Virus record (IMG/VR): IMGVR_UViG_2706795740_000001
Span: 32,001-96,000 of that record
DNA from: a virus
Lineage: Duplodnaviria; Caudoviricetes
Direction: 5' to 3' (one strand)
DNA length: 64,000 nt
Position numbers and translations under genes: made by a program
In this document: in pieces, positions 1 to 64,000 of the stretch
Layout of the letters: each line of letters opens with the position of its first letter
How positions within the stretch are numbered: the stretch's first letter is position 1
Notes under the pieces: model-generated
Seen by the model: the letters and a program-made list of their open reading frames with translations, nothing else
Told to the model about the DNA's origin: nothing
Database searches by the model: none

Positions 1-1590
1 GCCACTCAGGGCGGTGGAGTATACAGCCGTGACAATAAGTCCGATTTTGTTGAGTATACTGTTGTCTGCCATGATGACACGGATATGGATGTGTATGTTA
101 AGAACAAGGACTCTAAAGGAAACGACAAGTGGGAGAACACTGGAGTCCGCGGAGTCGGATACGTCTATCAAACTAGTCGTATCCTGTTTGCTGTCGGAGC
201 AGGTACGATGTACCTCGACAGTGTTAGATACTCCTTTAATAACTATGCTGTCGAACAGTTTGCATCCCATCTATCTAATTCTTATAACGAGAAGTGGTAT
301 GAGGTCGGTAGTTTTGAGTTTGAAGAAATGTTCACTCTCGATAAGGACATTATGGCATGGGAAGTAAATTCTCATATGGACATGTCTTCTTCTACAGCTC
401 GTATTACCTTGAATAATGCTACTGGCATTTACTCTCCAATGTGGGAGCGAAGACCTGAATTTCCTGACACTTACAAAGTCATGCAGTCGCCTTTGTCTTA
501 TTGGGAAGAAGGGGAGTTGCGTCACGTACTGAGTGAGGGGACTCCTGTCCGTATCTATGCTGGTTACGGAAATGAAATGGTTCGAGTATTCACTGGAATG
601 ATTAAGGGTGAAATCGAAGAGAATGCCGAAGCTAGGACAATCGCTTTTAGCTGTGTTGATAGGTTTGATATGATAGAGGAGTTTGTTTTTTATAAGCCAA
701 TGTCATACCCACCTGCTGAGGCGTATGCAGGTGATGGTGGAGCATATGCTTGGCTAAAATCAAGTATTGTAGAGGACATCGTAATTCAATCAGGGTTAAC
801 GTCATGGAAGATTCATGCCGATGATTTCGTACACAATGATTATGAAATTGATGATACAACATACATTGATGTTAACAGAGGTAAGAACACGTTCATGAAG
901 TTTAACAAAACGACTGGAGATTTGGAAGCCGTCACACAGGAATCCATTAAAACGGTCGGCGGTTGGGAGAATCCATTTGTAGCTTCCGTCACCTTCCCGT
1001 TAGGCACACGTGCCTCAGATGCCATACAATCACTCATTCAGGATATGCCTTACCATGTCTATTGTGACCGATATGGCACGTTCAAAATGCGCCGCTTGAA
1101 CTTCTTGGATACACCTGATTGGGCTATCAAACAAGGAGCTAGTTGGGAGTTCATAGACGGAGAAAACTTACTCGAACTGACTTCCTCCACTGACTACTCT
1201 CGTGTTCGCAATCACCTGATTATTTACGGTAAGACTGGCCTTGCAGAGCACTTCTTTGATAGAGGTTTGCTTGTGGCTACCAAGGGAAATATCCGCACCT
1301 CTGGTATCATGTTGGATTGGATAGAAGAGGTGGACGGGGCTACCATGCGCGGTCTGAAGGAAGAGATAGCTAATAAAATTTTCTTTGATATGAAACGCCA
1401 AGCACGTACAAAAAATGTAGTGGTGAAAGGCAATCCGCTAATAGAACTACTGGATGCTGTTTACGTATATGACAGGAATACGTACACGGCAGACTACTAT
1501 CTTGTGAAAGGTAATAGATTAGTGGGTAGTGAGAAGGGCATGGTCAACTATCTTGAGTTGACTTGGCAGACACTTTCACAGCCCTCATAA
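1..1590 (+). CDS. Baseplate hub/tail-like structural protein (5' truncated by window)
   Basis: Frame is open from base 1; hub-like C-terminus (VVVKGNPLIELLDAVYVYD...YYLVKG); heads the structural cluster. Confidence 0.6.
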   Translation, partial: ATQGGGVYSRDNKSDFVEYTVVCHDDTDMDVYVKNKDSKGNDKWENTGVRGVGYVYQTSRILFAVGAGTMYLDSVRYSFNNYAVEQFASHLSNSYNEKWYEVGSFEFEEMFTLDKDIMAWEVNSHMDMSSSTARITLNNATGIYSPMWERRPEFPDTYKVMQSPLSYWEEGELRHVLSEGTPVRIYAGYGNEMVRVFTGMIKGEIEENAEARTIAFSCVDRFDMIEEFVFYKPMSYPPAEAYAGDGGAYAWLKSSIVEDIVIQSGLTSWKIHADDFVHNDYEIDDTTYIDVNRGKNTFMKFNKTTGDLEAVTQESIKTVGGWENPFVASVTFPLGTRASDAIQSLIQDMPYHVYCDRYGTFKMRRLNFLDTPDWAIKQGASWEFIDGENLLELTSSTDYSRVRNHLIIYGKTGLAEHFFDRGLLVATKGNIRTSGIMLDWIEEVDGATMRGLKEEIANKIFFDMKRQARTKNVVVKGNPLIELLDAVYVYDRNTYTADYYLVKGNRLVGSEKGMVNYLELTWQTLSQPS

Positions 1591-1624
1591 ACCAATAGAA
1601 GGCAAGGAGTGATTACGTCTTTGA

Positions 1625-1655
1625 CGATAATTGTTCCTTGCTTTTTCTTATAATG
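1625..1655 (+). promoter_or_regulatory. Putative late promoter CGATAAT-N15-CTTATAATG
   Basis: Same spacing and -10 box as copies at 14731, 21285, 38907; intergenic, upstream of an RBS. Confidence 0.55.
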
Positions 1656-1678
1656 CTATGGAAGGCGAGGTGGTGTCT

Positions 1679-2098
1679 ATGGAGAATCGCAACTTTCTTA
1701 ATGTCAATGACGTTTTTCCTGTGCTTGATTTAATACGGAGGGAACTTGCCCGCGAAGGTCTTTATACAGGCGGAGATGACTTGACTTTATTAGGAGGAAA
1801 TAAGCCAGAGCCGAACGTGATTAACATTGAAGCATTACGTGAGATGACGGGCTATCCTACACTGGTGACGAAGGTGATTTACACCTATGACAACGGGACA
1901 ATTGAGAAACTAACCCTCGAACGTGATAGCTCTATGGTGGTGGTCGGTTTCCTGATAGAGATTGAACACAAACCATTGGTGAATGAACAAATGGAAGAGG
2001 AAACGGATATCACCTCTTTTAGTGCCATACATGGAACAATTATTCGGGAGAACGGTCTGTTTAAGAATCTTGTCCTCGAATACTCGAAGGCGGTGTAA
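1679..2098 (+). CDS. Hypothetical structural-module protein
   Basis: ORF; RBS GAGGTG favours ATG 1679 over 1631. Confidence 0.65.
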   Translation: MENRNFLNVNDVFPVLDLIRRELAREGLYTGGDDLTLLGGNKPEPNVINIEALREMTGYPTLVTKVIYTYDNGTIEKLTLERDSSMVVVGFLIEIEHKPLVNEQMEEETDITSFSAIHGTIIRENGLFKNLVLEYSKAV

Positions 2099-2101
2099 AG
2101 A

Positions 2102-2488
2102 ATGTCAAGTGCTTCTAATTTTGCAAGCTACGTAGTAGGAGGTAGATTTGACCCGCCTTTCATGCCAACCAAAACAGACCCATATATAGAGGGGATTATG
2201 GTAGAGTCGGCAGGGGCAGGTAAGGTAGAAAACAAACTGACAGTGAACGATGACAGTGAGCTTCTTTCTATCTCAGTGGGAGTATCTAACTATGAAGCGA
2301 AAGACTACTGGAATCTGTATGTCGGCAATAAGCTGGTCTGCAAGAACATCTATACCAAAGACCTGCCTGAAGGAATGTACTTTACGGCAATTATCCCATG
2401 CACTAAAGGGACTCAATTCCATTTTGAGTTCTTCAATGAGGGAGGTAAACCCAAATTTGTTTGGGTAAATTATCAAATGCTGAAGTAG
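2102..2488 (+). CDS. Small beta-rich putative virion protein; paralogue of the N-terminus of 57670..58791
   Basis: YVVGGRFDPPFMPTKT...DYWNLYVGNKLVCKNIYTK matches YIVGGRLDPPYYPTKT...DYWNLTVDGKQVAKNIHCK. Confidence 0.75.
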   Translation: MSSASNFASYVVGGRFDPPFMPTKTDPYIEGIMVESAGAGKVENKLTVNDDSELLSISVGVSNYEAKDYWNLYVGNKLVCKNIYTKDLPEGMYFTAIIPCTKGTQFHFEFFNEGGKPKFVWVNYQMLK

Positions 2489-2504
2489 GAAGGGAGGAGA
2501 TTTT

Positions 2505-5177
2505 ATGGCAGATACTTCATACCAACCAACACCGTGGCTTGACACAATGCTAAACGAAGAACACCTACTTGAAGGGTTGGTGGGCATATGTTTGAATAAC
2601 GGATGGACAAAAGTAGGCGAGTTTACGAAAGTTGTCTATCCAAGTAAGTTGACGAAGCCGACCATTAAAAGATTCTACTTGCCGCTGGCTAACCCTGATG
2701 TAGACGTTCCTGAGGTACTGAATGATGAATACTATATCTTCCTTGAAGGGGAGATTTGCCCGATAACCTATTACAAAGCTGTTAAGAATGGTGACGGCAC
2801 AACAACCATCACGTTCGAGCCGGGGGTGTCGGGCCAAGTCGCAATCTATTACAGTGACGTAAAGGGAACAGATGAGTTCGAGTTCTATGTGGCCAAGCAC
2901 TATATTGTACGTAATGCTTCTGGCAACCTTTTCGGCATGGCGATGCTTGCCAACTTTAAAGAGCAGATGCAGAATACGGGCTGTAAAGTTCCATTCTCCA
3001 TCTACGATTCCAATATTGACGACGAGTATGATTTTGGGGCACAACTGAGACCACAGGACTTAGGCGTTTTTTCTTGGGCGAAGCAGAAAGCGGAAGAGGA
3101 AGGACTGTATGAGCGGCATACGCTTTACTTTTATCAATTAGAGAAGTTCGCTAATGGCGGACGATGGTTAACGGGGTGGGATAAACCAGCAGACTACAAG
3201 AGGCTGGCGCTAGATGCAGAAATTCAAACAACTATGTGGGGTCTGGCAGACCAAACAAATGCCTTGCAGTTCAAGATTACTGACAAGTACCCATCTAACT
3301 ATCAATCACCCATAGTGACGGCTCATACCCGTATCCCACAGCTTGAGAACGTAGAGAAGCTAGGGTTCTTAGACGTAAAGTACACGAACTGGTGGGATGA
3401 CAGTAAGGTATTCGTCAAGGGATTCATTGACGGAAAATCCCTAATGTTCATTATTATTGCGGACACTGCTCCGGTTTGGGACAGCAACGCCGTTCCTGCT
3501 ATTCCTCTCTACATGGGTGACTTTGAAATCGACGGAGCTAAAGATGAGGTAGTGAACCGCGACATTACATTCGATTTCCATGAAGCTCAGACAAGGGCTT
3601 CTACTGTCATTTCTAGTAAGCCTATGATCAATGCAGGCTCTACTGTAAAGATTTGGCTTATGGGGGACTGTGACGGAGATGTAGGTAATGAATCTATTAC
3701 CCTGAAGATTGGCGATACGGAAGTAGGGAAGTTTAATACCGCAGACGCAGTAGAGCCTACAGGTAACAGGGACGATGCTCAGTTCATGGGTGAGTTTCCT
3801 ATAACGGGTGTGGAGGGTAAGAATAACGTAACCATCGAAGCAGTCAGTGACAGCGACGTGAGCGGTTACAGTCCTGTGTCTGCTAGAATGTGGTTGGAGC
3901 TGACCATTAACACTGACAAGAACGCTGATGGCGCGCCGTCTGCTCTATTCTCCGGTACTGCTTACAGCAAGGACGGAGAGGACGTAACCAAGGCTCTGAA
4001 GCGATCAGCAGAATTTGACTATGATGATGTGAATTTGAAGCAAGAGGTTCTTCTTCCAATCATGAAAGATTACTCGCACTATCCAAGTAATGGTGTTGAT
4101 TCTATCATGGTCAAAAGGACAAAATACGGGGCAAGATATCAGGCCCATTACCTTTCGTGGAACGTTCCATCCAACACTATGCCCCCTGTTAGGCAGAATA
4201 AGGACGGACACAAACACCCAAGGGCATGGGACAATTTCATGAATGAGCAGTACAAATTCCAGTTCAGTCCGTCACGTTATAGCGGCAAAGCACACTCTTC
4301 AAGAGCGCTCCTAATTCACCCTGAAGATGGCGGATTTGGAACATTGCGAAATGTTATTTTGGTGTCACCCTTAACTATAATGAATGGTGATGAATTGAAA
4401 GTTGTTAAAAACCACTGTGATGATGAGAATAAATATGAGGTGTATTCTTATTATTTGGTAGAGGGCATTTCCCCTCTAACAAAAAGACCAGCAACGGCAT
4501 TTAGGCCTGCGGGGCTGGGCATCTTAAAGGCAGGGTACACGTTACCTGAGATTCCACCCCCACCGCCTCCTCCTCCGCCGTTAGTTGTAAATATCAGCCC
4601 TTCTAGTTCGACTATAGAAGCAGGAGCAAGTATTAAATTCACCTCAACTTATAGTAAGCATTCTCCTATGTCTAATTTCAAGTGGGACGTTTCCAGCGAT
4701 GTATCGAGAGGTAGTTTTACGGTGGATAATGCAACATTCGTGTTCAAGAATGCAGGGACGTACCAAGTCGCATTCGCATTTTGGAATGAGTTGGGACAGA
4801 AGGGAGTGGTATCCGCCACTGTGGTTGTCAATGAACCGCCTCTTCCCCCGCCCCCACCGCCCCCTCCCCCACCGCCAAATACGTTGCAGTGTGGTCACTT
4901 AAATGACACAGGCGGAGGTAGGATTACTGAAAAGTACCATGAGATGGGAGATAAGTCAGGCTCAGTAAGAATCGACTACGATATGTACGGATACCCCGAC
5001 AGAATTGACGTTTTTTACCAAAGTCAGTTACTTGCATCGTCCAACGGCTATGTGGTGAATAAAGGTCAAGTAAACTTCTCATACGCACCTGTAGGGGGAG
5101 TAACTCAGATTAAGGTAATTATTAGTTCTGACTCGGATGGAACAAGTTGGGAATACATGGTTAACTGCCCTGTGTAG
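2505..5177 (+). CDS. Putative virion protein, paralogue 1, with poly-Pro linkers and PKD/Ig-like C-terminal domains
   Basis: Shares TNWWxDS, GARYQAHYLSWN, PSRYSxKxH and VEGxSPLTK motifs with the next gene; two poly-Pro tracts. Confidence 0.75.
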   Translation: MADTSYQPTPWLDTMLNEEHLLEGLVGICLNNGWTKVGEFTKVVYPSKLTKPTIKRFYLPLANPDVDVPEVLNDEYYIFLEGEICPITYYKAVKNGDGTTTITFEPGVSGQVAIYYSDVKGTDEFEFYVAKHYIVRNASGNLFGMAMLANFKEQMQNTGCKVPFSIYDSNIDDEYDFGAQLRPQDLGVFSWAKQKAEEEGLYERHTLYFYQLEKFANGGRWLTGWDKPADYKRLALDAEIQTTMWGLADQTNALQFKITDKYPSNYQSPIVTAHTRIPQLENVEKLGFLDVKYTNWWDDSKVFVKGFIDGKSLMFIIIADTAPVWDSNAVPAIPLYMGDFEIDGAKDEVVNRDITFDFHEAQTRASTVISSKPMINAGSTVKIWLMGDCDGDVGNESITLKIGDTEVGKFNTADAVEPTGNRDDAQFMGEFPITGVEGKNNVTIEAVSDSDVSGYSPVSARMWLELTINTDKNADGAPSALFSGTAYSKDGEDVTKALKRSAEFDYDDVNLKQEVLLPIMKDYSHYPSNGVDSIMVKRTKYGARYQAHYLSWNVPSNTMPPVRQNKDGHKHPRAWDNFMNEQYKFQFSPSRYSGKAHSSRALLIHPEDGGFGTLRNVILVSPLTIMNGDELKVVKNHCDDENKYEVYSYYLVEGISPLTKRPATAFRPAGLGILKAGYTLPEIPPPPPPPPPLVVNISPSSSTIEAGASIKFTSTYSKHSPMSNFKWDVSSDVSRGSFTVDNATFVFKNAGTYQVAFAFWNELGQKGVVSATVVVNEPPLPPPPPPPPPPPNTLQCGHLNDTGGGRITEKYHEMGDKSGSVRIDYDMYGYPDRIDVFYQSQLLASSNGYVVNKGQVNFSYAPVGGVTQIKVIISSDSDGTSWEYMVNCPV

Positions 5178-5192
5178 CACAGGGCGGCTTTT
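5165..5192 (+). terminator. Intrinsic terminator
   Basis: CTGCCCTGTG-TAG-CACAGGGCGG followed by T-run. Confidence 0.6.
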
Positions 5193-5223
5193 ATAACAAA
5201 GAGAGTAAAGGGGTGCTATATAA

Positions 5224-6684
5224 ATGCTGTTTATTGATACGACACCTGCCTCTTTTACCCCAAGGGTAACGGAAGCAGATATTCAGCCACGTTTGGGTGA
5301 CTTACTGAAAACAGCAGGGTGGAAGGTAGCCGCTAACTTTAAAAAGGTGGTTTTTGATGCAGTTTTGACAAACCCAGTTGTAGGTCTGAACGATTCTGCG
5401 AGCATCCCCATCTATGTGGCAGAGCACTTTATTTATGCTAATAAAGAAAATAAGATGTTTGGCGTAGCTGTAATGGGTACGTGGGCACAGAACTTGGGTC
5501 AGCTTAGGAAAATGAATAAGTCTCCTGAGCCTAGCACTAATGGAGGGGCTACATTAGAGATATTCGGGGAATGGGCAACGAACGAGTTCCGTAAATACCG
5601 TTCCCCACAAACTTTGTATATCTATATGGTAGAAGATTTAAAAGGTCTGATCCCCAACAGCCCTGATATTGTCCTCGGTTGGGATACAAATTCGGCGGAC
5701 ACATTCAAACGTGCCGTTCTTGACATTGAAGTAGAAGCTTCAGAGTGGACAGGCTCTCCGGGAATATTTAGAGTAAGTAGTGCTGAAGGGGGTCGAATGC
5801 AATCCCCGATCATGCAGGCCGGGCTTCGTACACATTTGCTAGAAAACTATTACGATGAGGATTATCACTACGCTATTCAAAATACGAACTGGTGGCATGA
5901 TTCGGAGATTTCTATTAAAGGCCATTTGGATGAAACAAACCTATTCTTCATTGTACAGTGCGATAACGTACCTGCGCCTGAAGGAAACCTTGTTCCAGTA
6001 ATTCCACTGTACTTCGGTAAGCTTGACCCATTGGAAGAAGGGGATAACGCTTACGCATTATTTACAGGCAGTGTGCCTATAGTCAGCACAGTAGGCAATC
6101 TGGAGTCTAAGTTAGAAGCTATCGCCAAGTATGATTATGACGATACAACTAAGAAGACTCCAAACATCATGCCGCTTATGAAAACCTATCCTAAGTTCCC
6201 TGCGAATGGTCTGGATAATGTCATGGTAAGTCGCGGTAAACTAGGTGCTCGATATCAGGCACACTATCTATCATGGAACGCTCCCGCTAATGGCATCGAA
6301 CCTGCACGTACCTCAGTAGACGGCAGGGATTACCCACGTGCTTGGAACAATGCGGAGAATCCGCTTTATAAATATTCTTTTAACCCGTCCCGTTACAGTC
6401 AGAAAGTCCACACCTCCAAGGTATACGTAATCCATCCCGAAGAGGGCGTACGTGGTTCTTTGAAAGGCACTATTGGATTATCGGCAATGTCCTTTAACGC
6501 CAATAAGCTACGTGTTAAGAAGACACATTGTCCCGAACAGTTCGATGTATTCCGCTACTTTTTGGTGGAGGGCGTATCCCCATTAACTAAAAAGCCGGGA
6601 ACACAGTATCGCCCAATGGGTATTGGATTGTACTTCAATACTGTGGATGATGAGGGAAATGAGGTAACTCCGCCTACTCCTTAA
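5224..6684 (+). CDS. Putative virion protein, paralogue 2
   Basis: Conserved motifs shared with 2505..5177. Confidence 0.75.
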   Translation: MLFIDTTPASFTPRVTEADIQPRLGDLLKTAGWKVAANFKKVVFDAVLTNPVVGLNDSASIPIYVAEHFIYANKENKMFGVAVMGTWAQNLGQLRKMNKSPEPSTNGGATLEIFGEWATNEFRKYRSPQTLYIYMVEDLKGLIPNSPDIVLGWDTNSADTFKRAVLDIEVEASEWTGSPGIFRVSSAEGGRMQSPIMQAGLRTHLLENYYDEDYHYAIQNTNWWHDSEISIKGHLDETNLFFIVQCDNVPAPEGNLVPVIPLYFGKLDPLEEGDNAYALFTGSVPIVSTVGNLESKLEAIAKYDYDDTTKKTPNIMPLMKTYPKFPANGLDNVMVSRGKLGARYQAHYLSWNAPANGIEPARTSVDGRDYPRAWNNAENPLYKYSFNPSRYSQKVHTSKVYVIHPEEGVRGSLKGTIGLSAMSFNANKLRVKKTHCPEQFDVFRYFLVEGVSPLTKKPGTQYRPMGIGLYFNTVDDEGNEVTPPTP

Positions 6685-6716
6685 TTGGGGCGGACTAAAA
6701 CGTGAGGTGATTAATC

Positions 6717-8534
6717 GTGAGTTGGTTCGATGGAGATTCAACGATTCAGTTGTTCCCGCAAGACCTTGAAAAGTTGTTTAATTCTAAAGGCTGGAACACT
6801 TTCATTAAATATCGTTCTGTATCCGAAGATGCTCAAAAGTTCGCGGATGTCCGGCTGTTCCGATCTTTGGGTTCGGACGGTCAAATGCGAAATTTCGGCA
6901 TGGCGTACGGGTATGGGAAGACGACTAAACCTGAGTTGGGTGAGCAGGAGTTTATTTCCCAAAACTCAGTGTTAGGGGCTTTGGTAAAAGATGAAACACT
7001 CAATACCAAATTCCGTTTTAAGGTTTACCCTGTGATTAAAGATTCTGTGATTGTATACAAGAACAGTAATGTTGTGCCAGATACGGAATATGAATTAGAC
7101 GAGCTTAAGGGTATCGTAACATTCACTTCCGCGCCTGATGCTACTGATATTATTACAGCAAACTACTCGCCATCGCCTATTGCACCACAACCAGTAAAGC
7201 GACTTTACTTTTTCACTTTTGATGATGTGCGTGGAGAGAAGATTGTGCAAGGCATTAGTGGCGGAGTAAAGGTGGGAGACCCTGAGTCCATCTTGCCCGA
7301 TGGAGACGGAGTTCGCAAGGCATTTCCGATTCCTACCGAATCGACAATAAAAGCAGACACAGTTCGTATTTACATCAACCAAGTTGAGCAAACTGAAACA
7401 GCTTTCTCAGTTGACTACGCCACAAACACAATAACATTTGTTGTCGCACCGGACGCAGGGGCAGAAATCCACGCATCTTACATTCGAATCTTGAATGCGA
7501 CAGGAACGCAAACATTAAACTATGGGGATGTTAGGGTTAAGAACTTTGACCCTAATAAGGGAGATACGCTAATGAACGCAGTGTATTCTGCGCTATATTA
7601 CATCTATCCTTCTCTTCCGACGGCATTGTCCTTCACTCCACTACAAGACTTTGATAGAGGGTGGCAACGTGACAGCACAATGTACTATTGGGGCAATGTT
7701 ACAAAAGACCGAATTGTTATGTTCTTTAGACCTGACCCGACTCCGGGGGCAGAAAACACGTACTTTGCACCGTTGTACATTGGTCGCCTGACCACACTAG
7801 GTAAGTCTCCACGTAAGAACCATGTGCTCATTGCTGGATGTCGAGAAGCAGATGAGGTGGTATGGAAAAAGGATTTGAAGCTCGGTGCTATTTACGTAGA
7901 CTACGGAAACCACACCTCAAACGGTAACAGAAGCGTACAGCTTCAACAGTCCATTGGCGGCACGTACTACCAACAGCACTACTTAGCGTTCATCACCCAT
8001 GACAAGGAAGTTGATGCAGGTCAATCGCGATTTAATCCGTCGGTTTACACTGGTAAGTACCACATATCCCCAATGTACATTGTTCACCCTAATGACGGGT
8101 TCGTAGGGAAATTGGATGAGTGCTATGCTGTCCACCCCAAGAACATTTCTCAATTGGATGAACTGGAAGTCATCGAGACATCGGAGAATGAAGATTTAGG
8201 CAAGGGTGACGGATTTAACAAAATCTTCCACTTAGCTCACCAACCTTCTCTCAAAGACGATGGTACGCCATTCAAGTTGGATATTAGAGTAGACTGCGTA
8301 CTGCAAACACTTGGCACAGACTACAACATTGACATGGAGACGAAGACTATTACTTTCGTTGACGGAAAATTGCCTGCGTCGGGCAAAGAAGTGATTGCGA
8401 CTTACGAGTATAAACAACTCTATCGCTACACTCTTGCAGATACCCCAGTTAGCCCGTTCACACTGGCAAATATGTCTCCGTTCGCCCCTATTGGTCTCGG
8501 TATCTTGAAAGAGACCCTTAAGAAGAACAGTTAA
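6717..8534 (+). CDS. Putative virion protein, paralogue 3, with inserted GDG-x4-F beta modules
   Basis: YQQHYLAF, FNPSVYTGKYH, PIGLGIL shared core; repeated GDGxxxxF and DYxxD motifs. Confidence 0.7.
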   Translation: MSWFDGDSTIQLFPQDLEKLFNSKGWNTFIKYRSVSEDAQKFADVRLFRSLGSDGQMRNFGMAYGYGKTTKPELGEQEFISQNSVLGALVKDETLNTKFRFKVYPVIKDSVIVYKNSNVVPDTEYELDELKGIVTFTSAPDATDIITANYSPSPIAPQPVKRLYFFTFDDVRGEKIVQGISGGVKVGDPESILPDGDGVRKAFPIPTESTIKADTVRIYINQVEQTETAFSVDYATNTITFVVAPDAGAEIHASYIRILNATGTQTLNYGDVRVKNFDPNKGDTLMNAVYSALYYIYPSLPTALSFTPLQDFDRGWQRDSTMYYWGNVTKDRIVMFFRPDPTPGAENTYFAPLYIGRLTTLGKSPRKNHVLIAGCREADEVVWKKDLKLGAIYVDYGNHTSNGNRSVQLQQSIGGTYYQQHYLAFITHDKEVDAGQSRFNPSVYTGKYHISPMYIVHPNDGFVGKLDECYAVHPKNISQLDELEVIETSENEDLGKGDGFNKIFHLAHQPSLKDDGTPFKLDIRVDCVLQTLGTDYNIDMETKTITFVDGKLPASGKEVIATYEYKQLYRYTLADTPVSPFTLANMSPFAPIGLGILKETLKKNS

Positions 8535-8562
8535 TCAATAAGTAAGGGAGGTCGGCGGTGAA

Positions 8563-11500
8563 ATGCTGAATGGTAAGAAGTCTTACCTAATCAGTTTCAC
8601 CGCCCTTTTTGCTAAAAAGGGCTATGAACTGAAGGTAGGCGTAGAAGAATTTATTAACTCTAATAATCAGTACCATCTGACCGCTCCCGTAAATAGCACC
8701 TATCGGACTTTGAAAGAAGATACCATGAGGGATGCTAGTAAAGTTCCACACTCTGCTACCGGATTGTTTGGTAGATTATTTCGTGCAAAAAACATAACGG
8801 AGCATGAAGGGTTTGAAATTGAAACGGTTGTCGCTTCTATCACATCATACTTGTCGGACATCCATAGGCACTTCAATGGCGAGACAGTTTCCATAGTTGA
8901 AACAGAAGTGATGTACAGTACGGACAAACTAGAAAGGGCCATTAATGCTGATGTTGCTACGGCCAATGAAACCCAATCTGCTCCTGATAGTACATACATT
9001 CAGGAAATTATGGAGGGGGGCTTATACGATGTCATTGCTAAGATTGATGAAATAAACAAAGCCAAAATGCCCATGAATAGTGAGACCGGGGAGTACGATG
9101 ATTATGATACAGCCTCCCCCTACAGCAGACTTGAAGGCTTAGTGGATGGTGTAAACCTCTCCCGTACCTACGAATTAGACTTAAATGCAATGATAGAGCG
9201 GGCAGAATCCTCAAGCATCGTAAGGCAGATTCTTAGCGGGGGTGTGGATATTATTAGTCATGCCACTCATGCCCCCAATGACGTAAACCAAGGGTGTGTC
9301 CACTATGGCCATGAAGGTTACGTAATCGGCAATGACTCTGTGATTACCAAGACAGGATACGCAGAAACCGTAGAGAATATGCACATGGAGAAATGGACAA
9401 CTCATGAAATTCACATGAAAGCCATTACACTGGATGTTGAACATAGGGCCAGTAGCAGAGCCTTGATAGATTTGGAACAAACCTACACCGGGTATAAGGC
9501 AGAGGTTACTGCGCAGGCAATTGTGGAGGGTACTGAAAATGCTACCAACTCCATGTCACTTGATTCTCAGGCGGAGCTATTTACAGTAGCTGATACCTAC
9601 GGCAATGGGGAAGAGAATGTATGTCTAACTGAAGTGGAATCAGTACAGAACGGGGAACTGAGTGAAGCAGTTGCGGCGGAGGACATAGTTGATATTGACC
9701 TACAGAAAACAGTATTTTCTGAAACCTTTATGGATTCCGATATGCAGGATTATACACAGATCGGCCTTATTCTTGAAGGTCATACTCAGGAAACAATCAC
9801 CGGAGACCTGATACAGCCGACCTACGACGGGAAGGTAGAAGGAAGAATAGTCGATAGTGAGAATATTGCCAACACATTAATAGAAGAGACGGTTTTTTAT
9901 TTCACTGAGCAAAGTGCCCACATCGAGGAGTACACTGAAGCAGGAACGGAGATTCACCCTCTTGTTGAACTGCCGCACTTAGCAGAAGCTATCATTTATT
10001 ACTTCGACTCTAATATCGACAGAGTTGACTCATCTACCGCCCACATTAAAGAAGGACTTACACTCACCACGACGATTGCTGACAATCACCAAAATGCCGA
10101 CTTACAGCTACTTCGGCGGGCAGACACCTCTAACGATACCATAATATATCATACATCTTTAAGTACCAAGCATCAGGAGGAAGGGGTTTCCCCTGTAGGG
10201 GTTGAGTTCGGCAGGGAAGAGGTAGGTTATGAATCGTATTCGGCAATGGGGCTGAGTGCCACAGAACGGAACACTAAGGATGCTCACGAGGGTTCAGTAC
10301 TGACGGAAGGTGGGCAAACAACAGAAGAGGCTGTAATCCTCTTTCCTGTGAGAGACACCGACTACGGCCGTGCCGCTGATGTGTCAGTCATTGCTAATTC
10401 ACACCAGAATCTGGAAACTAATAACGCCGATGGAGCTGTAGAGTACGCTTCTATGGGGCTTGTATGGAAGTCACTTGAAGCAGATAACGAAAGATTTACT
10501 GATACGCTCTTTTTCAACGAAGGTTTAGGTACTAACAAAATTCTTACCGATTCTGTAATGCATTTAGGAGAGGGTTCTTTAGTCGAGCACATCCTTGATA
10601 CCAAAAATATTACAAAAGATAGGGATGGTGTCGTGGAAGAATTAACTGCGGCAGAGACAGGCCCTAGCATAAAAAGTGACACCCAAGTCCTTTTGACATT
10701 CGAGCAACTAAAAGACATTATCGCGAATGAACCGGAAATCATGAGAACTGTCCGGTTAATGGAAATCATGTATGGTTCAAGGGCTGTGGAATTAATAGAA
10801 GCAGGAATGGAAGACATTATGCATGACAGCTTGAATGAGGGTTTTTCAGCTTCTGACAAGACAGCTATTACTGAATCCGTCATTGAGCAGATCAAACAGG
10901 CGGGCGCAGGAGTCACAGCATACGCTTCTACTCAAGAGTACAGTCAGGCAGATCAGAACAAGAGCGGTGACGTGCTTGTCGATAGCGCAGAGCAAGGTAA
11001 GTCCGAAATTAGGGATGAAGCCACAAAAGAAGAGGTGGTAATGTCTTCCATATATGCGTTTAATAGACCTACTGATCTTGCGGCATTGAGTCGATCTATT
11101 GTGCAAGCTAGCCATAATATGAGCATTGACCATGAGATTAACAAGGCTGAACTAGCTACGTTTGGCATAGGATTGAAGCCCCAAGAGAATGAGACAGCAG
11201 ACACTATAAGTAAAGAGGAAGTCGTTGTCAAGTTCACGGAAACTGCTGAAACAGGTATAGGTAGGAGTGGAGAAGGCCCTTACAAATTGAAGTCAGTTAC
11301 AAAAGGCATAGGTTTTGAGGGAGTTCTAGCCGAGACCGATACAGGGCAGACAATCTCCAGCGGAGAAGGCATTTTGTGTGACACAGAAATGACAGACTAC
11401 TCTGTAGACAGGAATACAGTAGATGGCCCTATCACTTCTGAAACAGCAGTCAGCAGTGCAAGCGCCACGGGAATTGAACGCAGGCCAGAGTGGGCAGAAT

Positions 11501-12294
11501 TTCTTGATTTCAACAGAAAGGCCCTTATTCAAGAGATTGAACGAACTGACTATAGACCTACGGATTATGTAACTTTTAAAGATGGTCTTGAAGAGGCTAC
11601 GTACAGTGAGTCACTTAGCGCTGTTTCAGCAGAAGCAGAGGAGGCCGCTTCGAGTAGTTACAACGAGTCGGTTGTTCATAAAATAGAAGAAACGTCTAAC
11701 GGTAGTTCAACGACAGGCGTTAACCACGATAGTGAAACTGCTTATATTAATGATAGAAGTAATTTTACTACTGTTGCTACGTACAAACAGGCCACAAATG
11801 ACGGCGTAAGTCAAGAAGCCTTGTTTGCCGAACAGGAGAGCACAGAAAGCAGTAGAAAAGAGGAAGCAGTCATTCAAGCAGGTACTCAAGCCGATACACT
11901 GTCAGGCCAAAGCCATTCTGTTTACGAAGACGTTGACAGTGCTACAAGAAAGAAGACTCAGCTTGAGACAGATATCGAAAATAGTTCTAGGGGAGATAAC
12001 AAGCGACCTGCGATCGAAACTAAGATAGTTGAGCCTGAAGACGCTAATCGCCGCAGACGTAGTGTTGATGTTCGTGCAGACGAGCCTGTAAATGGCCTCC
12101 GACCAATGAGGGTAGTTGTAACGTCCATTGAAACCCCTGAAGATGCTACGCGCCACAAGGAAATGGAGACAGCTATCATTAAACCAGAGGGCGGCACAAT
12201 GAAAACCCCTGAGACTCCGAAGAAGCCGCGTATCTGGTTGATTCTCGGTAAGATCGCATCATGGAGCATATGGAACTGGAAGAAAACAAGGTAG
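8563..12294 (+). CDS. Large acidic low-complexity structural protein (1243 aa)
   Basis: Long ORF with RBS; E/T/S-rich short repeats; basic Trp-rich C-terminus. Confidence 0.7.
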   Translation: MLNGKKSYLISFTALFAKKGYELKVGVEEFINSNNQYHLTAPVNSTYRTLKEDTMRDASKVPHSATGLFGRLFRAKNITEHEGFEIETVVASITSYLSDIHRHFNGETVSIVETEVMYSTDKLERAINADVATANETQSAPDSTYIQEIMEGGLYDVIAKIDEINKAKMPMNSETGEYDDYDTASPYSRLEGLVDGVNLSRTYELDLNAMIERAESSSIVRQILSGGVDIISHATHAPNDVNQGCVHYGHEGYVIGNDSVITKTGYAETVENMHMEKWTTHEIHMKAITLDVEHRASSRALIDLEQTYTGYKAEVTAQAIVEGTENATNSMSLDSQAELFTVADTYGNGEENVCLTEVESVQNGELSEAVAAEDIVDIDLQKTVFSETFMDSDMQDYTQIGLILEGHTQETITGDLIQPTYDGKVEGRIVDSENIANTLIEETVFYFTEQSAHIEEYTEAGTEIHPLVELPHLAEAIIYYFDSNIDRVDSSTAHIKEGLTLTTTIADNHQNADLQLLRRADTSNDTIIYHTSLSTKHQEEGVSPVGVEFGREEVGYESYSAMGLSATERNTKDAHEGSVLTEGGQTTEEAVILFPVRDTDYGRAADVSVIANSHQNLETNNADGAVEYASMGLVWKSLEADNERFTDTLFFNEGLGTNKILTDSVMHLGEGSLVEHILDTKNITKDRDGVVEELTAAETGPSIKSDTQVLLTFEQLKDIIANEPEIMRTVRLMEIMYGSRAVELIEAGMEDIMHDSLNEGFSASDKTAITESVIEQIKQAGAGVTAYASTQEYSQADQNKSGDVLVDSAEQGKSEIRDEATKEEVVMSSIYAFNRPTDLAALSRSIVQASHNMSIDHEINKAELATFGIGLKPQENETADTISKEEVVVKFTETAETGIGRSGEGPYKLKSVTKGIGFEGVLAETDTGQTISSGEGILCDTEMTDYSVDRNTVDGPITSETAVSSASATGIERRPEWAEFLDFNRKALIQEIERTDYRPTDYVTFKDGLEEATYSESLSAVSAEAEEAASSSYNESVVHKIEETSNGSSTTGVNHDSETAYINDRSNFTTVATYKQATNDGVSQEALFAEQESTESSRKEEAVIQAGTQADTLSGQSHSVYEDVDSATRKKTQLETDIENSSRGDNKRPAIETKIVEPEDANRRRRSVDVRADEPVNGLRPMRVVVTSIETPEDATRHKEMETAIIKPEGGTMKTPETPKKPRIWLILGKIASWSIWNWKKTR

Positions 12295-13386
12295 GTGGGA
12301 GAATTGGGAATCTACAAGAAGTGGAGTGGTGCAATCTTTGATGATAGGTTCGATAGTGGGAGTATTCATTCCCGCTATACTCTATCACCAAGCGATTCAG
12401 TTACGCTTGATAGTACGTTGGGCCAGTTAGTTATACCACACAATGAAGGCGACACGTCTGTCATGTTCGATGTACCTGAAGAGCCTACCCTGCTCATGGA
12501 AGTAACTGCCGACTATGTCCCTACTGAACTGATGGATGAGGGAGGCATAATCATCTGGCAGGATGGTTACCATCGTTTAGAGTTTCTTGAGAGCAAGGAC
12601 ACCACAGTACGGGAATATAGCCGTTGGCGAGCATTAAAGAAGGGTAACAAATGGACGTTTTTTGCCAACCGGGGCAGTGGTTGGGAAGTTTTCGATACCG
12701 CACCAATGGTTGCTGAGAAGATGGGTGTTATCCTGAGAAACAAGCATAAAGATGGGTTCGACACACTCAACGTTGACCGGATTGTAGTGTGCAAGAGCGA
12801 CAAGTTTACGGTGGGCAACCTTCCGGCAGGGTACACTGTTTATCTATGTAATCCTGAGGGAAACACGATATCGACGGCAGTAGTAGAGCCAAACTGGACA
12901 GGCTGTGAGATTGCCTTGCCGTCCGTACCGTACAACGGAATTATTCGCGTTTATGATGTTGATGGGAACTTGCTCTCTAGCTTGGGTGCGTTCGATATCT
13001 ACGGCGGAGATGTGTTCTTGTTTGGTACTGAACTGGAAGTGCATTGGAATGGTAAAGAATTGAACAAAGAAAAAGAAACTTATCTAGGGACTATGTATGA
13101 TGGGCAAATTCTTGTACAGATGGTTTTGGAGAATCCGTCAAAGGAAAAACCTGCGAGTACGATCACTCTAGGTATATTAAAGTATCTTGAGAAATTTGGG
13201 TATGAGTGGACGGACATATGCCAAGATGATGGTAATGATCGCCCTACAGGGGATTTCTCTAAGCTATTGGATATGGGGCATCTAGGCCCTTCAGGGTCAA
13301 AGAAGTTCTGGATGAAGGTAGAGAAGACGGGCGGTCATTTTCAGATCGAGCCGTTGCATTTTATTTTGGACATTAGTCATACGTAA
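12295..13386 (+). CDS. Concanavalin/beta-sandwich structural or adhesion protein
   Basis: Lectin-like beta pattern (GGIIIWQD, WTFFANRGSGWE); C-terminus weakly resembles the anchor domain. Confidence 0.55.
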   Translation: MGELGIYKKWSGAIFDDRFDSGSIHSRYTLSPSDSVTLDSTLGQLVIPHNEGDTSVMFDVPEEPTLLMEVTADYVPTELMDEGGIIIWQDGYHRLEFLESKDTTVREYSRWRALKKGNKWTFFANRGSGWEVFDTAPMVAEKMGVILRNKHKDGFDTLNVDRIVVCKSDKFTVGNLPAGYTVYLCNPEGNTISTAVVEPNWTGCEIALPSVPYNGIIRVYDVDGNLLSSLGAFDIYGGDVFLFGTELEVHWNGKELNKEKETYLGTMYDGQILVQMVLENPSKEKPASTITLGILKYLEKFGYEWTDICQDDGNDRPTGDFSKLLDMGHLGPSGSKKFWMKVEKTGGHFQIEPLHFILDISHT

Positions 13387-13400
13387 GGAGGCGGGTCTCG

Positions 13401-14240
13401 ATGGCAGGTACAAAGATGACATTGCACCGTTATGGTGGAGTGGAGTTTCAGCATTGGGCTGAACAGGAGATTATTGTAGATGACGCCTATCTTGCTTTAG
13501 GTCGCGGGCTATTCATCAAACTTGATCATAAGTACCAGATGGGGACAAGTCAGTTGGATGTGTTCTACAACGGAATGCATTTGCTTAAGGGCGGAGGCTA
13601 CGAAGAGATTGACTCGACCACTATTCGGTTGGACTTAGGGACATATGAGGGCGACACCCCCTTGGCAGGACGGCCCGTGCAGTTGTCATCTGGCGATGAG
13701 ATTTATATTAGGACATGGAAAGCCGAATTTGGACAGGGTAGCGGGAACATTGACGAATTACGCTTTAAGCAGTTAGAAGAAGAGGTAAGGCAGGCTAGGA
13801 AGTTCAAGGACGAAGACACATCGTATCCTAACTTAGATACTCGACTAGATTCTATTGAGCGGCGTACGGAAACCAAGACAATGGTATTTGTTCTAAGTAG
13901 GGTGTTCGAAGGCGTGGCTAAGTTTGTCATGCGCTTCCCGTATAATGGAGACATTACAGAGGTTTATGCTTCCGCATCAAATGCAGGAATAGCTGACACT
14001 GTGTTCCAGATTGAGAAATGTTCTCAAGATAGCTATGACAGCCCAAGTCCTTTGTGGGAAAACATCTTCAATGACAACCTGACGATTGATGCAAATGAAC
14101 GCTCTAGCAAGACTTCAGATAAACCGCATAGTGTTGCTATTACAAAAATCAATAAAGACGATCACTTTAGAATCAACGTGGTTGGGCTAGGAAAAGGCAT
14201 AGAAGGAGTCACTATTGAGTTAGTTGTAAAGCTGAGATAG
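13401..14240 (+). CDS. Putative virion fibre protein
   Basis: LDVFYNG..YEEIDS module and EVRQAR..YPNLDTRLD coiled motif typical of Firmicute tail fibres. Confidence 0.6.
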   Translation: MAGTKMTLHRYGGVEFQHWAEQEIIVDDAYLALGRGLFIKLDHKYQMGTSQLDVFYNGMHLLKGGGYEEIDSTTIRLDLGTYEGDTPLAGRPVQLSSGDEIYIRTWKAEFGQGSGNIDELRFKQLEEEVRQARKFKDEDTSYPNLDTRLDSIERRTETKTMVFVLSRVFEGVAKFVMRFPYNGDITEVYASASNAGIADTVFQIEKCSQDSYDSPSPLWENIFNDNLTIDANERSSKTSDKPHSVAITKINKDDHFRINVVGLGKGIEGVTIELVVKLR

Positions 14241-14320
14241 TCCTACAACTATTCGGTAATTTCTAATTAGATTTTACGTGCGGAGATACACTGTATTTCA
14301 TAAAGGAGAGGTGAATACAA

Positions 14321-14680
14321 ATGGCTGGAACTAGGGGCATTGCTAGATTACGCGGCGAACAGTTGAATAATAAACTAATACGTAACAACCACTTCGATGA
14401 AGCAAGCAAGATTAATGAACGCTACTTGGACTTTGAAGAGGAAGAAGAGATTTTTGAAGCATCGGGCGGGGAGACCGAATACAACCTTGTAAAAGGCATT
14501 GCCCGACCAAAGACTGTACTTCTCTCCATTAACGGTCAAGTACAAGTCCCGACAATCGACTTTGAATTCAAGATAAATGCTCAAGGTAACATTGTAGGGT
14601 TCAACTTCGCACCAAACACTTTGAAGACAACTGGTGGAGTCCCAGATGTTCTATATATTAAGTACAAGAAAGTCTTGTAA
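14321..14680 (+). CDS. Small structural protein
   Basis: RBS GAGGTG; INGQVQ..DF module as in neighbouring genes. Confidence 0.6.
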   Translation: MAGTRGIARLRGEQLNNKLIRNNHFDEASKINERYLDFEEEEEIFEASGGETEYNLVKGIARPKTVLLSINGQVQVPTIDFEFKINAQGNIVGFNFAPNTLKTTGGVPDVLYIKYKKVL

Positions 14681-14688
14681 TTTCAGAT

Positions 14689-14717
14689 AGACCCTAAAAT
14701 AGGGGTCTTTTTATTTT
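14689..14717 (+). terminator. Intrinsic terminator
   Basis: GACCCT...AGGGGTC hairpin plus T-run. Confidence 0.6.
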
Positions 14718-14730
14718 CTTACAACGCTGG

Positions 14731-14761
14731 TGTTAAGGATTCAACTAGGCATCTTATATTG
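14731..14761 (+). promoter_or_regulatory. Putative late promoter TGTTAAG-N15-CTTATATTG
   Basis: Both boxes and spacing identical to the copy at 38907..38937(-); lies just after a terminator. Confidence 0.65.
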
Positions 14762-14821
14762 TATTTAGCAATAAGAAAACAAGACAAGGCACATCCTTGC
14801 AAAGAATAAGGAGGTTATCAA

Positions 14822-15295
14822 ATGCCAGCACCTCAAGTTTCTTGGTATACTGCTGATAACAGTTCACAGGTGACACAGTGGGATATCGGTACAGTTGACG
14901 CAGGTTCTTTATCCCAAACATTCAGCGTATTGATATGGAATAACCGTGGCGGCTCTACCGCAGTATCTGATATGCAGAATTGTGTAATTACAACGAAAGA
15001 CTATTCAGGTGGTAATACAGGAGAGCTTGTTACAAATAATTGGATTGAAGTCAAAGTGGACTCTCTATCTGAGACAGGATTTACTGCAATCGGTGGCACT
15101 TTAGTAAAAGAAATTCGCGCTACGAAATCTGATACTCCTGCGGGCACAATTAAAGGGACGGTCAATGATGGTAACATTGCCACAGAAAATACCACGGCCA
15201 ACTTCAGTAAAGTCACTCTCCGTGCAAACGTACCGCCTACTGCAACTGCGGGTCTTGTGACATTTCTTACACGCGTCTCTTACCAATTTGTGTAA
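14822..15295 (+). CDS. Putative virion protein, stand-alone anchor-like domain
   Basis: WDIGTVDAG..S.TF.V.I.N resembles LD(V/F)GTIVAG of the two adhesin C-termini; strong RBS. Confidence 0.65.
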   Translation: MPAPQVSWYTADNSSQVTQWDIGTVDAGSLSQTFSVLIWNNRGGSTAVSDMQNCVITTKDYSGGNTGELVTNNWIEVKVDSLSETGFTAIGGTLVKEIRATKSDTPAGTIKGTVNDGNIATENTTANFSKVTLRANVPPTATAGLVTFLTRVSYQFV

Positions 15296-15336
15296 GGGAA
15301 GACAAGTCTTCAATACAATGAAGGGGGAAACGTAAC

Positions 15337-15939
15337 ATGCTTTCTGTTTTCAACGAGTGCAACGGGGTCTCTCCGGTGGCTCAGGACTTTATCTGGCTAG
15401 GTGAGTATTTCGATGGGACTTGCCTTGCTGAATTTGATTTGCAGACCAAAAAGGAAAACAGCTTCTATCATATCAAGCGGGACAAATTAATTCGTTTTGG
15501 TCTGATTGGGCATGGGCTTAAGCTGTTCTTCGAGAGTGACGGGGTGTTTAACCTTAACGGCACAGGTATTGAGGTTGTTTACAAGTACGGTGACAAAGAG
15601 TATCCGCTTACAGGACATAGTGGGCAATATTCCGATATCATTTCGTATAAGGATGCAGAATCTACTGTAAACTTGGCTGGCGGAGGAGTCGCAAATACTA
15701 CCATAAACCAATATAACTTCGGGTATAAGACAGTTCTAAAGATGGATGGAACAACATTCCAGTTCAAAGCGTTGTGTAAAGTGCCGTATGGTCACCCAAT
15801 GTTCATGCATTTTTGGCTAGTCGCTGACAAGAAACTTAACGGAGTTTTACAGATTAAAAAGAACAATCGAATCGTGGAGGAATTACAAGCCCCTCTCAGA
15901 AAAGGCGTGGGCGGCGAAGTCAAATTTGGACTGTCTTAG
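15337..15939 (+). CDS. Hypothetical structural-module protein
   Basis: 200-aa ORF with RBS, in operon. Confidence 0.65.
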   Translation: MLSVFNECNGVSPVAQDFIWLGEYFDGTCLAEFDLQTKKENSFYHIKRDKLIRFGLIGHGLKLFFESDGVFNLNGTGIEVVYKYGDKEYPLTGHSGQYSDIISYKDAESTVNLAGGGVANTTINQYNFGYKTVLKMDGTTFQFKALCKVPYGHPMFMHFWLVADKKLNGVLQIKKNNRIVEELQAPLRKGVGGEVKFGLS

Positions 15940-16022
15940 GATTAAGGCAGTCTTTTCTATATCAAGGGCAGTGAATATAGCTGTCTGACTTTCCTGTCAG
16001 CAACGTATGAAGCCAAAGGATA

Positions 16023-18938
16023 ATGAGAGAGGTCGATACAATGGCTAACTTGAAAAATACAAAAATTGCAATCAACACAACAGGAGTAAACAAGCAAGTG
16101 TCCGGTAAAAACACCGTAGCTTTTTGGATGTTCTGGCGCGGTGGCCCAAACAATATGCCGTTTGGGTGGGACGGGCTTTTCGATCTCCTTGCCCACCCTG
16201 ACCATTTTGGGTTTCACACTGGACAAGGAGATTTACTGGGAATTCCATCTATAGGTTTAGCAAATAGGTGGGTGCATGTTACTGCTGTGTTTGCTAATGA
16301 AGCACCGAACACAGACAACTTTGAATTATATATTGACGGTGTAAAGCAGACCATTACGAAAATGCTTCCCACTAATCCCCTTAATGGAACAGCAACCGAT
16401 ATTGCCTATGTTGGAGGGTGGGGGTTTAACGATTCATATAACTTCAATGGATATATCAAGCATGTGAAGATTTGGAATAGGCGTTTGAACGAATCAGAGA
16501 TAGTAGAGTACATGAACCCAAGAAGCAGTGTACCGTTAACTAATCTTGTAGGGCAGTGGGACAACGATTTAATGGAAGACCTAGCACCGCAGTTTGATTT
16601 AGCACAGGCATGGGGAGCGGCTAGATTTGACCCCGCAGGTCTTTGTGAACCAAACAACAGTTACCCGTTTGATGATAATGGCGATAAGTATGCAGGGTTC
16701 ATTTTCCAGTGGGATTCCCCAATCATGTTTAAAAAATTGAGGTTTAAGTCCCATCCTAACTACCCTTGTCGTGATGTAGATATCTATGTTGAAAACCAAC
16801 TGGTTGTTAGTGGGGTGACCATCACTGGCTCTTGGATGGAGTTTGAAGGAAGTTGGTCTGGAAAATCTATCACACTCATTCGAAAAGGAACTGGCGACCA
16901 AACGATTCAGCAAGTGGAGTTTTTCGGAGAGTTGTTGATGAATTACGAGCCAGTCGTAAGGGTTGTAAGCACTGTCCCTGCGTGGCATGCTTCCGCTATG
17001 AGCCTGCTTCAGATCGACAATACTTTGGATGTAATTGGAACTACTGGTTACGGGGGTGATTCCATATGGCACATGAAAAGAACCAACCCTGTAGGCGGGA
17101 CTGTTGTCAATACAGAGACATACCTGATAAACGGGTTTAATTATTCGACATCTTATCCTGACAGCATGGTTTACAACTCTTGGAACGACCATTTGTACGT
17201 AATACATGATGAAAATCCCCAAGTGTTGTACAAGTACCGGATTAACAAGGATGGCGAAAATTGGAGTGTTGCACATGTAGCTGACTATAGCATTCAAAGC
17301 GCTCCGGGCGGAGTCCTAAATTCTTGGGCAGGAGCTAAGTTTGCCATAAACAAGCAGTCCTTTGACGGATACCTCTACTTACTTGCCAACCACCAAGGGT
17401 ACGCATTTGCAAAGCTTTACCGCATCCCAGTGGACACGAATAATGCTCTCCCTGAGTTCATTTGCGATATTCCATTCTACTTTTCGAACAAGCTGTGTAA
17501 TTTCGCAGTCACTAATGATTTTATATTCCTGCCTACTACCCAAACTCAGCTCGGTGTATTCAGCAGGAAGAATGGAAATATATGCCAAGTATTCCCTATG
17601 GAAGGCAATGTTGGCGGTTACTTTAACGCAACAAGCCACCAATACAACGGAAAAATCTATGTTTTGGTCAATGGGTACGGTTATGCTATGACTCAGCTTC
17701 AAGTGGAATACGAAGTTAACGTGAATGACTTAACTATAGCCCCCTCAGAAGTAGCGAGACAGGATGCCGCGCTAACTGCGGTTGTGCTACATAGGAACGG
17801 AAAACCATGTAGTTATAGGATACTCGTGAATGGGGATGAGAAAGCATCATCTGGTGTGGCAAATACGCCATTTAATATATTCGAGACAATCTCCAACTCA
17901 GATTTGGTTATTGGCGCTAATATGGTTACTGTTGAAGTAAAGGATATAGATGGTGTCACAACAACAGTTGCCACTGCGATAACCAAGACTAATACATCTC
18001 CTGACGGTAAAGTAACACTATCGAGAGCGACATGCCACAAAGAAAACATTGATGTAATGATTGACGTTAACGATGCAGAGAAGGATAAGGTAAGGTTTCA
18101 AGTGCTGTTGAACGGAAAGAGAGTGTATCCTGAATCTGGTTATACTTCTTACCTTAATGTGCCGTTTAGTTATGTATATACCGTTCACAACAAAGACTTG
18201 AATGTCGGGACAAACGAGTTGGAGGTTATCACTGAAGACCAGTACGGATACAAGGATACGGACATTTTAACGGTCACAAAGGTTAATAATCCGCCTACCA
18301 TTAAAGACCCCACATTAAAGGGGCAGATTGTATACGCTACGCTCGATGAGAGTGACGGAGATATGCTCAGGTATCAGATCAGTGTTAATGGAGTGAGGAC
18401 GTATCCGCCTGACATCCAATGGACGGGATATTTGAATGCCCCCGCTACTGTATTCTTTAGGATTCCAGACTCAAACATAGATTTCGGAAATGTGCACACA
18501 ATTAGCATTACAGCCGAGGACGATATGGGGAAGTCTAGTACGTGGGTGGTGAGTGAGACGATAGATTATGCAGGACTCATGTTTACGGACGAGTCAGGGA
18601 TGTACTATTCCACTAATTTGGGGAATATTCTCAAATACCTTGATGTAGGGACTATTGTGGCGGGGGAGACTTCTAGTACATTCAAGGTATATTTAAAGAA
18701 TACAATTGGATACAAGATTAAGAATATTACGCTCTATCCCGTACAAAGAGACCTTGACCCTGTAAACGAAGTAGTGGAAATTAGTCTTTCAAACTCGCCC
18801 TTTGACCCCAAACGACAACTTGAAATCACTGAGCTTGACCATAACGAGCAAGTTCCGTTCTACGTGAGGATTAATACAACACGGAAAGCCATTAGAGGCG
18901 GCCTTTTTGATATCAGGGTCATAGGAGACCCTGCATAA
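16023..18938 (+). CDS. LamG-domain adhesin / receptor-binding protein (start possibly 16041)
   Basis: N-terminal LamG motifs (WVHVTAVF, LYIDG, FNGYIKHVKIWNRRL); Ig-like repeats; shared C-terminal domain. Confidence 0.75.
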   Translation: MREVDTMANLKNTKIAINTTGVNKQVSGKNTVAFWMFWRGGPNNMPFGWDGLFDLLAHPDHFGFHTGQGDLLGIPSIGLANRWVHVTAVFANEAPNTDNFELYIDGVKQTITKMLPTNPLNGTATDIAYVGGWGFNDSYNFNGYIKHVKIWNRRLNESEIVEYMNPRSSVPLTNLVGQWDNDLMEDLAPQFDLAQAWGAARFDPAGLCEPNNSYPFDDNGDKYAGFIFQWDSPIMFKKLRFKSHPNYPCRDVDIYVENQLVVSGVTITGSWMEFEGSWSGKSITLIRKGTGDQTIQQVEFFGELLMNYEPVVRVVSTVPAWHASAMSLLQIDNTLDVIGTTGYGGDSIWHMKRTNPVGGTVVNTETYLINGFNYSTSYPDSMVYNSWNDHLYVIHDENPQVLYKYRINKDGENWSVAHVADYSIQSAPGGVLNSWAGAKFAINKQSFDGYLYLLANHQGYAFAKLYRIPVDTNNALPEFICDIPFYFSNKLCNFAVTNDFIFLPTTQTQLGVFSRKNGNICQVFPMEGNVGGYFNATSHQYNGKIYVLVNGYGYAMTQLQVEYEVNVNDLTIAPSEVARQDAALTAVVLHRNGKPCSYRILVNGDEKASSGVANTPFNIFETISNSDLVIGANMVTVEVKDIDGVTTTVATAITKTNTSPDGKVTLSRATCHKENIDVMIDVNDAEKDKVRFQVLLNGKRVYPESGYTSYLNVPFSYVYTVHNKDLNVGTNELEVITEDQYGYKDTDILTVTKVNNPPTIKDPTLKGQIVYATLDESDGDMLRYQISVNGVRTYPPDIQWTGYLNAPATVFFRIPDSNIDFGNVHTISITAEDDMGKSSTWVVSETIDYAGLMFTDESGMYYSTNLGNILKYLDVGTIVAGETSSTFKVYLKNTIGYKIKNITLYPVQRDLDPVNEVVEISLSNSPFDPKRQLEITELDHNEQVPFYVRINTTRKAIRGGLFDIRVIGDPA

Positions 18939-18962
18939 TGTGTTTTTAGGAAGGTGATATAA

Positions 18963-21290
18963 ATGAGTGGACAATCATCCTATCATGGCTTGTTTATTAA
19001 GAATGATGGAGCTGTATACGGGGTCGGCTACAACCACTACGGCCAATTGGCTCAAGAAAGGAATGTTAATACGTCCAATGTGAATTGGCAACCACAAATA
19101 TCTAAAGGTTTGTCTAATGTCAAGATGGTCGCACAGGGCATGTACCACTCCCTCATCTTGTCTAATAATGGGGAGCTATACTCTGTAGGATATAACTACT
19201 ATGGCCAATTGGGTACAACTGTAGGTTGGCGTACACAAAACGCACACCAAGACCCAGTGCTGATAATGGCAGATGTTAAAGAAATCGCCTGTGGGTATCT
19301 TCATTCTGTTGTTCTAAAGGATAACGGAGACGTTTACACCTTTGGTTATGGCAACTTCGGTCAGTTAGGGAACGGTAGTTATAATGATGTCTCTGTTCCT
19401 CAGAAGGTTGCCACTAATGCGAAACATGTTGGGGCAGGAAATATTTGTTCATTTTATATTTCACAGGACGACAAATTGTACGGATGTGGGTATAACAAAT
19501 ACGGAAACTTGGGGCTATCAAATACAGCCGACCACTACCAATGGACATACATCATGAGTGATATTAAACAAGTTGATGGCGGCGTTTACCATTCATTGTT
19601 CCTTACGCTTGATGGTAAGGCTCTTGCCTGCGGGTACAACTATTACGGTCAGCTTGGGACAAATGTGGGGGCTGGATTAAGTACTGCCTACCCACAACCA
19701 CGGGAGATAATGCAGGATGTTAAGCAGGTGGTAGGGGGAGGAGACTCCACGTATATTGTAACTTCTTCAGGAGATTTGTACACCGTAGGAAGAAGTAACT
19801 ACGGGCAGTTAGGTAGCGGTTCTTATTCTGACATAAACTACCAATTAAAGAAAGTGCGAAGCAATGTCAGGCAAGTGGCCGCAGGGTACTATCACTCTCA
19901 CGTGCTTGACAATGATGGGAAGGTTTACGGTGCAGGGTGGAACTTGTACGGGCAGGTAGGAGTGTCAAACAATACTGGAACTAATGCCCCCAACCCAAAT
20001 TATCTGTTTGTGACAGATAATGTTAGGAAACTATACGGTACTTTGGAGTCTGTTATTAGGTTCACTGACGTATCAGTAACCTCGTCATTCCATAAAGAAG
20101 ATGTTAGCCTTACTATGAATATTGGTCATGTAGCTAAGGATTTGGTCAGTTACCGTATTTTGGTGAACAACACTCAAAAGTTCCCAAACAAGGGGTGGAC
20201 TCCCCCACAAAATACAAATTTCATTCTGACGAAACTTCTTCCACATTCCTTCTTCGATCTAGGGGATAATGTATTGGCCCTTGAAGTTAAGGACTCTAGT
20301 AGTTCCGCTGAGGCCATATCATTCAATATTACTAAAGTTAATCAAAACCCCGCAGTAAGCCCATTGCTATCCTCCACTACGGTTCATAAGGATAATGTTA
20401 GAGTTGGCGGGAGTGTCAGTGATATTGATGGAGATAAGGTACAGTATCGTGTCCTTCTCAATAACGTCCAGAAGTACCCTACGCTCGGATTCACCGAACT
20501 TATGCCATCTCCTGCGAATATAGGGGTAGTAATCAACAACGCAGACCTCAGTGTAGGAGCTAACACCCTGAAGATCGAAGCCAAGGACGACTTAGGGGCA
20601 CTGACAACATGGTCGCAAGTAATAATTAAAATGAATACCGCACCAAACATCACAGGAGATGTATTTGGAAACTTCATCAATCTTCAAGTAGCTGACTCTG
20701 ATAGGGACAAGGTGCAGTACCGAATCATCTTCAATGGTGTTCAGCTATATCCGCAAGACGGGTATACTGAATATGCACAAACCCCTTTTGATATCAAGTA
20801 TACTATCCCAAGACAGCTTGTTAAAAAAGGGATAAACAATACAGTACGTGTCGAAACAGTTGATGAGCTAAACGGATATAAGGCTTGGGAGAAGAATTTC
20901 ACAGGTGCATACTCCGGTCTTATGTTTTGTGATGCGACTGAGACATTTTATTCGGATGATTTCGGTGACATTTTGAAGTACCTAGATTTCGGGACGATAG
21001 TGGCAGGCCAGACCACTGCGGCAGAGCGTGTCTTTATCAAGAATACCCTCGGCTATCCTGTAGAGAATCTTCGCATATGGGTTAACCACAGAGAACTTGA
21101 TGGGCTGAACGCTAAGGCAGAAATAAGTAAGCTAGATGCCCCATTTCAAGCCCTTCCTGAGTTAAAATACGTTGAGAGAATTAATCACAATGAGAAGATT
21201 AGCTTCTATGTAAGAGTAGCAACTACAAGACAAGCTATGTGGGGCGGAATGTTTGACGTTCTAACCAAGGCTGACCCTGCTATGGGCTAA
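18963..21290 (+). CDS. RCC1/BLIP-II repeat beta-propeller adhesin
   Basis: About 7 GYNxYGQLG / GxxHS repeats; Ig-like repeats; C-terminal domain shared with 16023..18938. Confidence 0.85.
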   Translation: MSGQSSYHGLFIKNDGAVYGVGYNHYGQLAQERNVNTSNVNWQPQISKGLSNVKMVAQGMYHSLILSNNGELYSVGYNYYGQLGTTVGWRTQNAHQDPVLIMADVKEIACGYLHSVVLKDNGDVYTFGYGNFGQLGNGSYNDVSVPQKVATNAKHVGAGNICSFYISQDDKLYGCGYNKYGNLGLSNTADHYQWTYIMSDIKQVDGGVYHSLFLTLDGKALACGYNYYGQLGTNVGAGLSTAYPQPREIMQDVKQVVGGGDSTYIVTSSGDLYTVGRSNYGQLGSGSYSDINYQLKKVRSNVRQVAAGYYHSHVLDNDGKVYGAGWNLYGQVGVSNNTGTNAPNPNYLFVTDNVRKLYGTLESVIRFTDVSVTSSFHKEDVSLTMNIGHVAKDLVSYRILVNNTQKFPNKGWTPPQNTNFILTKLLPHSFFDLGDNVLALEVKDSSSSAEAISFNITKVNQNPAVSPLLSSTTVHKDNVRVGGSVSDIDGDKVQYRVLLNNVQKYPTLGFTELMPSPANIGVVINNADLSVGANTLKIEAKDDLGALTTWSQVIIKMNTAPNITGDVFGNFINLQVADSDRDKVQYRIIFNGVQLYPQDGYTEYAQTPFDIKYTIPRQLVKKGINNTVRVETVDELNGYKAWEKNFTGAYSGLMFCDATETFYSDDFGDILKYLDFGTIVAGQTTAAERVFIKNTLGYPVENLRIWVNHRELDGLNAKAEISKLDAPFQALPELKYVERINHNEKISFYVRVATTRQAMWGGMFDVLTKADPAMG

Positions 21291-21315
21291 AAAATACCCT
21301 TGCCACCTTATAATG
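21285..21315 (+). promoter_or_regulatory. Putative late promoter GGCTAAA-N15-CTTATAATG
   Basis: Motif and spacing match other copies; directly upstream of RBS and start. Confidence 0.5.
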
Positions 21316-21334
21316 GTTGGTGAGGGTTTTTCAT

Positions 21335-24300
21335 TTGTCCCAATGCAATGGGAAAAGGATTTCTCAATACAATGGGAACGGAAGTGAAGCAATGGATAAT
21401 GTATTTAAGCCCAGTGACGAAGATTCGCCTTCTGGCGTTTATGCCGTTTCCTCTGATAACAATGACCTTGAAATGAATCTCCGGGTACGTAGTGATTACA
21501 GCGAGGTTATAGATATTACCGGGGTAGTTTTTGGTTACGATAAGAAGTCTGAGATAACTGTCAAAGCTAATCGTATCAGTGACATAGGCGGTCGAATCGG
21601 GGTACGTCTTCGTAGTCAAATGACGGGCAATACTGACATCTTGGGAACGGGCGATAATGATGTTGTATCTGGCATTGATGTAAAGCAAGTATCTAATTTG
21701 CCTTCGGTGTTAGGCGTAGCACCTTCCAACCCCATGACAGCAATCGTGGACATTCAACAGCCTGCAAGAATCACTGATGCAATCACAGCAAAACGTGATG
21801 CATTTATTCGGGAAGGCCTGCCCAAGTTGAACTATGGCGGGGAGCAGACGTTGAGTGTTGGCCACAGCGCTACTAGAAGAGAAGTGTTTCGTAGCTTAAT
21901 CGGGTTCGATATTCAGAACATCATATCTCTGAATTCCGACTACAAACTTGAGAAGATTGTACTAAAGCTGAAGCATTCTATCGGCAGAACTCCGACAATT
22001 CCACTTGAACTGAGGGCTGTGAGTGGTACATGGACAGAGTACGGAGTAACTTGGAACAACCAACCATTAAGCGGCGATGTGGTGAGTGTCGGAGGCTTTG
22101 ATGCTAATGACGAGAAAGGCTTCATCACTTTCAATATCACCCCATTTATCAATCAAGCCAAAGAGCAGGGCATTGGTGTTGTTGATTTCTACCTTCGAGC
22201 GGTAGATGAATCTGACAGTGTTGTTCAGTTCTTTTCAATAGAAGCGGGGTTAAGTCTTGCACCTACAATTGAATACACTTACTTTGATGAAGTGGTCAGA
22301 AGCACGGGCCGTTCGAACCTTGACTCGGAAATTTTGGTAATGCATCCAAGAGAGCTTGATCTGTTAGGTAGAATAAACGTCCACAAACATCCGGGCTTCG
22401 ATGACACAGATTCAAAAATCATGGTTACGCCATCCGGTAAACGCTTTGAGAACTTCCCTAGCAGAATTATTGTCAGTCGTCCAGAAATGTCGGTCAAAGG
22501 AACAATCAGGAGAACAGAATGGACAGGCATTACAACTCAAATGTTCGTAAGAGAGGCTGGACTGCATGACATTGATGTCTGCACTGTTACAGTGTCCAAG
22601 CCATCTTTGCCATCGAGCATGTATGTACTATACAGGGATGATGCACCATCTCAATTGAATGTTCGAGTATGGGAAGAAGACGACTTGTTCAGTTGGGGGC
22701 TGGTAAACACCAGAGAGCGTCCCGCGACAATCAATGTAAGACCTTACGTCAGCTTGAACAGCAAAATTACTGTAAGACGGAACATTGATAATGACTTGAA
22801 ATCTGTGTTTAGTGTCAGTGAGCGCGTCCGTGTTGGCCATATTTACGTATTGTACCGTAGCAATCTTCTTTCATCTGTTACCGCACAGGGTGGGGATAAC
22901 AGCAACATATCATCGAGTATTATTGCAAACCAAGTCCAGTTATCAGGGATGCTTAAGGTCAATCCATACTACGATTTCAAGTGCCGTATTGCAGTAAGGT
23001 ACTCGAAATTGACGACTATCAATGGCGAACTGTTCGTCTCAAGGCCTCAGATGGCTGGTAGCATCTTCCCAATAATCCATAACAGTTTGGATGGAAGTAT
23101 TACTGTAAGGCAAAATGCTGGAGGAGAGTTGCAATCTAGCATCTACGCTTTGAACAGAAGCAACATTCCATCTCTAATAGAAATTTGTGGAGCAAGCAAG
23201 ATACTTTCCAGCATTCATGTGCTTTCAGGGAACTTGTTCAGCAGAATCAGCATACCTCGCTACGATAACGAAGATGTGCTTTTCAATTTCATTGTAAGAC
23301 AGAAGATGGCAAGTGATGTTGATTCACAAATTAATGTAGCTACATTTAGTCTACTTGATGGCTCTATTGCTGTTAGACAGAACGTTGATAAAGAATTGGA
23401 TAGTAAAATCAGAGTGAAGCAGACCGAGCGTAGCGATTTACCTACAAGCGTAGAGGTTTGGATTATCAGCGACAAAAAAAGCACTATCACTGCCCGTAGG
23501 TCAGATACGAAAGACATCAAGTCTTCAGTTTACGTCCTGTCTCATGCAGATATTTTGTGTCGAATCCACGTCCAAAATCGTTCCGATCTGAAGGGTAAAA
23601 TCCTTCCGATGCACAGAGGTAACTCTGATCTCCCATCCATGATGCAAGCCAAGATTCCTGCCTACAGTGACATTGAATCTATGCTGAATGTTACGCAGGG
23701 CGGGTCAAGGGATATTGTCTCTACATTAGGGGTTGCTCCGACTGGAAAAATGACAGCAATCGTGGATATAGTTCAGCCAGTACGTGAGCAAATAACTCTG
23801 ACAGTAGTCAAGGATGCTTACGTACGAGAAGACGTTCCAACCCTGAACTATGGGGAAGACACTTCATTTGCGGTAGGCGACTACAACAGCAAGAAGCTAC
23901 GCTCATTGCTCGGATTCGACATCTCTAAGCTGAAAGCTGGCCATGAGATAGATAAGGTCGAACTCAAGCTATACTATGGTCAAAAACCTACCAAGGCACT
24001 ACGTTTGATGGGAGTTAAGGGTAAATGGACGGAGACCGGAGTAACATGGGATAATCAACCTTCAGTTGCTAACGAGATTGCAACAAAGTACCTGACAAAT
24101 AGCAATGAAGGGTATGCGGCTTTCGATGTTACCCAGTACATCATTGATAACTACAAGGCGGGGAGCATCTTAGTTGATTTCTTCCTTGTGGCGGCTGATG
24201 AGGCTGAAGGAAAATATGAGTACTTCTTCTCTAAGGAATCCCAGACTTATGCTCCTGAGTTACAGGTAACGTACTACGACCCTACGGTTTGGAGTTTTGG

Positions 24301-26044
24301 ACAGGCAAGTCTGGAATCCATCACTGTAGTTCCTTATCGAAAGAACATGAGTGCTAAGTTGCAGGTTCGAGTGCCTGCATGGCTGGACGTAAGTATTCCT
24401 GCAAGCCTTGAAGTAACTCGTAACAATGAGCTTGTCTGTACCATCACGACAAGCAAGCCAAGTTTGCACTCTGAGATTGAGGTCTACTACAGACTTGAAA
24501 GTGAAATTGCTACAATATTAGCAGTCACAAACCGTAATTCTGATGGCATTGTCGGGTCAATCGCAGTAAGCAAGCCTGAGATTCCAATTAGTTTTTACGT
24601 CCTGAGCAGGGGAGACATCATTTCCGAAGTGGGCGTAAGAGTTGAAAAGGAACAAGACTTCTTCTCTTGGTTGGCAATCAACGCAAGAGAAAGACATTCT
24701 ACCATCTACGTACTAAACCATCACGGTATTCAGTTGTCCTTTACAGTTCAGGGCGTTAAAGCCGAAGATTTACCTTCGGTTATGGCGGTATCGAGAGACA
24801 GCCTTGATGGGTCGGTCATAGTCCAACAGAACGTAGAAACTGAACTTCCTTCTAAAGCTATTGTCCAGCACAGCAAGGAAGCTGATTTGCAAGGAAGTAT
24901 AGCTGTATACATCGCAGTGGAAAAGAACCTTTACTCTCAACTGGTTGTTAAAGAGGTAAGGGCGGATGGGCAAGAGGCACTCGAGAGTAAATTGGAAGTA
25001 AGAGGCAGTAAGAACGGTGACATTACAAGTACCGTATATGTAAAGTACATTTATGACATCGTAGGCAATATAGGTGTAGTAGGGGCAAGCAAGCTCCCCA
25101 CAACCATCCGGGTCATCTCAGGTAACTTGGCTTCAGTCATAGCCATTCCTGATTACGATGAGGCTAGCTTGGCTGGTAGTTTTGAGGTAAAGACAAGATA
25201 TATTAGCGAGATATCTTCAACTCTACGGATACGAGAATGGTCTCAAGTAGTCGGGCAGATTGTAGTACGAAGCCAGATGGACGAAAATCTTTTAAGTGAA
25301 ATCCTAGTTTACCAAAAGGGCATTACTGACATTGTGTCTACAATTGCACCGATAATGAATGCGCCGCTTCCTTCTCGAATAGGGGTACGTTTCGACAATC
25401 AAATGACGGGCAATACTGGCGTCATTCCGGTGGGGGATGCTGTCCTTGGTTCAGAAATTCAAGTGAATCCCGCATCAAATTTAGCCAGTGTTATTACGGT
25501 AGTAAACAATGCTGAAGATATCTTGACATCTAGTCTTTGGGCTAAGGTATGCGATATCAACGAGATTCCTATGAACCTGAGCATTATATACAGGGGGAAC
25601 TCAGCCCTTAATTCTTACGTGGGAGTGCCCCCACTTAATAAGCTGACAGGTAAAGTCTTCATCATACCTGTGCAGGACATAGACTTTCTATCGAACATTG
25701 AAGTACATGTCCATAAAAATCTTATCTCCAAGATCACAGTTCGAGAAACAGCGCAGAAAGACTTGAACTCCGTCATTGAAGTACATCATTTCTCGGAATT
25801 GGTGGGCATAGCAACTGTCAGACACTCGGAGAGCATTAACCTACCTTCCAAAATTAATGCCTTACAGTATGTTGTATTACCGTCCATAATCACTGTCAGT
25901 AGGCAGGGGGACAGCAACATGTCGTCCGATATCTACGTCCTCTACCATAAGGACTTACTGGCCAAATTGCATGTGCTGTACCATAAGGACTTGCAACTTA
26001 CGATTGATGTAGTTGCGGATTACGGATACTGCTTCATTATGTAG
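21335..26044 (+). CDS. Large repeat protein with two DNRLRE (CBM96-like) domains
   Basis: DAFIREG.P.LNYG...RSL.GFDI...WTE.GVTW.NQP occurs twice; ~15-aa beta repeats; TTG 21335 follows RBS. Confidence 0.75.
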   Translation: MSQCNGKRISQYNGNGSEAMDNVFKPSDEDSPSGVYAVSSDNNDLEMNLRVRSDYSEVIDITGVVFGYDKKSEITVKANRISDIGGRIGVRLRSQMTGNTDILGTGDNDVVSGIDVKQVSNLPSVLGVAPSNPMTAIVDIQQPARITDAITAKRDAFIREGLPKLNYGGEQTLSVGHSATRREVFRSLIGFDIQNIISLNSDYKLEKIVLKLKHSIGRTPTIPLELRAVSGTWTEYGVTWNNQPLSGDVVSVGGFDANDEKGFITFNITPFINQAKEQGIGVVDFYLRAVDESDSVVQFFSIEAGLSLAPTIEYTYFDEVVRSTGRSNLDSEILVMHPRELDLLGRINVHKHPGFDDTDSKIMVTPSGKRFENFPSRIIVSRPEMSVKGTIRRTEWTGITTQMFVREAGLHDIDVCTVTVSKPSLPSSMYVLYRDDAPSQLNVRVWEEDDLFSWGLVNTRERPATINVRPYVSLNSKITVRRNIDNDLKSVFSVSERVRVGHIYVLYRSNLLSSVTAQGGDNSNISSSIIANQVQLSGMLKVNPYYDFKCRIAVRYSKLTTINGELFVSRPQMAGSIFPIIHNSLDGSITVRQNAGGELQSSIYALNRSNIPSLIEICGASKILSSIHVLSGNLFSRISIPRYDNEDVLFNFIVRQKMASDVDSQINVATFSLLDGSIAVRQNVDKELDSKIRVKQTERSDLPTSVEVWIISDKKSTITARRSDTKDIKSSVYVLSHADILCRIHVQNRSDLKGKILPMHRGNSDLPSMMQAKIPAYSDIESMLNVTQGGSRDIVSTLGVAPTGKMTAIVDIVQPVREQITLTVVKDAYVREDVPTLNYGEDTSFAVGDYNSKKLRSLLGFDISKLKAGHEIDKVELKLYYGQKPTKALRLMGVKGKWTETGVTWDNQPSVANEIATKYLTNSNEGYAAFDVTQYIIDNYKAGSILVDFFLVAADEAEGKYEYFFSKESQTYAPELQVTYYDPTVWSFGQASLESITVVPYRKNMSAKLQVRVPAWLDVSIPASLEVTRNNELVCTITTSKPSLHSEIEVYYRLESEIATILAVTNRNSDGIVGSIAVSKPEIPISFYVLSRGDIISEVGVRVEKEQDFFSWLAINARERHSTIYVLNHHGIQLSFTVQGVKAEDLPSVMAVSRDSLDGSVIVQQNVETELPSKAIVQHSKEADLQGSIAVYIAVEKNLYSQLVVKEVRADGQEALESKLEVRGSKNGDITSTVYVKYIYDIVGNIGVVGASKLPTTIRVISGNLASVIAIPDYDEASLAGSFEVKTRYISEISSTLRIREWSQVVGQIVVRSQMDENLLSEILVYQKGITDIVSTIAPIMNAPLPSRIGVRFDNQMTGNTGVIPVGDAVLGSEIQVNPASNLASVITVVNNAEDILTSSLWAKVCDINEIPMNLSIIYRGNSALNSYVGVPPLNKLTGKVFIIPVQDIDFLSNIEVHVHKNLISKITVRETAQKDLNSVIEVHHFSELVGIATVRHSESINLPSKINALQYVVLPSIITVSRQGDSNMSSDIYVLYHKDLLAKLHVLYHKDLQLTIDVVADYGYCFIM

Positions 26045-26047
26045 TGC

Positions 26048-26082
26048 AAAAGCCCCTACCGTACTTGGTAGGGGTTATTTTT
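26048..26082. terminator. Bidirectional terminator
   Basis: AAAA-GCCCCTACC-loop-GGTAGGGGT-T-run between convergent genes. Confidence 0.75.
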
Positions 26083-26095
26083 TGTTACTATTTAC

Positions 26096-26974
26096 TTATA
26101 TTGTATTTGCAAGGGGATGATATTTCGCAAAAGTCTCTTTTTTATTTTTCTTAGAGATTTGAGCATAGATTTTAGTTGTGGCAATATCCTCATGCCCAAG
26201 ATACTCCTGAACAATCGCCATGTCGCAACCATTATCCAACAAGTGGGTAGCGTAACTGTGACGGAACACATGGGGGCTGACGGCTCTAGGGTCTATGCCA
26301 GATATAGAGGCAACACGCTTTACAACCTTGTAAATACCTTCCCTAGACATGGGGGCTGAAGGGTCTAGTTTGCTAGGCAATAGCCAACCCGAAGTAATCT
26401 TATGCTTGAACATAAATAGCTTGATTAATTCGAGGCAACCTGCATGGATAGGGTTCTCGCGAGTCTTCTTTCCTTTGCCTTTCATCCGAATGAAGCCCTC
26501 TTCAAAATTAATGTCCTCAACTCTAATTTTTGCTATCTCACTAACGCGTCCACCTAACCCATAAAGTAGCTCGATAATGAGTTGATCTTTCAATCTATGC
26601 TCGGTTGCCGTGGTGATAAGAGAATTTACATCAGTCTTAGAGATTGCTTTCGGTAGTGGCTTTTCTTTTTTACCGCATTTAACTTGGGCGGCAGGCGAGT
26701 CTTTGACAGCATGCTCAATATCTACAAGATATTTAAAGAAGGTTTTGAGTGAGCAAAGCATCCGGTTAATAGAGCTACGTGCTCTACCTAGAACGTCCAG
26801 ATGTGCTATGTACATGCGGATATGTGAAGGCGTTATTTCAGTAACGTCTTTAGGGGTCTTCTCGAAATCCAAGAAGTTAATAATGTCTCTTTCATAGCTG
26901 TCAATAGTGTGCTTGGAAGAGTTTTTGTCCGTTTGCAGGTACAGCTTGAAAGATTCAACATAATTCATTGACAC
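26096..26974 (-). CDS. XerC/XerD-like tyrosine recombinase
   Basis: SAM-like N-terminus, GGRVSE, GKGKKTR, HVFRHSYATHLL, LGH..IATTKIY catalytic motifs. Confidence 0.93.
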   Translation of the reverse strand: MSMNYVESFKLYLQTDKNSSKHTIDSYERDIINFLDFEKTPKDVTEITPSHIRMYIAHLDVLGRARSSINRMLCSLKTFFKYLVDIEHAVKDSPAAQVKCGKKEKPLPKAISKTDVNSLITTATEHRLKDQLIIELLYGLGGRVSEIAKIRVEDINFEEGFIRMKGKGKKTRENPIHAGCLELIKLFMFKHKITSGWLLPSKLDPSAPMSREGIYKVVKRVASISGIDPRAVSPHVFRHSYATHLLDNGCDMAIVQEYLGHEDIATTKIYAQISKKNKKETFAKYHPLANTI

Positions 26975-27006
26975 GATTCATTCCCCCTGTTTGTTATCAT
27001 AATCCA

Positions 27007-27035
27007 ATTATAGCACGGGTTATGTGACCTGTCAA
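27007..27035 (-). promoter_or_regulatory. Perfect SigA promoter for the recombinase
   Basis: TTGACA-17 nt-TATAAT with extended TG on the minus strand. Confidence 0.85.
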
Positions 27036-27061
27036 ATGTTGCTAGGTATCATAGAAAGAGG

Positions 27062-27367
27062 GTGAGCAGAATGGATGCAGGAGTAATCACAGCAATAGTT
27101 GGGGGTGTTGTTTCCGTCATTACCGGATACATCGGTTATGCAAGTGGGCGGAGCAAGGATAGGGTCACTGACAGGGAACTTCTCTCAAAAGATGAACAAG
27201 CCTTTCGTGCCGAACTAAGGGAAGAATTGAGAGTTTACAAGGAAGAAATTAAACGACTAAGTGACGAGATTCAGGTTCTTCGTAAAGAGAACTTGGAACT
27301 GATTACTGAAAACAGGCAATTGAATGCCAAGGTCGAAGAGCTGGTCACTAGGATTGGAGGGATGTAA
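27062..27367 (+). CDS. Single-TM coiled-coil lysis-associated protein
   Basis: N-terminal TM plus heptad coil; upstream of endolysin. Confidence 0.6.
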   Translation: MSRMDAGVITAIVGGVVSVITGYIGYASGRSKDRVTDRELLSKDEQAFRAELREELRVYKEEIKRLSDEIQVLRKENLELITENRQLNAKVEELVTRIGGM

Positions 27368-27368
27368 C

Positions 27369-27728
27369 GTGCGGGGATTTCTAAAGAGAGCTTTTTGGAA
27401 TGATGATGATGGATTTTCAGCTAAGGACTTTCTAATGGTTCTCTTTGGAGGTCTCTACGCACTGTTCCTGATCGCGGCGTTTGTCATGCCGTTATTCGGG
27501 ATAGTGAATGCTGTAGCTTTAACAATCATTACGGAAATGACCCCGTTGATTATGACTATCGTGGGCGGAGTCTTCGCAGTGCAGTCCGTGAAAGAATTCC
27601 GTAATCCTAGCACTGCAATTAATTATCAACAGCCAGATAGTTTAAGTGAAAGAGACTCTGTCACTGGTAAAGACGAACAGGACGAGGGTGTAGACTTAAG
27701 CACGACAAGCAACACCCCACGAATTTAG
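27369..27728 (+). CDS. Holin-like two-TM protein
   Basis: Two hydrophobic helices; GTG 27369 after GGAGG. Confidence 0.6.
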   Translation: MRGFLKRAFWNDDDGFSAKDFLMVLFGGLYALFLIAAFVMPLFGIVNAVALTIITEMTPLIMTIVGGVFAVQSVKEFRNPSTAINYQQPDSLSERDSVTGKDEQDEGVDLSTTSNTPRI

Positions 27729-27736
27729 TAGAAAGG

Positions 27737-28528
27737 GTGGTAGGTGTGAGTTTTAAGATGAAATACCCTATTGAGAAAAAGTACCTCCCAAACAAGTCTA
27801 AGAGACGTTCCGGTATTCTGATTCCAAAGGTAGGCTTTATCGTAGCGCATGATACTGGTAACGATGGGAGCACGGCCTTGGGAAACATCAACTGGTATAC
27901 TAACACAGCTTACCAACAAGACCCGTCGGCCCACACTTTCATCGACGATCAACATATCGTAGAGTGTATTCCTGCAACTACAGGAGCGCCTGAGAAAGCT
28001 TGGCATGTACTTTATGAAAAAACAATCGACAATGAATTGTTTGGCGATGATGCTAACGATATAGCGATTGGGGTAGAACTTTGCTACAGCTATAAGAAAG
28101 GCTCTATCAATAACGCAGAAGCTTATAAGCGTTATGTGTGGTACATGGCTTATCTGTGTTATAAGTTTGGTCTTGACCCTGCTACGAAGATTACAGGTCA
28201 CTTTATTCTTGACCCCGAACGTAAGACCGACCCACAGAATGCTCTCACCAAGTACGGCAAGAACTTCGACATTCTAGTGAAGGATGTAGTCGCTGAGTAT
28301 AAGGCATGTACGGCAGGGGAGACGCCAAAATCTAAGGTATTGGAGGATGATTCATCTATGAAACTCAATGATTGGGCATTCGATATGCTAGTTGAGGCAC
28401 TTACAGAGTTTAAGTCTGAAGGGTACTTTACTGACGATGCGTGGATTGCCAAGGCAAAGAACAAGACGCTCACTGCGTCAGAGTTGGCCTTCTTGAATAC
28501 GATCATGCTGAAAAAGGCGGTGAAGTAA
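27737..28528 (+). CDS. Endolysin, N-acetylmuramoyl-L-alanine amidase (Amidase_2)
   Basis: IVAHDTGN, SAHTFIDD, AWHV, IGVELC, ITGH..DP motifs. Confidence 0.9.
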   Translation: MVGVSFKMKYPIEKKYLPNKSKRRSGILIPKVGFIVAHDTGNDGSTALGNINWYTNTAYQQDPSAHTFIDDQHIVECIPATTGAPEKAWHVLYEKTIDNELFGDDANDIAIGVELCYSYKKGSINNAEAYKRYVWYMAYLCYKFGLDPATKITGHFILDPERKTDPQNALTKYGKNFDILVKDVVAEYKACTAGETPKSKVLEDDSSMKLNDWAFDMLVEALTEFKSEGYFTDDAWIAKAKNKTLTASELAFLNTIMLKKAVK

Positions 28529-28828
28529 ATGGAAATGATTGCTATGTTCATACTTGTGGCTTTCCTAACAGAGACCTTAACTGAGATTCTTAAAAACATG
28601 ATACCGAACGATACAATACAAGACAAAGGTACTTATGTGTTGTCTATTGTTATCGGTGTCATTCTTGCTTATGCTTTTGCTCTAAACCCATTTGCTTTAG
28701 TCGGTGCGGCCAAGCATGTATCCATTGTATCGGCGGGACTGATTGCAAGCCGTGGAGCAAACTTTGTTAACGGCTTCATGAAGCAGGTTGGAATCATTAA
28801 ATCCGGTAGCCTCAATCAAAAGAAGTGA
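28529..28828 (+). CDS. Holin
   Basis: Three TM segments, GLIASRGANFV motif, basic C-terminus. Confidence 0.75.
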   Translation: MEMIAMFILVAFLTETLTEILKNMIPNDTIQDKGTYVLSIVIGVILAYAFALNPFALVGAAKHVSIVSAGLIASRGANFVNGFMKQVGIIKSGSLNQKK

Positions 28829-28852
28829 CCCCGTTAAGGGGTCTTTTCATTT
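28826..28852 (+). terminator. Intrinsic terminator
   Basis: GACCCC-GTTAA-GGGGTC plus T-run. Confidence 0.7.
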
Positions 28853-28864
28853 TCACCTATATAA

Positions 28865-28892
28865 ACTAATTGCAGTATGTACTAATTGTACA
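28865..28892 (+). promoter_or_regulatory. Ter-like RTP binding site 1
   Basis: ACTAATTGCAGTATGTACTAATTGTACA resembles B. subtilis Ter (ACTAA-N6-TATGTACYAAATNTTCA). Confidence 0.8.
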
Positions 28893-28935
28893 TAAACCTC
28901 CCTATTAGCAAATATTATCTAATACGGGGATTGTT

Positions 28936-28963
28936 TGTACAATTAGTACATAGTACAATAGGT
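28936..28963 (-). promoter_or_regulatory. Ter-like RTP binding site 2 (inverted), overlapping putative rtp promoter TTGTTT-17-TACAAT
   Basis: Reverse complement ACCTATTGTACTATGTACTAATTGTACA; 17-bp core identical to site 1. Confidence 0.8.
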
Positions 28964-29006
28964 ATCAATAGGGCCAAATTTTACATTAAACGGGTGATGT
29001 GATATA

Positions 29007-29381
29007 ATGATGAAAAGAAATAATCGAGAACGGAACTTTTTAACTAAACAACGAGCGTTTTTAAAAGTCTATTTGATCACAAAGATAAAAAAGGGAAGAA
29101 GTTACGGATTACAGTTGGCCAGAGAGCTTGCAGATGAATTTATACGAGATGGTTTTGTCCCAACTAGTGCTGAAGTTTACCGTTCACTTGATGAGCTAGT
29201 CGAACAGGGAATTGTCTCACGGCACACTCAGTTGCAAGAGGGGACGGAGAAAAAGCCGATCATAATCTATAAAATTAGTGACCTACATAGAGCCGATTCA
29301 TACTTACAGCTTGTGCAACAAGATTTAAAAAGGTCTCAGAGATTGATAGAGAAAGCGTTAAAAGACAATTTCCATAAATAG
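29007..29381 (+). CDS. rtp: Replication terminator protein
   Basis: FLxKQRAFLKxY, YGL, EVYRSLxEL, LIEKALxDNF align end to end with B. subtilis RTP. Confidence 0.9.
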   Translation: MMKRNNRERNFLTKQRAFLKVYLITKIKKGRSYGLQLARELADEFIRDGFVPTSAEVYRSLDELVEQGIVSRHTQLQEGTEKKPIIIYKISDLHRADSYLQLVQQDLKRSQRLIEKALKDNFHK

Positions 29382-29392
29382 AAATGAAAATC

Positions 29393-29418
29393 AAGCCTGC
29401 ATATCGTAGGCTTTTTAT
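29393..29418 (+). terminator. Intrinsic terminator
   Basis: AAGCCTGC...GTAGGCTT plus T-run. Confidence 0.6.
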
Positions 29419-29803
29419 ATTGCGTTTTAAGAGGTTTTATTTCTTAACCTTATTTTTACATGGGCAACTTTATTTTAAAGCTCAAAACCGACGTATGGGC
29501 TTCTTGTGATGTTAATTCCTTGAAGTGCCGACCAGAAAACTTGACCGATCATGATTATATGTGATATGATTATTTATTTAAAGATTTATTATGGTTCAGT
29601 GCTTAAAACTGCTCTTTCATGAACTGAAAATAAGAAAGTAGACAATATGTCTATTGCCTACTCACCTATTTGTTGTCGAATGACACAAACATGTATACCA
29701 TTTTATCGTATTACTGTAGCTTTCAAAAACCTTGATCAAAAGTTCAATAATGTTTAACTGTTATCTTTAATGTCAAAGCTGATATCAAAATTATTAGTGG
29801 GAG

Positions 29804-30010
29804 TTGAAATTTTTGATCGGCACTCTAACAAAGAATTTTCAGGGTAGATATTCCTTGCCTAATGGACAATACTTTACAACAGGCGATGAAATTGAGGTTA
29901 AGCTAGATATAACTTGGATAAAAACAAGCGTACATCATGACTTAAAAGATTATTACCTAGTTGATTATCCAAATGTTCCAATGGAAGGATTATTGGCAAG
30001 GAAGCCATAA
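29804..30010 (+). CDS. DUF5348-like small protein
   Basis: GRY...G..IEV....WI.......YYL pattern. Confidence 0.5.
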   Translation: MKFLIGTLTKNFQGRYSLPNGQYFTTGDEIEVKLDITWIKTSVHHDLKDYYLVDYPNVPMEGLLARKP

Positions 30011-30025
30011 GGATTGATAGAGCAT

Positions 30026-30262
30026 TTATCTCTTATCATCCCACTTGTACATGTTTGCATCAATATCATCTATGGCACTTTGTACGTTATCGTATGAGCG
30101 TTGCCAAAAATGATTGTGGTCAATCACGTAACCAAGTCTATCTCCAGTCGAAGGGTTCGCTCCCCTAAGAGTACAAATATCAATTCCACGGTGGATGTAT
30201 ACAGACACATAACGATCATCAATATCAGGGTTTTGCACTTGTGGTGCGATACGAGTTTTCAT
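30026..30262 (-). CDS. Hypothetical protein
   Basis: RBS GGAGG before ATG 30262. Confidence 0.55.
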   Translation of the reverse strand: MKTRIAPQVQNPDIDDRYVSVYIHRGIDICTLRGANPSTGDRLGYVIDHNHFWQRSYDNVQSAIDDIDANMYKWDDKR

Positions 30263-30371
30263 ATAAATCCTCCTTACAATGTTATCCTGTGCTGTACGAG
30301 CCATTTTAAGGGACGAAAACAAAATCTTATTGATCACTTGCCTTAAACGTTTGCTTTTGAAGCTGATATTT

Positions 30372-30803
30372 TTAGCCTTCTTCCTCTAGCAATGGGTTAT
30401 ATTGTTGACCCTCTTTCTTTCTATTCAGGAGTATATTCCATTTATCTCCTTCCTTCACTGTCGTAAAAGCGACTTTATTTATGATGTTCTTATCATTAGC
30501 GCCCTCACGGCTCCTAAATTTTATTTCAGTGATTACCTCACATTTCCCTTCATCTACACATTCACTACTAATTACTTTGAAATATTCCATTGGTGCTTTG
30601 ACATTAGAGGTTACAAACGCTTCCTTGGTAGGTGGATTATCAGCACTTACCATGCCGTATGCTTCTTCTTCTTTATAATCTTTCAAAGCTTGTAAGTAAT
30701 TAGATACTAGTGCTTCCTGTGGGGAAGGCTCTTTAGAAGCACAGCCAGTTAAAGCTAAAGACGCCACTAAGATGGCACTGAAAATACTTTTACAATTTTC
30801 CAT
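30372..30803 (-). CDS. Lipoprotein (NTF2/DUF4878-like)
   Basis: Lipobox LTGC; KEGDKWNI C-terminal motif. Confidence 0.7.
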   Translation of the reverse strand: MENCKSIFSAILVASLALTGCASKEPSPQEALVSNYLQALKDYKEEEAYGMVSADNPPTKEAFVTSNVKAPMEYFKVISSECVDEGKCEVITEIKFRSREGANDKNIINKVAFTTVKEGDKWNILLNRKKEGQQYNPLLEEEG

Positions 30804-30891
30804 TTTTTCACCTCAAAATACTTTTTTTGTAAAAATTGGTATGGTATAATAATAGTGTATCACACAATAGAAAAATAGAGGTGGGATTTTT

Positions 30892-31452
30892 ATGAAAAAG
30901 GGTATCATGAAAAAGGGTATTGTATCAACAGTTTTAACACTTAGCTTATTAGCTCCGGCGACAGGGGCGTTTGCAGAAGAAAGTCGCAGTAACTATGATT
31001 ACAACATCGAAGAGAGCTTAAAACTACGAGAGTCTGAAGATTCTGAAGAAGATGCACTCTTAGATTTAAGAGTGCCATCTGAAAGCAGAGGAATATCTGC
31101 ACAAGGAATTGATATCTTGTCAGCCTACGGTAAAGTTCTTTTTGAAGCTGATTTTAAAGTCAAAAAGAACTTTCAATTACCTTACACTGTACGTATAAAA
31201 GATAGCGATAACGATTCCATACGAATTATGACTGACACAGAGAGATATACCAGTAGTAATGACGAGTTCACAGTCCTATTAGAAGCATATAATGATCGTT
31301 CTGAATCTTGGTATATAGTAGACCGTGTAACTTGCAAAGTCGGTCAAAAAATGTACGAACATTTCTACGACCTCAAAACATATGAAGAGTATCGCTTGAC
31401 AATAAAAGGTAATGTCCAAGGTACTATCACTGTTTTCCAACAAACTAGATAA
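30892..31452 (+). CDS. Secreted protein
   Basis: Sec signal peptide ending AFA; divergent from the lipoprotein. Confidence 0.7.
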   Translation: MKKGIMKKGIVSTVLTLSLLAPATGAFAEESRSNYDYNIEESLKLRESEDSEEDALLDLRVPSESRGISAQGIDILSAYGKVLFEADFKVKKNFQLPYTVRIKDSDNDSIRIMTDTERYTSSNDEFTVLLEAYNDRSESWYIVDRVTCKVGQKMYEHFYDLKTYEEYRLTIKGNVQGTITVFQQTR

Positions 31453-31457
31453 ATGTA

Positions 31458-31487
31458 ATAGACCGCCAGACAGGGCGGTCTTTATTA
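31458..31487. terminator. Bidirectional terminator
   Basis: AGACCGCC-loop-GGCGGTCT between convergent genes. Confidence 0.65.
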
Positions 31488-31495
31488 TTCAATGT

Positions 31496-32089
31496 TTAGT
31501 TAACTAATTTAACAAGAATTTCTTTGAAAGAAGAGTATTCAGTTAAGCTATAAGCATCCGCATCTTTGTAAAAGTAGTTTAAACTTAAATCATCAATACT
31601 ATTCAATCTATTTCTAAGTCCTTGAAGCTCTTCTTCCTTCCGATTAACTTCAATTCTTATTTTTTCAGCCTCATCATCAGGGATAGAGTAGCAAGTGAAA
31701 GAAGCTCTCGGAGACTTACCACTTTGATTGATAAGAATAACATACTCATTATCTTCATCTCTACGAGGGTCATCGTAAAGAAATAATGTTGATAGGCTTC
31801 CAAAAAAAGGGTAAGAAGCTTCATATGTAACTAGAGAATAGGATAAATTATGGTACGTAGCTTCAATAATTTTTTTCTTATATCTAACACCGTCAGAAAC
31901 TTCTACTTCATTTTTAGTAGAAGTCGAAAATCCTAAAGAGTGAAAGTATTCCTCAAACTCTTTGTTTGCCATTTCAATACTTTTTTCAATTTTCGGAAGC
32001 CTTTTCTTTGAAATTTCTGCGTATGCGTCCTCAATTTGTTTCTTTAAGTCTTCCAATTCCATTTTCAATTTTAACATAATCTCGACCAC
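31496..32089 (-). CDS. Hypothetical coiled-coil protein
   Basis: 197-aa ORF, AT-rich. Confidence 0.6.
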   Translation of the reverse strand: MVEIMLKLKMELEDLKKQIEDAYAEISKKRLPKIEKSIEMANKEFEEYFHSLGFSTSTKNEVEVSDGVRYKKKIIEATYHNLSYSLVTYEASYPFFGSLSTLFLYDDPRRDEDNEYVILINQSGKSPRASFTCYSIPDDEAEKIRIEVNRKEEELQGLRNRLNSIDDLSLNYFYKDADAYSLTEYSSFKEILVKLVN

Positions 32090-32141
32090 CTTCTATATAT
32101 TGTTGTTAGAGTCTAAGTAGACACTACATATTGATTTAAGT

Positions 32142-32269
32142 GTATCATATATTCCAAAGTATGTAAACTTTATTGATATAATATTTGTATTTGTTTACAT
32201 AATTAATATTATGTACATTGACCGTGTGCTTTACTTTTATAAGTTTACATAATCTTTATTATCGGACTC
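32142..32269. other. dif-like Xer recombination sites (32242-32269 best; 32192-32219; half-site in 32142-32169)
   Basis: Reverse complement of 32242-32269 is GAGTCCGATAA-TAAAGA-TTATGTAAACT; its right arm equals the B. subtilis dif arm; 11-6-11 geometry. Confidence 0.7.
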
Positions 32270-32389
32270 ATCGAAATGTTCACTAAAAAAAGAAATAGAC
32301 CACATAGCTGTGGTCTACTCTTTAGGTGTTTTCGCTTTGTTGATTGGTTACTTTTAGTTTAGCACAATATCCTTTATAAAGCTATCAAA

Positions 32390-33190
32390 TTACTCATCGA
32401 GGGCTTTCAATGCCAAAATAGCTGTTTCTATTTGCCTATCATCAGGCTCGGCGGTTGAAATGTACTTTTGAACAAAGCCGCCCAAGGCTAAGAATGGTTT
32501 TGAAATAATATTACCCTCAAGCCTAAAAATCTCATAACTTAATGATAAACTCAATAACAGATTCAAAAGTGGCATGTATGGAAACAAAATCATTAATATG
32601 ATTAATACGACTACTGCCATAGCTATGAGGTTAGTGCCACAATTATCGGATACTCGACTCATCTTCCTTACATTATCAACTGTTAAATCTACACCGGCAC
32701 TAAAAGCGTTATACGCCATATGCTCTGCCCCATGATACCTAGACAGCTTGCTAAATCTTATTACCGCCAAGCCAACAAATAATACAATGAATAGACTTAA
32801 TATAATGAAATAGACAATATAGTTAAGGGAAATGGGAATCATTATTTTAATTTCTGGATGGGTTTCTGGAAACCATTTACCTATGATAAATATATAAGCC
32901 CACATGCAGGCGACAATACTATAGAATATTCGTATTTTTCTTTCTGCCAGTATTAACTGCCCCATGACAGCTAGCCCCATGACAGCTAGCCCTCTAATAA
33001 AAGGGATTCTTTCAAAGAAACTTAAAAAGTGTACTCTTTGTTCGATTCTCTTTTTACGTTTCACTTCTATTGCACCGCTTGAGGATAGTGTAGCTTTTGA
33101 AACATAGTGGTCACTAAAAAACATGACACCGTTCAAGCTTGCTCTGCCCCCGTTTATGTCTGTTGGTAATAGCATTCTATCAAACCTCAC
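32390..33190 (-). CDS. DUF1385 (YqhQ-like) membrane protein
   Basis: GGRA..GVM, PFIRG, YHGAEH, CGTN, TAEPDDRQIE motifs. Confidence 0.8.
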   Translation of the reverse strand: MRFDRMLLPTDINGGRASLNGVMFFSDHYVSKATLSSSGAIEVKRKKRIEQRVHFLSFFERIPFIRGLAVMGLAVMGQLILAERKIRIFYSIVACMWAYIFIIGKWFPETHPEIKIMIPISLNYIVYFIILSLFIVLFVGLAVIRFSKLSRYHGAEHMAYNAFSAGVDLTVDNVRKMSRVSDNCGTNLIAMAVVVLIILMILFPYMPLLNLLLSLSLSYEIFRLEGNIISKPFLALGGFVQKYISTAEPDDRQIETAILALKALDE

Positions 33191-33328
33191 TCTTATTATG
33201 AATAATACAGTATAAATGGAACGATCACTGTAATTGTACCAAAGGTATTATACTATATAGTATACCATTAATTCCCACAGAAAAGAGCTTTTCATAGGCA
33301 CTCTGTGATATAATTTAGAAAGAAAAAC

Positions 33329-33898
33329 TTGGGAGTTGAACATATGCCGCCTATATGGAAAAGAAGCCCTGTTAATGAAAATCCGTTGGGTTACCGTAAG
33401 CACGAAGTACCCGCTGAACGCATTGACCAAATTCAAGAATATTTAATCAGTAACACTTTAAGAGTTTACTGTGACACCTCTTACAGACAAAATGAAGGAA
33501 TATATGGGGTGGCAAGTTCATTTGTTGGATTCAACTCGGTGATTGTACATGATGATAAAATCTATTCAAAGTTGGTTGCTCACTCCATCTTTGGGGAACT
33601 TTGTGCTTTGAAGCTCGCACTTCTGAAACTACCGAAACATGTTACAAATATACAACGGCCGGATGGGGTAATTCTATTTTCTGACCACGATAAGATTCAA
33701 TACATCTTAGAAAACAGTGTACGTAAGTATAAAGTGATAATAGACCCGATTATCACTGAAATCAATTCTCTCCTGCACCAATTAAAGGTGTCACTTAATG
33801 TAGATATAGAGATTCGATACCTTGGGGCGGATAAAAGGCACAATCCGTTTTACAAGTCGGCACATAATGCTTCCAGAAAAGCTATCGGAATATTATAG
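33329..33898 (+). CDS. RNase H-like protein
   Basis: VYCDTS...GELCAL...ILFSD acidic motifs; last Asp apparently replaced (AHNAS). Confidence 0.6.
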   Translation: MGVEHMPPIWKRSPVNENPLGYRKHEVPAERIDQIQEYLISNTLRVYCDTSYRQNEGIYGVASSFVGFNSVIVHDDKIYSKLVAHSIFGELCALKLALLKLPKHVTNIQRPDGVILFSDHDKIQYILENSVRKYKVIIDPIITEINSLLHQLKVSLNVDIEIRYLGADKRHNPFYKSAHNASRKAIGIL

Positions 33899-33981
33899 CT
33901 ACCACTAATTCAAAATTAATGGCATTTGTAATACCAAATATGGATGGATATAATAGAGTGGGTTGTAGGTGAATTACAAAT

Positions 33982-34029
33982 AAGAATAAGACCTTCCTTA
34001 GTCTGCAAATTAGGGAAGGTCTTATTCTT
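33982..34029. terminator. Long bidirectional terminator at the last +/- convergence
   Basis: AAGAATAAGACCTTCC...GGAAGGTCTTATTCTT inverted repeat. Confidence 0.75.
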
Positions 34030-34100
34030 TAATACTCATGTTTGGCATGTTCATTTTAGTTCTGTTTAGACCTCCCTTGAGCTGACAACCTGGGGGAAGT

Positions 34101-34625
34101 CTATTTCTTCAGCAAGTCTTTTTTGAGCCGCCCCTTGGCTACGTATTGAGATTCTCCATGTAATCTAGCATATTTGATCATGGTGTTGTAAATAGTTAAT
34201 CTTACTTCACTGCTTTCAAAAGTTCCAGCAATTTCTATCAAGTTCTGCAACAACTCGTTGGTACTTTTTTTGGAGTTTTCAAGAAATTTCATTGCTACTT
34301 TTTCTATCAGCGAGAGATTTGAAAACTCAGCAACCTCAGTCAAGAAGTCGTTTAGAATTGCATTTCGATGCTCAAGTTCAATATAGCATTCGATGACTTC
34401 CTCATAAGGCATCCCTAGCACATCTGCGATAGGTTTTATATACTTCATTCTAGGGCTTTTTATCTCACCTGTTTCTATTTTCGATATAGTGCTTTTAGGG
34501 ACTCCAGAGATTCTCCCTAATTCCGATAAGCCGACCTCCTTCTCTTCCCTTTTCTTTCTTATCAGTTCGCCTATTGTTGTGTAGTTTAGGTTGTGATCCA
34601 TGCCGATCTCCTTTCGAATCTTCAC
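34101..34625 (-). CDS. XRE-family HTH regulator with truncated helical (TPR-like) region
   Basis: IGELIRKKRE..SELGRISGVPKSTISKIETG HTH; helical C-terminal part ends at YVAKG-RLKK. Confidence 0.8.
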   Translation of the reverse strand: MKIRKEIGMDHNLNYTTIGELIRKKREEKEVGLSELGRISGVPKSTISKIETGEIKSPRMKYIKPIADVLGMPYEEVIECYIELEHRNAILNDFLTEVAEFSNLSLIEKVAMKFLENSKKSTNELLQNLIEIAGTFESSEVRLTIYNTMIKYARLHGESQYVAKGRLKKDLLKK

Positions 34626-34825
34626 ATATTTCTTTGTAATCTTTTATCAAGCTTAACTTTATATTGACATTAATGTATAATTATGTAAATGTCAATAAAA
34701 ATTAATAGATTGATTTACTTTTCTTTATTTAAACCTAATTAATATATTAATATACAAATACCGCATTATCATATATGCCCTTAAATATAAAAGAGACTAC
34801 CTTCTTCAAGGTAGCCTTCTCCATC

Positions 34826-34963
34826 TTACTGTTCGCCGTAGAAACATTGTCGGCAGAAATATTCAATATCTCCTTTAGCATCTAGGGTTTCTTGGATATC
34901 TACCTCATCTTCATGGTTTCCGCATTGAATGCAGACGATGGTTTTAATAGTTCTATACGGCAT
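34826..34963 (-). CDS. 45-aa CxxC/CxxC zinc-ribbon protein (not in ORF track)
   Basis: GGAGG RBS; MPYRTIKTIVCIQCG...FCRQCFYGEQ. Confidence 0.6.
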   Translation of the reverse strand: MPYRTIKTIVCIQCGNHEDEVDIQETLDAKGDIEYFCRQCFYGEQ

Positions 34964-34974
34964 ATAGTTACCTC

Positions 34975-35589
34975 CTAGTATCGTGTTACGGTAGCGTAGG
35001 CGGGGATAAATTTGAGCGGTCGTTCTGTGCTTTCGATAGCATGATTACGGTAAGAAAGGTTTCTTTCTTCGGCAATAGGTATAAACTTAGCCAGTAACTT
35101 GCGTGTCATCTCCACATCCTTGGTCGCTTTATGATGGCCTTCTGCGTCATAGAAACCATGACGCTTTGCTACGTCCTCTAAAGAAGCCTTTTCATTTGGC
35201 TCAACTAGCCTACTCAGTACCCGCGTACAAATAAACTTATGTGGGTACAGGCCATAGTTGTGTAAGAAGCCGAAGTCAAATGGCGTGTGGTGGGATACAA
35301 CAATCGGCTCAAGCTCATTATCGTTGTTGTTGTAAATGAACTCCCACAAGCCTTTAATGGCATGTCCCTCAGATATGCCGTTCCTATTCAAGAACTCATC
35401 AGTAAGGCCAGTTAGATTTTTAACTAATGTCGATAGTGATCGGCCATTTTCTAATTGTACATAAGCATGATATGAGCCTATAACATTGAAATCAGGGCTA
35501 ACTCGGATAGCCGCAATCTCTGTTACTTGCTCTATATCATAATCTAATCCTGTAGTTTCAAAGTCGATAATGACGTAGTTGGGTCTCAT
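34975..35589 (-). CDS. DnaQ-like DEDDh 3'-5' exonuclease
   Basis: IIDFETTG, HHTPFD, HKATKD motifs. Confidence 0.9.
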   Translation of the reverse strand: MRPNYVIIDFETTGLDYDIEQVTEIAAIRVSPDFNVIGSYHAYVQLENGRSLSTLVKNLTGLTDEFLNRNGISEGHAIKGLWEFIYNNNDNELEPIVVSHHTPFDFGFLHNYGLYPHKFICTRVLSRLVEPNEKASLEDVAKRHGFYDAEGHHKATKDVEMTRKLLAKFIPIAEERNLSYRNHAIESTERPLKFIPAYATVTRY

Positions 35590-35590
35590 G

Positions 35591-35890
35591 CTATACCTCC
35601 ATTAGATAGGTTTTAATGTAATCTTCAAGTTGATCAAGCCAGCTATCTATCGCTTTCTTCGCTAGAGCACTGCTGAAGCGTCCCAATTCTTTTTCGTCAT
35701 ACATGACCACTACCGTAGGAATGAACTTGATTTCAGAACTAAGGGAAGGTGCATGCTCAATCTTCTCGACCTTGACATGGCATCTCTCTTTGGCAATCTT
35801 GTCGATTGTCTTATCAATCCTACGGCAGTGGCCGCACGACTTGCTGTAGTAAAGCTTAAGTGTTAAGGGCTTGGTCAACATGGGCGGCAA
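35591..35890 (-). CDS. Thioredoxin-family protein
   Basis: CGHC motif, IPT cis-Pro. Confidence 0.75.
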   Translation of the reverse strand: MPPMLTKPLTLKLYYSKSCGHCRRIDKTIDKIAKERCHVKVEKIEHAPSLSSEIKFIPTVVVMYDEKELGRFSSALAKKAIDSWLDQLEDYIKTYLMEV

Positions 35891-36116
35891 TGACAGCTTC
35901 AGGCTGATCGCCTACAAAGCGGCCAACCTCCACCTCAGCCTTTACCAGCACTACTGTGGGGACGCTCATTACACTATGCTTCTCTGCAAGGCTAGGGTTC
36001 TGCTCAATATCAATTTCCTCGATAGTAAGACCACGTGCTTCAGCGATTTTTTCCAGCTTTAGAGTAAGTTGCTTGCATGGACTGCACCGCGTATCCAAAA
36101 AATTCAAGACTTGCAT
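35856..36116 (-). CDS. Thioredoxin-family protein
   Basis: CSPC motif, VMSVPT, GRFVG. Confidence 0.85.
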   Translation of the reverse strand: MQVLNFLDTRCSPCKQLTLKLEKIAEARGLTIEEIDIEQNPSLAEKHSVMSVPTVVLVKAEVEVGRFVGDQPEAVIAAHVDQALNT

Positions 36117-36162
36117 TTGATAGTACCTCCGATTGGTAAAATAAAAGGGGCAATTTGCCCCT

Positions 36163-36429
36163 TTAAAAATTGTTGAAAGCGTCTGTGAATGCTTGAAGGT
36201 CTGTAAGTTCAGACTCTTTCACATCTATTCGAACTTTGTTCGTACTTGTCGGGGCGAAGATTTCAACAGTGTATGTGATGATGTCTGTTCCGGCTTCGTC
36301 TATATCAGGTACAATATGCTTAATAGAGACAATTTTCACGATATAGAACACCTTACGACTGCTTGTCTCATTTGATACAATCGCCTTATCTCCTACACTG
36401 AACTTAGTGCTTACAATAATGTCGGCCAT
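36163..36429 (-). CDS. Hypothetical protein
   Basis: ORF in operon, followed by a terminator. Confidence 0.6.
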   Translation of the reverse strand: MADIIVSTKFSVGDKAIVSNETSSRKVFYIVKIVSIKHIVPDIDEAGTDIITYTVEIFAPTSTNKVRIDVKESELTDLQAFTDAFNNF

Positions 36430-36809
36430 TACTTGGATGCCTCCTCCATATCTTGAGTAGCTGTATGCAAGTTGTCTACTAGTTTCAATGCAGTGTTAAC
36501 TTGGTTGACTTGGCCTGCAAACTCATTGCGGCGGGCTTTAGCTTTAGCAAGAATGCTTTCGTGAACCCGAATGATTTCTTCAGCATCAGCTTCAATATCT
36601 TCCATAGTTGCCACACCGTTTTGAAGGCGATACTGCAACCCCAACAGTGCGTCCTTTGTATCAGCAACTTCAACTTCAGCCCAATGTAGTTTTTCGACCA
36701 ACTCAGCCATTGTCAAACTCTCGATGACCACTTTCTTACTAAAGACACCCCTAAAAACATTTGCAATTTTCATTAAATAATCCCCCGTTCTGGTTAGTTT
36801 ATCCCTCAT
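36429..36809 (-). CDS. Hypothetical coiled-coil protein (start possibly 36773)
   Basis: ORF downstream of promoter motif. Confidence 0.6.
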   Translation of the reverse strand: MRDKLTRTGDYLMKIANVFRGVFSKKVVIESLTMAELVEKLHWAEVEVADTKDALLGLQYRLQNGVATMEDIEADAEEIIRVHESILAKAKARRNEFAGQVNQVNTALKLVDNLHTATQDMEEASK

Positions 36810-36813
36810 TTTT

Positions 36814-36843
36814 TATGGTCGAACTAACATATTGATAAGTTGC
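36814..36843 (-). promoter_or_regulatory. Class I phage promoter
   Basis: GCAACT-N16-CGACCATA. Confidence 0.7.
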
Positions 36844-36860
36844 ACCTGCTGTGGTACGCT

Positions 36861-37817
36861 CTACATACTGGATTGTTGAATCGCTTTCTGTCGAATGTAG
36901 TACAAGACTCTTGTAGTGTACTGGCTAGTGGCATAGCCGCACACTTCAAGTAACTCAACAATGTCTTCAATACACATGAGTTCATTGCGCTCTTTTGTCT
37001 CCTGAGCAATGAGATTGATCTCTTTCTCATACTTGGAAGCGATTCTTCCTTTGTCTTCACTAGTATTAGTTTCCTTGGCCACCAGCTTATTGCGAATACG
37101 GGCCAAGGTTCTATTGACTGTCATTGGATAGACCTTAAGGCGTTCGGCTATTTGTGTGTTGTTAGCTTCATCCATGACAAGCCGCATGACTTGCCTCTCA
37201 AAGTCTGTGAACATAGGGTCAGCCAAGAGTTGTTGGATGTATACCCTATTAGTTACATCTTCTTCTATGTTCTTGTCTGGGGTATCGACAATGTCAAAGT
37301 TTACAATAGCGTCAAAGTGTTCTAATTCATCACTAAATCGGGCTATCTCTCTGTAACGTTCAACAGAAATCTTTAGTAGCTCTGACATCTCATCCTCGTT
37401 GGGGCGATATCCCAAAGTGTCCTCAATCTCCACCATTCTCTTGATGAGTTCAACAGCACCGCGACTTAATCGAACTGTTCTTGAGTCGCTGTAAAGAAGC
37501 TGATTGATTTCCCATAGGATTGGTCGCACAACAAATGTCGTGAACTTAATGCCCCTATTAAAGTCGAATTCCTGAAGGGCAGTTAGGATACCGATGTAAG
37601 CATGTTGCAAAAGCTCATCCTCTGATACCCTGAATTTTGCTTTCAGTTCTTCTATGCTTCCTTTGAAGTGCATGATAATAGAGAAGACAAAGTCTTTGTT
37701 CTCTTTTAAAAACTCACCAAGCAACTCCTTATCGGCTTTACATGCCCTGATAAGTTCCATGTTGTGCATATCAGGTATTTCTTCTTTTCTGAGTTGCAGG
37801 TAGTTGTTACTTAGCAC
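36861..37817 (-). CDS. Sigma-70 family (SigF/G/B-like) sigma factor with C-terminal extension
   Basis: DELLQHAYIG, FDFNRGIKFTTF region 2; region 4 HTH IAERLKVYPMTVNR. Confidence 0.85.
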   Translation of the reverse strand: MLSNNYLQLRKEEIPDMHNMELIRACKADKELLGEFLKENKDFVFSIIMHFKGSIEELKAKFRVSEDELLQHAYIGILTALQEFDFNRGIKFTTFVVRPILWEINQLLYSDSRTVRLSRGAVELIKRMVEIEDTLGYRPNEDEMSELLKISVERYREIARFSDELEHFDAIVNFDIVDTPDKNIEEDVTNRVYIQQLLADPMFTDFERQVMRLVMDEANNTQIAERLKVYPMTVNRTLARIRNKLVAKETNTSEDKGRIASKYEKEINLIAQETKERNELMCIEDIVELLEVCGYATSQYTTRVLYYIRQKAIQQSSM

Positions 37818-37819
37818 AC

Positions 37820-38416
37820 TTACTTCACCTCGAACTTTCTGTCTTGTCTGACTACCTTCAGAAAGTCCACAACCTCCCCATTCTGAGTAACTACAGCACC
37901 GTCACCAGTCACAGTCAAAGTCTTCTTGAAGTCTCCCCACTTTAGCTTAGGTTCTTGGGGTTCTACAAAACCACTGGCTTCCATGAACGCTTTATAGTTT
38001 GCTTCGTCTTTAATCTCAAAGCTTACTTGCGGTTGTGTAGATTTAAGAGTCACGCCATAAGGGAGTTTAATAGAATTGAGTTTCTTTTGAGCTTTTTCAT
38101 TAGGTGCGCTGTTGTATTCAGAGACATGGAAAGCCTTGAGCAATCCTGACATGTATTCAACTTTGGACTCAAGCGGACTCATCAAGGAATCGCGCCATTC
38201 TTCTACCTGCCGTATCTTGGCAGACCATTTCTCAATCTCCTGTTGAGCCAACCTACTAATCTCTTCAATTTCCTTTCTGGTCTCAGACAGCCCATAGGCG
38301 TAGCGAACCGCATCCTCCATTGTTTCGATTTTTCGTTGCACGCCTTGAGCTAGATCATGCTCAATTTCCTGAGATAATGTGTCATCCTCAAGTACAGGAG
38401 TACTAACAATACTCAT
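37820..38416 (-). CDS. Mu Gam-like host-nuclease inhibitor
   Basis: Coiled coil, SIKLPYG, LKWGDFKK, NGEVVD pattern. Confidence 0.75.
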   Translation of the reverse strand: MSIVSTPVLEDDTLSQEIEHDLAQGVQRKIETMEDAVRYAYGLSETRKEIEEISRLAQQEIEKWSAKIRQVEEWRDSLMSPLESKVEYMSGLLKAFHVSEYNSAPNEKAQKKLNSIKLPYGVTLKSTQPQVSFEIKDEANYKAFMEASGFVEPQEPKLKWGDFKKTLTVTGDGAVVTQNGEVVDFLKVVRQDRKFEVK

Positions 38417-38461
38417 TAAGTCAATCCCCTTTCCGTCTACAGTTTAATTCCTTACACTATC

Positions 38462-38491
38462 TATGGTCGGAGCATGGTGAACTAGAGTTGC
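38462..38491 (-). promoter_or_regulatory. Class I phage promoter
   Basis: GCAACT-N16-CGACCATA just downstream of a terminator. Confidence 0.75.
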
Positions 38492-38531
38492 GTGAGCAAA
38501 ATAAAGACCCCTATCACAAGGGGCCATTCGA

Positions 38532-38873
38532 TTACTTGAGCGGATATTTAATGAGGCCTTCCTTAAGGCGCTCCTTTGCCGAGTTAGAAGGTTTAATTGT
38601 TACAGCGCGATAAGGCTCGATGGTCATAGGCTCTCCCGATTGTGGGTTTTTCACGTGCTTTGCCTTATAATCGCGTGGCTCGAAGTTAAAGTTGTTAATT
38701 AAGTAGACTTTATTGCCTTTAACAAGATTATCAAGAATACTATCCAAACCTTTTCGCATAACACGCTCCACATCGTTAAGATGTATCTCGTTTAGTGCAG
38801 AGTTCTGGCATGCTTCCTCCTTTAGGGCTTCGGTTGTCTCACGAACGATATCTTTAAGAAATTTTTTATTCAT
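38532..38873 (-). CDS. HU-like DNA-binding protein
   Basis: MNKK.., GNKVYL..F, KNPQSGEPMTI arm motif. Confidence 0.85.
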   Translation of the reverse strand: MNKKFLKDIVRETTEALKEEACQNSALNEIHLNDVERVMRKGLDSILDNLVKGNKVYLINNFNFEPRDYKAKHVKNPQSGEPMTIEPYRAVTIKPSNSAKERLKEGLIKYPLK

Positions 38874-38906
38874 AACCAGTACTTCCTTTCCTTAATGTGC
38901 TATACC

Positions 38907-38937
38907 CAATATAAGGAAGCGTCTTGGTTTCTTAACA
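38907..38937 (-). promoter_or_regulatory. Putative late promoter TGTTAAG-N15-CTTATATTG upstream of HU
   Basis: Boxes identical to 14731..14761. Confidence 0.65.
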
Positions 38938-38948
38938 GTATTGTGTAA

Positions 38949-39581
38949 TTATCTGTCGATTGTCGCTAATGCTTTCTTCACTAACGTTAAATACCTTGTG
39001 TTGTATGTTCCCCTAGACACGTTACCCTCTCCTTGGTTATAAGCAACAATGCCCAAGTCCTTCCCGAAACGCTTCTGATTGTAGGCTAGGTACTTACAAC
39101 CAATCTCTATGCTAACTCTTGGATTTTTCCGATCTCCCTTGATTCCCATGTACTCTTGGGTCTTGGGGCGGACTTGCAACAAACCTACATCATTGGCCCT
39201 TCCTACCAAGTTAGGGTTGAATGTTCTACCTGTTTCGACTTGAATCATAGCCAAGATAGTATACGGGTCAACCCCGTAGGCTTCGCTGTACTTCAGGATA
39301 AAAGAAGCCCACTCTTTTGCAGTACCCTTAGCTACTTTGTGTTTGACTAAATGATTGGCAATATTCTGTTCAATGGCGGGTATTTGCTTTACAGGCGCAG
39401 GTTTTGGCTGAACCACTGCCTCTTGAATAGCCTTCGGGCTTTCCTTTTCATTCCCCCTAGAAACTAGCGGCCCTACCTTGAGTACACTTTTTGTCGCCGT
39501 AGCCTGAGGTTTGACCTCTTCTTGCGGGGAGCAAGCAGTAATTGTCATGGCAATAGCCACTGTCGTCATTAATTTTTTCAT
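38949..39581 (-). CDS. Lytic transglycosylase (SLT), lipoprotein
   Basis: Lipobox ITAC; AMIQVET, GLLQV, AYNQG motifs. Confidence 0.85.
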   Translation of the reverse strand: MKKLMTTVAIAMTITACSPQEEVKPQATATKSVLKVGPLVSRGNEKESPKAIQEAVVQPKPAPVKQIPAIEQNIANHLVKHKVAKGTAKEWASFILKYSEAYGVDPYTILAMIQVETGRTFNPNLVGRANDVGLLQVRPKTQEYMGIKGDRKNPRVSIEIGCKYLAYNQKRFGKDLGIVAYNQGEGNVSRGTYNTRYLTLVKKALATIDR

Positions 39582-39584
39582 TTA

Positions 39585-40370
39585 TTACCATCCTTTTTTA
39601 GCAACTAAAACTTCTCCAATGAACCTTCTTATATCAGAATCAAATTTGTCGTCATAGTTGTTTACTAGAACGTAATCGACTTCATAAGTCCCTGCGTTAC
39701 GCTCCGTCTCGTCCTTAAGCAGTTTCTCGTTCAGGTCAGCATATCCATCCAGTTCCGCAATCTTAGCAAGTCGCTTTTCTTCGTCAGGTGAAATACCTAC
39801 AATGGTAGCCCCTAGATTCCGAAAGAATGAATACTCATTAGGTTGGCGAAGGTCTTGGCAGATGAACTTTTCTGTTCTGCCCTTCAGAAACGATTCGATA
39901 TTTCTACGTAACCACGTTTTTATCCAAATATTTGGGTCTTTCTCACGTAGGCCCTGCCCGACCATGATAAGCAATTCGCGATTCTTGCCTTTTACGCCAC
40001 CTGAGATTGCTCTGGCGATCTCGTAAATCGGTTCAGCAAGTGGCCGGATAATACTTGAGGTCAGAAACTGCATGCGAATAACGTCAGCAATATGGTCTTT
40101 TCCTGACCTCGCTTTAGCTGTGATTGCTACTGTGCCTTTTGCTAATGCGTTACGGACAGCAATCATAGTACCTACGACAAGTTGCTCATCCTCAGGTATC
40201 TCAGATAAGTCCACTGATAACATGGGCGCTGTTTGTTGGTACTCGCCTACCTGCAAAGTGGTCAAGTTGTACCCTACATGGGTCGGATACTTGTTGTTAT
40301 TTGTAATCTGAGAGAATACGTAGATGTGCTCACCTTTGCCATTACGGACGATATAGCCTGACTTTTTCAT
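39585..40370 (-). CDS. Deoxynucleoside monophosphate kinase-like P-loop protein
   Basis: TAKARSGKD, GQGLR, DLRQPNE, ETE motifs. Confidence 0.75.
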   Translation of the reverse strand: MKKSGYIVRNGKGEHIYVFSQITNNNKYPTHVGYNLTTLQVGEYQQTAPMLSVDLSEIPEDEQLVVGTMIAVRNALAKGTVAITAKARSGKDHIADVIRMQFLTSSIIRPLAEPIYEIARAISGGVKGKNRELLIMVGQGLREKDPNIWIKTWLRRNIESFLKGRTEKFICQDLRQPNEYSFFRNLGATIVGISPDEEKRLAKIAELDGYADLNEKLLKDETERNAGTYEVDYVLVNNYDDKFDSDIRRFIGEVLVAKKGW

Positions 40371-40411
40371 CTTTGCCCCTTCCCTTCTATGAGTTTTTCC
40401 TTCTCACTGTT

Positions 40412-40441
40412 GATGGTCGTTGTATGGGAGTGAAGAGTTGC
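40412..40441 (-). promoter_or_regulatory. Class I phage promoter
   Basis: GCAACT-N16-CGACCATC after a terminator. Confidence 0.7.
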
Positions 40442-40469
40442 GACAAAGAAAAAAGTAGGCTTATTTAGC

Positions 40470-40793
40470 CTACTTAGCAGTTTTCATCCTTTGGTAGATA
40501 TCCTCGCACCACTCGTAATCTCGCATCCACAAAGCGATATCCATGAGTGCATAGAGTCCTATTTTATCGAGACTATTTAGTTCCCATTGGGAAGCCTTTC
40601 GGGCCATGATAGCATGTGCCCTAGAGCCTACCTTAGCTTTTATACGAACATTCTGTGGAGCTACGGTGGTCTCCCTACCATAGAGACTTACGACCACCTT
40701 ATCAGAATAAGTGCTAACTACCTTACCAATAAGACCATGGCAAGAATGCCCTTCACTATCTACTTCAATAAAATCATTTTCTTCAGGAAACAT
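40470..40793 (-). CDS. IDEAL-domain-like protein
   Basis: SH3/KOW-like N-terminus and LMDIALWMRDYEW C-terminus. Confidence 0.5.
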   Translation of the reverse strand: MFPEENDFIEVDSEGHSCHGLIGKVVSTYSDKVVVSLYGRETTVAPQNVRIKAKVGSRAHAIMARKASQWELNSLDKIGLYALMDIALWMRDYEWCEDIYQRMKTAK

Positions 40794-40805
40794 CGTATCA
40801 CTCCT

Positions 40806-41555
40806 TTAATGTCTGCTAAAGCCTTTTATCCGACCAAATCTTTCAGCCTTCTTTTCTATTTTTGTTAAGATTCGACTGATTTGTGCCTGCGATACGCCAA
40901 AATATTTGGATAAAGTAGTCTGCTTGATCCCATCACGGTGATATCTAAACCATACCCTCTTTTCCGTGTCCGTCAAGGTAGCTAGGAACTCTCTGAGGAC
41001 TAACCTATTCACAGAGTCGCCCTCAAAGGGTTCATCGTAAATAGTCTCTTCAAGGGTCACAGCCTCACTGTATCTCTCATAACAGAACATGGCCTCGCTC
41101 ATTGACCGGAATGTCGGATTATAATTAAGAACCAGCTTGGCGTTTTTAAGGCTTATATCAAACAGGGCCGCCACGGATTCAGGTGACGGGTCTTCCAGAT
41201 CTAATTGCTTTATTTTGCTGTGCAATTCCTTTACCATGCGTGGAGTCTTAACCATGTCGTTATCTCTCAAGAAACACTTAATCTCTCCAACTATCATGTG
41301 AAAAGCATACGTAGACAGCTTCACCCCGTAGTCAGGACTGAATCTCTCCTTGGCCTTTAAAAGACCAATCATGCCAATTTGGTAGAGGTCATCGTAGTTT
41401 GCTCCAGTAGTATGTTCGATAGCCCTCATTAAAGGGACATAACGGCGACATGCTTTATGGACAAGGCCTTCATTCTTGGCAATGAACTCAGATACTGTCA
41501 TATCGGTATTATTGAAAGTCAGATTCACTAGATTCACTCCTTCCATGTCTCTCAA
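40806..41555 (-). CDS. SigF/SigG-like sigma factor
   Basis: NEGLV, DDLYQIGMIGLLKA..F, STYA..I.GEI..FLRD, GVSQAQISR. Confidence 0.92.
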   Translation of the reverse strand: MRDMEGVNLVNLTFNNTDMTVSEFIAKNEGLVHKACRRYVPLMRAIEHTTGANYDDLYQIGMIGLLKAKERFSPDYGVKLSTYAFHMIVGEIKCFLRDNDMVKTPRMVKELHSKIKQLDLEDPSPESVAALFDISLKNAKLVLNYNPTFRSMSEAMFCYERYSEAVTLEETIYDEPFEGDSVNRLVLREFLATLTDTEKRVWFRYHRDGIKQTTLSKYFGVSQAQISRILTKIEKKAERFGRIKGFSRH

Positions 41556-41559
41556 GATT

Positions 41560-41589
41560 TATGGTGGAGTTATGTCTGAAGATAGTTGC
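41560..41589 (-). promoter_or_regulatory. Class I phage promoter
   Basis: GCAACT-N16-CCACCATA after a terminator. Confidence 0.75.
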
Positions 41590-41623
41590 GAAAAACAAAA
41601 AGGCGGGGCTTTGCCCCACCGGA

Positions 41624-43903
41624 TTAATGACATTCCTTAATTAAACTGCCATTATCATCAAAAGAGATTGAGCAAGATCGAGTATCCGACATTAGGTCTT
41701 GCTCATCTTCTTCTATCTCTACCACTTTCTCGAATGTGTTGTGTTCAGCCCGAACAGACAATACTTGCGTGTCACGGCTACCGTCTACATATACAGTAGT
41801 TCCTTTGCAACCCAACGCATATGCAAGTTCGTACAGCTTCTTATTATCCTCTACTGTAAATGTGGAGGGAGCATTAGCTGTCTTGGATAGAGAGCTGTCT
41901 ACCCATTTTTGAATTACTGCTTGAACATGAATATGGGCTTCAGGGGAGATGTCTTGCGCAGATACAAAGTAATCAGGAAGCGCAGTAGCTTCTGGGTGAA
42001 CGTCAAAAAACTCCTGAGCAAGAGGCACACGAACCTCTATGAACTCTCCTAACCTGCCACTGCGATAGAACACAAAAGCAAAGAAAGGCTCTAAGCCCTG
42101 TGCTACCCCAGCCATAGTACCAGTAGAGCCTGTAGGAGCAACCGTCAGTGAGCAGACGTTACGTATTCCCTTCTTACGAATTGCTACCTCTACTTCAGGA
42201 TGGGAGGCAATCAATCGTCGCATGAAACCTGAAGACAAGTACCCTTCTACTTCAAATAGTGGGAACGAACCCTTTTCTTCAGCAATATTAGCAGATGCCA
42301 AATAAGACTCCACTGCCATAAACTCGGCCAACTCTTCAATTATCACCAAGGATTCCTTACTACCGTAGGGGATTTTTAACTTGATGAGCAGGTCGGCAAG
42401 GCCCATCCATCCCTTTCCAATACGTCTTTCCCCTTTAGCCATTTTCTCGTTCTCTTCTAAGAAATAGAAGCTGTGGTCGATGATATTATCGCCAAAACGT
42501 TGAGAAACATGAAGGATTTCACGATATAGCTCCCAATCAATGCCTTGTGTTTCTTCGTTATATATCTTCTCCAAGTTTACCGCATTCAGGTTACATACAG
42601 CGAATCCCGGTAGACCTTGTTCTCCGCATGGGTTTGTAACCACAGTTGGGGCATAGTACGAACAATTTGCTTCCTTAGTGTAGTGGTCAATAAAAATAAT
42701 GCCCGGCTCTGCTGAATATCGGGCGGCAGTGTTGATAAAGTCCCACATATCCTGTGCAGGGATGGTAGTATAGATTTTAACAGGAAGACCTTCAGCTTCC
42801 CACTTACGTACATCGCCCATCAAGTGCCAATTTTCATCATAGAAAGTCTTCTGTTCAGGAGTAAGAGCGTCAATGTCAGGGAAGCGTAATTCCCAATCTA
42901 GTCCCTTTTCTACCCTGTCCATAAAGTCGTCCGAAATAAGCACAGAAATATTTGCCCCTGTCATGAAGTTAACGTCTTTGACTCCCACGGGCTTACCTGC
43001 TTCATCGCGTAAAAGATACTTCTCAGCAAGTTCACGAATAATAGGATGCTTTGTTTCTTTTGATATCTTATCAAGTAGATATGGGTTCTGAATCTTACAC
43101 AAAATGAACTCTAGTACATCTGGATGCCAGTCGGCCAACCCTATCATCTGCGCTCCCCGCCTCGTACCGCCTTGGATAATGAGGTGGGTTAATTGAGAGA
43201 GGTAGTTAGCCCAAGAGATAGAGCCGGACGAGAACCCGTTGACCCCGTGTACAGTTGCCTTTGTGGGGCGAAGAGTAGAGATGTTTGAGCCTACGCCGCC
43301 CCCACGAGACATGGTTTCTGTAGCAAGCCCAATATGTTCAATAATCCCACCACGACTGTCCTTAATAAAAGGGAGCACAAAGCAATTAAAGAGTGTTACA
43401 TCTACCCCACTGCCTGCACCATAAAGGATGCGGCCGCCCGGAATATTGTACATATTAGCAAGCAACCAGTAGAATTTCTCGAACCAATATGCTTTTAGCC
43501 TATCCGTCTTCTCAACCGAAGCGACGCCCTTGGCTACACGATAGGCAATTTGCTCCCAGTACAACTCAAGAGGTTTGATGATATCTACTAAATCACGGAC
43601 GATTGTACCAATACCCTCAGGATATTCCACATCAACCGTGACATATGCGCCATCAACTTTTACTACCTTACCGTACCCTTGTGTGGGATACTTTGAGTGA
43701 TGTTTTACGATTACTAAAACAATATCGTCCTCTTTCAGTGTAGTGAGCAGGTTGTCTCGAAAGGAGTAACGGTCAAGCATGATTAGCTTCTGAAGGCCTT
43801 CAAATTGAGATAGCGGCCCTCTTTCTTTGTATAGCTCGGTGGGGTCTTTCACATAAGGAAAAAGCCCCTCCTCTTCGCTTCGTAGCTGTTTCAAGATTTT
43901 CAT
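41624..43903 (-). CDS. nrdJ: Class II (adenosylcobalamin-dependent) ribonucleotide reductase
   Basis: TLFNC, RRGAQM, TNPCGEQ, CNL, VAPTG; no beta subunit in window; C-terminal Cys pair. Confidence 0.85.
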   Translation of the reverse strand: MKILKQLRSEEEGLFPYVKDPTELYKERGPLSQFEGLQKLIMLDRYSFRDNLLTTLKEDDIVLVIVKHHSKYPTQGYGKVVKVDGAYVTVDVEYPEGIGTIVRDLVDIIKPLELYWEQIAYRVAKGVASVEKTDRLKAYWFEKFYWLLANMYNIPGGRILYGAGSGVDVTLFNCFVLPFIKDSRGGIIEHIGLATETMSRGGGVGSNISTLRPTKATVHGVNGFSSGSISWANYLSQLTHLIIQGGTRRGAQMIGLADWHPDVLEFILCKIQNPYLLDKISKETKHPIIRELAEKYLLRDEAGKPVGVKDVNFMTGANISVLISDDFMDRVEKGLDWELRFPDIDALTPEQKTFYDENWHLMGDVRKWEAEGLPVKIYTTIPAQDMWDFINTAARYSAEPGIIFIDHYTKEANCSYYAPTVVTNPCGEQGLPGFAVCNLNAVNLEKIYNEETQGIDWELYREILHVSQRFGDNIIDHSFYFLEENEKMAKGERRIGKGWMGLADLLIKLKIPYGSKESLVIIEELAEFMAVESYLASANIAEEKGSFPLFEVEGYLSSGFMRRLIASHPEVEVAIRKKGIRNVCSLTVAPTGSTGTMAGVAQGLEPFFAFVFYRSGRLGEFIEVRVPLAQEFFDVHPEATALPDYFVSAQDISPEAHIHVQAVIQKWVDSSLSKTANAPSTFTVEDNKKLYELAYALGCKGTTVYVDGSRDTQVLSVRAEHNTFEKVVEIEEDEQDLMSDTRSCSISFDDNGSLIKECH

Positions 43904-43970
43904 AGATTGTGCAGTCCTCCTACCAAATTTGAGTTAGGGTTTTATGGGCACGTCTTGCTAGTTTGCAGTC

Positions 43971-44213
43971 TCAGTACACATCGAGACAGGCAATACACCT
44001 GTCGATTTTGCGGCGAATTTCCTCGATATCTTCTTTCATTTTCACGTCAGCGTTGTACAGATCAAGGTAGCTTTCACGTAGCCTGTCTTGCTCATCGGTA
44101 AGGATACACTTGCCCTCTCCGTCAAGTACATTGTCTACATCAAGGCCCATGTCTGTGATAGCTTGACGAGTCTCTTTGACTGCCCCGTAGAGGTCACGGA
44201 ATTTGAATCTCAT
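43971..44213 (-). CDS. Hypothetical protein
   Basis: RBS before ATG 44213. Confidence 0.55.
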   Translation of the reverse strand: MRFKFRDLYGAVKETRQAITDMGLDVDNVLDGEGKCILTDEQDRLRESYLDLYNADVKMKEDIEEIRRKIDRCIACLDVY

Positions 44214-44563
44214 TGATATCCCCTCGTCCTTTCTATGTGACCTGATTTGTTCGTGTAGATTACCGTGAAACAATCTTGCAAGCAGGCTTTATGCCCAATC
44301 AGTAGGTTCTGCAAGCTGAGATTTGAGGTCACGTCAGCATCCATGATTCGCTCTAATACTTGCTCAAGCTGAACCTTGTTGCGACGCAATACCTCAACTG
44401 CGGCCGGGGACACATGATGCATAGTCTGTTCGATATTTCTGATAGCTTCCTCAATACGGCCCACTTCTTCGACCACTACACCTAACGTATAAACATATGT
44501 TGCCACCCTAACACTCCTTTCTAATTCTAGGTCGTCCTTAGCCAAGCCGGACACCTCCGACAC
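44210..44563 (-). CDS. Hypothetical protein
   Basis: ORF directly after promoter motif. Confidence 0.55.
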   Translation of the reverse strand: MSEVSGLAKDDLELERSVRVATYVYTLGVVVEEVGRIEEAIRNIEQTMHHVSPAAVEVLRRNKVQLEQVLERIMDADVTSNLSLQNLLIGHKACLQDCFTVIYTNKSGHIERTRGYQ

Positions 44564-44567
44564 TCTT

Positions 44568-44597
44568 TATGGTCGGTTCATGGCTGACGATAGTTGC
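44568..44597 (-). promoter_or_regulatory. Class I phage promoter
   Basis: GCAACT-N16-CGACCATA after a terminator. Confidence 0.75.
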
Positions 44598-44721
44598 TTA
44601 TGAAAAAGAGGGCTTTCGCCCTCAATCTTCTTCAAAGAAACCTACGATTATGATGGCGGCGACACAATATCCAAACGCCAGAAATAAATACCCAAACACC
44701 AGTAAAAAGCCCACAGCGCCC

Positions 44722-45312
44722 CTACTCTCTCATTTGACGTTCAATTTCGGCCTGTAATTTATCCTCAGGTGCTTCCCATCCTTCTGGCTTGATAATCTTG
44801 TTGTTACGGTCAGCATCGTAACGTGGTTTACCATCAGGAAATAGCTTTGACATGTTGGCATTCTGTACAATTTCAAACAAAGCTTGCGGTCGGACACCGA
44901 TCTCCACAAGATTGCCCAAGATAAAGTATAGAGCATCAATATTAGCATCAACTTGTGCCACTACGTCTTCAGCGTCAATCAGTTCTTGCAACTCTTCCTG
45001 AATCCACTTCACACGAGCCAACACACGCTCTTTGTCCATAAAGGTAGGCTTGTCAGCTACAGGGTGGTTAAAAGCTTTTTGAAATTCTCGAACATCATTC
45101 CAAGCCTTGTCGAGACCTGTGTTACCGATGACATAGGAGTCCTCTATGATGCATAAACTCATGGCATTGTCTACCAATTCAGCGGTAATAACCATTTCTG
45201 CCTCAGTATCGTAAGCGGCGACGCCATGTCCATTCTTGACAGCAATGGTTATGTCTGGATTTTGTTTGCATAGTTTTTCCCAATTTTCAATTAGTTTTGT
45301 GATTACGTCCAT
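44722..45312 (-). CDS. MazG-like all-alpha NTP pyrophosphatase
   Basis: VREFQKAF, EELQE, DANIDALY, NANMSK, KIIKPEGW. Confidence 0.85.
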   Translation of the reverse strand: MDVITKLIENWEKLCKQNPDITIAVKNGHGVAAYDTEAEMVITAELVDNAMSLCIIEDSYVIGNTGLDKAWNDVREFQKAFNHPVADKPTFMDKERVLARVKWIQEELQELIDAEDVVAQVDANIDALYFILGNLVEIGVRPQALFEIVQNANMSKLFPDGKPRYDADRNNKIIKPEGWEAPEDKLQAEIERQMRE

Positions 45313-45339
45313 GCTTAATTTTTCCCCCTGTTATTTGAA

Positions 45340-45822
45340 TTAATCGCAAGAACTGCTATATGAACTACTAGAATCATAAGAGCCACTGTCGTAGGAAGAG
45401 CTGTGGTGTCCATCATCATTGCAAGCATGGCTTGAGTAGCTAGAGTGACTACGACGGTTATCGTCATCGTTATGGTACGAAGTAGTATACATAGCAGATA
45501 CCGGATTAATCGGGCTTAGTGGATTTATAGAGTTCAACAAGGAGTCTTCATCATCGAGCCTACTGTTTGAAGTCGAGCCATGACTGTGAATAGTTGCTGT
45601 ACGTACGCTATTTTTCTTCTTAACGTCAAGCTTTTGGCGCATCTGTGGCTTATCTACAGACATTTTCATATCAACCACCTTCGTATTCTTTACGGCTTTT
45701 ATCCTGCGACAGATTCGTTCTTTCAGAGGCTTTATCCAGATCATGTAGATAGTGCCTAAAATCAAACCAATGACAGAACCAGTGACAACCCCAAGTAGAA
45801 TATCTGCAATTATTGACAACAT
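45340..45822 (-). CDS. Membrane-anchored protein with Ser-rich tail
   Basis: N-terminal TM; SSSYDSGSYDSSSS tail. Confidence 0.65.
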   Translation of the reverse strand: MLSIIADILLGVVTGSVIGLILGTIYMIWIKPLKERICRRIKAVKNTKVVDMKMSVDKPQMRQKLDVKKKNSVRTATIHSHGSTSNSRLDDEDSLLNSINPLSPINPVSAMYTTSYHNDDDNRRSHSSYSSHACNDDGHHSSSYDSGSYDSSSSYSSSCD

Positions 45823-46208
45823 ATTAGATCAACCTCCAAGACTCTAGTACCTGCATGACTTTCGGGTATTTAACCCACAACCAAGCGTATAGCGTTAGTA
45901 GCTTATGCTTCATTGAGCAGTGACACCTCCAAATTATTCGTCAATTCCGACTTCTGTTTTTAAGGTGCTTCTGGGTACGCTTGGCTTCCTTTATTGCGGC
46001 ACGGCGGGTAGCTCGGTTGTACTGCATGAAAGGAACAGACTTGTTCAAGTCCGTGTCATCTGGTAGGCTAACAAGATCACTCCCTTGTATCATTGCGTTG
46101 AATGTTTTGTTGATTGGTTGCATATAGCATCCTCCTTAGAATCATTTCCAGTCACTGCAAACAAGACTACAAAAATGGTTACTGTCCAGAAAAATATCCC
46201 GAAAATCA

Positions 46209-46481
46209 TTATTTGCTCTCCTTAAAGATTACCGTTCCTTCCAGAATCCCTAGCGTAGTGTCCTCTTGAAAGAAGAATGTCTCTGGTGTCTCTCCTTCAC
46301 GCATTGGACGGGTAATGTACCAAATACTATCTTTGTCTTTCCAAGTAGCATTAACGAACTTTTGGCCTTTTGGTACATCCACTGTAATAGTCCCACCGAA
46401 TGAGCGTGCGACAGGATTGCAACCTACCAGCGTCACCGACAACATAACCATTGCCGCCAGCCCAAGAACTGCTTTCTTCAT
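46209..46481 (-). CDS. Lipoprotein
   Basis: Lipobox LVGC. Confidence 0.7.
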   Translation of the reverse strand: MKKAVLGLAAMVMLSVTLVGCNPVARSFGGTITVDVPKGQKFVNATWKDKDSIWYITRPMREGETPETFFFQEDTTLGILEGTVIFKESK

Positions 46482-46483
46482 GC

Positions 46484-46560
46484 CCATCTCTCCCATATCT
46501 CATTTGCCTTACACTATCTATGGTGGAGTTATCTATTAAAATAGTTGCGAAAAATAAAAA
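46484..46560. repeat. 77-bp exact direct repeat, copy 1 (promoter, leader, RBS)
   Basis: Identical to 61991..62067; includes class I promoter 46519..46548. Confidence 0.9.
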
Positions 46561-46574
46561 AGGTAGCCTATCGG

Positions 46575-46772
46575 CTACCACATGAAATACCCACGCTCTT
46601 TTATCTTCTCCCAATTCTGCACTGATTCGATTACCTCTCGCTCTTCAGTGACGCCGTAACAGTCCGTTATGACATTGATTTTGACAAACTCCTTATCGAA
46701 CCTTTTTGTCCACTCTTCTGTGCAAGGTTCTACGCTTTTAACCTCTACGATGTAATGCTCCAAAGAATTCAT
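46575..46772 (-). CDS. Hypothetical protein
   Basis: ORF in tight operon. Confidence 0.55.
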   Translation of the reverse strand: MNSLEHYIVEVKSVEPCTEEWTKRFDKEFVKINVITDCYGVTEEREVIESVQNWEKIKERGYFMW

Positions 46773-46978
46773 TCGACTATTCTCCTTATGAACTTGATGT
46801 TATGGCTGACCCAATCAGACTTGCAGTCTTCATGTATTTGCTCTCCGTTCTCACACTCAAGAAAGTCCTCCCCGACACGGACAGACTCACCGCATTCATC
46901 GCAGTAGAAAGCAGTCTTGTAGTCGGTCGGCTCAAGCCAACGGGCGTGTAGACGGGCAAGGATAGCGTCATTATTCAT
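46769..46978 (-). CDS. Small Cys-rich protein
   Basis: CDEC...HEDC; overlaps its neighbours. Confidence 0.55.
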   Translation of the reverse strand: MNNDAILARLHARWLEPTDYKTAFYCDECGESVRVGEDFLECENGEQIHEDCKSDWVSHNIKFIRRIVE

Positions 46979-47177
46979 TGCGGGCAATAGAAGCGTTAGC
47001 CCAAAACATAGCTTGCTCAATGTTACGCAAAGCAAGGGTACGCTCCGCACTGTTTGGGCATAACCCTAAGACAATGTTGGCCAGTTTCTTGGCTTCAGCT
47101 CGGAGTTCAGTGTACTTCTCTGGTTGGCCTTCCTTTGGCGGGTGATACGTAAAGATATTGTCAACATCGTACTTCAC
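46971..47177 (-). CDS. Acb2/Tad1-like helical hairpin protein
   Basis: FTYHPP..Q..Y..LR..A..LA....CP.S.ER.LA...EQAMFWANASIAR; GGAGG RBS before GTG 47177. Confidence 0.6.
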   Translation of the reverse strand: MKYDVDNIFTYHPPKEGQPEKYTELRAEAKKLANIVLGLCPNSAERTLALRNIEQAMFWANASIARNE

Positions 47178-47199
47178 ACTAAAACCTCCATTTCTTTTA

Positions 47200-47484
47200 T
47201 TATTTAGGAAACTTGTATGCTCCAAATAAGGTCTTCCTAACAAGCACAGGCTGTCCGCCTTTAAACAGCGGGGTAACGGCTATGTTTTTTGAGATAAAGT
47301 CATCAGGAATACCTGCGCCATCCTCGCCTTTGGTATGGTACATGAGGCGATTTCCTAGCTCAGTCTTGATAGCGAACTGTTTATCATAGAGTCCCGTTAC
47401 CACCCCATAAACCCAGAAGCCTTCATTACTTATAGTTGGTTTGTAACTGACTTCAACTAGCTGGCCTACGTCTACTGTGCACAT
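47200..47484 (-). CDS. Hypothetical protein
   Basis: RBS and ORF. Confidence 0.55.
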   Translation of the reverse strand: MCTVDVGQLVEVSYKPTISNEGFWVYGVVTGLYDKQFAIKTELGNRLMYHTKGEDGAGIPDDFISKNIAVTPLFKGGQPVLVRKTLFGAYKFPK

Positions 47485-47880
47485 AAAATCACTCCCCTTA
47501 AATTTCTAGCGGGCGATAATTAAGACTCGATCCAAGTGTGCCCTCTTACCTATAGTCTCCCGGCATAATATTCAGCCCAACGCTCTGCCCAATATTCTTC
47601 TTCCTCTTCATGGCACTCTTTACACAGACAATTGAAGTTCATGAAATCGTCCTCATATGCTGTCGCACCTTTCTTAGTTACACAGATATTCAGCATACTA
47701 TCTCCCCGTTCGGGAGAGATTAAACTTTTTATCAGTGTCTAAAACATGAAGGTGTTTTACGCCGTCAACCTCAATTATCTTACCGTCCCAAGCTCCGTTT
47801 ATTACGTTGAACTCTGTCCCTACAGCGAGCTTAGATACATCAGTCCACATTATTGCTCACCAAAAGCACTAATGGCTTAT

Positions 47881-48135
47881 TCATTTTCCCGACGCCTTGT
47901 AAGGTGCAGTGAGGGCCACAAGAACAAGGGATGAACCTATCATCGGTACATAGATAGGAAACGAGAACAACAAAAACAGAAATAGGAATATTAACAAACT
48001 CGCTGTAAGGTCGGCATAATAGGCGATTATGCCCATCAGATAACAAATAGCAATTAACGGCACAGAAAACCCCAACAAGTACGCCAGCAATGCACCAATG
48101 CTTCCAAAAACAGCGCCTCCGATATAGCTGTGCAT
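47881..48135 (-). CDS. Small membrane protein
   Basis: Almost entirely hydrophobic; RBS. Confidence 0.5.
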   Translation of the reverse strand: MHSYIGGAVFGSIGALLAYLLGFSVPLIAICYLMGIIAYYADLTASLLIFLFLFLLFSFPIYVPMIGSSLVLVALTAPYKASGK

Positions 48136-48137
48136 GA

Positions 48138-48410
48138 TTATTCCTCCCCGACTACTTTTAGTTCAAAGGTACGCTCAATAATATTTGCGGCTTCTGATTG
48201 GCTCTTAATGGCATAAGTTCCTTTTGTGAGATTCATAGCCTTCACGTCAGAAGCATAAACGCCGCCACCTGAAGCACGTCCCGCATGTCGCATAGTCATG
48301 CTAAACTGAACCTTGTCCCCTACTTCAACGTCCTCAAAGAACCTTGCACGTGTTTTCTTCTTTATTCCTATTACTTCATATAAAGGACTTTTCATTATGA
48401 TGTCTCTCAC
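48138..48410 (-). CDS. Hypothetical protein
   Basis: ORF in operon. Confidence 0.55.
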   Translation of the reverse strand: MRDIIMKSPLYEVIGIKKKTRARFFEDVEVGDKVQFSMTMRHAGRASGGGVYASDVKAMNLTKGTYAIKSQSEAANIIERTFELKVVGEE

Positions 48411-48799
48411 CCTTTACCCTCCTTTAATTCATTTAGCTCTTTCTCAGCAGTCAGCATCCGGTCAACAATTGCGTAAAAGTCCCTGTCCCGTAAGATCATG
48501 AAATCATCCCCGTCACCGAACCCTACAGCATACACAGGAATTTTACCGCCTTCGTACAAAGCTTCTTCAGCAATCTTATCAAATATCGCACGATAGATTG
48601 TCCGTTGCTTGCTTGGCTTTGCCCTGTCCTTCCCCTCAAACAGAAACATATCAGAGTAAACATCGCCCTTAGCCATCCAGTGGCTACCTGAACCAGAAAC
48701 TCGACGGGCGCTCATGCCCGCCTGTTCCTTCAAGTTCTTAGCAATTCGATTCGATTGAACAACATCAATCTCTCGAAAGTTCCTACGTTTTGGAATCAT
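48407..48799 (-). CDS. Hjc-type Holliday junction resolvase (PD-(D/E)XK)
   Basis: ARRVSGSGS..KGDV...FEGK pattern. Confidence 0.65.
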   Translation of the reverse strand: MIPKRRNFREIDVVQSNRIAKNLKEQAGMSARRVSGSGSHWMAKGDVYSDMFLFEGKDRAKPSKQRTIYRAIFDKIAEEALYEGGKIPVYAVGFGDGDDFMILRDRDFYAIVDRMLTAEKELNELKEGKG

Positions 48800-49077
48800 A
48801 GTTCGCTCTTCGCCTTTAACCCTGACGCGATGGGTGATGTTTTCCTTACATACTCAGCAATTTTAAGTAGCTCTTTTCGGTCATCGTGCGGCATTATATC
48901 GAACACTACAGTTACAGGTTTAACGATAATACCTTCAGAGGTCAGTCGAGGCTTGAGAGCTGTGCCGCCCAACGACATGAGGTGAGTATTAGCATAATCT
49001 AGCAGGCGCACCACATCTTCGTGGCCACGGTCATCGTCCCACTCAACCCAAGCCACACCCTTCGGCTTATTGCTCAT
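48796..49077 (-). CDS. Hypothetical protein
   Basis: Coupled to the end of recA. Confidence 0.55.
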   Translation of the reverse strand: MSNKPKGVAWVEWDDDRGHEDVVRLLDYANTHLMSLGGTALKPRLTSEGIIVKPVTVVFDIMPHDDRKELLKIAEYVRKTSPIASGLKAKSEL

Positions 49078-50272
49078 CTTCGCCACTTCCTTCAGGGCTA
49101 AGGTGTTCACTTGCATCCCACTCAGATAAGTCGATATCTACGCCCTTCATTTTGGCGTAAACCATGTGGTAAATCTTAGCCCACAATACTTCATCTTTCT
49201 GAAGTGCGTCACGCCATTGCCTTGCCCCCTGATACTTGGCAATCTGCTCACCAGTGACAGGGTCAATTAGTGTCATCCACCCAGAACCCTGAAGAAGCCC
49301 AAGGTACTGAGCCATGTTCAGAATGTTAGTGTAGTAATCCAAACCAAAGCCATAATAGAAATCCACTGCCGCTGTAGCTGACTGCTTGCCGCCGACCTTG
49401 TTCTTGACAACCTTGAACTTAATACGCTGACCAATAAACCTTGGCTCTAGCGGATTACTTTCCTCGAAATTAGGGTTTCCGAAGTCCTTGGTAGTTTGCG
49501 ACTTAGCGACCTCAATACGTTGAGCGCAAGCGTGCTTAAGTCGGTTTCCGCCCGGAGTACGATACGGATTCCATTGGTCTCCGATATTGTCCCGAACTTG
49601 GTTAAGGTTTATAATATGAGCACCAGATTCATACACAAGTCCACTGTCAATGCACTGTTCTACATAGCGTGTGACGGCACTAGAGATGCCCCCAACACGT
49701 GCGTTGCTCTCCCACTTCTTATCTTGCTCATAAGAAGCCTTGGAGACCAATGACCCGATAGAGTCAAGTAGAACAATACCCAAACGGTTACGGTATTTCG
49801 GATTCCTGAACAAGTCCTCGATACGTTGGAACATGTCTTCCGCATATGCTGGCTTGCCTTCAGGTTTTCCGATATACAGTATTTTCGAGAAATCTACGCC
49901 CATCTGCTCGGCATGTGCTTTCGAGTGATAGGAAGAGTTCTCAGGGTCGATGATTACATTCAGTCGGTCAGGGTGCGCTTGTTGGGTGGCGGCAATGGTA
50001 GAATAACCGATTGTAGACTTACCCGCAGATGGCTCACCGAACACCTCAGAAGCACGTCCGCCTGCAAACCCACCACCCAAAGCGTAGTCCAGTGTGGCTA
50101 CTCCTGTTGGATACCAAATGTCCACTTCGTCTTGCTTGTAGTTCTCAAACGCCGCAACAGAACCGTCTTTATATCGTTTCTTAAAGTCGCCCTCGATTTC
50201 TGAAAGCAAGTCTTCCACAGATATATTTTCTACTGCTTCATTCAACTCTTCTACTTTTGTCTTCTTTGCCAA
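49067..50272 (-). CDS. recA: RecA/UvsX recombinase
   Basis: TG...LD.ALGGG, GEPSAGKST, IDPE, LLDS, NQVRD, TPGG, VKNKV. Confidence 0.93.
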   Translation of the reverse strand: MAKKTKVEELNEAVENISVEDLLSEIEGDFKKRYKDGSVAAFENYKQDEVDIWYPTGVATLDYALGGGFAGGRASEVFGEPSAGKSTIGYSTIAATQQAHPDRLNVIIDPENSSYHSKAHAEQMGVDFSKILYIGKPEGKPAYAEDMFQRIEDLFRNPKYRNRLGIVLLDSIGSLVSKASYEQDKKWESNARVGGISSAVTRYVEQCIDSGLVYESGAHIINLNQVRDNIGDQWNPYRTPGGNRLKHACAQRIEVAKSQTTKDFGNPNFEESNPLEPRFIGQRIKFKVVKNKVGGKQSATAAVDFYYGFGLDYYTNILNMAQYLGLLQGSGWMTLIDPVTGEQIAKYQGARQWRDALQKDEVLWAKIYHMVYAKMKGVDIDLSEWDASEHLSPEGSGEDEQ

Positions 50273-50333
50273 ATGACTTCACTCCTTGATGTAGTTATGG
50301 TCATGGATGCCCTCTACAAAGGGCGGGGGTGAG

Positions 50334-50918
50334 CTATTGGCGGCAATGTAATCGAGGGTCTCCAAGACCAGCAAGGGCGATGTACACCGCACCTTCTTCA
50401 CTACAATCGCAGTCAGGAAAGGCGCACTCGGCTTCTACATCCTCGATGTGTTCAAAGAAGTCTTTAGCAACAACTGTTACAATCTTGTCGCCATCATGCA
50501 TGCGAATAACAGCCGCGTTACCAGTAGAGGCGTAATGGAACTCGCCTTCCTGAAGATCAAATTCTGCGGCTTCAATGACGATATCCTGAATTTCGTCATC
50601 GGACACTGGCTCGCCACCACAATATTCAAAGTCTTCAGGAAATAAAGGAGCGTATTCAAAATCTTCAGATGAGATAGCATCAGACAACTTATCACCCAAG
50701 ACTTTGATTTCCTCGCGAAGTTTAGCGTTCTCTTCAACAAGACGTTCAGCTTCCTTTGCTTTTGCGATCAACCCAATAAGACTTAACCCATCGCTCGCGG
50801 AGAGTGGGTTAGATGAAGTAATACCGCCCTCAGGGTCAATCACGATAATCCCACCGAACGGGCTTGCAATACCGCCTACGGGAGTGAAGCCACCAATGAA
50901 AGAGTTGAATTGTTTCAT
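50334..50918 (-). CDS. Hypothetical acidic protein
   Basis: RBS, downstream of promoter motif. Confidence 0.6.
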   Translation of the reverse strand: MKQFNSFIGGFTPVGGIASPFGGIIVIDPEGGITSSNPLSASDGLSLIGLIAKAKEAERLVEENAKLREEIKVLGDKLSDAISSEDFEYAPLFPEDFEYCGGEPVSDDEIQDIVIEAAEFDLQEGEFHYASTGNAAVIRMHDGDKIVTVVAKDFFEHIEDVEAECAFPDCDCSEEGAVYIALAGLGDPRLHCRQ

Positions 50919-50960
50919 ACTAGAAATACCTCCAATGTTATATTTAAGCCTTACACTTTT

Positions 50961-50990
50961 TATGGTCGCTGTTTCTATTGGGATAGTTGC
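50961..50990 (-). promoter_or_regulatory. Class I phage promoter
   Basis: GCAACT-N16-CGACCATA. Confidence 0.7.
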
Positions 50991-51250
50991 GGCGTCTCTG
51001 CGGGAGTTTCTTCACGATCAGTAGTCATTACATAGTCGCCGTTCTCATCGCGGTTAAACATAAAGATAGAATCTACTACCTTCATGCCAAAGTCTTTAGG
51101 AATGACCAGTTTGCCGCCTTGCTGTTCTGTAATATAGGACAGCATTTTGAATATAGCTTCGTTCTGCCCTTTCAGGAACATGATTTCTTTCTGCATCTGA
51201 GTAATGGTCGCTGATTGTCGAATGTCAATTAGGCCGTTAGTGTCTTTCAT
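50975..51250 (-). CDS. Hypothetical protein
   Basis: GGAGG RBS. Confidence 0.6.
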   Translation of the reverse strand: MKDTNGLIDIRQSATITQMQKEIMFLKGQNEAIFKMLSYITEQQGGKLVIPKDFGMKVVDSIFMFNRDENGDYVMTTDREETPAETPQLSQ

Positions 51251-51264
51251 TTATGAACCCTCCA

Positions 51265-51777
51265 TTAGCGTTGTCTGTTTGTGATTGCACGAGAGATAGC
51301 GAACTCGATTTTCTCCCAACGCTCAATCTTGCCCTCAAGCATGTTTAACGGACGTTTGGCTTCATTCAGTTTGTCCAGCACATATAATGTTACATCGTGC
51401 GAACCTGCTTCAGCCCCGCGCAACTCACGCCCTCCGTCTACTTCCTTAAAAATGTAGTCTTTGACATATTGCAGAGCACGCTCAAGAGTGTCCACCCTAT
51501 CGCGCCACACACCGCGTAGCCAGTAGGCATAACCAAGAAGACGTGTCCACTTCTCAAGGTAGTCCTCAAGCTGGAAGTTCTGGAGTCTAGTAATCCCTCC
51601 GGCGTTATCCATGAGAGCATCCCATTCATCCGGCAATGTCTCATAAATTTTGGGCGGGGCCACAGGAAAAACAATTCCCGCGTCTAGCAACTTCGAAGGA
51701 GCTTGAGCGTTACCGTCATCGAACCAACGTTCTACTATCTGATAAAGGCGTTGCTCTTGTTCGTAGCCGAGAGACAT
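51265..51777 (-). CDS. Helical protein, possibly UvsY-like
   Basis: Helical or coiled composition near recA; function is a guess. Confidence 0.5.
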   Translation of the reverse strand: MSLGYEQEQRLYQIVERWFDDGNAQAPSKLLDAGIVFPVAPPKIYETLPDEWDALMDNAGGITRLQNFQLEDYLEKWTRLLGYAYWLRGVWRDRVDTLERALQYVKDYIFKEVDGGRELRGAEAGSHDVTLYVLDKLNEAKRPLNMLEGKIERWEKIEFAISRAITNRQR

Positions 51778-51787
51778 AAGTTACCTC

Positions 51788-52285
51788 CTACTTTTTATTC
51801 TTCTTGCCTTTTGCTTTCACTCGGCGTACGGATACGCTTTCTGTGGTGTTGTTAAAGATGTAATCTAAGAAGCGTTGGTACGACAGTTTTCTATCCTCTA
51901 CAGCTTTCAGCAAGAATTTAGTATTAATGGAAGTAACAGACGCGCCCAAGTCCTTAGCTAACTCCTCCTTGTCCACTTTCTTGGTTGTACGCTCTGCCAA
52001 TTTGACCTTCAATTCATGTAGGTCAGTCCCGTCCAATGGTACAGTTAATTCGTACACAAGGCTGTTCTTCATCTCCTCTGCGATGTTGTACTTGACTTGT
52101 TCGAGACGCTCCACTAGTTTTTTGATATGCTCTTGAATAACAAATGCTTCACGGACGTAATTTTCCAAGTAAGTGGGAGAATCACCATGGCGCTCACGAG
52201 ACACTTCTACGCCGTCCTTGTAGCGGATAGTTTCGGATGGCTGTAGTTCTTGGCCATTGAAGGTGATTTTCGGCATGTTTTCCAT
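51788..52285 (-). CDS. Hypothetical protein
   Basis: RBS; basic C-terminus. Confidence 0.6.
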   Translation of the reverse strand: MENMPKITFNGQELQPSETIRYKDGVEVSRERHGDSPTYLENYVREAFVIQEHIKKLVERLEQVKYNIAEEMKNSLVYELTVPLDGTDLHELKVKLAERTTKKVDKEELAKDLGASVTSINTKFLLKAVEDRKLSYQRFLDYIFNNTTESVSVRRVKAKGKKNKK

Positions 52286-52304
52286 TATTTATTTCCCCCT
52301 AGAG

Positions 52305-52541
52305 TTATTTAGATGGTTTGCAAGTGATATCCGTTTTGGTAATGGCTACACTGCTTCCGTTGTTTCGTTCAACAAGGATGTAGTCACACCCGTCAACACT
52401 CATTCGGTAAACTGTCATGAAGCGTTTTTTGGCAATTACATGTAATTTTTCTAAGCCCTCTTCTTTAACTGTTTCACTTTCTTCTGCGCACCCCGTCAAC
52501 ATGAGGGCGGCTAAGATGAGCGGCACTAGCAGTTTTCTCAT
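52305..52541 (-). CDS. Small lipoprotein
   Basis: Lipobox LTGC. Confidence 0.65.
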   Translation of the reverse strand: MRKLLVPLILAALMLTGCAEESETVKEEGLEKLHVIAKKRFMTVYRMSVDGCDYILVERNNGSSVAITKTDITCKPSK

Positions 52542-53059
52542 AGGAAGTCCTCCTTAAGAAAGTGGTTGATATAGCCTGCGTACCCTACAGCCACAGCATC
52601 AGACTCGTTATCGTTATTCCACTCATTCGGTAATCCCAATATTTCAGCAATTCCTTCCTGCACTTCTATCTTCTCGGCCCTTCCGTTTCCAGTAGCAACT
52701 TTCTTGACAGTAGTCACTGCAATTTCGATTAACTCCATACCGACAAGTTCTGACTCCATCGCTCCGCGAGCCTTGAATACCCCGTGATTCGATCTATTCT
52801 GCTTACCCTTTGTGAAACCCATCTCTGAGAAGACCTTGTTGTAGAGAGGTTGATATTTAGCGCGTAGTTCCTTTACCTTTGCTTGAATCAGGGCAAGCTT
52901 TACGCTGTGGGGCGCGTCTCCCCAAGTGGCGTTTCGACCGGACACCATGCCCTTCTCCGCAAGACGGGGATTCTTGTATCGCACGTCTAGGACGGCGTAC
53001 CCGAACCCGTCAAGCGATGGGTCAAAGGAAAGGATGAACTGCGGCTTAGGAGTTGACAA
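52538..53059 (-). CDS. RuvC-like Holliday junction resolvase (start uncertain)
   Basis: ILSFDPS..GFGYAV, VKKVATGNGRAEK, NESDAVAVG. Confidence 0.85.
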   Translation of the reverse strand: MSTPKPQFILSFDPSLDGFGYAVLDVRYKNPRLAEKGMVSGRNATWGDAPHSVKLALIQAKVKELRAKYQPLYNKVFSEMGFTKGKQNRSNHGVFKARGAMESELVGMELIEIAVTTVKKVATGNGRAEKIEVQEGIAEILGLPNEWNNDNESDAVAVGYAGYINHFLKEDFL

Positions 53060-53438
53060 GTCGAGTGTAGTCCGACAGAAGTTTTGCAAACTCAGGGTCG
53101 CTCTGAGCAAGCATGTTGTATACGATGCTGTCTTCCAGTTGTTGACGGCGTTCTTCAAGACGTGCCTTCAGCTTCTTTGCTTCTTTCTCACGGAACTTGC
53201 GGCGATTGTGAGTAGTCATATCAATCTTCTGGATAACCCAAGCTGTAGCTCTCTCGTAAGTCTCACCGATAGCAAGGCGAATCACCGTCTTTACGGTGGC
53301 GATTTGCAGACCGTGGCGGGTCTCGACAACAACCTTATCCCCGATTCCGATATCAATTACTTCGCACTCATACTTGAAGTCGTATTCCTTGCTATATGAG
53401 CAGTCATCAAACTTAACTCCGATAATGTAATTCACCAT
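53046..53438 (-). CDS. Hypothetical protein (PSP1-N-like)
   Basis: GVKF..KEYDF..GDKVVVET pattern. Confidence 0.55.
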   Translation of the reverse strand: MVNYIIGVKFDDCSYSKEYDFKYECEVIDIGIGDKVVVETRHGLQIATVKTVIRLAIGETYERATAWVIQKIDMTTHNRRKFREKEAKKLKARLEERRQQLEDSIVYNMLAQSDPEFAKLLSDYTRLVNS

Positions 53439-53609
53439 TCCTACCCCTCCACTGGAACAAGTCTTGTAAAAATGTCGATATAGTCTGCTTTGTTCATCTC
53501 CATAAGCATTTCTAACTTCTCCTGCTCTGGTTCAATGTCTACCACCATTTCAATAGGCGATTTAGTGGCGGACAAGAAGCCGATACGGAGAACAACCTTA
53601 CGTTCTAAC

Positions 53610-54521
53610 TTAGGCAATACTCTCACGCTCCTTGATGATCTCCTTAACAAGTGGGGCGACAGTCTTACCCAAGTACCTTAAGGCTACCTTGTCATTGAAA
53701 GGCTCTACTTCGCAGTAGTACATGCCTTCCTCTGCCATGATGTCATCCAAGATATTGAGGTTTTTCAGAATAGTCCCCATTTCTTCGACCCCGAAATTCG
53801 GGGAAACTACTCCTGCATCTATCAGTTTCAGGAGTAGTTTTTCTACCCGTGCTTTTGTCACATAATTGCTTAAGAACAAGGCTTCGGGTGGCTGTTTCAC
53901 AGGGTCGCGCGGTAGCTTTTGTGGCTGGACTTCAGCAAATGCTTCAGAAACAAGTTTTACAAACATTTGCTCTTTATCCCCGAATGGTGTACGATAAGAA
54001 TAATTTTTAACTACGATACCCTCTCCGCCTGTTGGGTTATCAGCCAAAGCTGAACGTCCTACAAAGCGCATGAGGTGGTCAAACCCTTGATAAAGCCCTG
54101 CGTACAACACGGGGGCGAGTTGAAGATTTAGCTCAAAAGCTTCGATAACTACCATCGGGAAATCCATGTACACATCGGACTTTTCTTGGTAAACATCGAA
54201 CAAATAAAATTGATTTTTATTGACTCCATATTGCACCTTGTGCTGAACTAACCACTCGCCAAAGTAGATTCGGTTCGGCATAAGGTCATCGGGGTCAATG
54301 TTTTTGTGTGCCCATTGATAGAAGCCGCGGAGGTTGTTACTCTCATCCAGTTTGGTATTCCGACTAAAGCACTCAAGTGCGCCGCCCGCACCTCTTTTGA
54401 AGCTGGCGTTCGCGCCATCAAGTTTTTCAAATACTACGACATAGTCTCCATCTTGCAGTACACCCTCGGTGGAGCGGTGTCCAAAACGTGTGATGGACAT
54501 ATATTTCTTTTGGTTAGACAT
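53610..54521 (-). CDS. RNA ligase (Rnl2-like)
   Basis: EKLDGAN, FGEW, FYLFDV, EGIVVK, VKLV; RBS favours ATG 54521. Confidence 0.85.
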   Translation of the reverse strand: MSNQKKYMSITRFGHRSTEGVLQDGDYVVVFEKLDGANASFKRGAGGALECFSRNTKLDESNNLRGFYQWAHKNIDPDDLMPNRIYFGEWLVQHKVQYGVNKNQFYLFDVYQEKSDVYMDFPMVVIEAFELNLQLAPVLYAGLYQGFDHLMRFVGRSALADNPTGGEGIVVKNYSYRTPFGDKEQMFVKLVSEAFAEVQPQKLPRDPVKQPPEALFLSNYVTKARVEKLLLKLIDAGVVSPNFGVEEMGTILKNLNILDDIMAEEGMYYCEVEPFNDKVALRYLGKTVAPLVKEIIKERESIA

Positions 54522-54909
54522 GTAAGAAGTCCCCCTTAATCTCTCTGATAATGTCGATCTTACTGTCATACTGTGACCAGTCCAGCGTGGCGTGGCAGTC
54601 ATGGCTGTAGTTCCGATAAGTAGTGATGACATTCTGAGTGTCAGGTTCAAACACCGCACACACTTCACAATTTCTACCAACTAGAAAGTGCCCTCGGTAA
54701 AGAATCCGATGCTTCCCGTCTACTTGGTGATACTCTACAATTGAGCCTTCAGTAAGAACACGTAAGGCATCCACTTTCGTTACCATACGCCCTCTGACTC
54801 TCTTGAAAGAATACAAAGTAAAGCTCCAATTGCTTACTTTGCCAACATATTGGTTAAGAAACTCTAATTCCTTACTGCTCATCTGAGTGTGATGTTTTCT
54901 CATCTTCAT
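54514..54909 (-). CDS. DUF4258-like protein
   Basis: G.IVEY...RIL.RG...VCAV.....VITTY.N...D.H.TLD pattern. Confidence 0.5.
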   Translation of the reverse strand: MKMRKHHTQMSSKELEFLNQYVGKVSNWSFTLYSFKRVRGRMVTKVDALRVLTEGSIVEYHQVDGKHRILYRGHFLVGRNCEVCAVFEPDTQNVITTYRNYSHDCHATLDWSQYDSKIDIIREIKGDFLHV

Positions 54910-54925
54910 GTACCTCCCTACTCTT

Positions 54926-54955
54926 TATGGTCGAACCATGTCATTGATTAGTTGT
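54926..54955 (-). promoter_or_regulatory. Class I phage promoter (variant copy also at 54987..55016)
   Basis: ACAACT-N16-CGACCATA. Confidence 0.65.
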
Positions 54956-55072
54956 GGTCAGCGTTTCATCATTTGCCTTACAACTTTTATGTGGTGAGAT
55001 AGGAGGATACAGTTGAGAATCCATAAAAAGCCCTTCAAGAAAGGCAACTTCTTGAAGGGTCTAGGGAATTTT

Positions 55073-55936
55073 CTAGGAATTGTATGCTTGAAATGTCGGG
55101 CATAGTCGGCTATAGCCACAGAAATTCTTACAATAAAACTCTTGGTACTGTGCTGGAAAATTACCAGAATTGCGATAGTGAAGCATCTTCATAAACTGAA
55201 AATGTATGGTATTCTTCACTCTAGTCAAGTCTTCAAGGGGAATAGATACCTCGGCTATTTTATTAAATCTAGTAAAATGGTATCGGTACGTATGAGGAAT
55301 CTCTCCAAACAGAAAATAACAAGCCATCCCATACTTTTGCAATTGAGACTTCTGCATGATTGCGTTCTTACTGTATGGCTTGGACGTTTTATAGTCAGTT
55401 ACAATAAGACCATTCTCGTCTCGTTCTACTTTATCAATAAACCCAATGAGTGGGGGCAAGCCTGCAATCAAGTCAATCTTGAAAGCTGTCTCAATACCAA
55501 CAACCTTAGACCAATCCATGTCTGGCAAAGAAAAAATAAACGTCAATCCTTGACTATAGTATTCGTTCTTTTTTTCAGGGGTTGGGAACTCGATCATAGG
55601 GAATAGTTCTTCATAGATAGCAAGCATCTCTTTGAGAGTAAGTCCTTGCTCCCGCTCCATAAGACGGTTTCCGTAGGAATCCATATAAGAATGAATATTC
55701 TCTTTATTGTTTTCCCTAGAAACCGTAAAAGGAATATCCCTATAAAAGTTAGTTCTTGGGTAATACTCTGCAAAAAAGTGCATAAGAGAGCCATATTGAG
55801 CGTAAAAGTTGACTACTCCCTCCTGCTTAGGCTTATCGGGGTTCATGTACCTGTGATAGTAGGTAAGAGGACACGCTTCGAACCTATCCAAGCTACTATT
55901 TGATAACTGGGTTATCGGTAGGCTTTGCAACATCAT
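55073..55936 (-). CDS. PD-(D/E)XK nuclease, AddB/RecB-like
   Basis: LSNSSL..F..CP, GFIDKVE, VTDYKT, QL.KY, C..C....C. Confidence 0.88.
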   Translation of the reverse strand: MMLQSLPITQLSNSSLDRFEACPLTYYHRYMNPDKPKQEGVVNFYAQYGSLMHFFAEYYPRTNFYRDIPFTVSRENNKENIHSYMDSYGNRLMEREQGLTLKEMLAIYEELFPMIEFPTPEKKNEYYSQGLTFIFSLPDMDWSKVVGIETAFKIDLIAGLPPLIGFIDKVERDENGLIVTDYKTSKPYSKNAIMQKSQLQKYGMACYFLFGEIPHTYRYHFTRFNKIAEVSIPLEDLTRVKNTIHFQFMKMLHYRNSGNFPAQYQEFYCKNFCGYSRLCPTFQAYNS

Positions 55937-56228
55937 CCTTCACCTCTTCTGCTTTAATACTCCAATGTGTCACCTTAGAAAAAAGAACCCCTGTTACCTC
56001 TCCCTTGATGTTCTCCACCGCAAAAATCTCGTTCTCGCGATGGTACTTACTAAACACCTGCTTGTATCCTTTTAGTACATCCTTGACATTCTTGAGAACA
56101 ATCTCTACAGGCTTCGCTTCCCCGTCTTTCCCGGCTATCCCTACCATCTTAGCGTCACCCACAAGCCACTCGACCCGTCTGGTTTTTCCATTGTCAAGGA
56201 AGAATATGGCAGTCATCTTCACCTTCAT
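55896..56228 (-). CDS. Hypothetical protein
   Basis: ORF in tight operon. Confidence 0.55.
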   Translation of the reverse strand: MKVKMTAIFFLDNGKTRRVEWLVGDAKMVGIAGKDGEAKPVEIVLKNVKDVLKGYKQVFSKYHRENEIFAVENIKGEVTGVLFSKVTHWSIKAEEVKDDVAKPTDNPVIK

Positions 56229-56563
56229 TCCTTCTCACCTTCTTCCGTTGACGTGTAGCGGTAGTCCCTGAAGTCCTTAATATGAATTTCAATATCTTTC
56301 ATCCATCCAGACTCTTCATTTAACATCTTCTCGACTATTTCAAGGTCTGTAAGATTCTTCTTACTGACCGGAGGTATAATAGATTCTTCTCCTAACTCAT
56401 ACCGTTTCCACCAGCGGCGCAGAGTCTCAAGAGTTAAGGTCTGATTCAAGAAATTTCCGCAGTGGTTGCACCAAAGAACCAATGACTTATCGCACTCCAT
56501 CTCTTCCGGTGTAAAGGAAGATTTGCCCCCGCAGTGGGGGCATTGATTTGTAAAGCCTATCAT
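56225..56563 (-). CDS. Zinc-ribbon protein
   Basis: CPHC...CNHC. Confidence 0.6.
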   Translation of the reverse strand: MIGFTNQCPHCGGKSSFTPEEMECDKSLVLWCNHCGNFLNQTLTLETLRRWWKRYELGEESIIPPVSKKNLTDLEIVEKMLNEESGWMKDIEIHIKDFRDYRYTSTEEGEKE

Positions 56564-56802
56564 TCTTCCTCACCTTCGTCCTCAACATCTGATTCAACAA
56601 TATCGAAAGTAATGTCCATGTGGTCATCAGCTATGTGCCGTTCTTCACCGTCAAACGTTACGATGAAGTATGCTCGTTGCATTCTATTTGGAGCGGAAAT
56701 AAAGCCAGTGATTTTACCTACTGCACCTTTTGGTACTAGAACGGTATGTCCTGCTTTTATATCTTCCTTTGCCTTAATTACCTGACCAACTTCATATGTC
56801 AT
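56560..56802 (-). CDS. Hypothetical SH3-like protein
   Basis: RBS, operon. Confidence 0.55.
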   Translation of the reverse strand: MTYEVGQVIKAKEDIKAGHTVLVPKGAVGKITGFISAPNRMQRAYFIVTFDGEERHIADDHMDITFDIVESDVEDEGEEE

Positions 56803-56836
56803 TTATTTCACCTCAAGGTTTGTGGTTGGACTGGAA

Positions 56837-57211
56837 TTACTTCGAGTTACGTAGGTTGTTGCGTAGTTTGCTCCATTGATTCTTTACTTTGTCTGTACCT
56901 TTTTGAAGTTCAGTGACATCGTTATTCTCTGTTACAGGGCGAATGAAGGAGGAAATAAGAGACAGGCCTGCAAACACAGAAGGAAGCATAGATACTGTGA
57001 TGGTAGTATGAAAGATTGTGGATAACGCCCCTGCTACGAAACTGCCTGCCACAAACGCCACACCGTGACCAATTACCCAACCAATCAATATTGCCAGCAG
57101 AGGCTTTAGGATGAGTAACAAAGCCACTAGAGAAAGACCCGCCGCGCCAATACCTGCGCTAATTGCTGTTACTCCCAAGCCCACTAAGATTGCGTCCATA
57201 ATCTTTTTCAT
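56837..57211 (-). CDS. Membrane protein
   Basis: Several hydrophobic helices. Confidence 0.6.
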   Translation of the reverse strand: MKKIMDAILVGLGVTAISAGIGAAGLSLVALLLILKPLLAILIGWVIGHGVAFVAGSFVAGALSTIFHTTITVSMLPSVFAGLSLISSFIRPVTENNDVTELQKGTDKVKNQWSKLRNNLRNSK

Positions 57212-57426
57212 TGTCTTGTTTCCCCCTTGAAATATTTAAAATAATCATAATTTTCACTAACAGGCTCGTACTGAATGTCGTTGTCAGCGTGATACGGCTC
57301 TGTATGAATCACCTTTAATTCTTGAATGTCCCTCGGAATGCCGTTAGGATACGCCATGCAAGTCATGGCCGCCCTGTCGTCCCTATTAAAGTGCTTGCAG
57401 AATATGCAAGGTACTGTAATATCCAT
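57208..57426 (-). CDS. Cys-rich small protein, putative immunity to the metallopeptidase
   Basis: CxxCxH..CxAYPxGIPxDI....H..P...DxxIxYE signature. Confidence 0.6.
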   Translation of the reverse strand: MDITVPCIFCKHFNRDDRAAMTCMAYPNGIPRDIQELKVIHTEPYHADNDIQYEPVSENYDYFKYFKGETRQ

Positions 57427-57438
57427 ACAAACCCTCCC

Positions 57439-57648
57439 CTAGAAGTCGTACTCCTGTTCTTCAGGTTCTTTCAAATCCATTCCTAGAATGCAACCAATCT
57501 CATAGAGGACATGAGACTCCCCGCAGTTACAACCGTCTTCAAAAACGTCTGTACTGTTACCCATAGACCTCTCTTCTGTGTACCCGCAAGCCACGGCGCT
57601 GTACCTAGTTTCGATAAGTTCTTTAATCTTCAAGATTTTGTCGTCCAT
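57439..57648 (-). CDS. Small acidic hypothetical protein
   Basis: GGAGG RBS. Confidence 0.6.
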   Translation of the reverse strand: MDDKILKIKELIETRYSAVACGYTEERSMGNSTDVFEDGCNCGESHVLYEIGCILGMDLKEPEEQEYDF

Positions 57649-57669
57649 GCTTACCTCCTGAATTTTTTA

Positions 57670-58791
57670 TTACCAACCAGAGCACTTATAACCGCCGTAC
57701 TGTTCATACCACTCCCATATCTTAGGGTCGATATGGACTCCAGTTATCTTGGCAGTGAATGTCTCAGGCATTAACTCGATAGGAAACCACTTTGTCGCAT
57801 AGTTGCATAAGTTATTTGCAATGTACGTTGCGTCAGCATTGTTTAGGATTGTCTTAGCTCCGTAGTTATCAGGGTCTAGCTCTGAAATCTTATAAAACTG
57901 CTTCTCCCCTACATTATGGAAGTGCAACCAGTGACCGATTTCATGGATGGCCGTTCGCAACTTGTTTGGCGAAGACTTTTGCCCTGAGTCGTACTCTGCT
58001 TGAGCAATCTGTGCGGCGTTCTTAAAGTCGTATTTATTGTGTATCACGACCTCGCCTGTAGGTGGATTGAAATAGCCATTTGCGCCGTTTGCGTTCTTGA
58101 TGTTAATGGTCAGCTTGTGCTTCTGAATCATGTCAGCAAAGCCGCCACATGTATTCAATAGAAAAGCCAATGCTTCAGTCACGTAGTTTGCGGCATCTAG
58201 CTTCTTTGCAAAGTTAACATCAACACCCAAGTCATTAGCCCATTTCTCAGCTTCATCAACAGAAGTGAACGGTTGCCACGTGATAGGGAGCTGAATACCT
58301 CCGCCAGCGGGTGGGGCTGGAGGTTCTTGATTGTCAGGCAGTTCTGGCGGCGGGTCAGGATAAGTCCCCAAGTCTGTTGTACCTGTCAGTTCCAAATCGA
58401 CTTCAGGGTCAGTCAAGAAGTGATACATAAGTTCAATTTTCTTGCTGTCTCCATGTGGTGTGCGGAACTCGAACACGAACTCTTTTCCTGCTTTGACGGG
58501 GTGGGCCACCATAAATGGCAGTCCTTCTTCCCAATTCTTACAGTGGATGTTCTTTGCTACTTGTTTACCATCGACTGTAAGATTCCAATAGTCTTCTGGA
58601 CTCGGCATACTAGAACGGATAGATACAGCGTAGAACTCAAGGTCATGGGACATGTAGAACACGTCCTTTATTGCCCTATCGCCTTGAGCCTTGCTTGGAA
58701 TCTCAATTGACCTGCCGACAAAATGCGGAGAAGTTTTAGTAGGATAATAGGGAGGGTCTAGCCTACCGCCGACAATGTACCTTGAAAACAC
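57670..58791 (-). CDS. Fusion of structural-module paralogue domain, Pro linker and HExxH metallopeptidase
   Basis: N-terminal ~128 aa paralogous to 2102..2488; PDPPPELP..PPAPPA linker; AIHEIGH and YA....E..PE.F motifs. Confidence 0.8.
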   Translation of the reverse strand: MFSRYIVGGRLDPPYYPTKTSPHFVGRSIEIPSKAQGDRAIKDVFYMSHDLEFYAVSIRSSMPSPEDYWNLTVDGKQVAKNIHCKNWEEGLPFMVAHPVKAGKEFVFEFRTPHGDSKKIELMYHFLTDPEVDLELTGTTDLGTYPDPPPELPDNQEPPAPPAGGGIQLPITWQPFTSVDEAEKWANDLGVDVNFAKKLDAANYVTEALAFLLNTCGGFADMIQKHKLTINIKNANGANGYFNPPTGEVVIHNKYDFKNAAQIAQAEYDSGQKSSPNKLRTAIHEIGHWLHFHNVGEKQFYKISELDPDNYGAKTILNNADATYIANNLCNYATKWFPIELMPETFTAKITGVHIDPKIWEWYEQYGGYKCSGW

Positions 58792-59003
58792 TACCTGTAC
58801 CTCCCTAATAATTTGTTAATAAGTACAGACAGTCGAGACTTTGCCTTATGTGGTTTCCTTGATTTCTCTAGTTCCCTTACCTTCTGGTACAGGGCTTCTT
58901 TGCGAGTCACAGCTTGCTGATAGCTATAGTCTTGCTGTTTAGCCCTAAAGCCGTTGTCCCTGATTAGAACAATTTGGCGGGCTAATTTAGCTCCCATGCT
59001 CAT
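58791..59003 (-). CDS. Small basic protein
   Basis: Translationally coupled ORF. Confidence 0.55.
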   Translation of the reverse strand: MSMGAKLARQIVLIRDNGFRAKQQDYSYQQAVTRKEALYQKVRELEKSRKPHKAKSRLSVLINKLLGRYR

Positions 59004-60206
59004 CTAATCAACTCCTACGATGCAGTCTTTAGCATTTTTGTCGTCACGGAATCGAGAGAATTGAGGATGACGGTAAAATCCATCTTTAGTGACTTCCATC
59101 GCACCAATTTCTATGACTTTTCCGATATATTTACTTGGATTTATGGACATGTCTTTCCTCAATTCTTCTGAAATTCCAGAGCAGTCGCCCACTTCGACCA
59201 ACTCTCCGTCAGCGTTATACTGACTGAAGATGATAGAACCAATCCACTTCATAGCGTAGAACTTAGTCACTGCCGCAAGTGGGTGTCCTACTTCCTTGCC
59301 CACACGTTCAGCTTCTTCCTCCCCACTCAGTTGCCAGATATCGCCATTGATTCCTTCCCACCATTGGTGCGTAGCCCTTTCATCGCCCTTGTAGTCACGC
59401 TTGGCGGGCTTGAATCCTGTAATAATCACGTCAGCCGTGATATGCTTCTTAACCTTAACCCAATTCCATGCAGGCTTCTTGTCAGGATGATAAGTACCGT
59501 TGACGTGTTTGAGCATTACACCCTCGCCGTCACGTGCCATGATTTCCTTGTAGAAGTCACGCTTGTTGTAAACAACGACTCGTGACACGTCAATCTTGTC
59601 GAAGAAGTTGCTATTGTACTTAATTAGGTCTAGCTTGATTTGGCCAACAACCTGTTCCAAGATGATGCGGCGTTCCTTCCAAGGCTTGTCCATGAGCCAG
59701 TTACCGTCAAAGTCACGAAGGATATCGAACACCACATAGTCAAGCGGTTCGGTCGGAGCAAGAATGTCGTCCATCTCTCTCTTTTTGACTTCAGCCCACT
59801 CGTCCTCTTCCCACATGCGCCAGAACAGCTTCTTCTTGTCATCGCTGTGCTTCATGTCGCCAAAGCCTTGACGCATGCACGCCTTTCTAGGTGTCGCCCC
59901 CATGATTTTCGTGACCTCGTTGGAAGTCATTCCGTTACGGTAAACTTCTCCATCGAGAATCAGCAAAGGATACCTTTTTAAGAAGTTCAGGTGAGGGACG
60001 TTCTCTGTCTTCTCTACAGGGAAGTTCGTCTTCACGCTCAACTTGCGGGAGAAGAACCTGCCACCTACGGAGACATAGCGACTGCCGTCATACTTTTCTT
60101 CTGCCACGTAGTTCGGGTTGTCCCACAAGGCATCCATCTTCTCTTCATCTTTCACTGCATTGCCGCCCATTGGTAAGAGAATCTCATCTAATGGATAATT
60201 ACTCAC
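59004..60206 (-). CDS. ATP-dependent DNA ligase
   Basis: EKYDGSR, LDGE, VFDI, EGVMLK, WVKVK, RHP.F.RFR.DK. Confidence 0.92.
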   Translation of the reverse strand: MSNYPLDEILLPMGGNAVKDEEKMDALWDNPNYVAEEKYDGSRYVSVGGRFFSRKLSVKTNFPVEKTENVPHLNFLKRYPLLILDGEVYRNGMTSNEVTKIMGATPRKACMRQGFGDMKHSDDKKKLFWRMWEEDEWAEVKKREMDDILAPTEPLDYVVFDILRDFDGNWLMDKPWKERRIILEQVVGQIKLDLIKYNSNFFDKIDVSRVVVYNKRDFYKEIMARDGEGVMLKHVNGTYHPDKKPAWNWVKVKKHITADVIITGFKPAKRDYKGDERATHQWWEGINGDIWQLSGEEEAERVGKEVGHPLAAVTKFYAMKWIGSIIFSQYNADGELVEVGDCSGISEELRKDMSINPSKYIGKVIEIGAMEVTKDGFYRHPQFSRFRDDKNAKDCIVGVD

Positions 60207-60493
60207 TAGGCTTCAACCCTCTCAAGAAAATAGATTGTATTTAAGGTTTTGACTTGGATTTGCTCTCCGTTTGTAACTTCTGTGATACGGGTTGTAAGGA
60301 AAGCATGTATTTCATCTTCTGGGTCATATACAATGAGGCGGCGACCTTCTGTCAGGTCAGCAATACTTTGAATATCACCTACAATAAGTCCAATCCTTTT
60401 CGTAACACCTGTTTGATTGGCCTGTTCCTGTAGGTCAGAGTCCTTAATTGTTATACCGTCCAGTTCAGTTGCTTTGACTACCTTGAAGTACAT
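60206..60493 (-). CDS. Hypothetical protein
   Basis: RBS, operon. Confidence 0.55.
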   Translation of the reverse strand: MYFKVVKATELDGITIKDSDLQEQANQTGVTKRIGLIVGDIQSIADLTEGRRLIVYDPEDEIHAFLTTRITEVTNGEQIQVKTLNTIYFLERVEA

Positions 60494-60508
60494 TTTCTTT
60501 CCCTCCCC

Positions 60509-60736
60509 CTAATGCAAAATTTTTTGAAATCCGTCAGGGTGAGCAAGGGCTGTTCCGTTGATACTTGCCACTGTTTGGTGAATACCGTATAATTCTTCTG
60601 ATACAGCGACAAGTAATGCTGAAGAAAAATCGAGTTCATTAATGTCCCGGTTCTCTTCCTTAGCAAGTCTCTCAGCGATATCCACCACCCTAAGAGCGAA
60701 ACTTTCAGTGTAATCTTCACAAGTCATAGGCTTCAT
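60509..60736 (-). CDS. Hypothetical protein
   Basis: RBS after promoter motif. Confidence 0.55.
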   Translation of the reverse strand: MKPMTCEDYTESFALRVVDIAERLAKEENRDINELDFSSALLVAVSEELYGIHQTVASINGTALAHPDGFQKILH

Positions 60737-60757
60737 ATTGTCAGCTCCTTACGCTCT

Positions 60758-61339
60758 TTATGGTCGCTCCATGTGCTTCTTGAGTTGCGGTACAGAGCAC
60801 CAAGGCAATAATCCTTTTACCTCAAGTTGCTCTATCAGTTTTAGGAACTCCATAAAATTGGTGACACGATAGTCCAAATCACGACCTTTCTCTAAGTGCT
60901 TATTGTGTGGGGCATCCATACAAACTCTAATTGGCAAAAAATTCGGATTAAATTCAGGGGAATCATCCAGTAACAGATCACCACGAATCAGGTACTTATC
61001 AAATGTCGTAATAACATTCTTCTGGCCAATCCACGGAAAGTGTCTGTCTACCCACATTTTCTTCTCCATTGCAGAAGAAGGTGTCGGAGCGGCAGTGACA
61101 AAGAAAATTCTATGGTTCACGCTTAGATCACGAAGCACCGTTTGAGAGTCTTTTGTTACATCTAACTTCCAGTAGATGCCCTCACGTTTAAAGTAAGTTC
61201 CTAGAACTTCTCTGTTCTTGTTCCAATCTGTTAAAGTCTTTGGGTCTAGTCTCTCTCCCGTCTCGACTTCATGCAGATGGATAACATAACCCAGAAGGTC
61301 AGCCACTACTTCATCCATGTCTACAAGTAAAATTGCCAT
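60758..61339 (-). CDS. 5'(3')-deoxyribonucleotidase (NT5C, HAD family)
   Basis: LVDMDEVVAD, FVTA, EK..WV..HFP, LLLDD. Confidence 0.88.
   Translation of the reverse strand: MAILLVDMDEVVADLLGYVIHLHEVETGERLDPKTLTDWNKNREVLGTYFKREGIYWKLDVTKDSQTVLRDLSVNHRIFFVTAAPTPSSAMEKKMWVDRHFPWIGQKNVITTFDKYLIRGDLLLDDSPEFNPNFLPIRVCMDAPHNKHLEKGRDLDYRVTNFMEFLKLIEQLEVKGLLPWCSVPQLKKHMERP
60759..60788 (-). promoter_or_regulatory. Class I phage promoter
   Basis: GCAACT-N16-CGACCATA, overlapping the 3' end of the upstream gene. Confidence 0.7.
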
Positions 61340-61341
61340 AA

Positions 61342-61578
61342 TTATCGCCCCATGCTTTCAGGGTTTTGTATCCAACCATATTCTATAGAACGCTCATGCT
61401 CTTGTTTCATTTCCTTAAGACAAGCTTTCTTGAACTCTTCTTCTATCCCATAACTCAACGCTTGTACTGGAACTGTCACTCTCAGGTCTTTTGCTATTTC
61501 ATAGACAAACGGGTCTAAGGATTTCTTCACATCCTTAGCTTCGAGTTGTATCCCTCCATTACGCTTGTACATGGGCAC
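61342..61578 (-). CDS. Hypothetical protein
   Basis: RBS, ORF. Confidence 0.5.
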   Translation of the reverse strand: MPMYKRNGGIQLEAKDVKKSLDPFVYEIAKDLRVTVPVQALSYGIEEEFKKACLKEMKQEHERSIEYGWIQNPESMGR

Positions 61579-61612
61579 GCCCTCCCTCTATTACAAACCA
61601 TTCCTTTTATTT

Positions 61613-61987
61613 TTACTTAAAAGAGCCTGCCTTACGTCCCACCTGAAGGCCGTTGCTTGCTAAGATGTGAAGCAATTGTGCTGTTGTTACCGTTCCACCG
61701 AACTTGCCTTCGATCTCACGTGTGAGAATTGTCTGTGCCCGTACAGGCCTTGGCGCTATTGTTTCAGGCTCATGCACAAGAACATAGTTATAGACTCCGT
61801 CCCCCAAGTTCTCAAGGGCAACTTTATAGCCTTGCATGTACAATTCTTGAAGACGCGCTTGCCAACGAAGACTAATTTCTTGAAGCTCTACGTTGGTGAT
61901 TCCTTTCTCGCCCGCCTGACGCAATGCAGTCAGAACACGTTGGCGTTGGGATGGAACAGGTTTCAAAGTATTATTGTAAGTGGCCAT
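61613..61987 (-). CDS. Winged-helix DNA-binding protein
   Basis: QRQRVL..L....GIT..EL.....ARL.EL...GY pattern. Confidence 0.6.
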   Translation of the reverse strand: MATYNNTLKPVPSQRQRVLTALRQAGEKGITNVELQEISLRWQARLQELYMQGYKVALENLGDGVYNYVLVHEPETIAPRPVRAQTILTREIEGKFGGTVTTAQLLHILASNGLQVGRKAGSFK

Positions 61988-61990
61988 TTA

Positions 61991-62067
61991 CCATCTCTCC
62001 CATATCTCATTTGCCTTACACTATCTATGGTGGAGTTATCTATTAAAATAGTTGCGAAAAATAAAAA
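61991..62067. repeat. 77-bp exact direct repeat, copy 2
   Basis: Identical to 46484..46560; includes class I promoter 62026..62055. Confidence 0.9.
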
Positions 62068-62152
62068 GCTAGGTAATCCCTAGCCTTAAATCACTGAAAA
62101 TAGTTTGCTAAATTACTTTGGGATACTGACTCTCCCCGTTGTTTCCTCATGC

Positions 62153-62335
62153 TTATCCAAAATACATTTGATATTGTTTGTCACATCCGTCACACTCGAT
62201 AATGTATGTCTTACCGAAATTATCTACATCTAATTCCTGTTGCTCCTGTCCGCAGTAAGGACATTTCACATTCGTATACATCGCATACAAGCTAGCTACT
62301 TCTGTATCTTCATAAGTACGGAATATTATTCCCAT
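62153..62335 (-). CDS. Zinc-ribbon protein
   Basis: CPYC...CDGC. Confidence 0.6.
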   Translation of the reverse strand: MGIIFRTYEDTEVASLYAMYTNVKCPYCGQEQQELDVDNFGKTYIIECDGCDKQYQMYFG

Positions 62336-62374
62336 CCCGTCTCCTCCCTTATCACAAGTAATGTTAAGTTAAAT

Positions 62375-62569
62375 TCACCATGTTCTGAACTCGATCATCT
62401 GACCGCACTTGCAATCAATATTTACTTCAATACTTGAGCATCCCGTCCAACTGTCATCATGGCGTGTATATATTTCAATTGGATAATCTCGTTTGTAATC
62501 GGTGGTGATTGTTATTTCACTACCGCATGCTTGACATATCACCTTGAAACCAATTTTCTGTTCTTGCAT
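62375..62569 (-). CDS. Zinc-ribbon protein
   Basis: CQAC...CKC. Confidence 0.55.
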   Translation of the reverse strand: MQEQKIGFKVICQACGSEITITTDYKRDYPIEIYTRHDDSWTGCSSIEVNIDCKCGQMIEFRTW

Positions 62570-62599
62570 TTCATCACCCCATTTACAAATCGTGTGTTG

Positions 62600-62977
62600 T
62601 TAAATTAGCTTTTCATCAAGTAACCCCAATTTATAAGCAACCTGTGCAGTTTCATGATCTACAAGTTTGCCATTAACCGTATTTGCATAAGGAGAAACTT
62701 TCTTGCTTTTAGGATCGTACCACCCTGTCTCAATCTCCTTTTCAGAGAAAGGGTGTCCCTCCTTCCAGATCGCTTTATCCTTCTCAAAGTCGTAGGCATA
62801 CCATTTCTTTATCTCCGGCCCTATCTCACTTGCATGGCAATTTTCACAATGGAATGGTCCACATTGAACCAGACCTACGCCAACATCCACCCAATCAGCT
62901 TCACACTCAGTTCCACAATAAGGGCACTTTTCTGTCCGTGTATCATAAGCTCCCATTTTAAATTCCTCCCTTATCAC
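62600..62977 (-). CDS. Zinc-ribbon protein
   Basis: CPYC...CENC. Confidence 0.6.
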   Translation of the reverse strand: MIREEFKMGAYDTRTEKCPYCGTECEADWVDVGVGLVQCGPFHCENCHASEIGPEIKKWYAYDFEKDKAIWKEGHPFSEKEIETGWYDPKSKKVSPYANTVNGKLVDHETAQVAYKLGLLDEKLI

Positions 62978-62992
62978 AAGTGATTGTTTTGC

Positions 62993-63259
62993 CTACACAT
63001 CCTCCTGCTCAGAGTGCTTCCCTTTGTTCCAAAGTTCAAGATAGAATTCAGCATCGTCCAAAGTGCATTCAATATCACTGATCAGTTCTTGCAATTCGAC
63101 AATCTTTGCCTTTCCTTTCTGGATAAGCTCCTCTAAGCAAGGTTTACATTTCAAATCAGTGAAAGGTCTGCCTCCGCAAGTGCATGTATTCATATCTAAC
63201 CCCCCCCTCCCTTTCAGCAATGGTTTGTTAAATATAAACTTCCCTTGGCGCACTTCCAC
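62993..63259 (-). CDS. Small Cys-containing coiled protein (start uncertain)
   Basis: CTC..CKPC. Confidence 0.45.
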   Translation of the reverse strand: MEVRQGKFIFNKPLLKGRGGLDMNTCTCGGRPFTDLKCKPCLEELIQKGKAKIVELQELISDIECTLDDAEFYLELWNKGKHSEQEDV

Positions 63260-63469
63260 GGTACGGAGAAACTAATCCCTCTTTCTCCATGCGATCTACA
63301 ATTCTTGCCGCATAGACGTAGCCAACTCTAATTTTTCTTTGCAACATGGTAACTGAGCATTACTTCGTTTCCTTCACGATCTGTACTGCCTCTTGATAAC
63401 GCTCTTCAAAATCTGAATACAAATTACTACCCATGTCAGATTCCTCCATTTACAAAGCATGTATTGTGT

Positions 63470-63922
63470 TCAATGAATTACTTCCCAAGAGCCAACATTA
63501 AATTTCTCTTGAGCTTCCTCTTGACTTATAGCCCTTTGTGATCCGTCAGCATAAACAACAAGGATTTTACCTGTTGGATAACCGTCAAAGTCTTTGTCAA
63601 ATGAAACCAGCATTTTTCCAACGTCACGACTTTTTACAAATTCGCAACCGTCGATATCCTCAATTCGAAAGTTATTTAATCCCGCAAAAATAAGTTTTCC
63701 ATTGCTATAACTATCTGCATATCCTTCACTAAATGCTAAGGCGAGTATGCAAAATGTCTCTTTATCTCCGTATCTATAGATAACGTCATCGGGAACTCCA
63801 ACTTCATTGAGCTTTCTAAGGTTTTTCTTACTACTAGCAACAAGGATGTACGCATCGTCTCCGCCGTTCGTATCTACTGCCTTTAAGCTATTTAATACAT
63901 CCAAAACTGCTTGTCTATTCAT
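63470..63922 (-). CDS. Hypothetical protein
   Basis: RBS, 150-aa ORF. Confidence 0.6.
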   Translation of the reverse strand: MNRQAVLDVLNSLKAVDTNGGDDAYILVASSKKNLRKLNEVGVPDDVIYRYGDKETFCILALAFSEGYADSYSNGKLIFAGLNNFRIEDIDGCEFVKSRDVGKMLVSFDKDFDGYPTGKILVVYADGSQRAISQEEAQEKFNVGSWEVIH

Positions 63923-64000
63923 TATTCATCTCTCCTTCTCTCTGCCCTTAATCACCTTTATAGCAACTATACATATGGCTTCTTGTGCAGTCTTTGCAAA

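What the first reader, a model, noticed from the sequence alone, without database searches (positions are those of the whole stretch)
28865..29381. Phage-encoded replication fork trap: rtp with an opposed pair of Ter sites
Seen: a full-length RTP homologue preceded by two 28-bp inverted sites, 43 bp apart, that share TATGTACTAATTGTACA and resemble B. subtilis Ter. Established: B. subtilis rtp is likewise preceded by inverted TerI/TerII, and forks arrest when they meet the core B half first. Here both core halves face inward, which is trap geometry. Site 2 covers a TTGTTT-17-TACAAT promoter, suggesting autorepression. The core variant (TAATTGTACA versus CAAATGTTCA) may give specificity distinct from host sites. 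Inference: the element replicates bidirectionally as a circle. If it were integrated, the trap could stall host forks.
Basis: partly seen in the sequence, partly recalled or inferred. Interest (0 to 1): 0.82.

Follow-up and report, generated by a model that had tools for sequence, protein, structure and literature searches.

The report
Phage-plasmid with RTP/Ter replication terminus
A 126-kb Brevibacillus-type phage that probably lives as a plasmid carries its own copy of the Bacillus replication-terminator gene with two opposed stop sites in front of it, placed where the two halves of the genome meet, so it most likely ends its own DNA replication the way the Bacillus subtilis chromosome does.

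Summary
Window 29007-29381 encodes a full-length RTP (Pfam E 1.3e-35). Its model matches B. subtilis RTP 1F4K (TM 0.85-0.92). Two perfect inverted 17-mers (TATGTACTAATTGTACA, 28876-28892 and 28936-28952, 43 bp apart) are the only such copies in the 126-kb genome. They are also its two best matches to the published Ter consensus.

The order (+ then -) is that of the innermost Ter pair beside rtp in B. subtilis-group chromosomes.

The window lies in a complete virus record with terminase, portal, capsid and tail genes. It also has a Rep gene holding DnaA boxes and an actin-like partition cassette. Cumulative GC skew peaks 1 kb from rtp, roughly opposite the origin region. A XerC/D-like recombinase and dif-like sites lie within 3 kb. 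In two other complete RTP-bearing viral genomes rtp also sits about 1 kb from the skew peak.

Most likely this is a working, probably autoregulated, fork trap of a phage-plasmid. Skew and gene direction are confounded, and arrest is untested.

Known before: pBtic235's rtp gene (PMC8116677), and PHROGs names this protein. This scan found the same kind of module earlier on other DNA (e1-5466344).

The parts
26096..26974 (-). XerC/XerD-like tyrosine recombinase (292 aa), candidate dimer resolvase of the terminus region
   Evidence: Pfam Phage_integrase plus SAM-like N domain. NCBIfam XerD 2.5e-71 and XerC 1.8e-67, both below the equivalog cut-offs. pBtic235 likewise has xerS next to its rtp.
28827..28843 (+). 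Terminator-like hairpin closing the lysis operon, just before the Ter pair
   Evidence: GACCCCGTTAAGGGGTC followed by a T run. It follows the amidase gene 27737-28528 and the small membrane-protein gene 28529-28828.
28863..28892 (+). Distal Ter site (TerII-like): A-like half AAACTAATTGCAG and core TATGTACTAATTGTACA. Expected to stop leftward-moving forks.
   Evidence: Best match in the genome to the published Ter consensus, 21/25, above all 30 shuffles. AACTAA is in the same register as in B. subtilis-group sites.
28936..28965 (-). Proximal Ter site (TerI-like), reverse orientation, core at 28936-28952. Expected to stop rightward-moving forks and to overlap the rtp promoter.
   Evidence: Second-best consensus match, 19/25. 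Perfect inverted copy of the distal core. The same position and orientation are seen in B. subtilis-group, p1821L01 and B9 loci.
28931..28959 (+). Putative rtp promoter TTGTTT-17-TACAAT lying across the proximal Ter site
   Evidence: Read from the sequence. It is weak and was not listed by the consensus scan. The TACAAT/TACAAA element is kept in the two Brevibacillus loci. Autoregulation is inferred by analogy with Ahn et al. 1993 as cited in PMC10331603.
29007..29381 (+). rtp: replication terminator protein homologue, 124 aa (the start may be the second ATG at 29010)
   Evidence: Pfam RTP E 1.3e-35. PDB 1f4k E 5e-25. AlphaFold2 pLDDT 90 with top Foldseek hit 1F4K, TM 0.85/0.92, rmsd 1.4 A. 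phrog_38489 'replication terminator' over full length. 91% identical protein in B. laterosporus.
29393..29413 (+). Terminator-like hairpin after rtp, which makes rtp a monocistronic unit
   Evidence: AAGCCTGCATATCGTAGGCTT followed by a T run.
32143..32270 (.). Three dif-like 28-mers spaced 50 bp apart. The best is 32243-32270, AGTTTACATAATCTTTATTATCGGACTC.
   Evidence: 22/28 to the Firmicute dif ACTTCCTATAATATATATTATGTAAACT (PMC11040001), with an 11/11 match in the XerD-side arm. It is the best match in the genome, though only 1 above the shuffle maximum of 21. A 27/28-identical 28-mer occurs 7.4 kb from rtp in the unrelated 197-kb record G004, and a 26/28 dif match lies 624 bp from rtp in G001.

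Best explanation
The window is the middle of a complete 126-kb tailed-phage genome of Brevibacillus type that is probably maintained as a circular, low-copy plasmid prophage.

Replication is proposed to start in the region around the record's ends. That region holds a Rep gene with an internal DnaA-box cluster at genome 1.9 kb, an actin-like partition cassette at 2.9-4.6 kb, and the skew minimum at 120.7 kb. Two forks would then run co-directionally with the two gene arms.

The forks would meet at a chromosome-like terminus module with four parts:
- a monocistronic rtp gene;
- two opposed Ter sites, 43 bp apart, in its upstream region;
- a XerC/D-like recombinase gene 2 kb to the left;
- dif-like sites 3 kb to the right.

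RTP dimers bound to each bipartite site would let a fork pass when it meets the 5' (A-like) half first and stop it when it meets the core half first. The rightward fork would stop at the proximal site and the leftward fork at the distal site. Neither fork could go round the circle a second time.

Because the proximal site lies across the likely rtp promoter, RTP would also limit its own synthesis.

Shown here: homology, fold, site sequence, number and orientation, position at the skew apex, and recurrence of the cassette in other replicons.

Inferred: DNA binding, polar arrest, autorepression, plasmid lifestyle, and use of the host or phage replisome.
For: Protein:
- Pfam RTP full length and the PDB RTP sequence match.
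- Model with pLDDT 90 whose best structural match is 1F4K (TM 0.85-0.92). PadR-type regulators reach only about TM 0.6.

Sites:
- They are the only two copies of the core in 126 kb.
- They are the top two matches to the published Ter consensus.
- The layout is distal '+', proximal '-', as in nine B. subtilis-group loci and in two B. laterosporus replicons with the same core.
- In B. spizizenii the seven Ter-like sites form two opposed groups whose innermost pair has this same order.

Family-wide trait:
- 47% of 93 rtp upstream regions hold an inverted pair with at least 14/17 matches, against 8% of control windows.
- Several viral contigs have lineage-specific pairs.

Replicon:
- Virus record with 359-bp terminal repeat, CheckV 100%.
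- Terminase, portal, capsid and tape-measure genes.
- Rep with HTH_36 and DnaA_N domains, and DnaA boxes at 1878-1913.
- ALP/ParM-like gene preceded by an 11-bp repeat array.

Terminus position:
- Skew maximum at 62,022 against rtp at 61,007; minimum at 120,735; arms of 67.6 and 58.7 kb.
- Genes switch from the + strand to the - strand at 62 kb.
- rtp lies 1.2 kb and 0.7 kb from the skew maximum in the complete records G001 and G004, and 11 kb away in G005.
- dif-like sites and a Xer gene lie nearby. pBtic235 has xerS beside rtp.
Against: - No experiment supports binding or arrest.
- GC skew and gene orientation switch at the same place. The apex falls just after the last + strand gene, 1.1 kb right of the Ter pair, so the skew may reflect coding-strand composition rather than replication. 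My attempt to separate the two leaned towards an arm effect, but spurious antisense ORFs could produce that result.
- The junction of the two arms is also a low-GC accessory region (GC 0.34-0.37 at window 28-34 kb), where unrelated 'moron' genes tend to collect.
- In G001 and G004 the arms are very unequal (97/41 kb and 126/71 kb). In G005 rtp is 11 kb from the apex.
- G001 shows only one recognisable Ter-like site upstream of rtp.
- Residue 30 is Gly here. In B. subtilis E30 has been implicated in helicase contact (from my own knowledge, Manna et al. 1996). Y33 is kept.
- The phage also has its own DnaB-like helicase, primase and PolA. Whether RTP stops that replisome is unknown.
- A closed trap would block rolling-circle concatemer synthesis, so RTP would have to be off or bypassed in the lytic cycle.
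Confidence: 0.7

Rival explanations
1. The protein is only an autoregulated PadR-like winged-helix transcription factor, and the inverted pair is its operator. Its position at the arm junction reflects the usual placement of accessory 'moron' genes after the lysis cassette. Replication is not affected.
For: - RTP is structurally a PadR relative (PadR 26.1 bits; PadR/LmrR hits).
- rtp is a self-contained unit between two terminators.
- It lies in a low-GC region of small genes of mixed orientation.
- The skew apex coincides with the gene-strand switch.
Against: - The match is to RTP proper (122.7 bits; 44-46% identity to 1F4K). The PadR score is below its cut-off.
- The sites match the fork-arrest Ter consensus, including the A-half register.
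- rtp co-locates with skew maxima in three independent genomes, each with P about 0.007-0.018.
- rtp co-locates with dif-like sites and Xer genes.
- In B. subtilis the same promoter-overlapping sites act as both operators and terminators (PMC10331603).
Confidence: 0.17
2. The cassette acts mainly on the host. Because the core is identical to that of B. laterosporus replicons, the phage RTP binds host or plasmid Ter sites, or host RTP binds the phage sites. The phage could thereby alter host termination, or gain incompatibility or exclusion against co-resident RTP-bearing plasmids. If the element integrates through its Xer-like recombinase at host dif, it would add a trap to the host terminus.
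For: - Exact core shared with the 1.38-Mb B9 replicon and with p1821L01, although the RTPs are only about 41% identical.
- Xer-like recombinase and dif-like sites are present.
- Published speculation that pBtic235's Rtp serves the host chromosome (PMC8116677).
Against: - Rep, DnaA boxes and a partition cassette point to plasmid maintenance.
- The sites sit at the element's own skew apex.
- No integration junction was seen.
- Cross-binding is untested, and the recognition-helix residues differ (TSA in the phage against NHA/NHT).
Confidence: 0.1
3. The cassette is a decaying passenger picked up from a host or plasmid and has no current function.
For: RTP is very rare in phages. tblastn found none in 50,697 deposited phage records and nine contigs among 2.9 million viral contigs.
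Against: - The ORF is intact, and a 91%-identical full-length copy exists in another B. laterosporus element.
- The two cores are perfect inverted copies.
- The cassette and its terminus position recur in diverged viral genomes.
Confidence: 0.03

Closest known systems
Bacillus subtilis RTP with TerI/TerII upstream of rtp (PDB 1F4K, 1BM9, 2EFW; Ter consensus of Griffiths et al. 1998 as quoted in PMC3317982)
   Same: - Same protein family and fold.
- Same bipartite site plan, with the shared half TATGTACTAA and AACTAA in the same register.
- Same opposed pair directly upstream of rtp, with the proximal site over the promoter region.
- Position at the skew-defined terminus.
   Different: - It sits on a 126-kb tailed-phage genome, not a chromosome.
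- It has a single pair only. B. spizizenii has seven sites in two groups.
- The spacer between cores is 43 bp, against about 100 bp between the cores in the B. subtilis group.
- The core's second half is TTGTACA rather than ATGTTCA or ATATTCA.
- Identity is about 44%. Residue 30 is Gly, and the recognition helix reads TSAEVYRSLD.
RTP cassettes of Brevibacillus laterosporus replicons (plasmid p1821L01, CP033461.1; strain B9 'plasmid unnamed2', NZ_CP011076.1)
   Same: Identical Ter core, one pair per replicon, same orientation, and the proximal site 46-52 bp before the start codon.
   Different: - Those RTPs are only about 41% identical to the phage protein.
- The spacers are 140-156 bp.
- p1821L01 is a RepB/ParA plasmid with a T4SS coupling protein and CRISPR-Cas, and has no phage genes.
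pBtic235, the 235-kb circular jumbo plasmid-prophage of B. thuringiensis israelensis, which encodes an Rtp-like protein and a Xer recombinase (PMC8116677; PMC9700832)
   Same: A phage-plasmid carrying rtp beside a Xer-type recombinase. A TerII/TerI-like pair can be seen at -152 (+) and -44 (-).
   Different: - About 35% protein identity.
- A different core (CCATGTTCCAAATATTC).
- In the papers I could search only the gene was noted, not the sites or their position in the replicon.
Tus-Ter traps of E. coli and of plasmids R1/R6K
   Same: The same logic: opposed polar sites and an autoregulated terminator gene with a site in its promoter (PMC10331603). Terminator systems also occur on mobile replicons.
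   Different: Unrelated protein and sites. Tus is a monomer with a different locking mechanism.

Membership tests
RTP (replication terminator protein, Pfam PF02334) | Full-length match to the RTP profile above the curated cut-off | tested here: met
   122.7 bits against a cut-off of 26.7, residues 11-122 on profile positions 2-113 of 113. phrog_38489 'replication terminator' 124/124.
RTP (replication terminator protein, Pfam PF02334) | Winged-helix fold with a long C-terminal helix, as in solved RTP structures | tested here: met
   Model pLDDT 90.2, with elements H15-28, H34-48, H54-66, E70-75, E85-90 and H93-122. Top Foldseek hits are all RTP chains, the best being 1F4K_A at TM 0.85/0.92 and rmsd 1.4 A.
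RTP-Ter fork-arrest system | Cognate bipartite (A + B) Ter sites matching the family consensus | tested here: met
   21/25 and 19/25 to KMACTAANWNNWCTATGTACYAAATNTTC, the top two matches in the genome; shuffle best 18-20. The A-like half is good in the distal site and weak in the proximal site.
RTP-Ter fork-arrest system | Opposed orientation, so that forks can enter but not leave | tested here: met
   '+' at 28876 then '-' at 28936. This is the same order as the innermost pair of B. spizizenii, whose outer sites fix the polarity, and the same as in nine B. subtilis-group loci.
RTP-Ter fork-arrest system | Location at the replication terminus, opposite the origin | tested here: inconclusive
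   The skew maximum is 1 kb from rtp, and the arms are 58.7 and 67.6 kb. However, the skew is confounded with the gene-strand switch, and there are no replication data.
RTP-Ter fork-arrest system | Sequence-specific binding of two dimers per site and polar arrest of the replicative helicase | not testable with these tools
   This needs EMSA or footprinting, 2D gels or helicase assays.
RTP-Ter fork-arrest system | Autoregulation through a Ter site in the rtp promoter | tested here: inconclusive
   The proximal site lies 42-71 bp before the ATG and covers a weak TTGTTT-17-TACAAT. The consensus scan did not list this promoter. It listed instead TTTACA-17-TATAAT at 28980-29008, which overlaps the start codon.
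PadR-family transcriptional regulators (PF03551) | Match above the Pfam gathering score | tested here: not met
   26.1 bits against a cut-off of 27. Structural matches to PadR/LmrR reach only TM 0.53-0.68.
Phage-plasmid (plasmid prophage) | Complete set of virion genes together with plasmid replication and partition genes on one circular or terminally redundant molecule | tested here: met
   - Terminase, portal, major head and tape-measure genes.
- Rep with DnaA boxes.
- ALP/ParM-like gene with an upstream repeat array.
- 359-bp terminal repeat and CheckV 100%.
- The extrachromosomal state itself was not observed.

The most novel reading that the evidence does not exclude
The rtp gene with its own two Ter sites is a self-contained, portable 'terminus cassette' that moves among chromosomes, plasmids and phage-plasmids of Bacillaceae and Paenibacillaceae.

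In phage-plasmids it would work with Xer/dif as a lysogeny-specific device. It would force theta-mode termination, block rolling-circle or over-replication, and keep the prophage monomeric. It would have to be switched off for lytic concatemer synthesis.

Because the phage shares the exact Ter core with its host's replicons while having a 41%-identical protein, it could also cross-talk with host termination or with plasmid compatibility.

This would parallel, for RTP, the published proposal that the E. coli Tus-Ter trap was domesticated from plasmids.
Probability: 0.25. Interest if true: 0.7.

Novelty: new member of a known kind. Interest (0 to 1): 0.52.

Why it matters
RTP-Ter is usually described as a chromosomal system of B. 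subtilis and close relatives.

Here the whole cassette (gene plus an opposed site pair) sits at the skew-defined terminus of a tailed-phage genome. A Xer recombinase gene and dif-like sites lie beside it, and the origin and partition genes lie on the opposite side. The arrangement is a miniature bacterial chromosome.

The same cassette recurs in other large viral genomes and plasmids, each with its own co-varying core. This gives:
- natural protein/site pairs for studying RTP specificity;
- small replicons on which polar arrest and fork fusion can be tested easily;
- data on whether fork traps spread on mobile elements.

For phage biology it raises a concrete question: how does a phage that must make concatemers coexist with a closed fork trap?

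The gene's presence in a phage-plasmid was already noted for pBtic235, and PHROGs already names this protein. The advance is therefore in the sites, the geometry and the replicon context, not in a new kind of system.

Tried and rejected
- The search for related loci with the single protein found no viral relative. A 9-sequence alignment worked.
I therefore could not sample Brevibacillus chromosomes directly. The status of the 1.38-Mb B9 'plasmid' (true megaplasmid or piece of chromosome) remains open.
- Griffiths et al. 1998 (PMC107290) is not held. I took the consensus from PMC3317982 instead.
- A search for further Ter sites in the phage, as back-up sites like TerIII-IX, found none beyond chance. 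The 3-mismatch hit at genome 67,445 (+) was rejected because in that orientation it would leave 6.5 kb unreplicated.
- I tried to separate replication skew from coding-strand skew using minority-strand ORFs. The arm term (0.06-0.07) exceeded the strand term, but false antisense ORFs could give the same result, so I do not rely on it.
- The strong promoter-like site at 28980-29008 (11/12, with TG) was rejected as the rtp promoter. Its -10 hexamer overlaps the start codon, and the N-terminus is conserved in P0001.
- DNA-level searches against deposited phages matched only the endolysin of Brevibacillus phage Sundance.
Full report
**1. What is in the sequence**

Window 29007-29381 (+) is a 124-aa ORF. 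It matches Pfam RTP over the whole profile (E 1.3e-35, 122.7 bits against a cut-off of 26.7). The related PadR model stays just under its cut-off.

Against solved structures the best sequence matches are the B. subtilis RTP chains (1f4k, E 5e-25, residues 6-122 aligned to 6-122). An AlphaFold2 model built on 31 family members has mean pLDDT 90 and the RTP topology: three helices, a two-stranded wing and a 30-residue C-terminal helix. Its best Foldseek hits are all RTP chains (1F4K_A, TM 0.85/0.92, rmsd 1.4 A, 46% identity). PadR/LmrR-type regulators follow at TM about 0.55-0.68.

Upstream lie two perfect inverted copies of TATGTACTAATTGTACA, at 28876-28892 (+) and 28936-28952 (-), 43 nt apart. 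They sit inside longer 44-nt arms that are 77% complementary.

A terminator-like hairpin (28827-28843) closes the preceding lysis genes and another (29393-29413) follows rtp. rtp is therefore a unit of its own.

**2. Is it more than chance?**

In the whole 126,341-bp genome the core occurs only at these two places with 2 or fewer mismatches. Hits with 3-4 mismatches are as frequent as in shuffled sequence.

The published B. subtilis Ter consensus is KMACTAANWNNWCTATGTACYAAATNTTC (quoted in PMC3317982). Scored against it, the two sites rank first and second in the genome, with 21/25 and 19/25 specified positions. The best hit in each of 30 shuffles scored 18-20.

The distal site also carries AACTAA in exactly the register of the A half of B. 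subtilis-group sites. The proximal site's A-like half is weaker.

**3. Geometry**

I fetched rtp loci from 80 Bacillaceae genomes. In nine B. subtilis-group species a '+' site stands about 160 bp before rtp (TATGTACYAAATGTTCA) and a '-' site about 48 bp before it (TATGTACTAAATATTCA). The phage has the same layout, '+' at -131 and '-' at -71.

In the complete B. spizizenii genome the core pattern finds seven sites. Four '+' sites lie at 1.88-2.1185 Mb and three '-' sites at 2.1186-2.25 Mb. The innermost pair, 117 bp apart, lies just upstream of rtp. Forks coming from the origin must pass the sites on their own side. The 5' (A) end is therefore permissive and the 3' core end blocks. The literature states the same (PMC10331603).

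The phage pair has the same order, '+' then '-'. A rightward fork should pass the distal site and stop at the proximal one, and a leftward fork should do the reverse.

**4. What replicon is this?**

The window is bases 32001-96000 of a virus record of 126,341 bp with direct terminal repeats and a CheckV completeness of 100%. The repeat is 359 bp and exact.

Virion and lysis genes:
- Large terminase, portal, major head protein and a 1738-aa tape measure.
- A lysis cluster just left of rtp.

The minus-strand arm carries a replication and nucleotide-metabolism set:
- RNR, RecA-like and ThyX genes;
- a PolA gene split around a LAGLIDADG gene;
- primase, a DnaB-like helicase and an IstB-like loader.

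Near the record's ends lie the plasmid-type functions:
- A 347-aa Rep protein with HTH_36 and DnaA_N domains (genome 1469-2512, minus strand; phrog 'replication initiation protein'). Its gene contains three DnaA boxes within 36 bp at 1878-1913.
- An actin-like ALP/ParM-type gene (3122-4288), preceded by an array of 11-bp CACCTTTTTTT repeats at 2867-3046.

The closest RTP (91% identity) is from Brevibacillus laterosporus, on a 133-kb contig. The element is therefore best read as a Brevibacillus phage-plasmid. The extrachromosomal state itself was not observed.

**5. Position of rtp in the replicon**

Genes run on the + strand from 2.5 to 62.0 kb and on the - strand from 62.0 to 119 kb.

Cumulative GC skew rises to a maximum at 62,022 and falls to a minimum at 120,735. 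The arms are 67.6 and 58.7 kb. rtp starts at 61,007 and the Ter pair lies at 60,863-60,965.

I repeated the test on three other complete RTP-bearing viral records found through a family alignment:

| Record | Size | rtp position | Skew maximum | Distance |
|---|---|---|---|---|
| G001 | 138 kb | 120.4 kb | 119.2 kb | 1.2 kb |
| G004 | 197 kb | 140.4 kb | 141.1 kb | 0.7 kb |
| G005 | 206 kb | 186.3 kb | 174.9 kb | 11 kb |

The chance of a random position falling that close is 0.007-0.018 for G000, G001 and G004, and 0.11 for G005. ALP homologues lie within 4.4-6.9 kb of the skew minima of G004 and G005.

The caveat is serious. In all of these genomes the skew follows the gene-strand switch, and the apex in G000 falls right after the last + strand gene. 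My attempt to separate arm and strand effects is not reliable.

**6. A terminus module**

Two kb left of the Ter pair is a XerC/XerD-like recombinase gene (26096-26974; NCBIfam XerD 2.5e-71, below the equivalog cut-off).

Another first-stage note (e1-5883972) pointed to dif-like sites at 32142-32269. I checked them against the Firmicute dif quoted in PMC11040001.
- The best match in the genome is AGTTTACATAATCTTTATTATCGGACTC at window 32243-32270. It scores 22/28, with one arm matching 11/11. This is only marginally above the shuffle maximum of 21.
- Two weaker copies lie 50 and 100 bp to its left.
- A 28-mer that is 27/28 identical lies 7.4 kb from rtp in G004.
- A 26/28 dif match lies 624 bp from rtp in G001.
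- pBtic235 has xerS directly beside its rtp.

RTP loss raises dimer formation in B. subtilis (Lemon et al. 2001, as cited in PMC10331603). A trap placed next to a dimer-resolution system is therefore functionally coherent for a low-copy plasmid prophage.

**7. The cassette elsewhere**

- RTP is a small family: 40 clusters at 50% identity among 1.8 billion representatives.
It finds it in 26 large non-mobilizable plasmids of Bacillus, Paenibacillus and Brevibacillus, in nine viral contigs of 31-239 kb and in 135 species' genomes.
- Upstream inverted pairs are a family trait. A pair with at least 14/17 matches occurs in 47% of 93 upstream windows against 8% of controls.
- The cores are lineage-specific. 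Examples are TATGTGAAAAATTCACA, CATTGTCTAAAGTCTTCA and CATGTTCCAAATMTTCA.
- Two B. laterosporus replicons carry exactly one pair each of the very same core as the phage: plasmid p1821L01 and a 1.38-Mb record deposited as a plasmid. Their RTPs are only about 41% identical to the phage protein and differ in the recognition helix.
It raises instead the possibility of cross-recognition.

**8. Mechanism and its weak points**

Shown here:
- family membership and fold;
- site sequence, uniqueness and orientation;
- the replicon architecture;
- recurrence of the cassette in other replicons.

Inferred:
- RTP dimers bind both halves of each site and stop forks that meet the core first.
- The trap confines fork fusion to the 43-bp interval.
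- RTP represses its own promoter.

That scan lists a stronger site at 28980-29008, which overlaps the start codon and so cannot serve the full-length protein.

A closed trap would also stop a rolling-circle fork. I therefore infer that the cassette serves the plasmid (lysogenic) mode and must be silent, titrated or bypassed during lytic concatemer synthesis. This is speculation.

**9. Prior knowledge and novelty**

- PMC8116677 already records that pBtic235, a non-integrated jumbo prophage, encodes its own Rtp-like protein and a Xer recombinase. It speculates about a role in host termination.
- PHROGs already labels this very protein 'replication terminator'.
- One recent phage paper annotates a putative terminator protein without analysing it.
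- In the held library I found no description of Ter sites, trap geometry or terminus position for any phage RTP.
- Within this scan, the same kind of module was reported earlier on other DNA: a 239-kb phage-plasmid (e1-5466344). Another first-stage note covers this same stretch.

I therefore class it as a new member of a known kind. It is well supported at the sequence level, of moderate interest, and easy to test.

Noticed in passing
window 32143-32270: Three dif-like 28-mers spaced exactly 50 bp apart. The best, at 32243-32270, matches the Firmicute dif at 22/28 with a perfect 11-nt arm. A 27/28-identical 28-mer occurs in the unrelated 197-kb viral record G004 at 147,779.
   Followed up: partly
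L002:1766-1990 (genome 1766-1990, outside the window): Inside the Rep (HTH_36 + DnaA_N) gene: TTATCCACA, TTGTCCACA and TTATCCACA within 36 bp, plus five CAGATTTTGA-type repeats. This is a candidate internal origin that recruits host DnaA.
   Followed up: partly
L002:2867-3046 (genome coordinates, outside the window): An array of about ten 11-bp CACCTTTTTTT/AAAAAGGTG repeats in both orientations, directly upstream of the actin-like ALP/ParM gene (3122-4288) and a 102-aa partner ORF. It looks like a parC-type centromere.
   Followed up: partly
L004:1109-5207 (genome 97109-101207): The family A DNA polymerase is in two ORFs (492 aa N-terminal part, 262 aa C-terminal part), separated by a LAGLIDADG homing-endonuclease gene and another ORF.
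   Followed up: no
L005:4026-4345 (genome 120026-120345): A dense set of (A)TTTGTCAAT(AGG) boxes, direct and inverted, with 26-28-bp phasing. They lie in the AT-rich divergent region at the skew minimum and may be the immunity operator region.
   Followed up: no
window 28980-29008: A near-consensus promoter-like site, TTTACA-17-TATAAT with an upstream TG. Its -10 hexamer overlaps the rtp start codon, so it cannot drive the full-length protein as annotated.
   Followed up: no
P0003 (protein database hit): A 262-aa protein made of two tandem RTP domains. It is the best-scoring representative (E 4.8e-33, two matched stretches) and may be a single-chain 'dimer' form of RTP.
   Followed up: no
L126:4772-4944 and W01 (NZ_CP011076.1, 336243-336415): A 1.38-Mb B. 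laterosporus record deposited as a plasmid has an unannotated rtp gene with the same exact Ter core pair as the phage. PLSDB lists only 16 features for the whole record.
   Followed up: partly
window 28000-36000: GC content drops to 0.35-0.37 (against 0.43-0.46 elsewhere) in the stretch of small, mixed-orientation genes at the junction of the two arms. This is typical of an accessory region.
   Followed up: no
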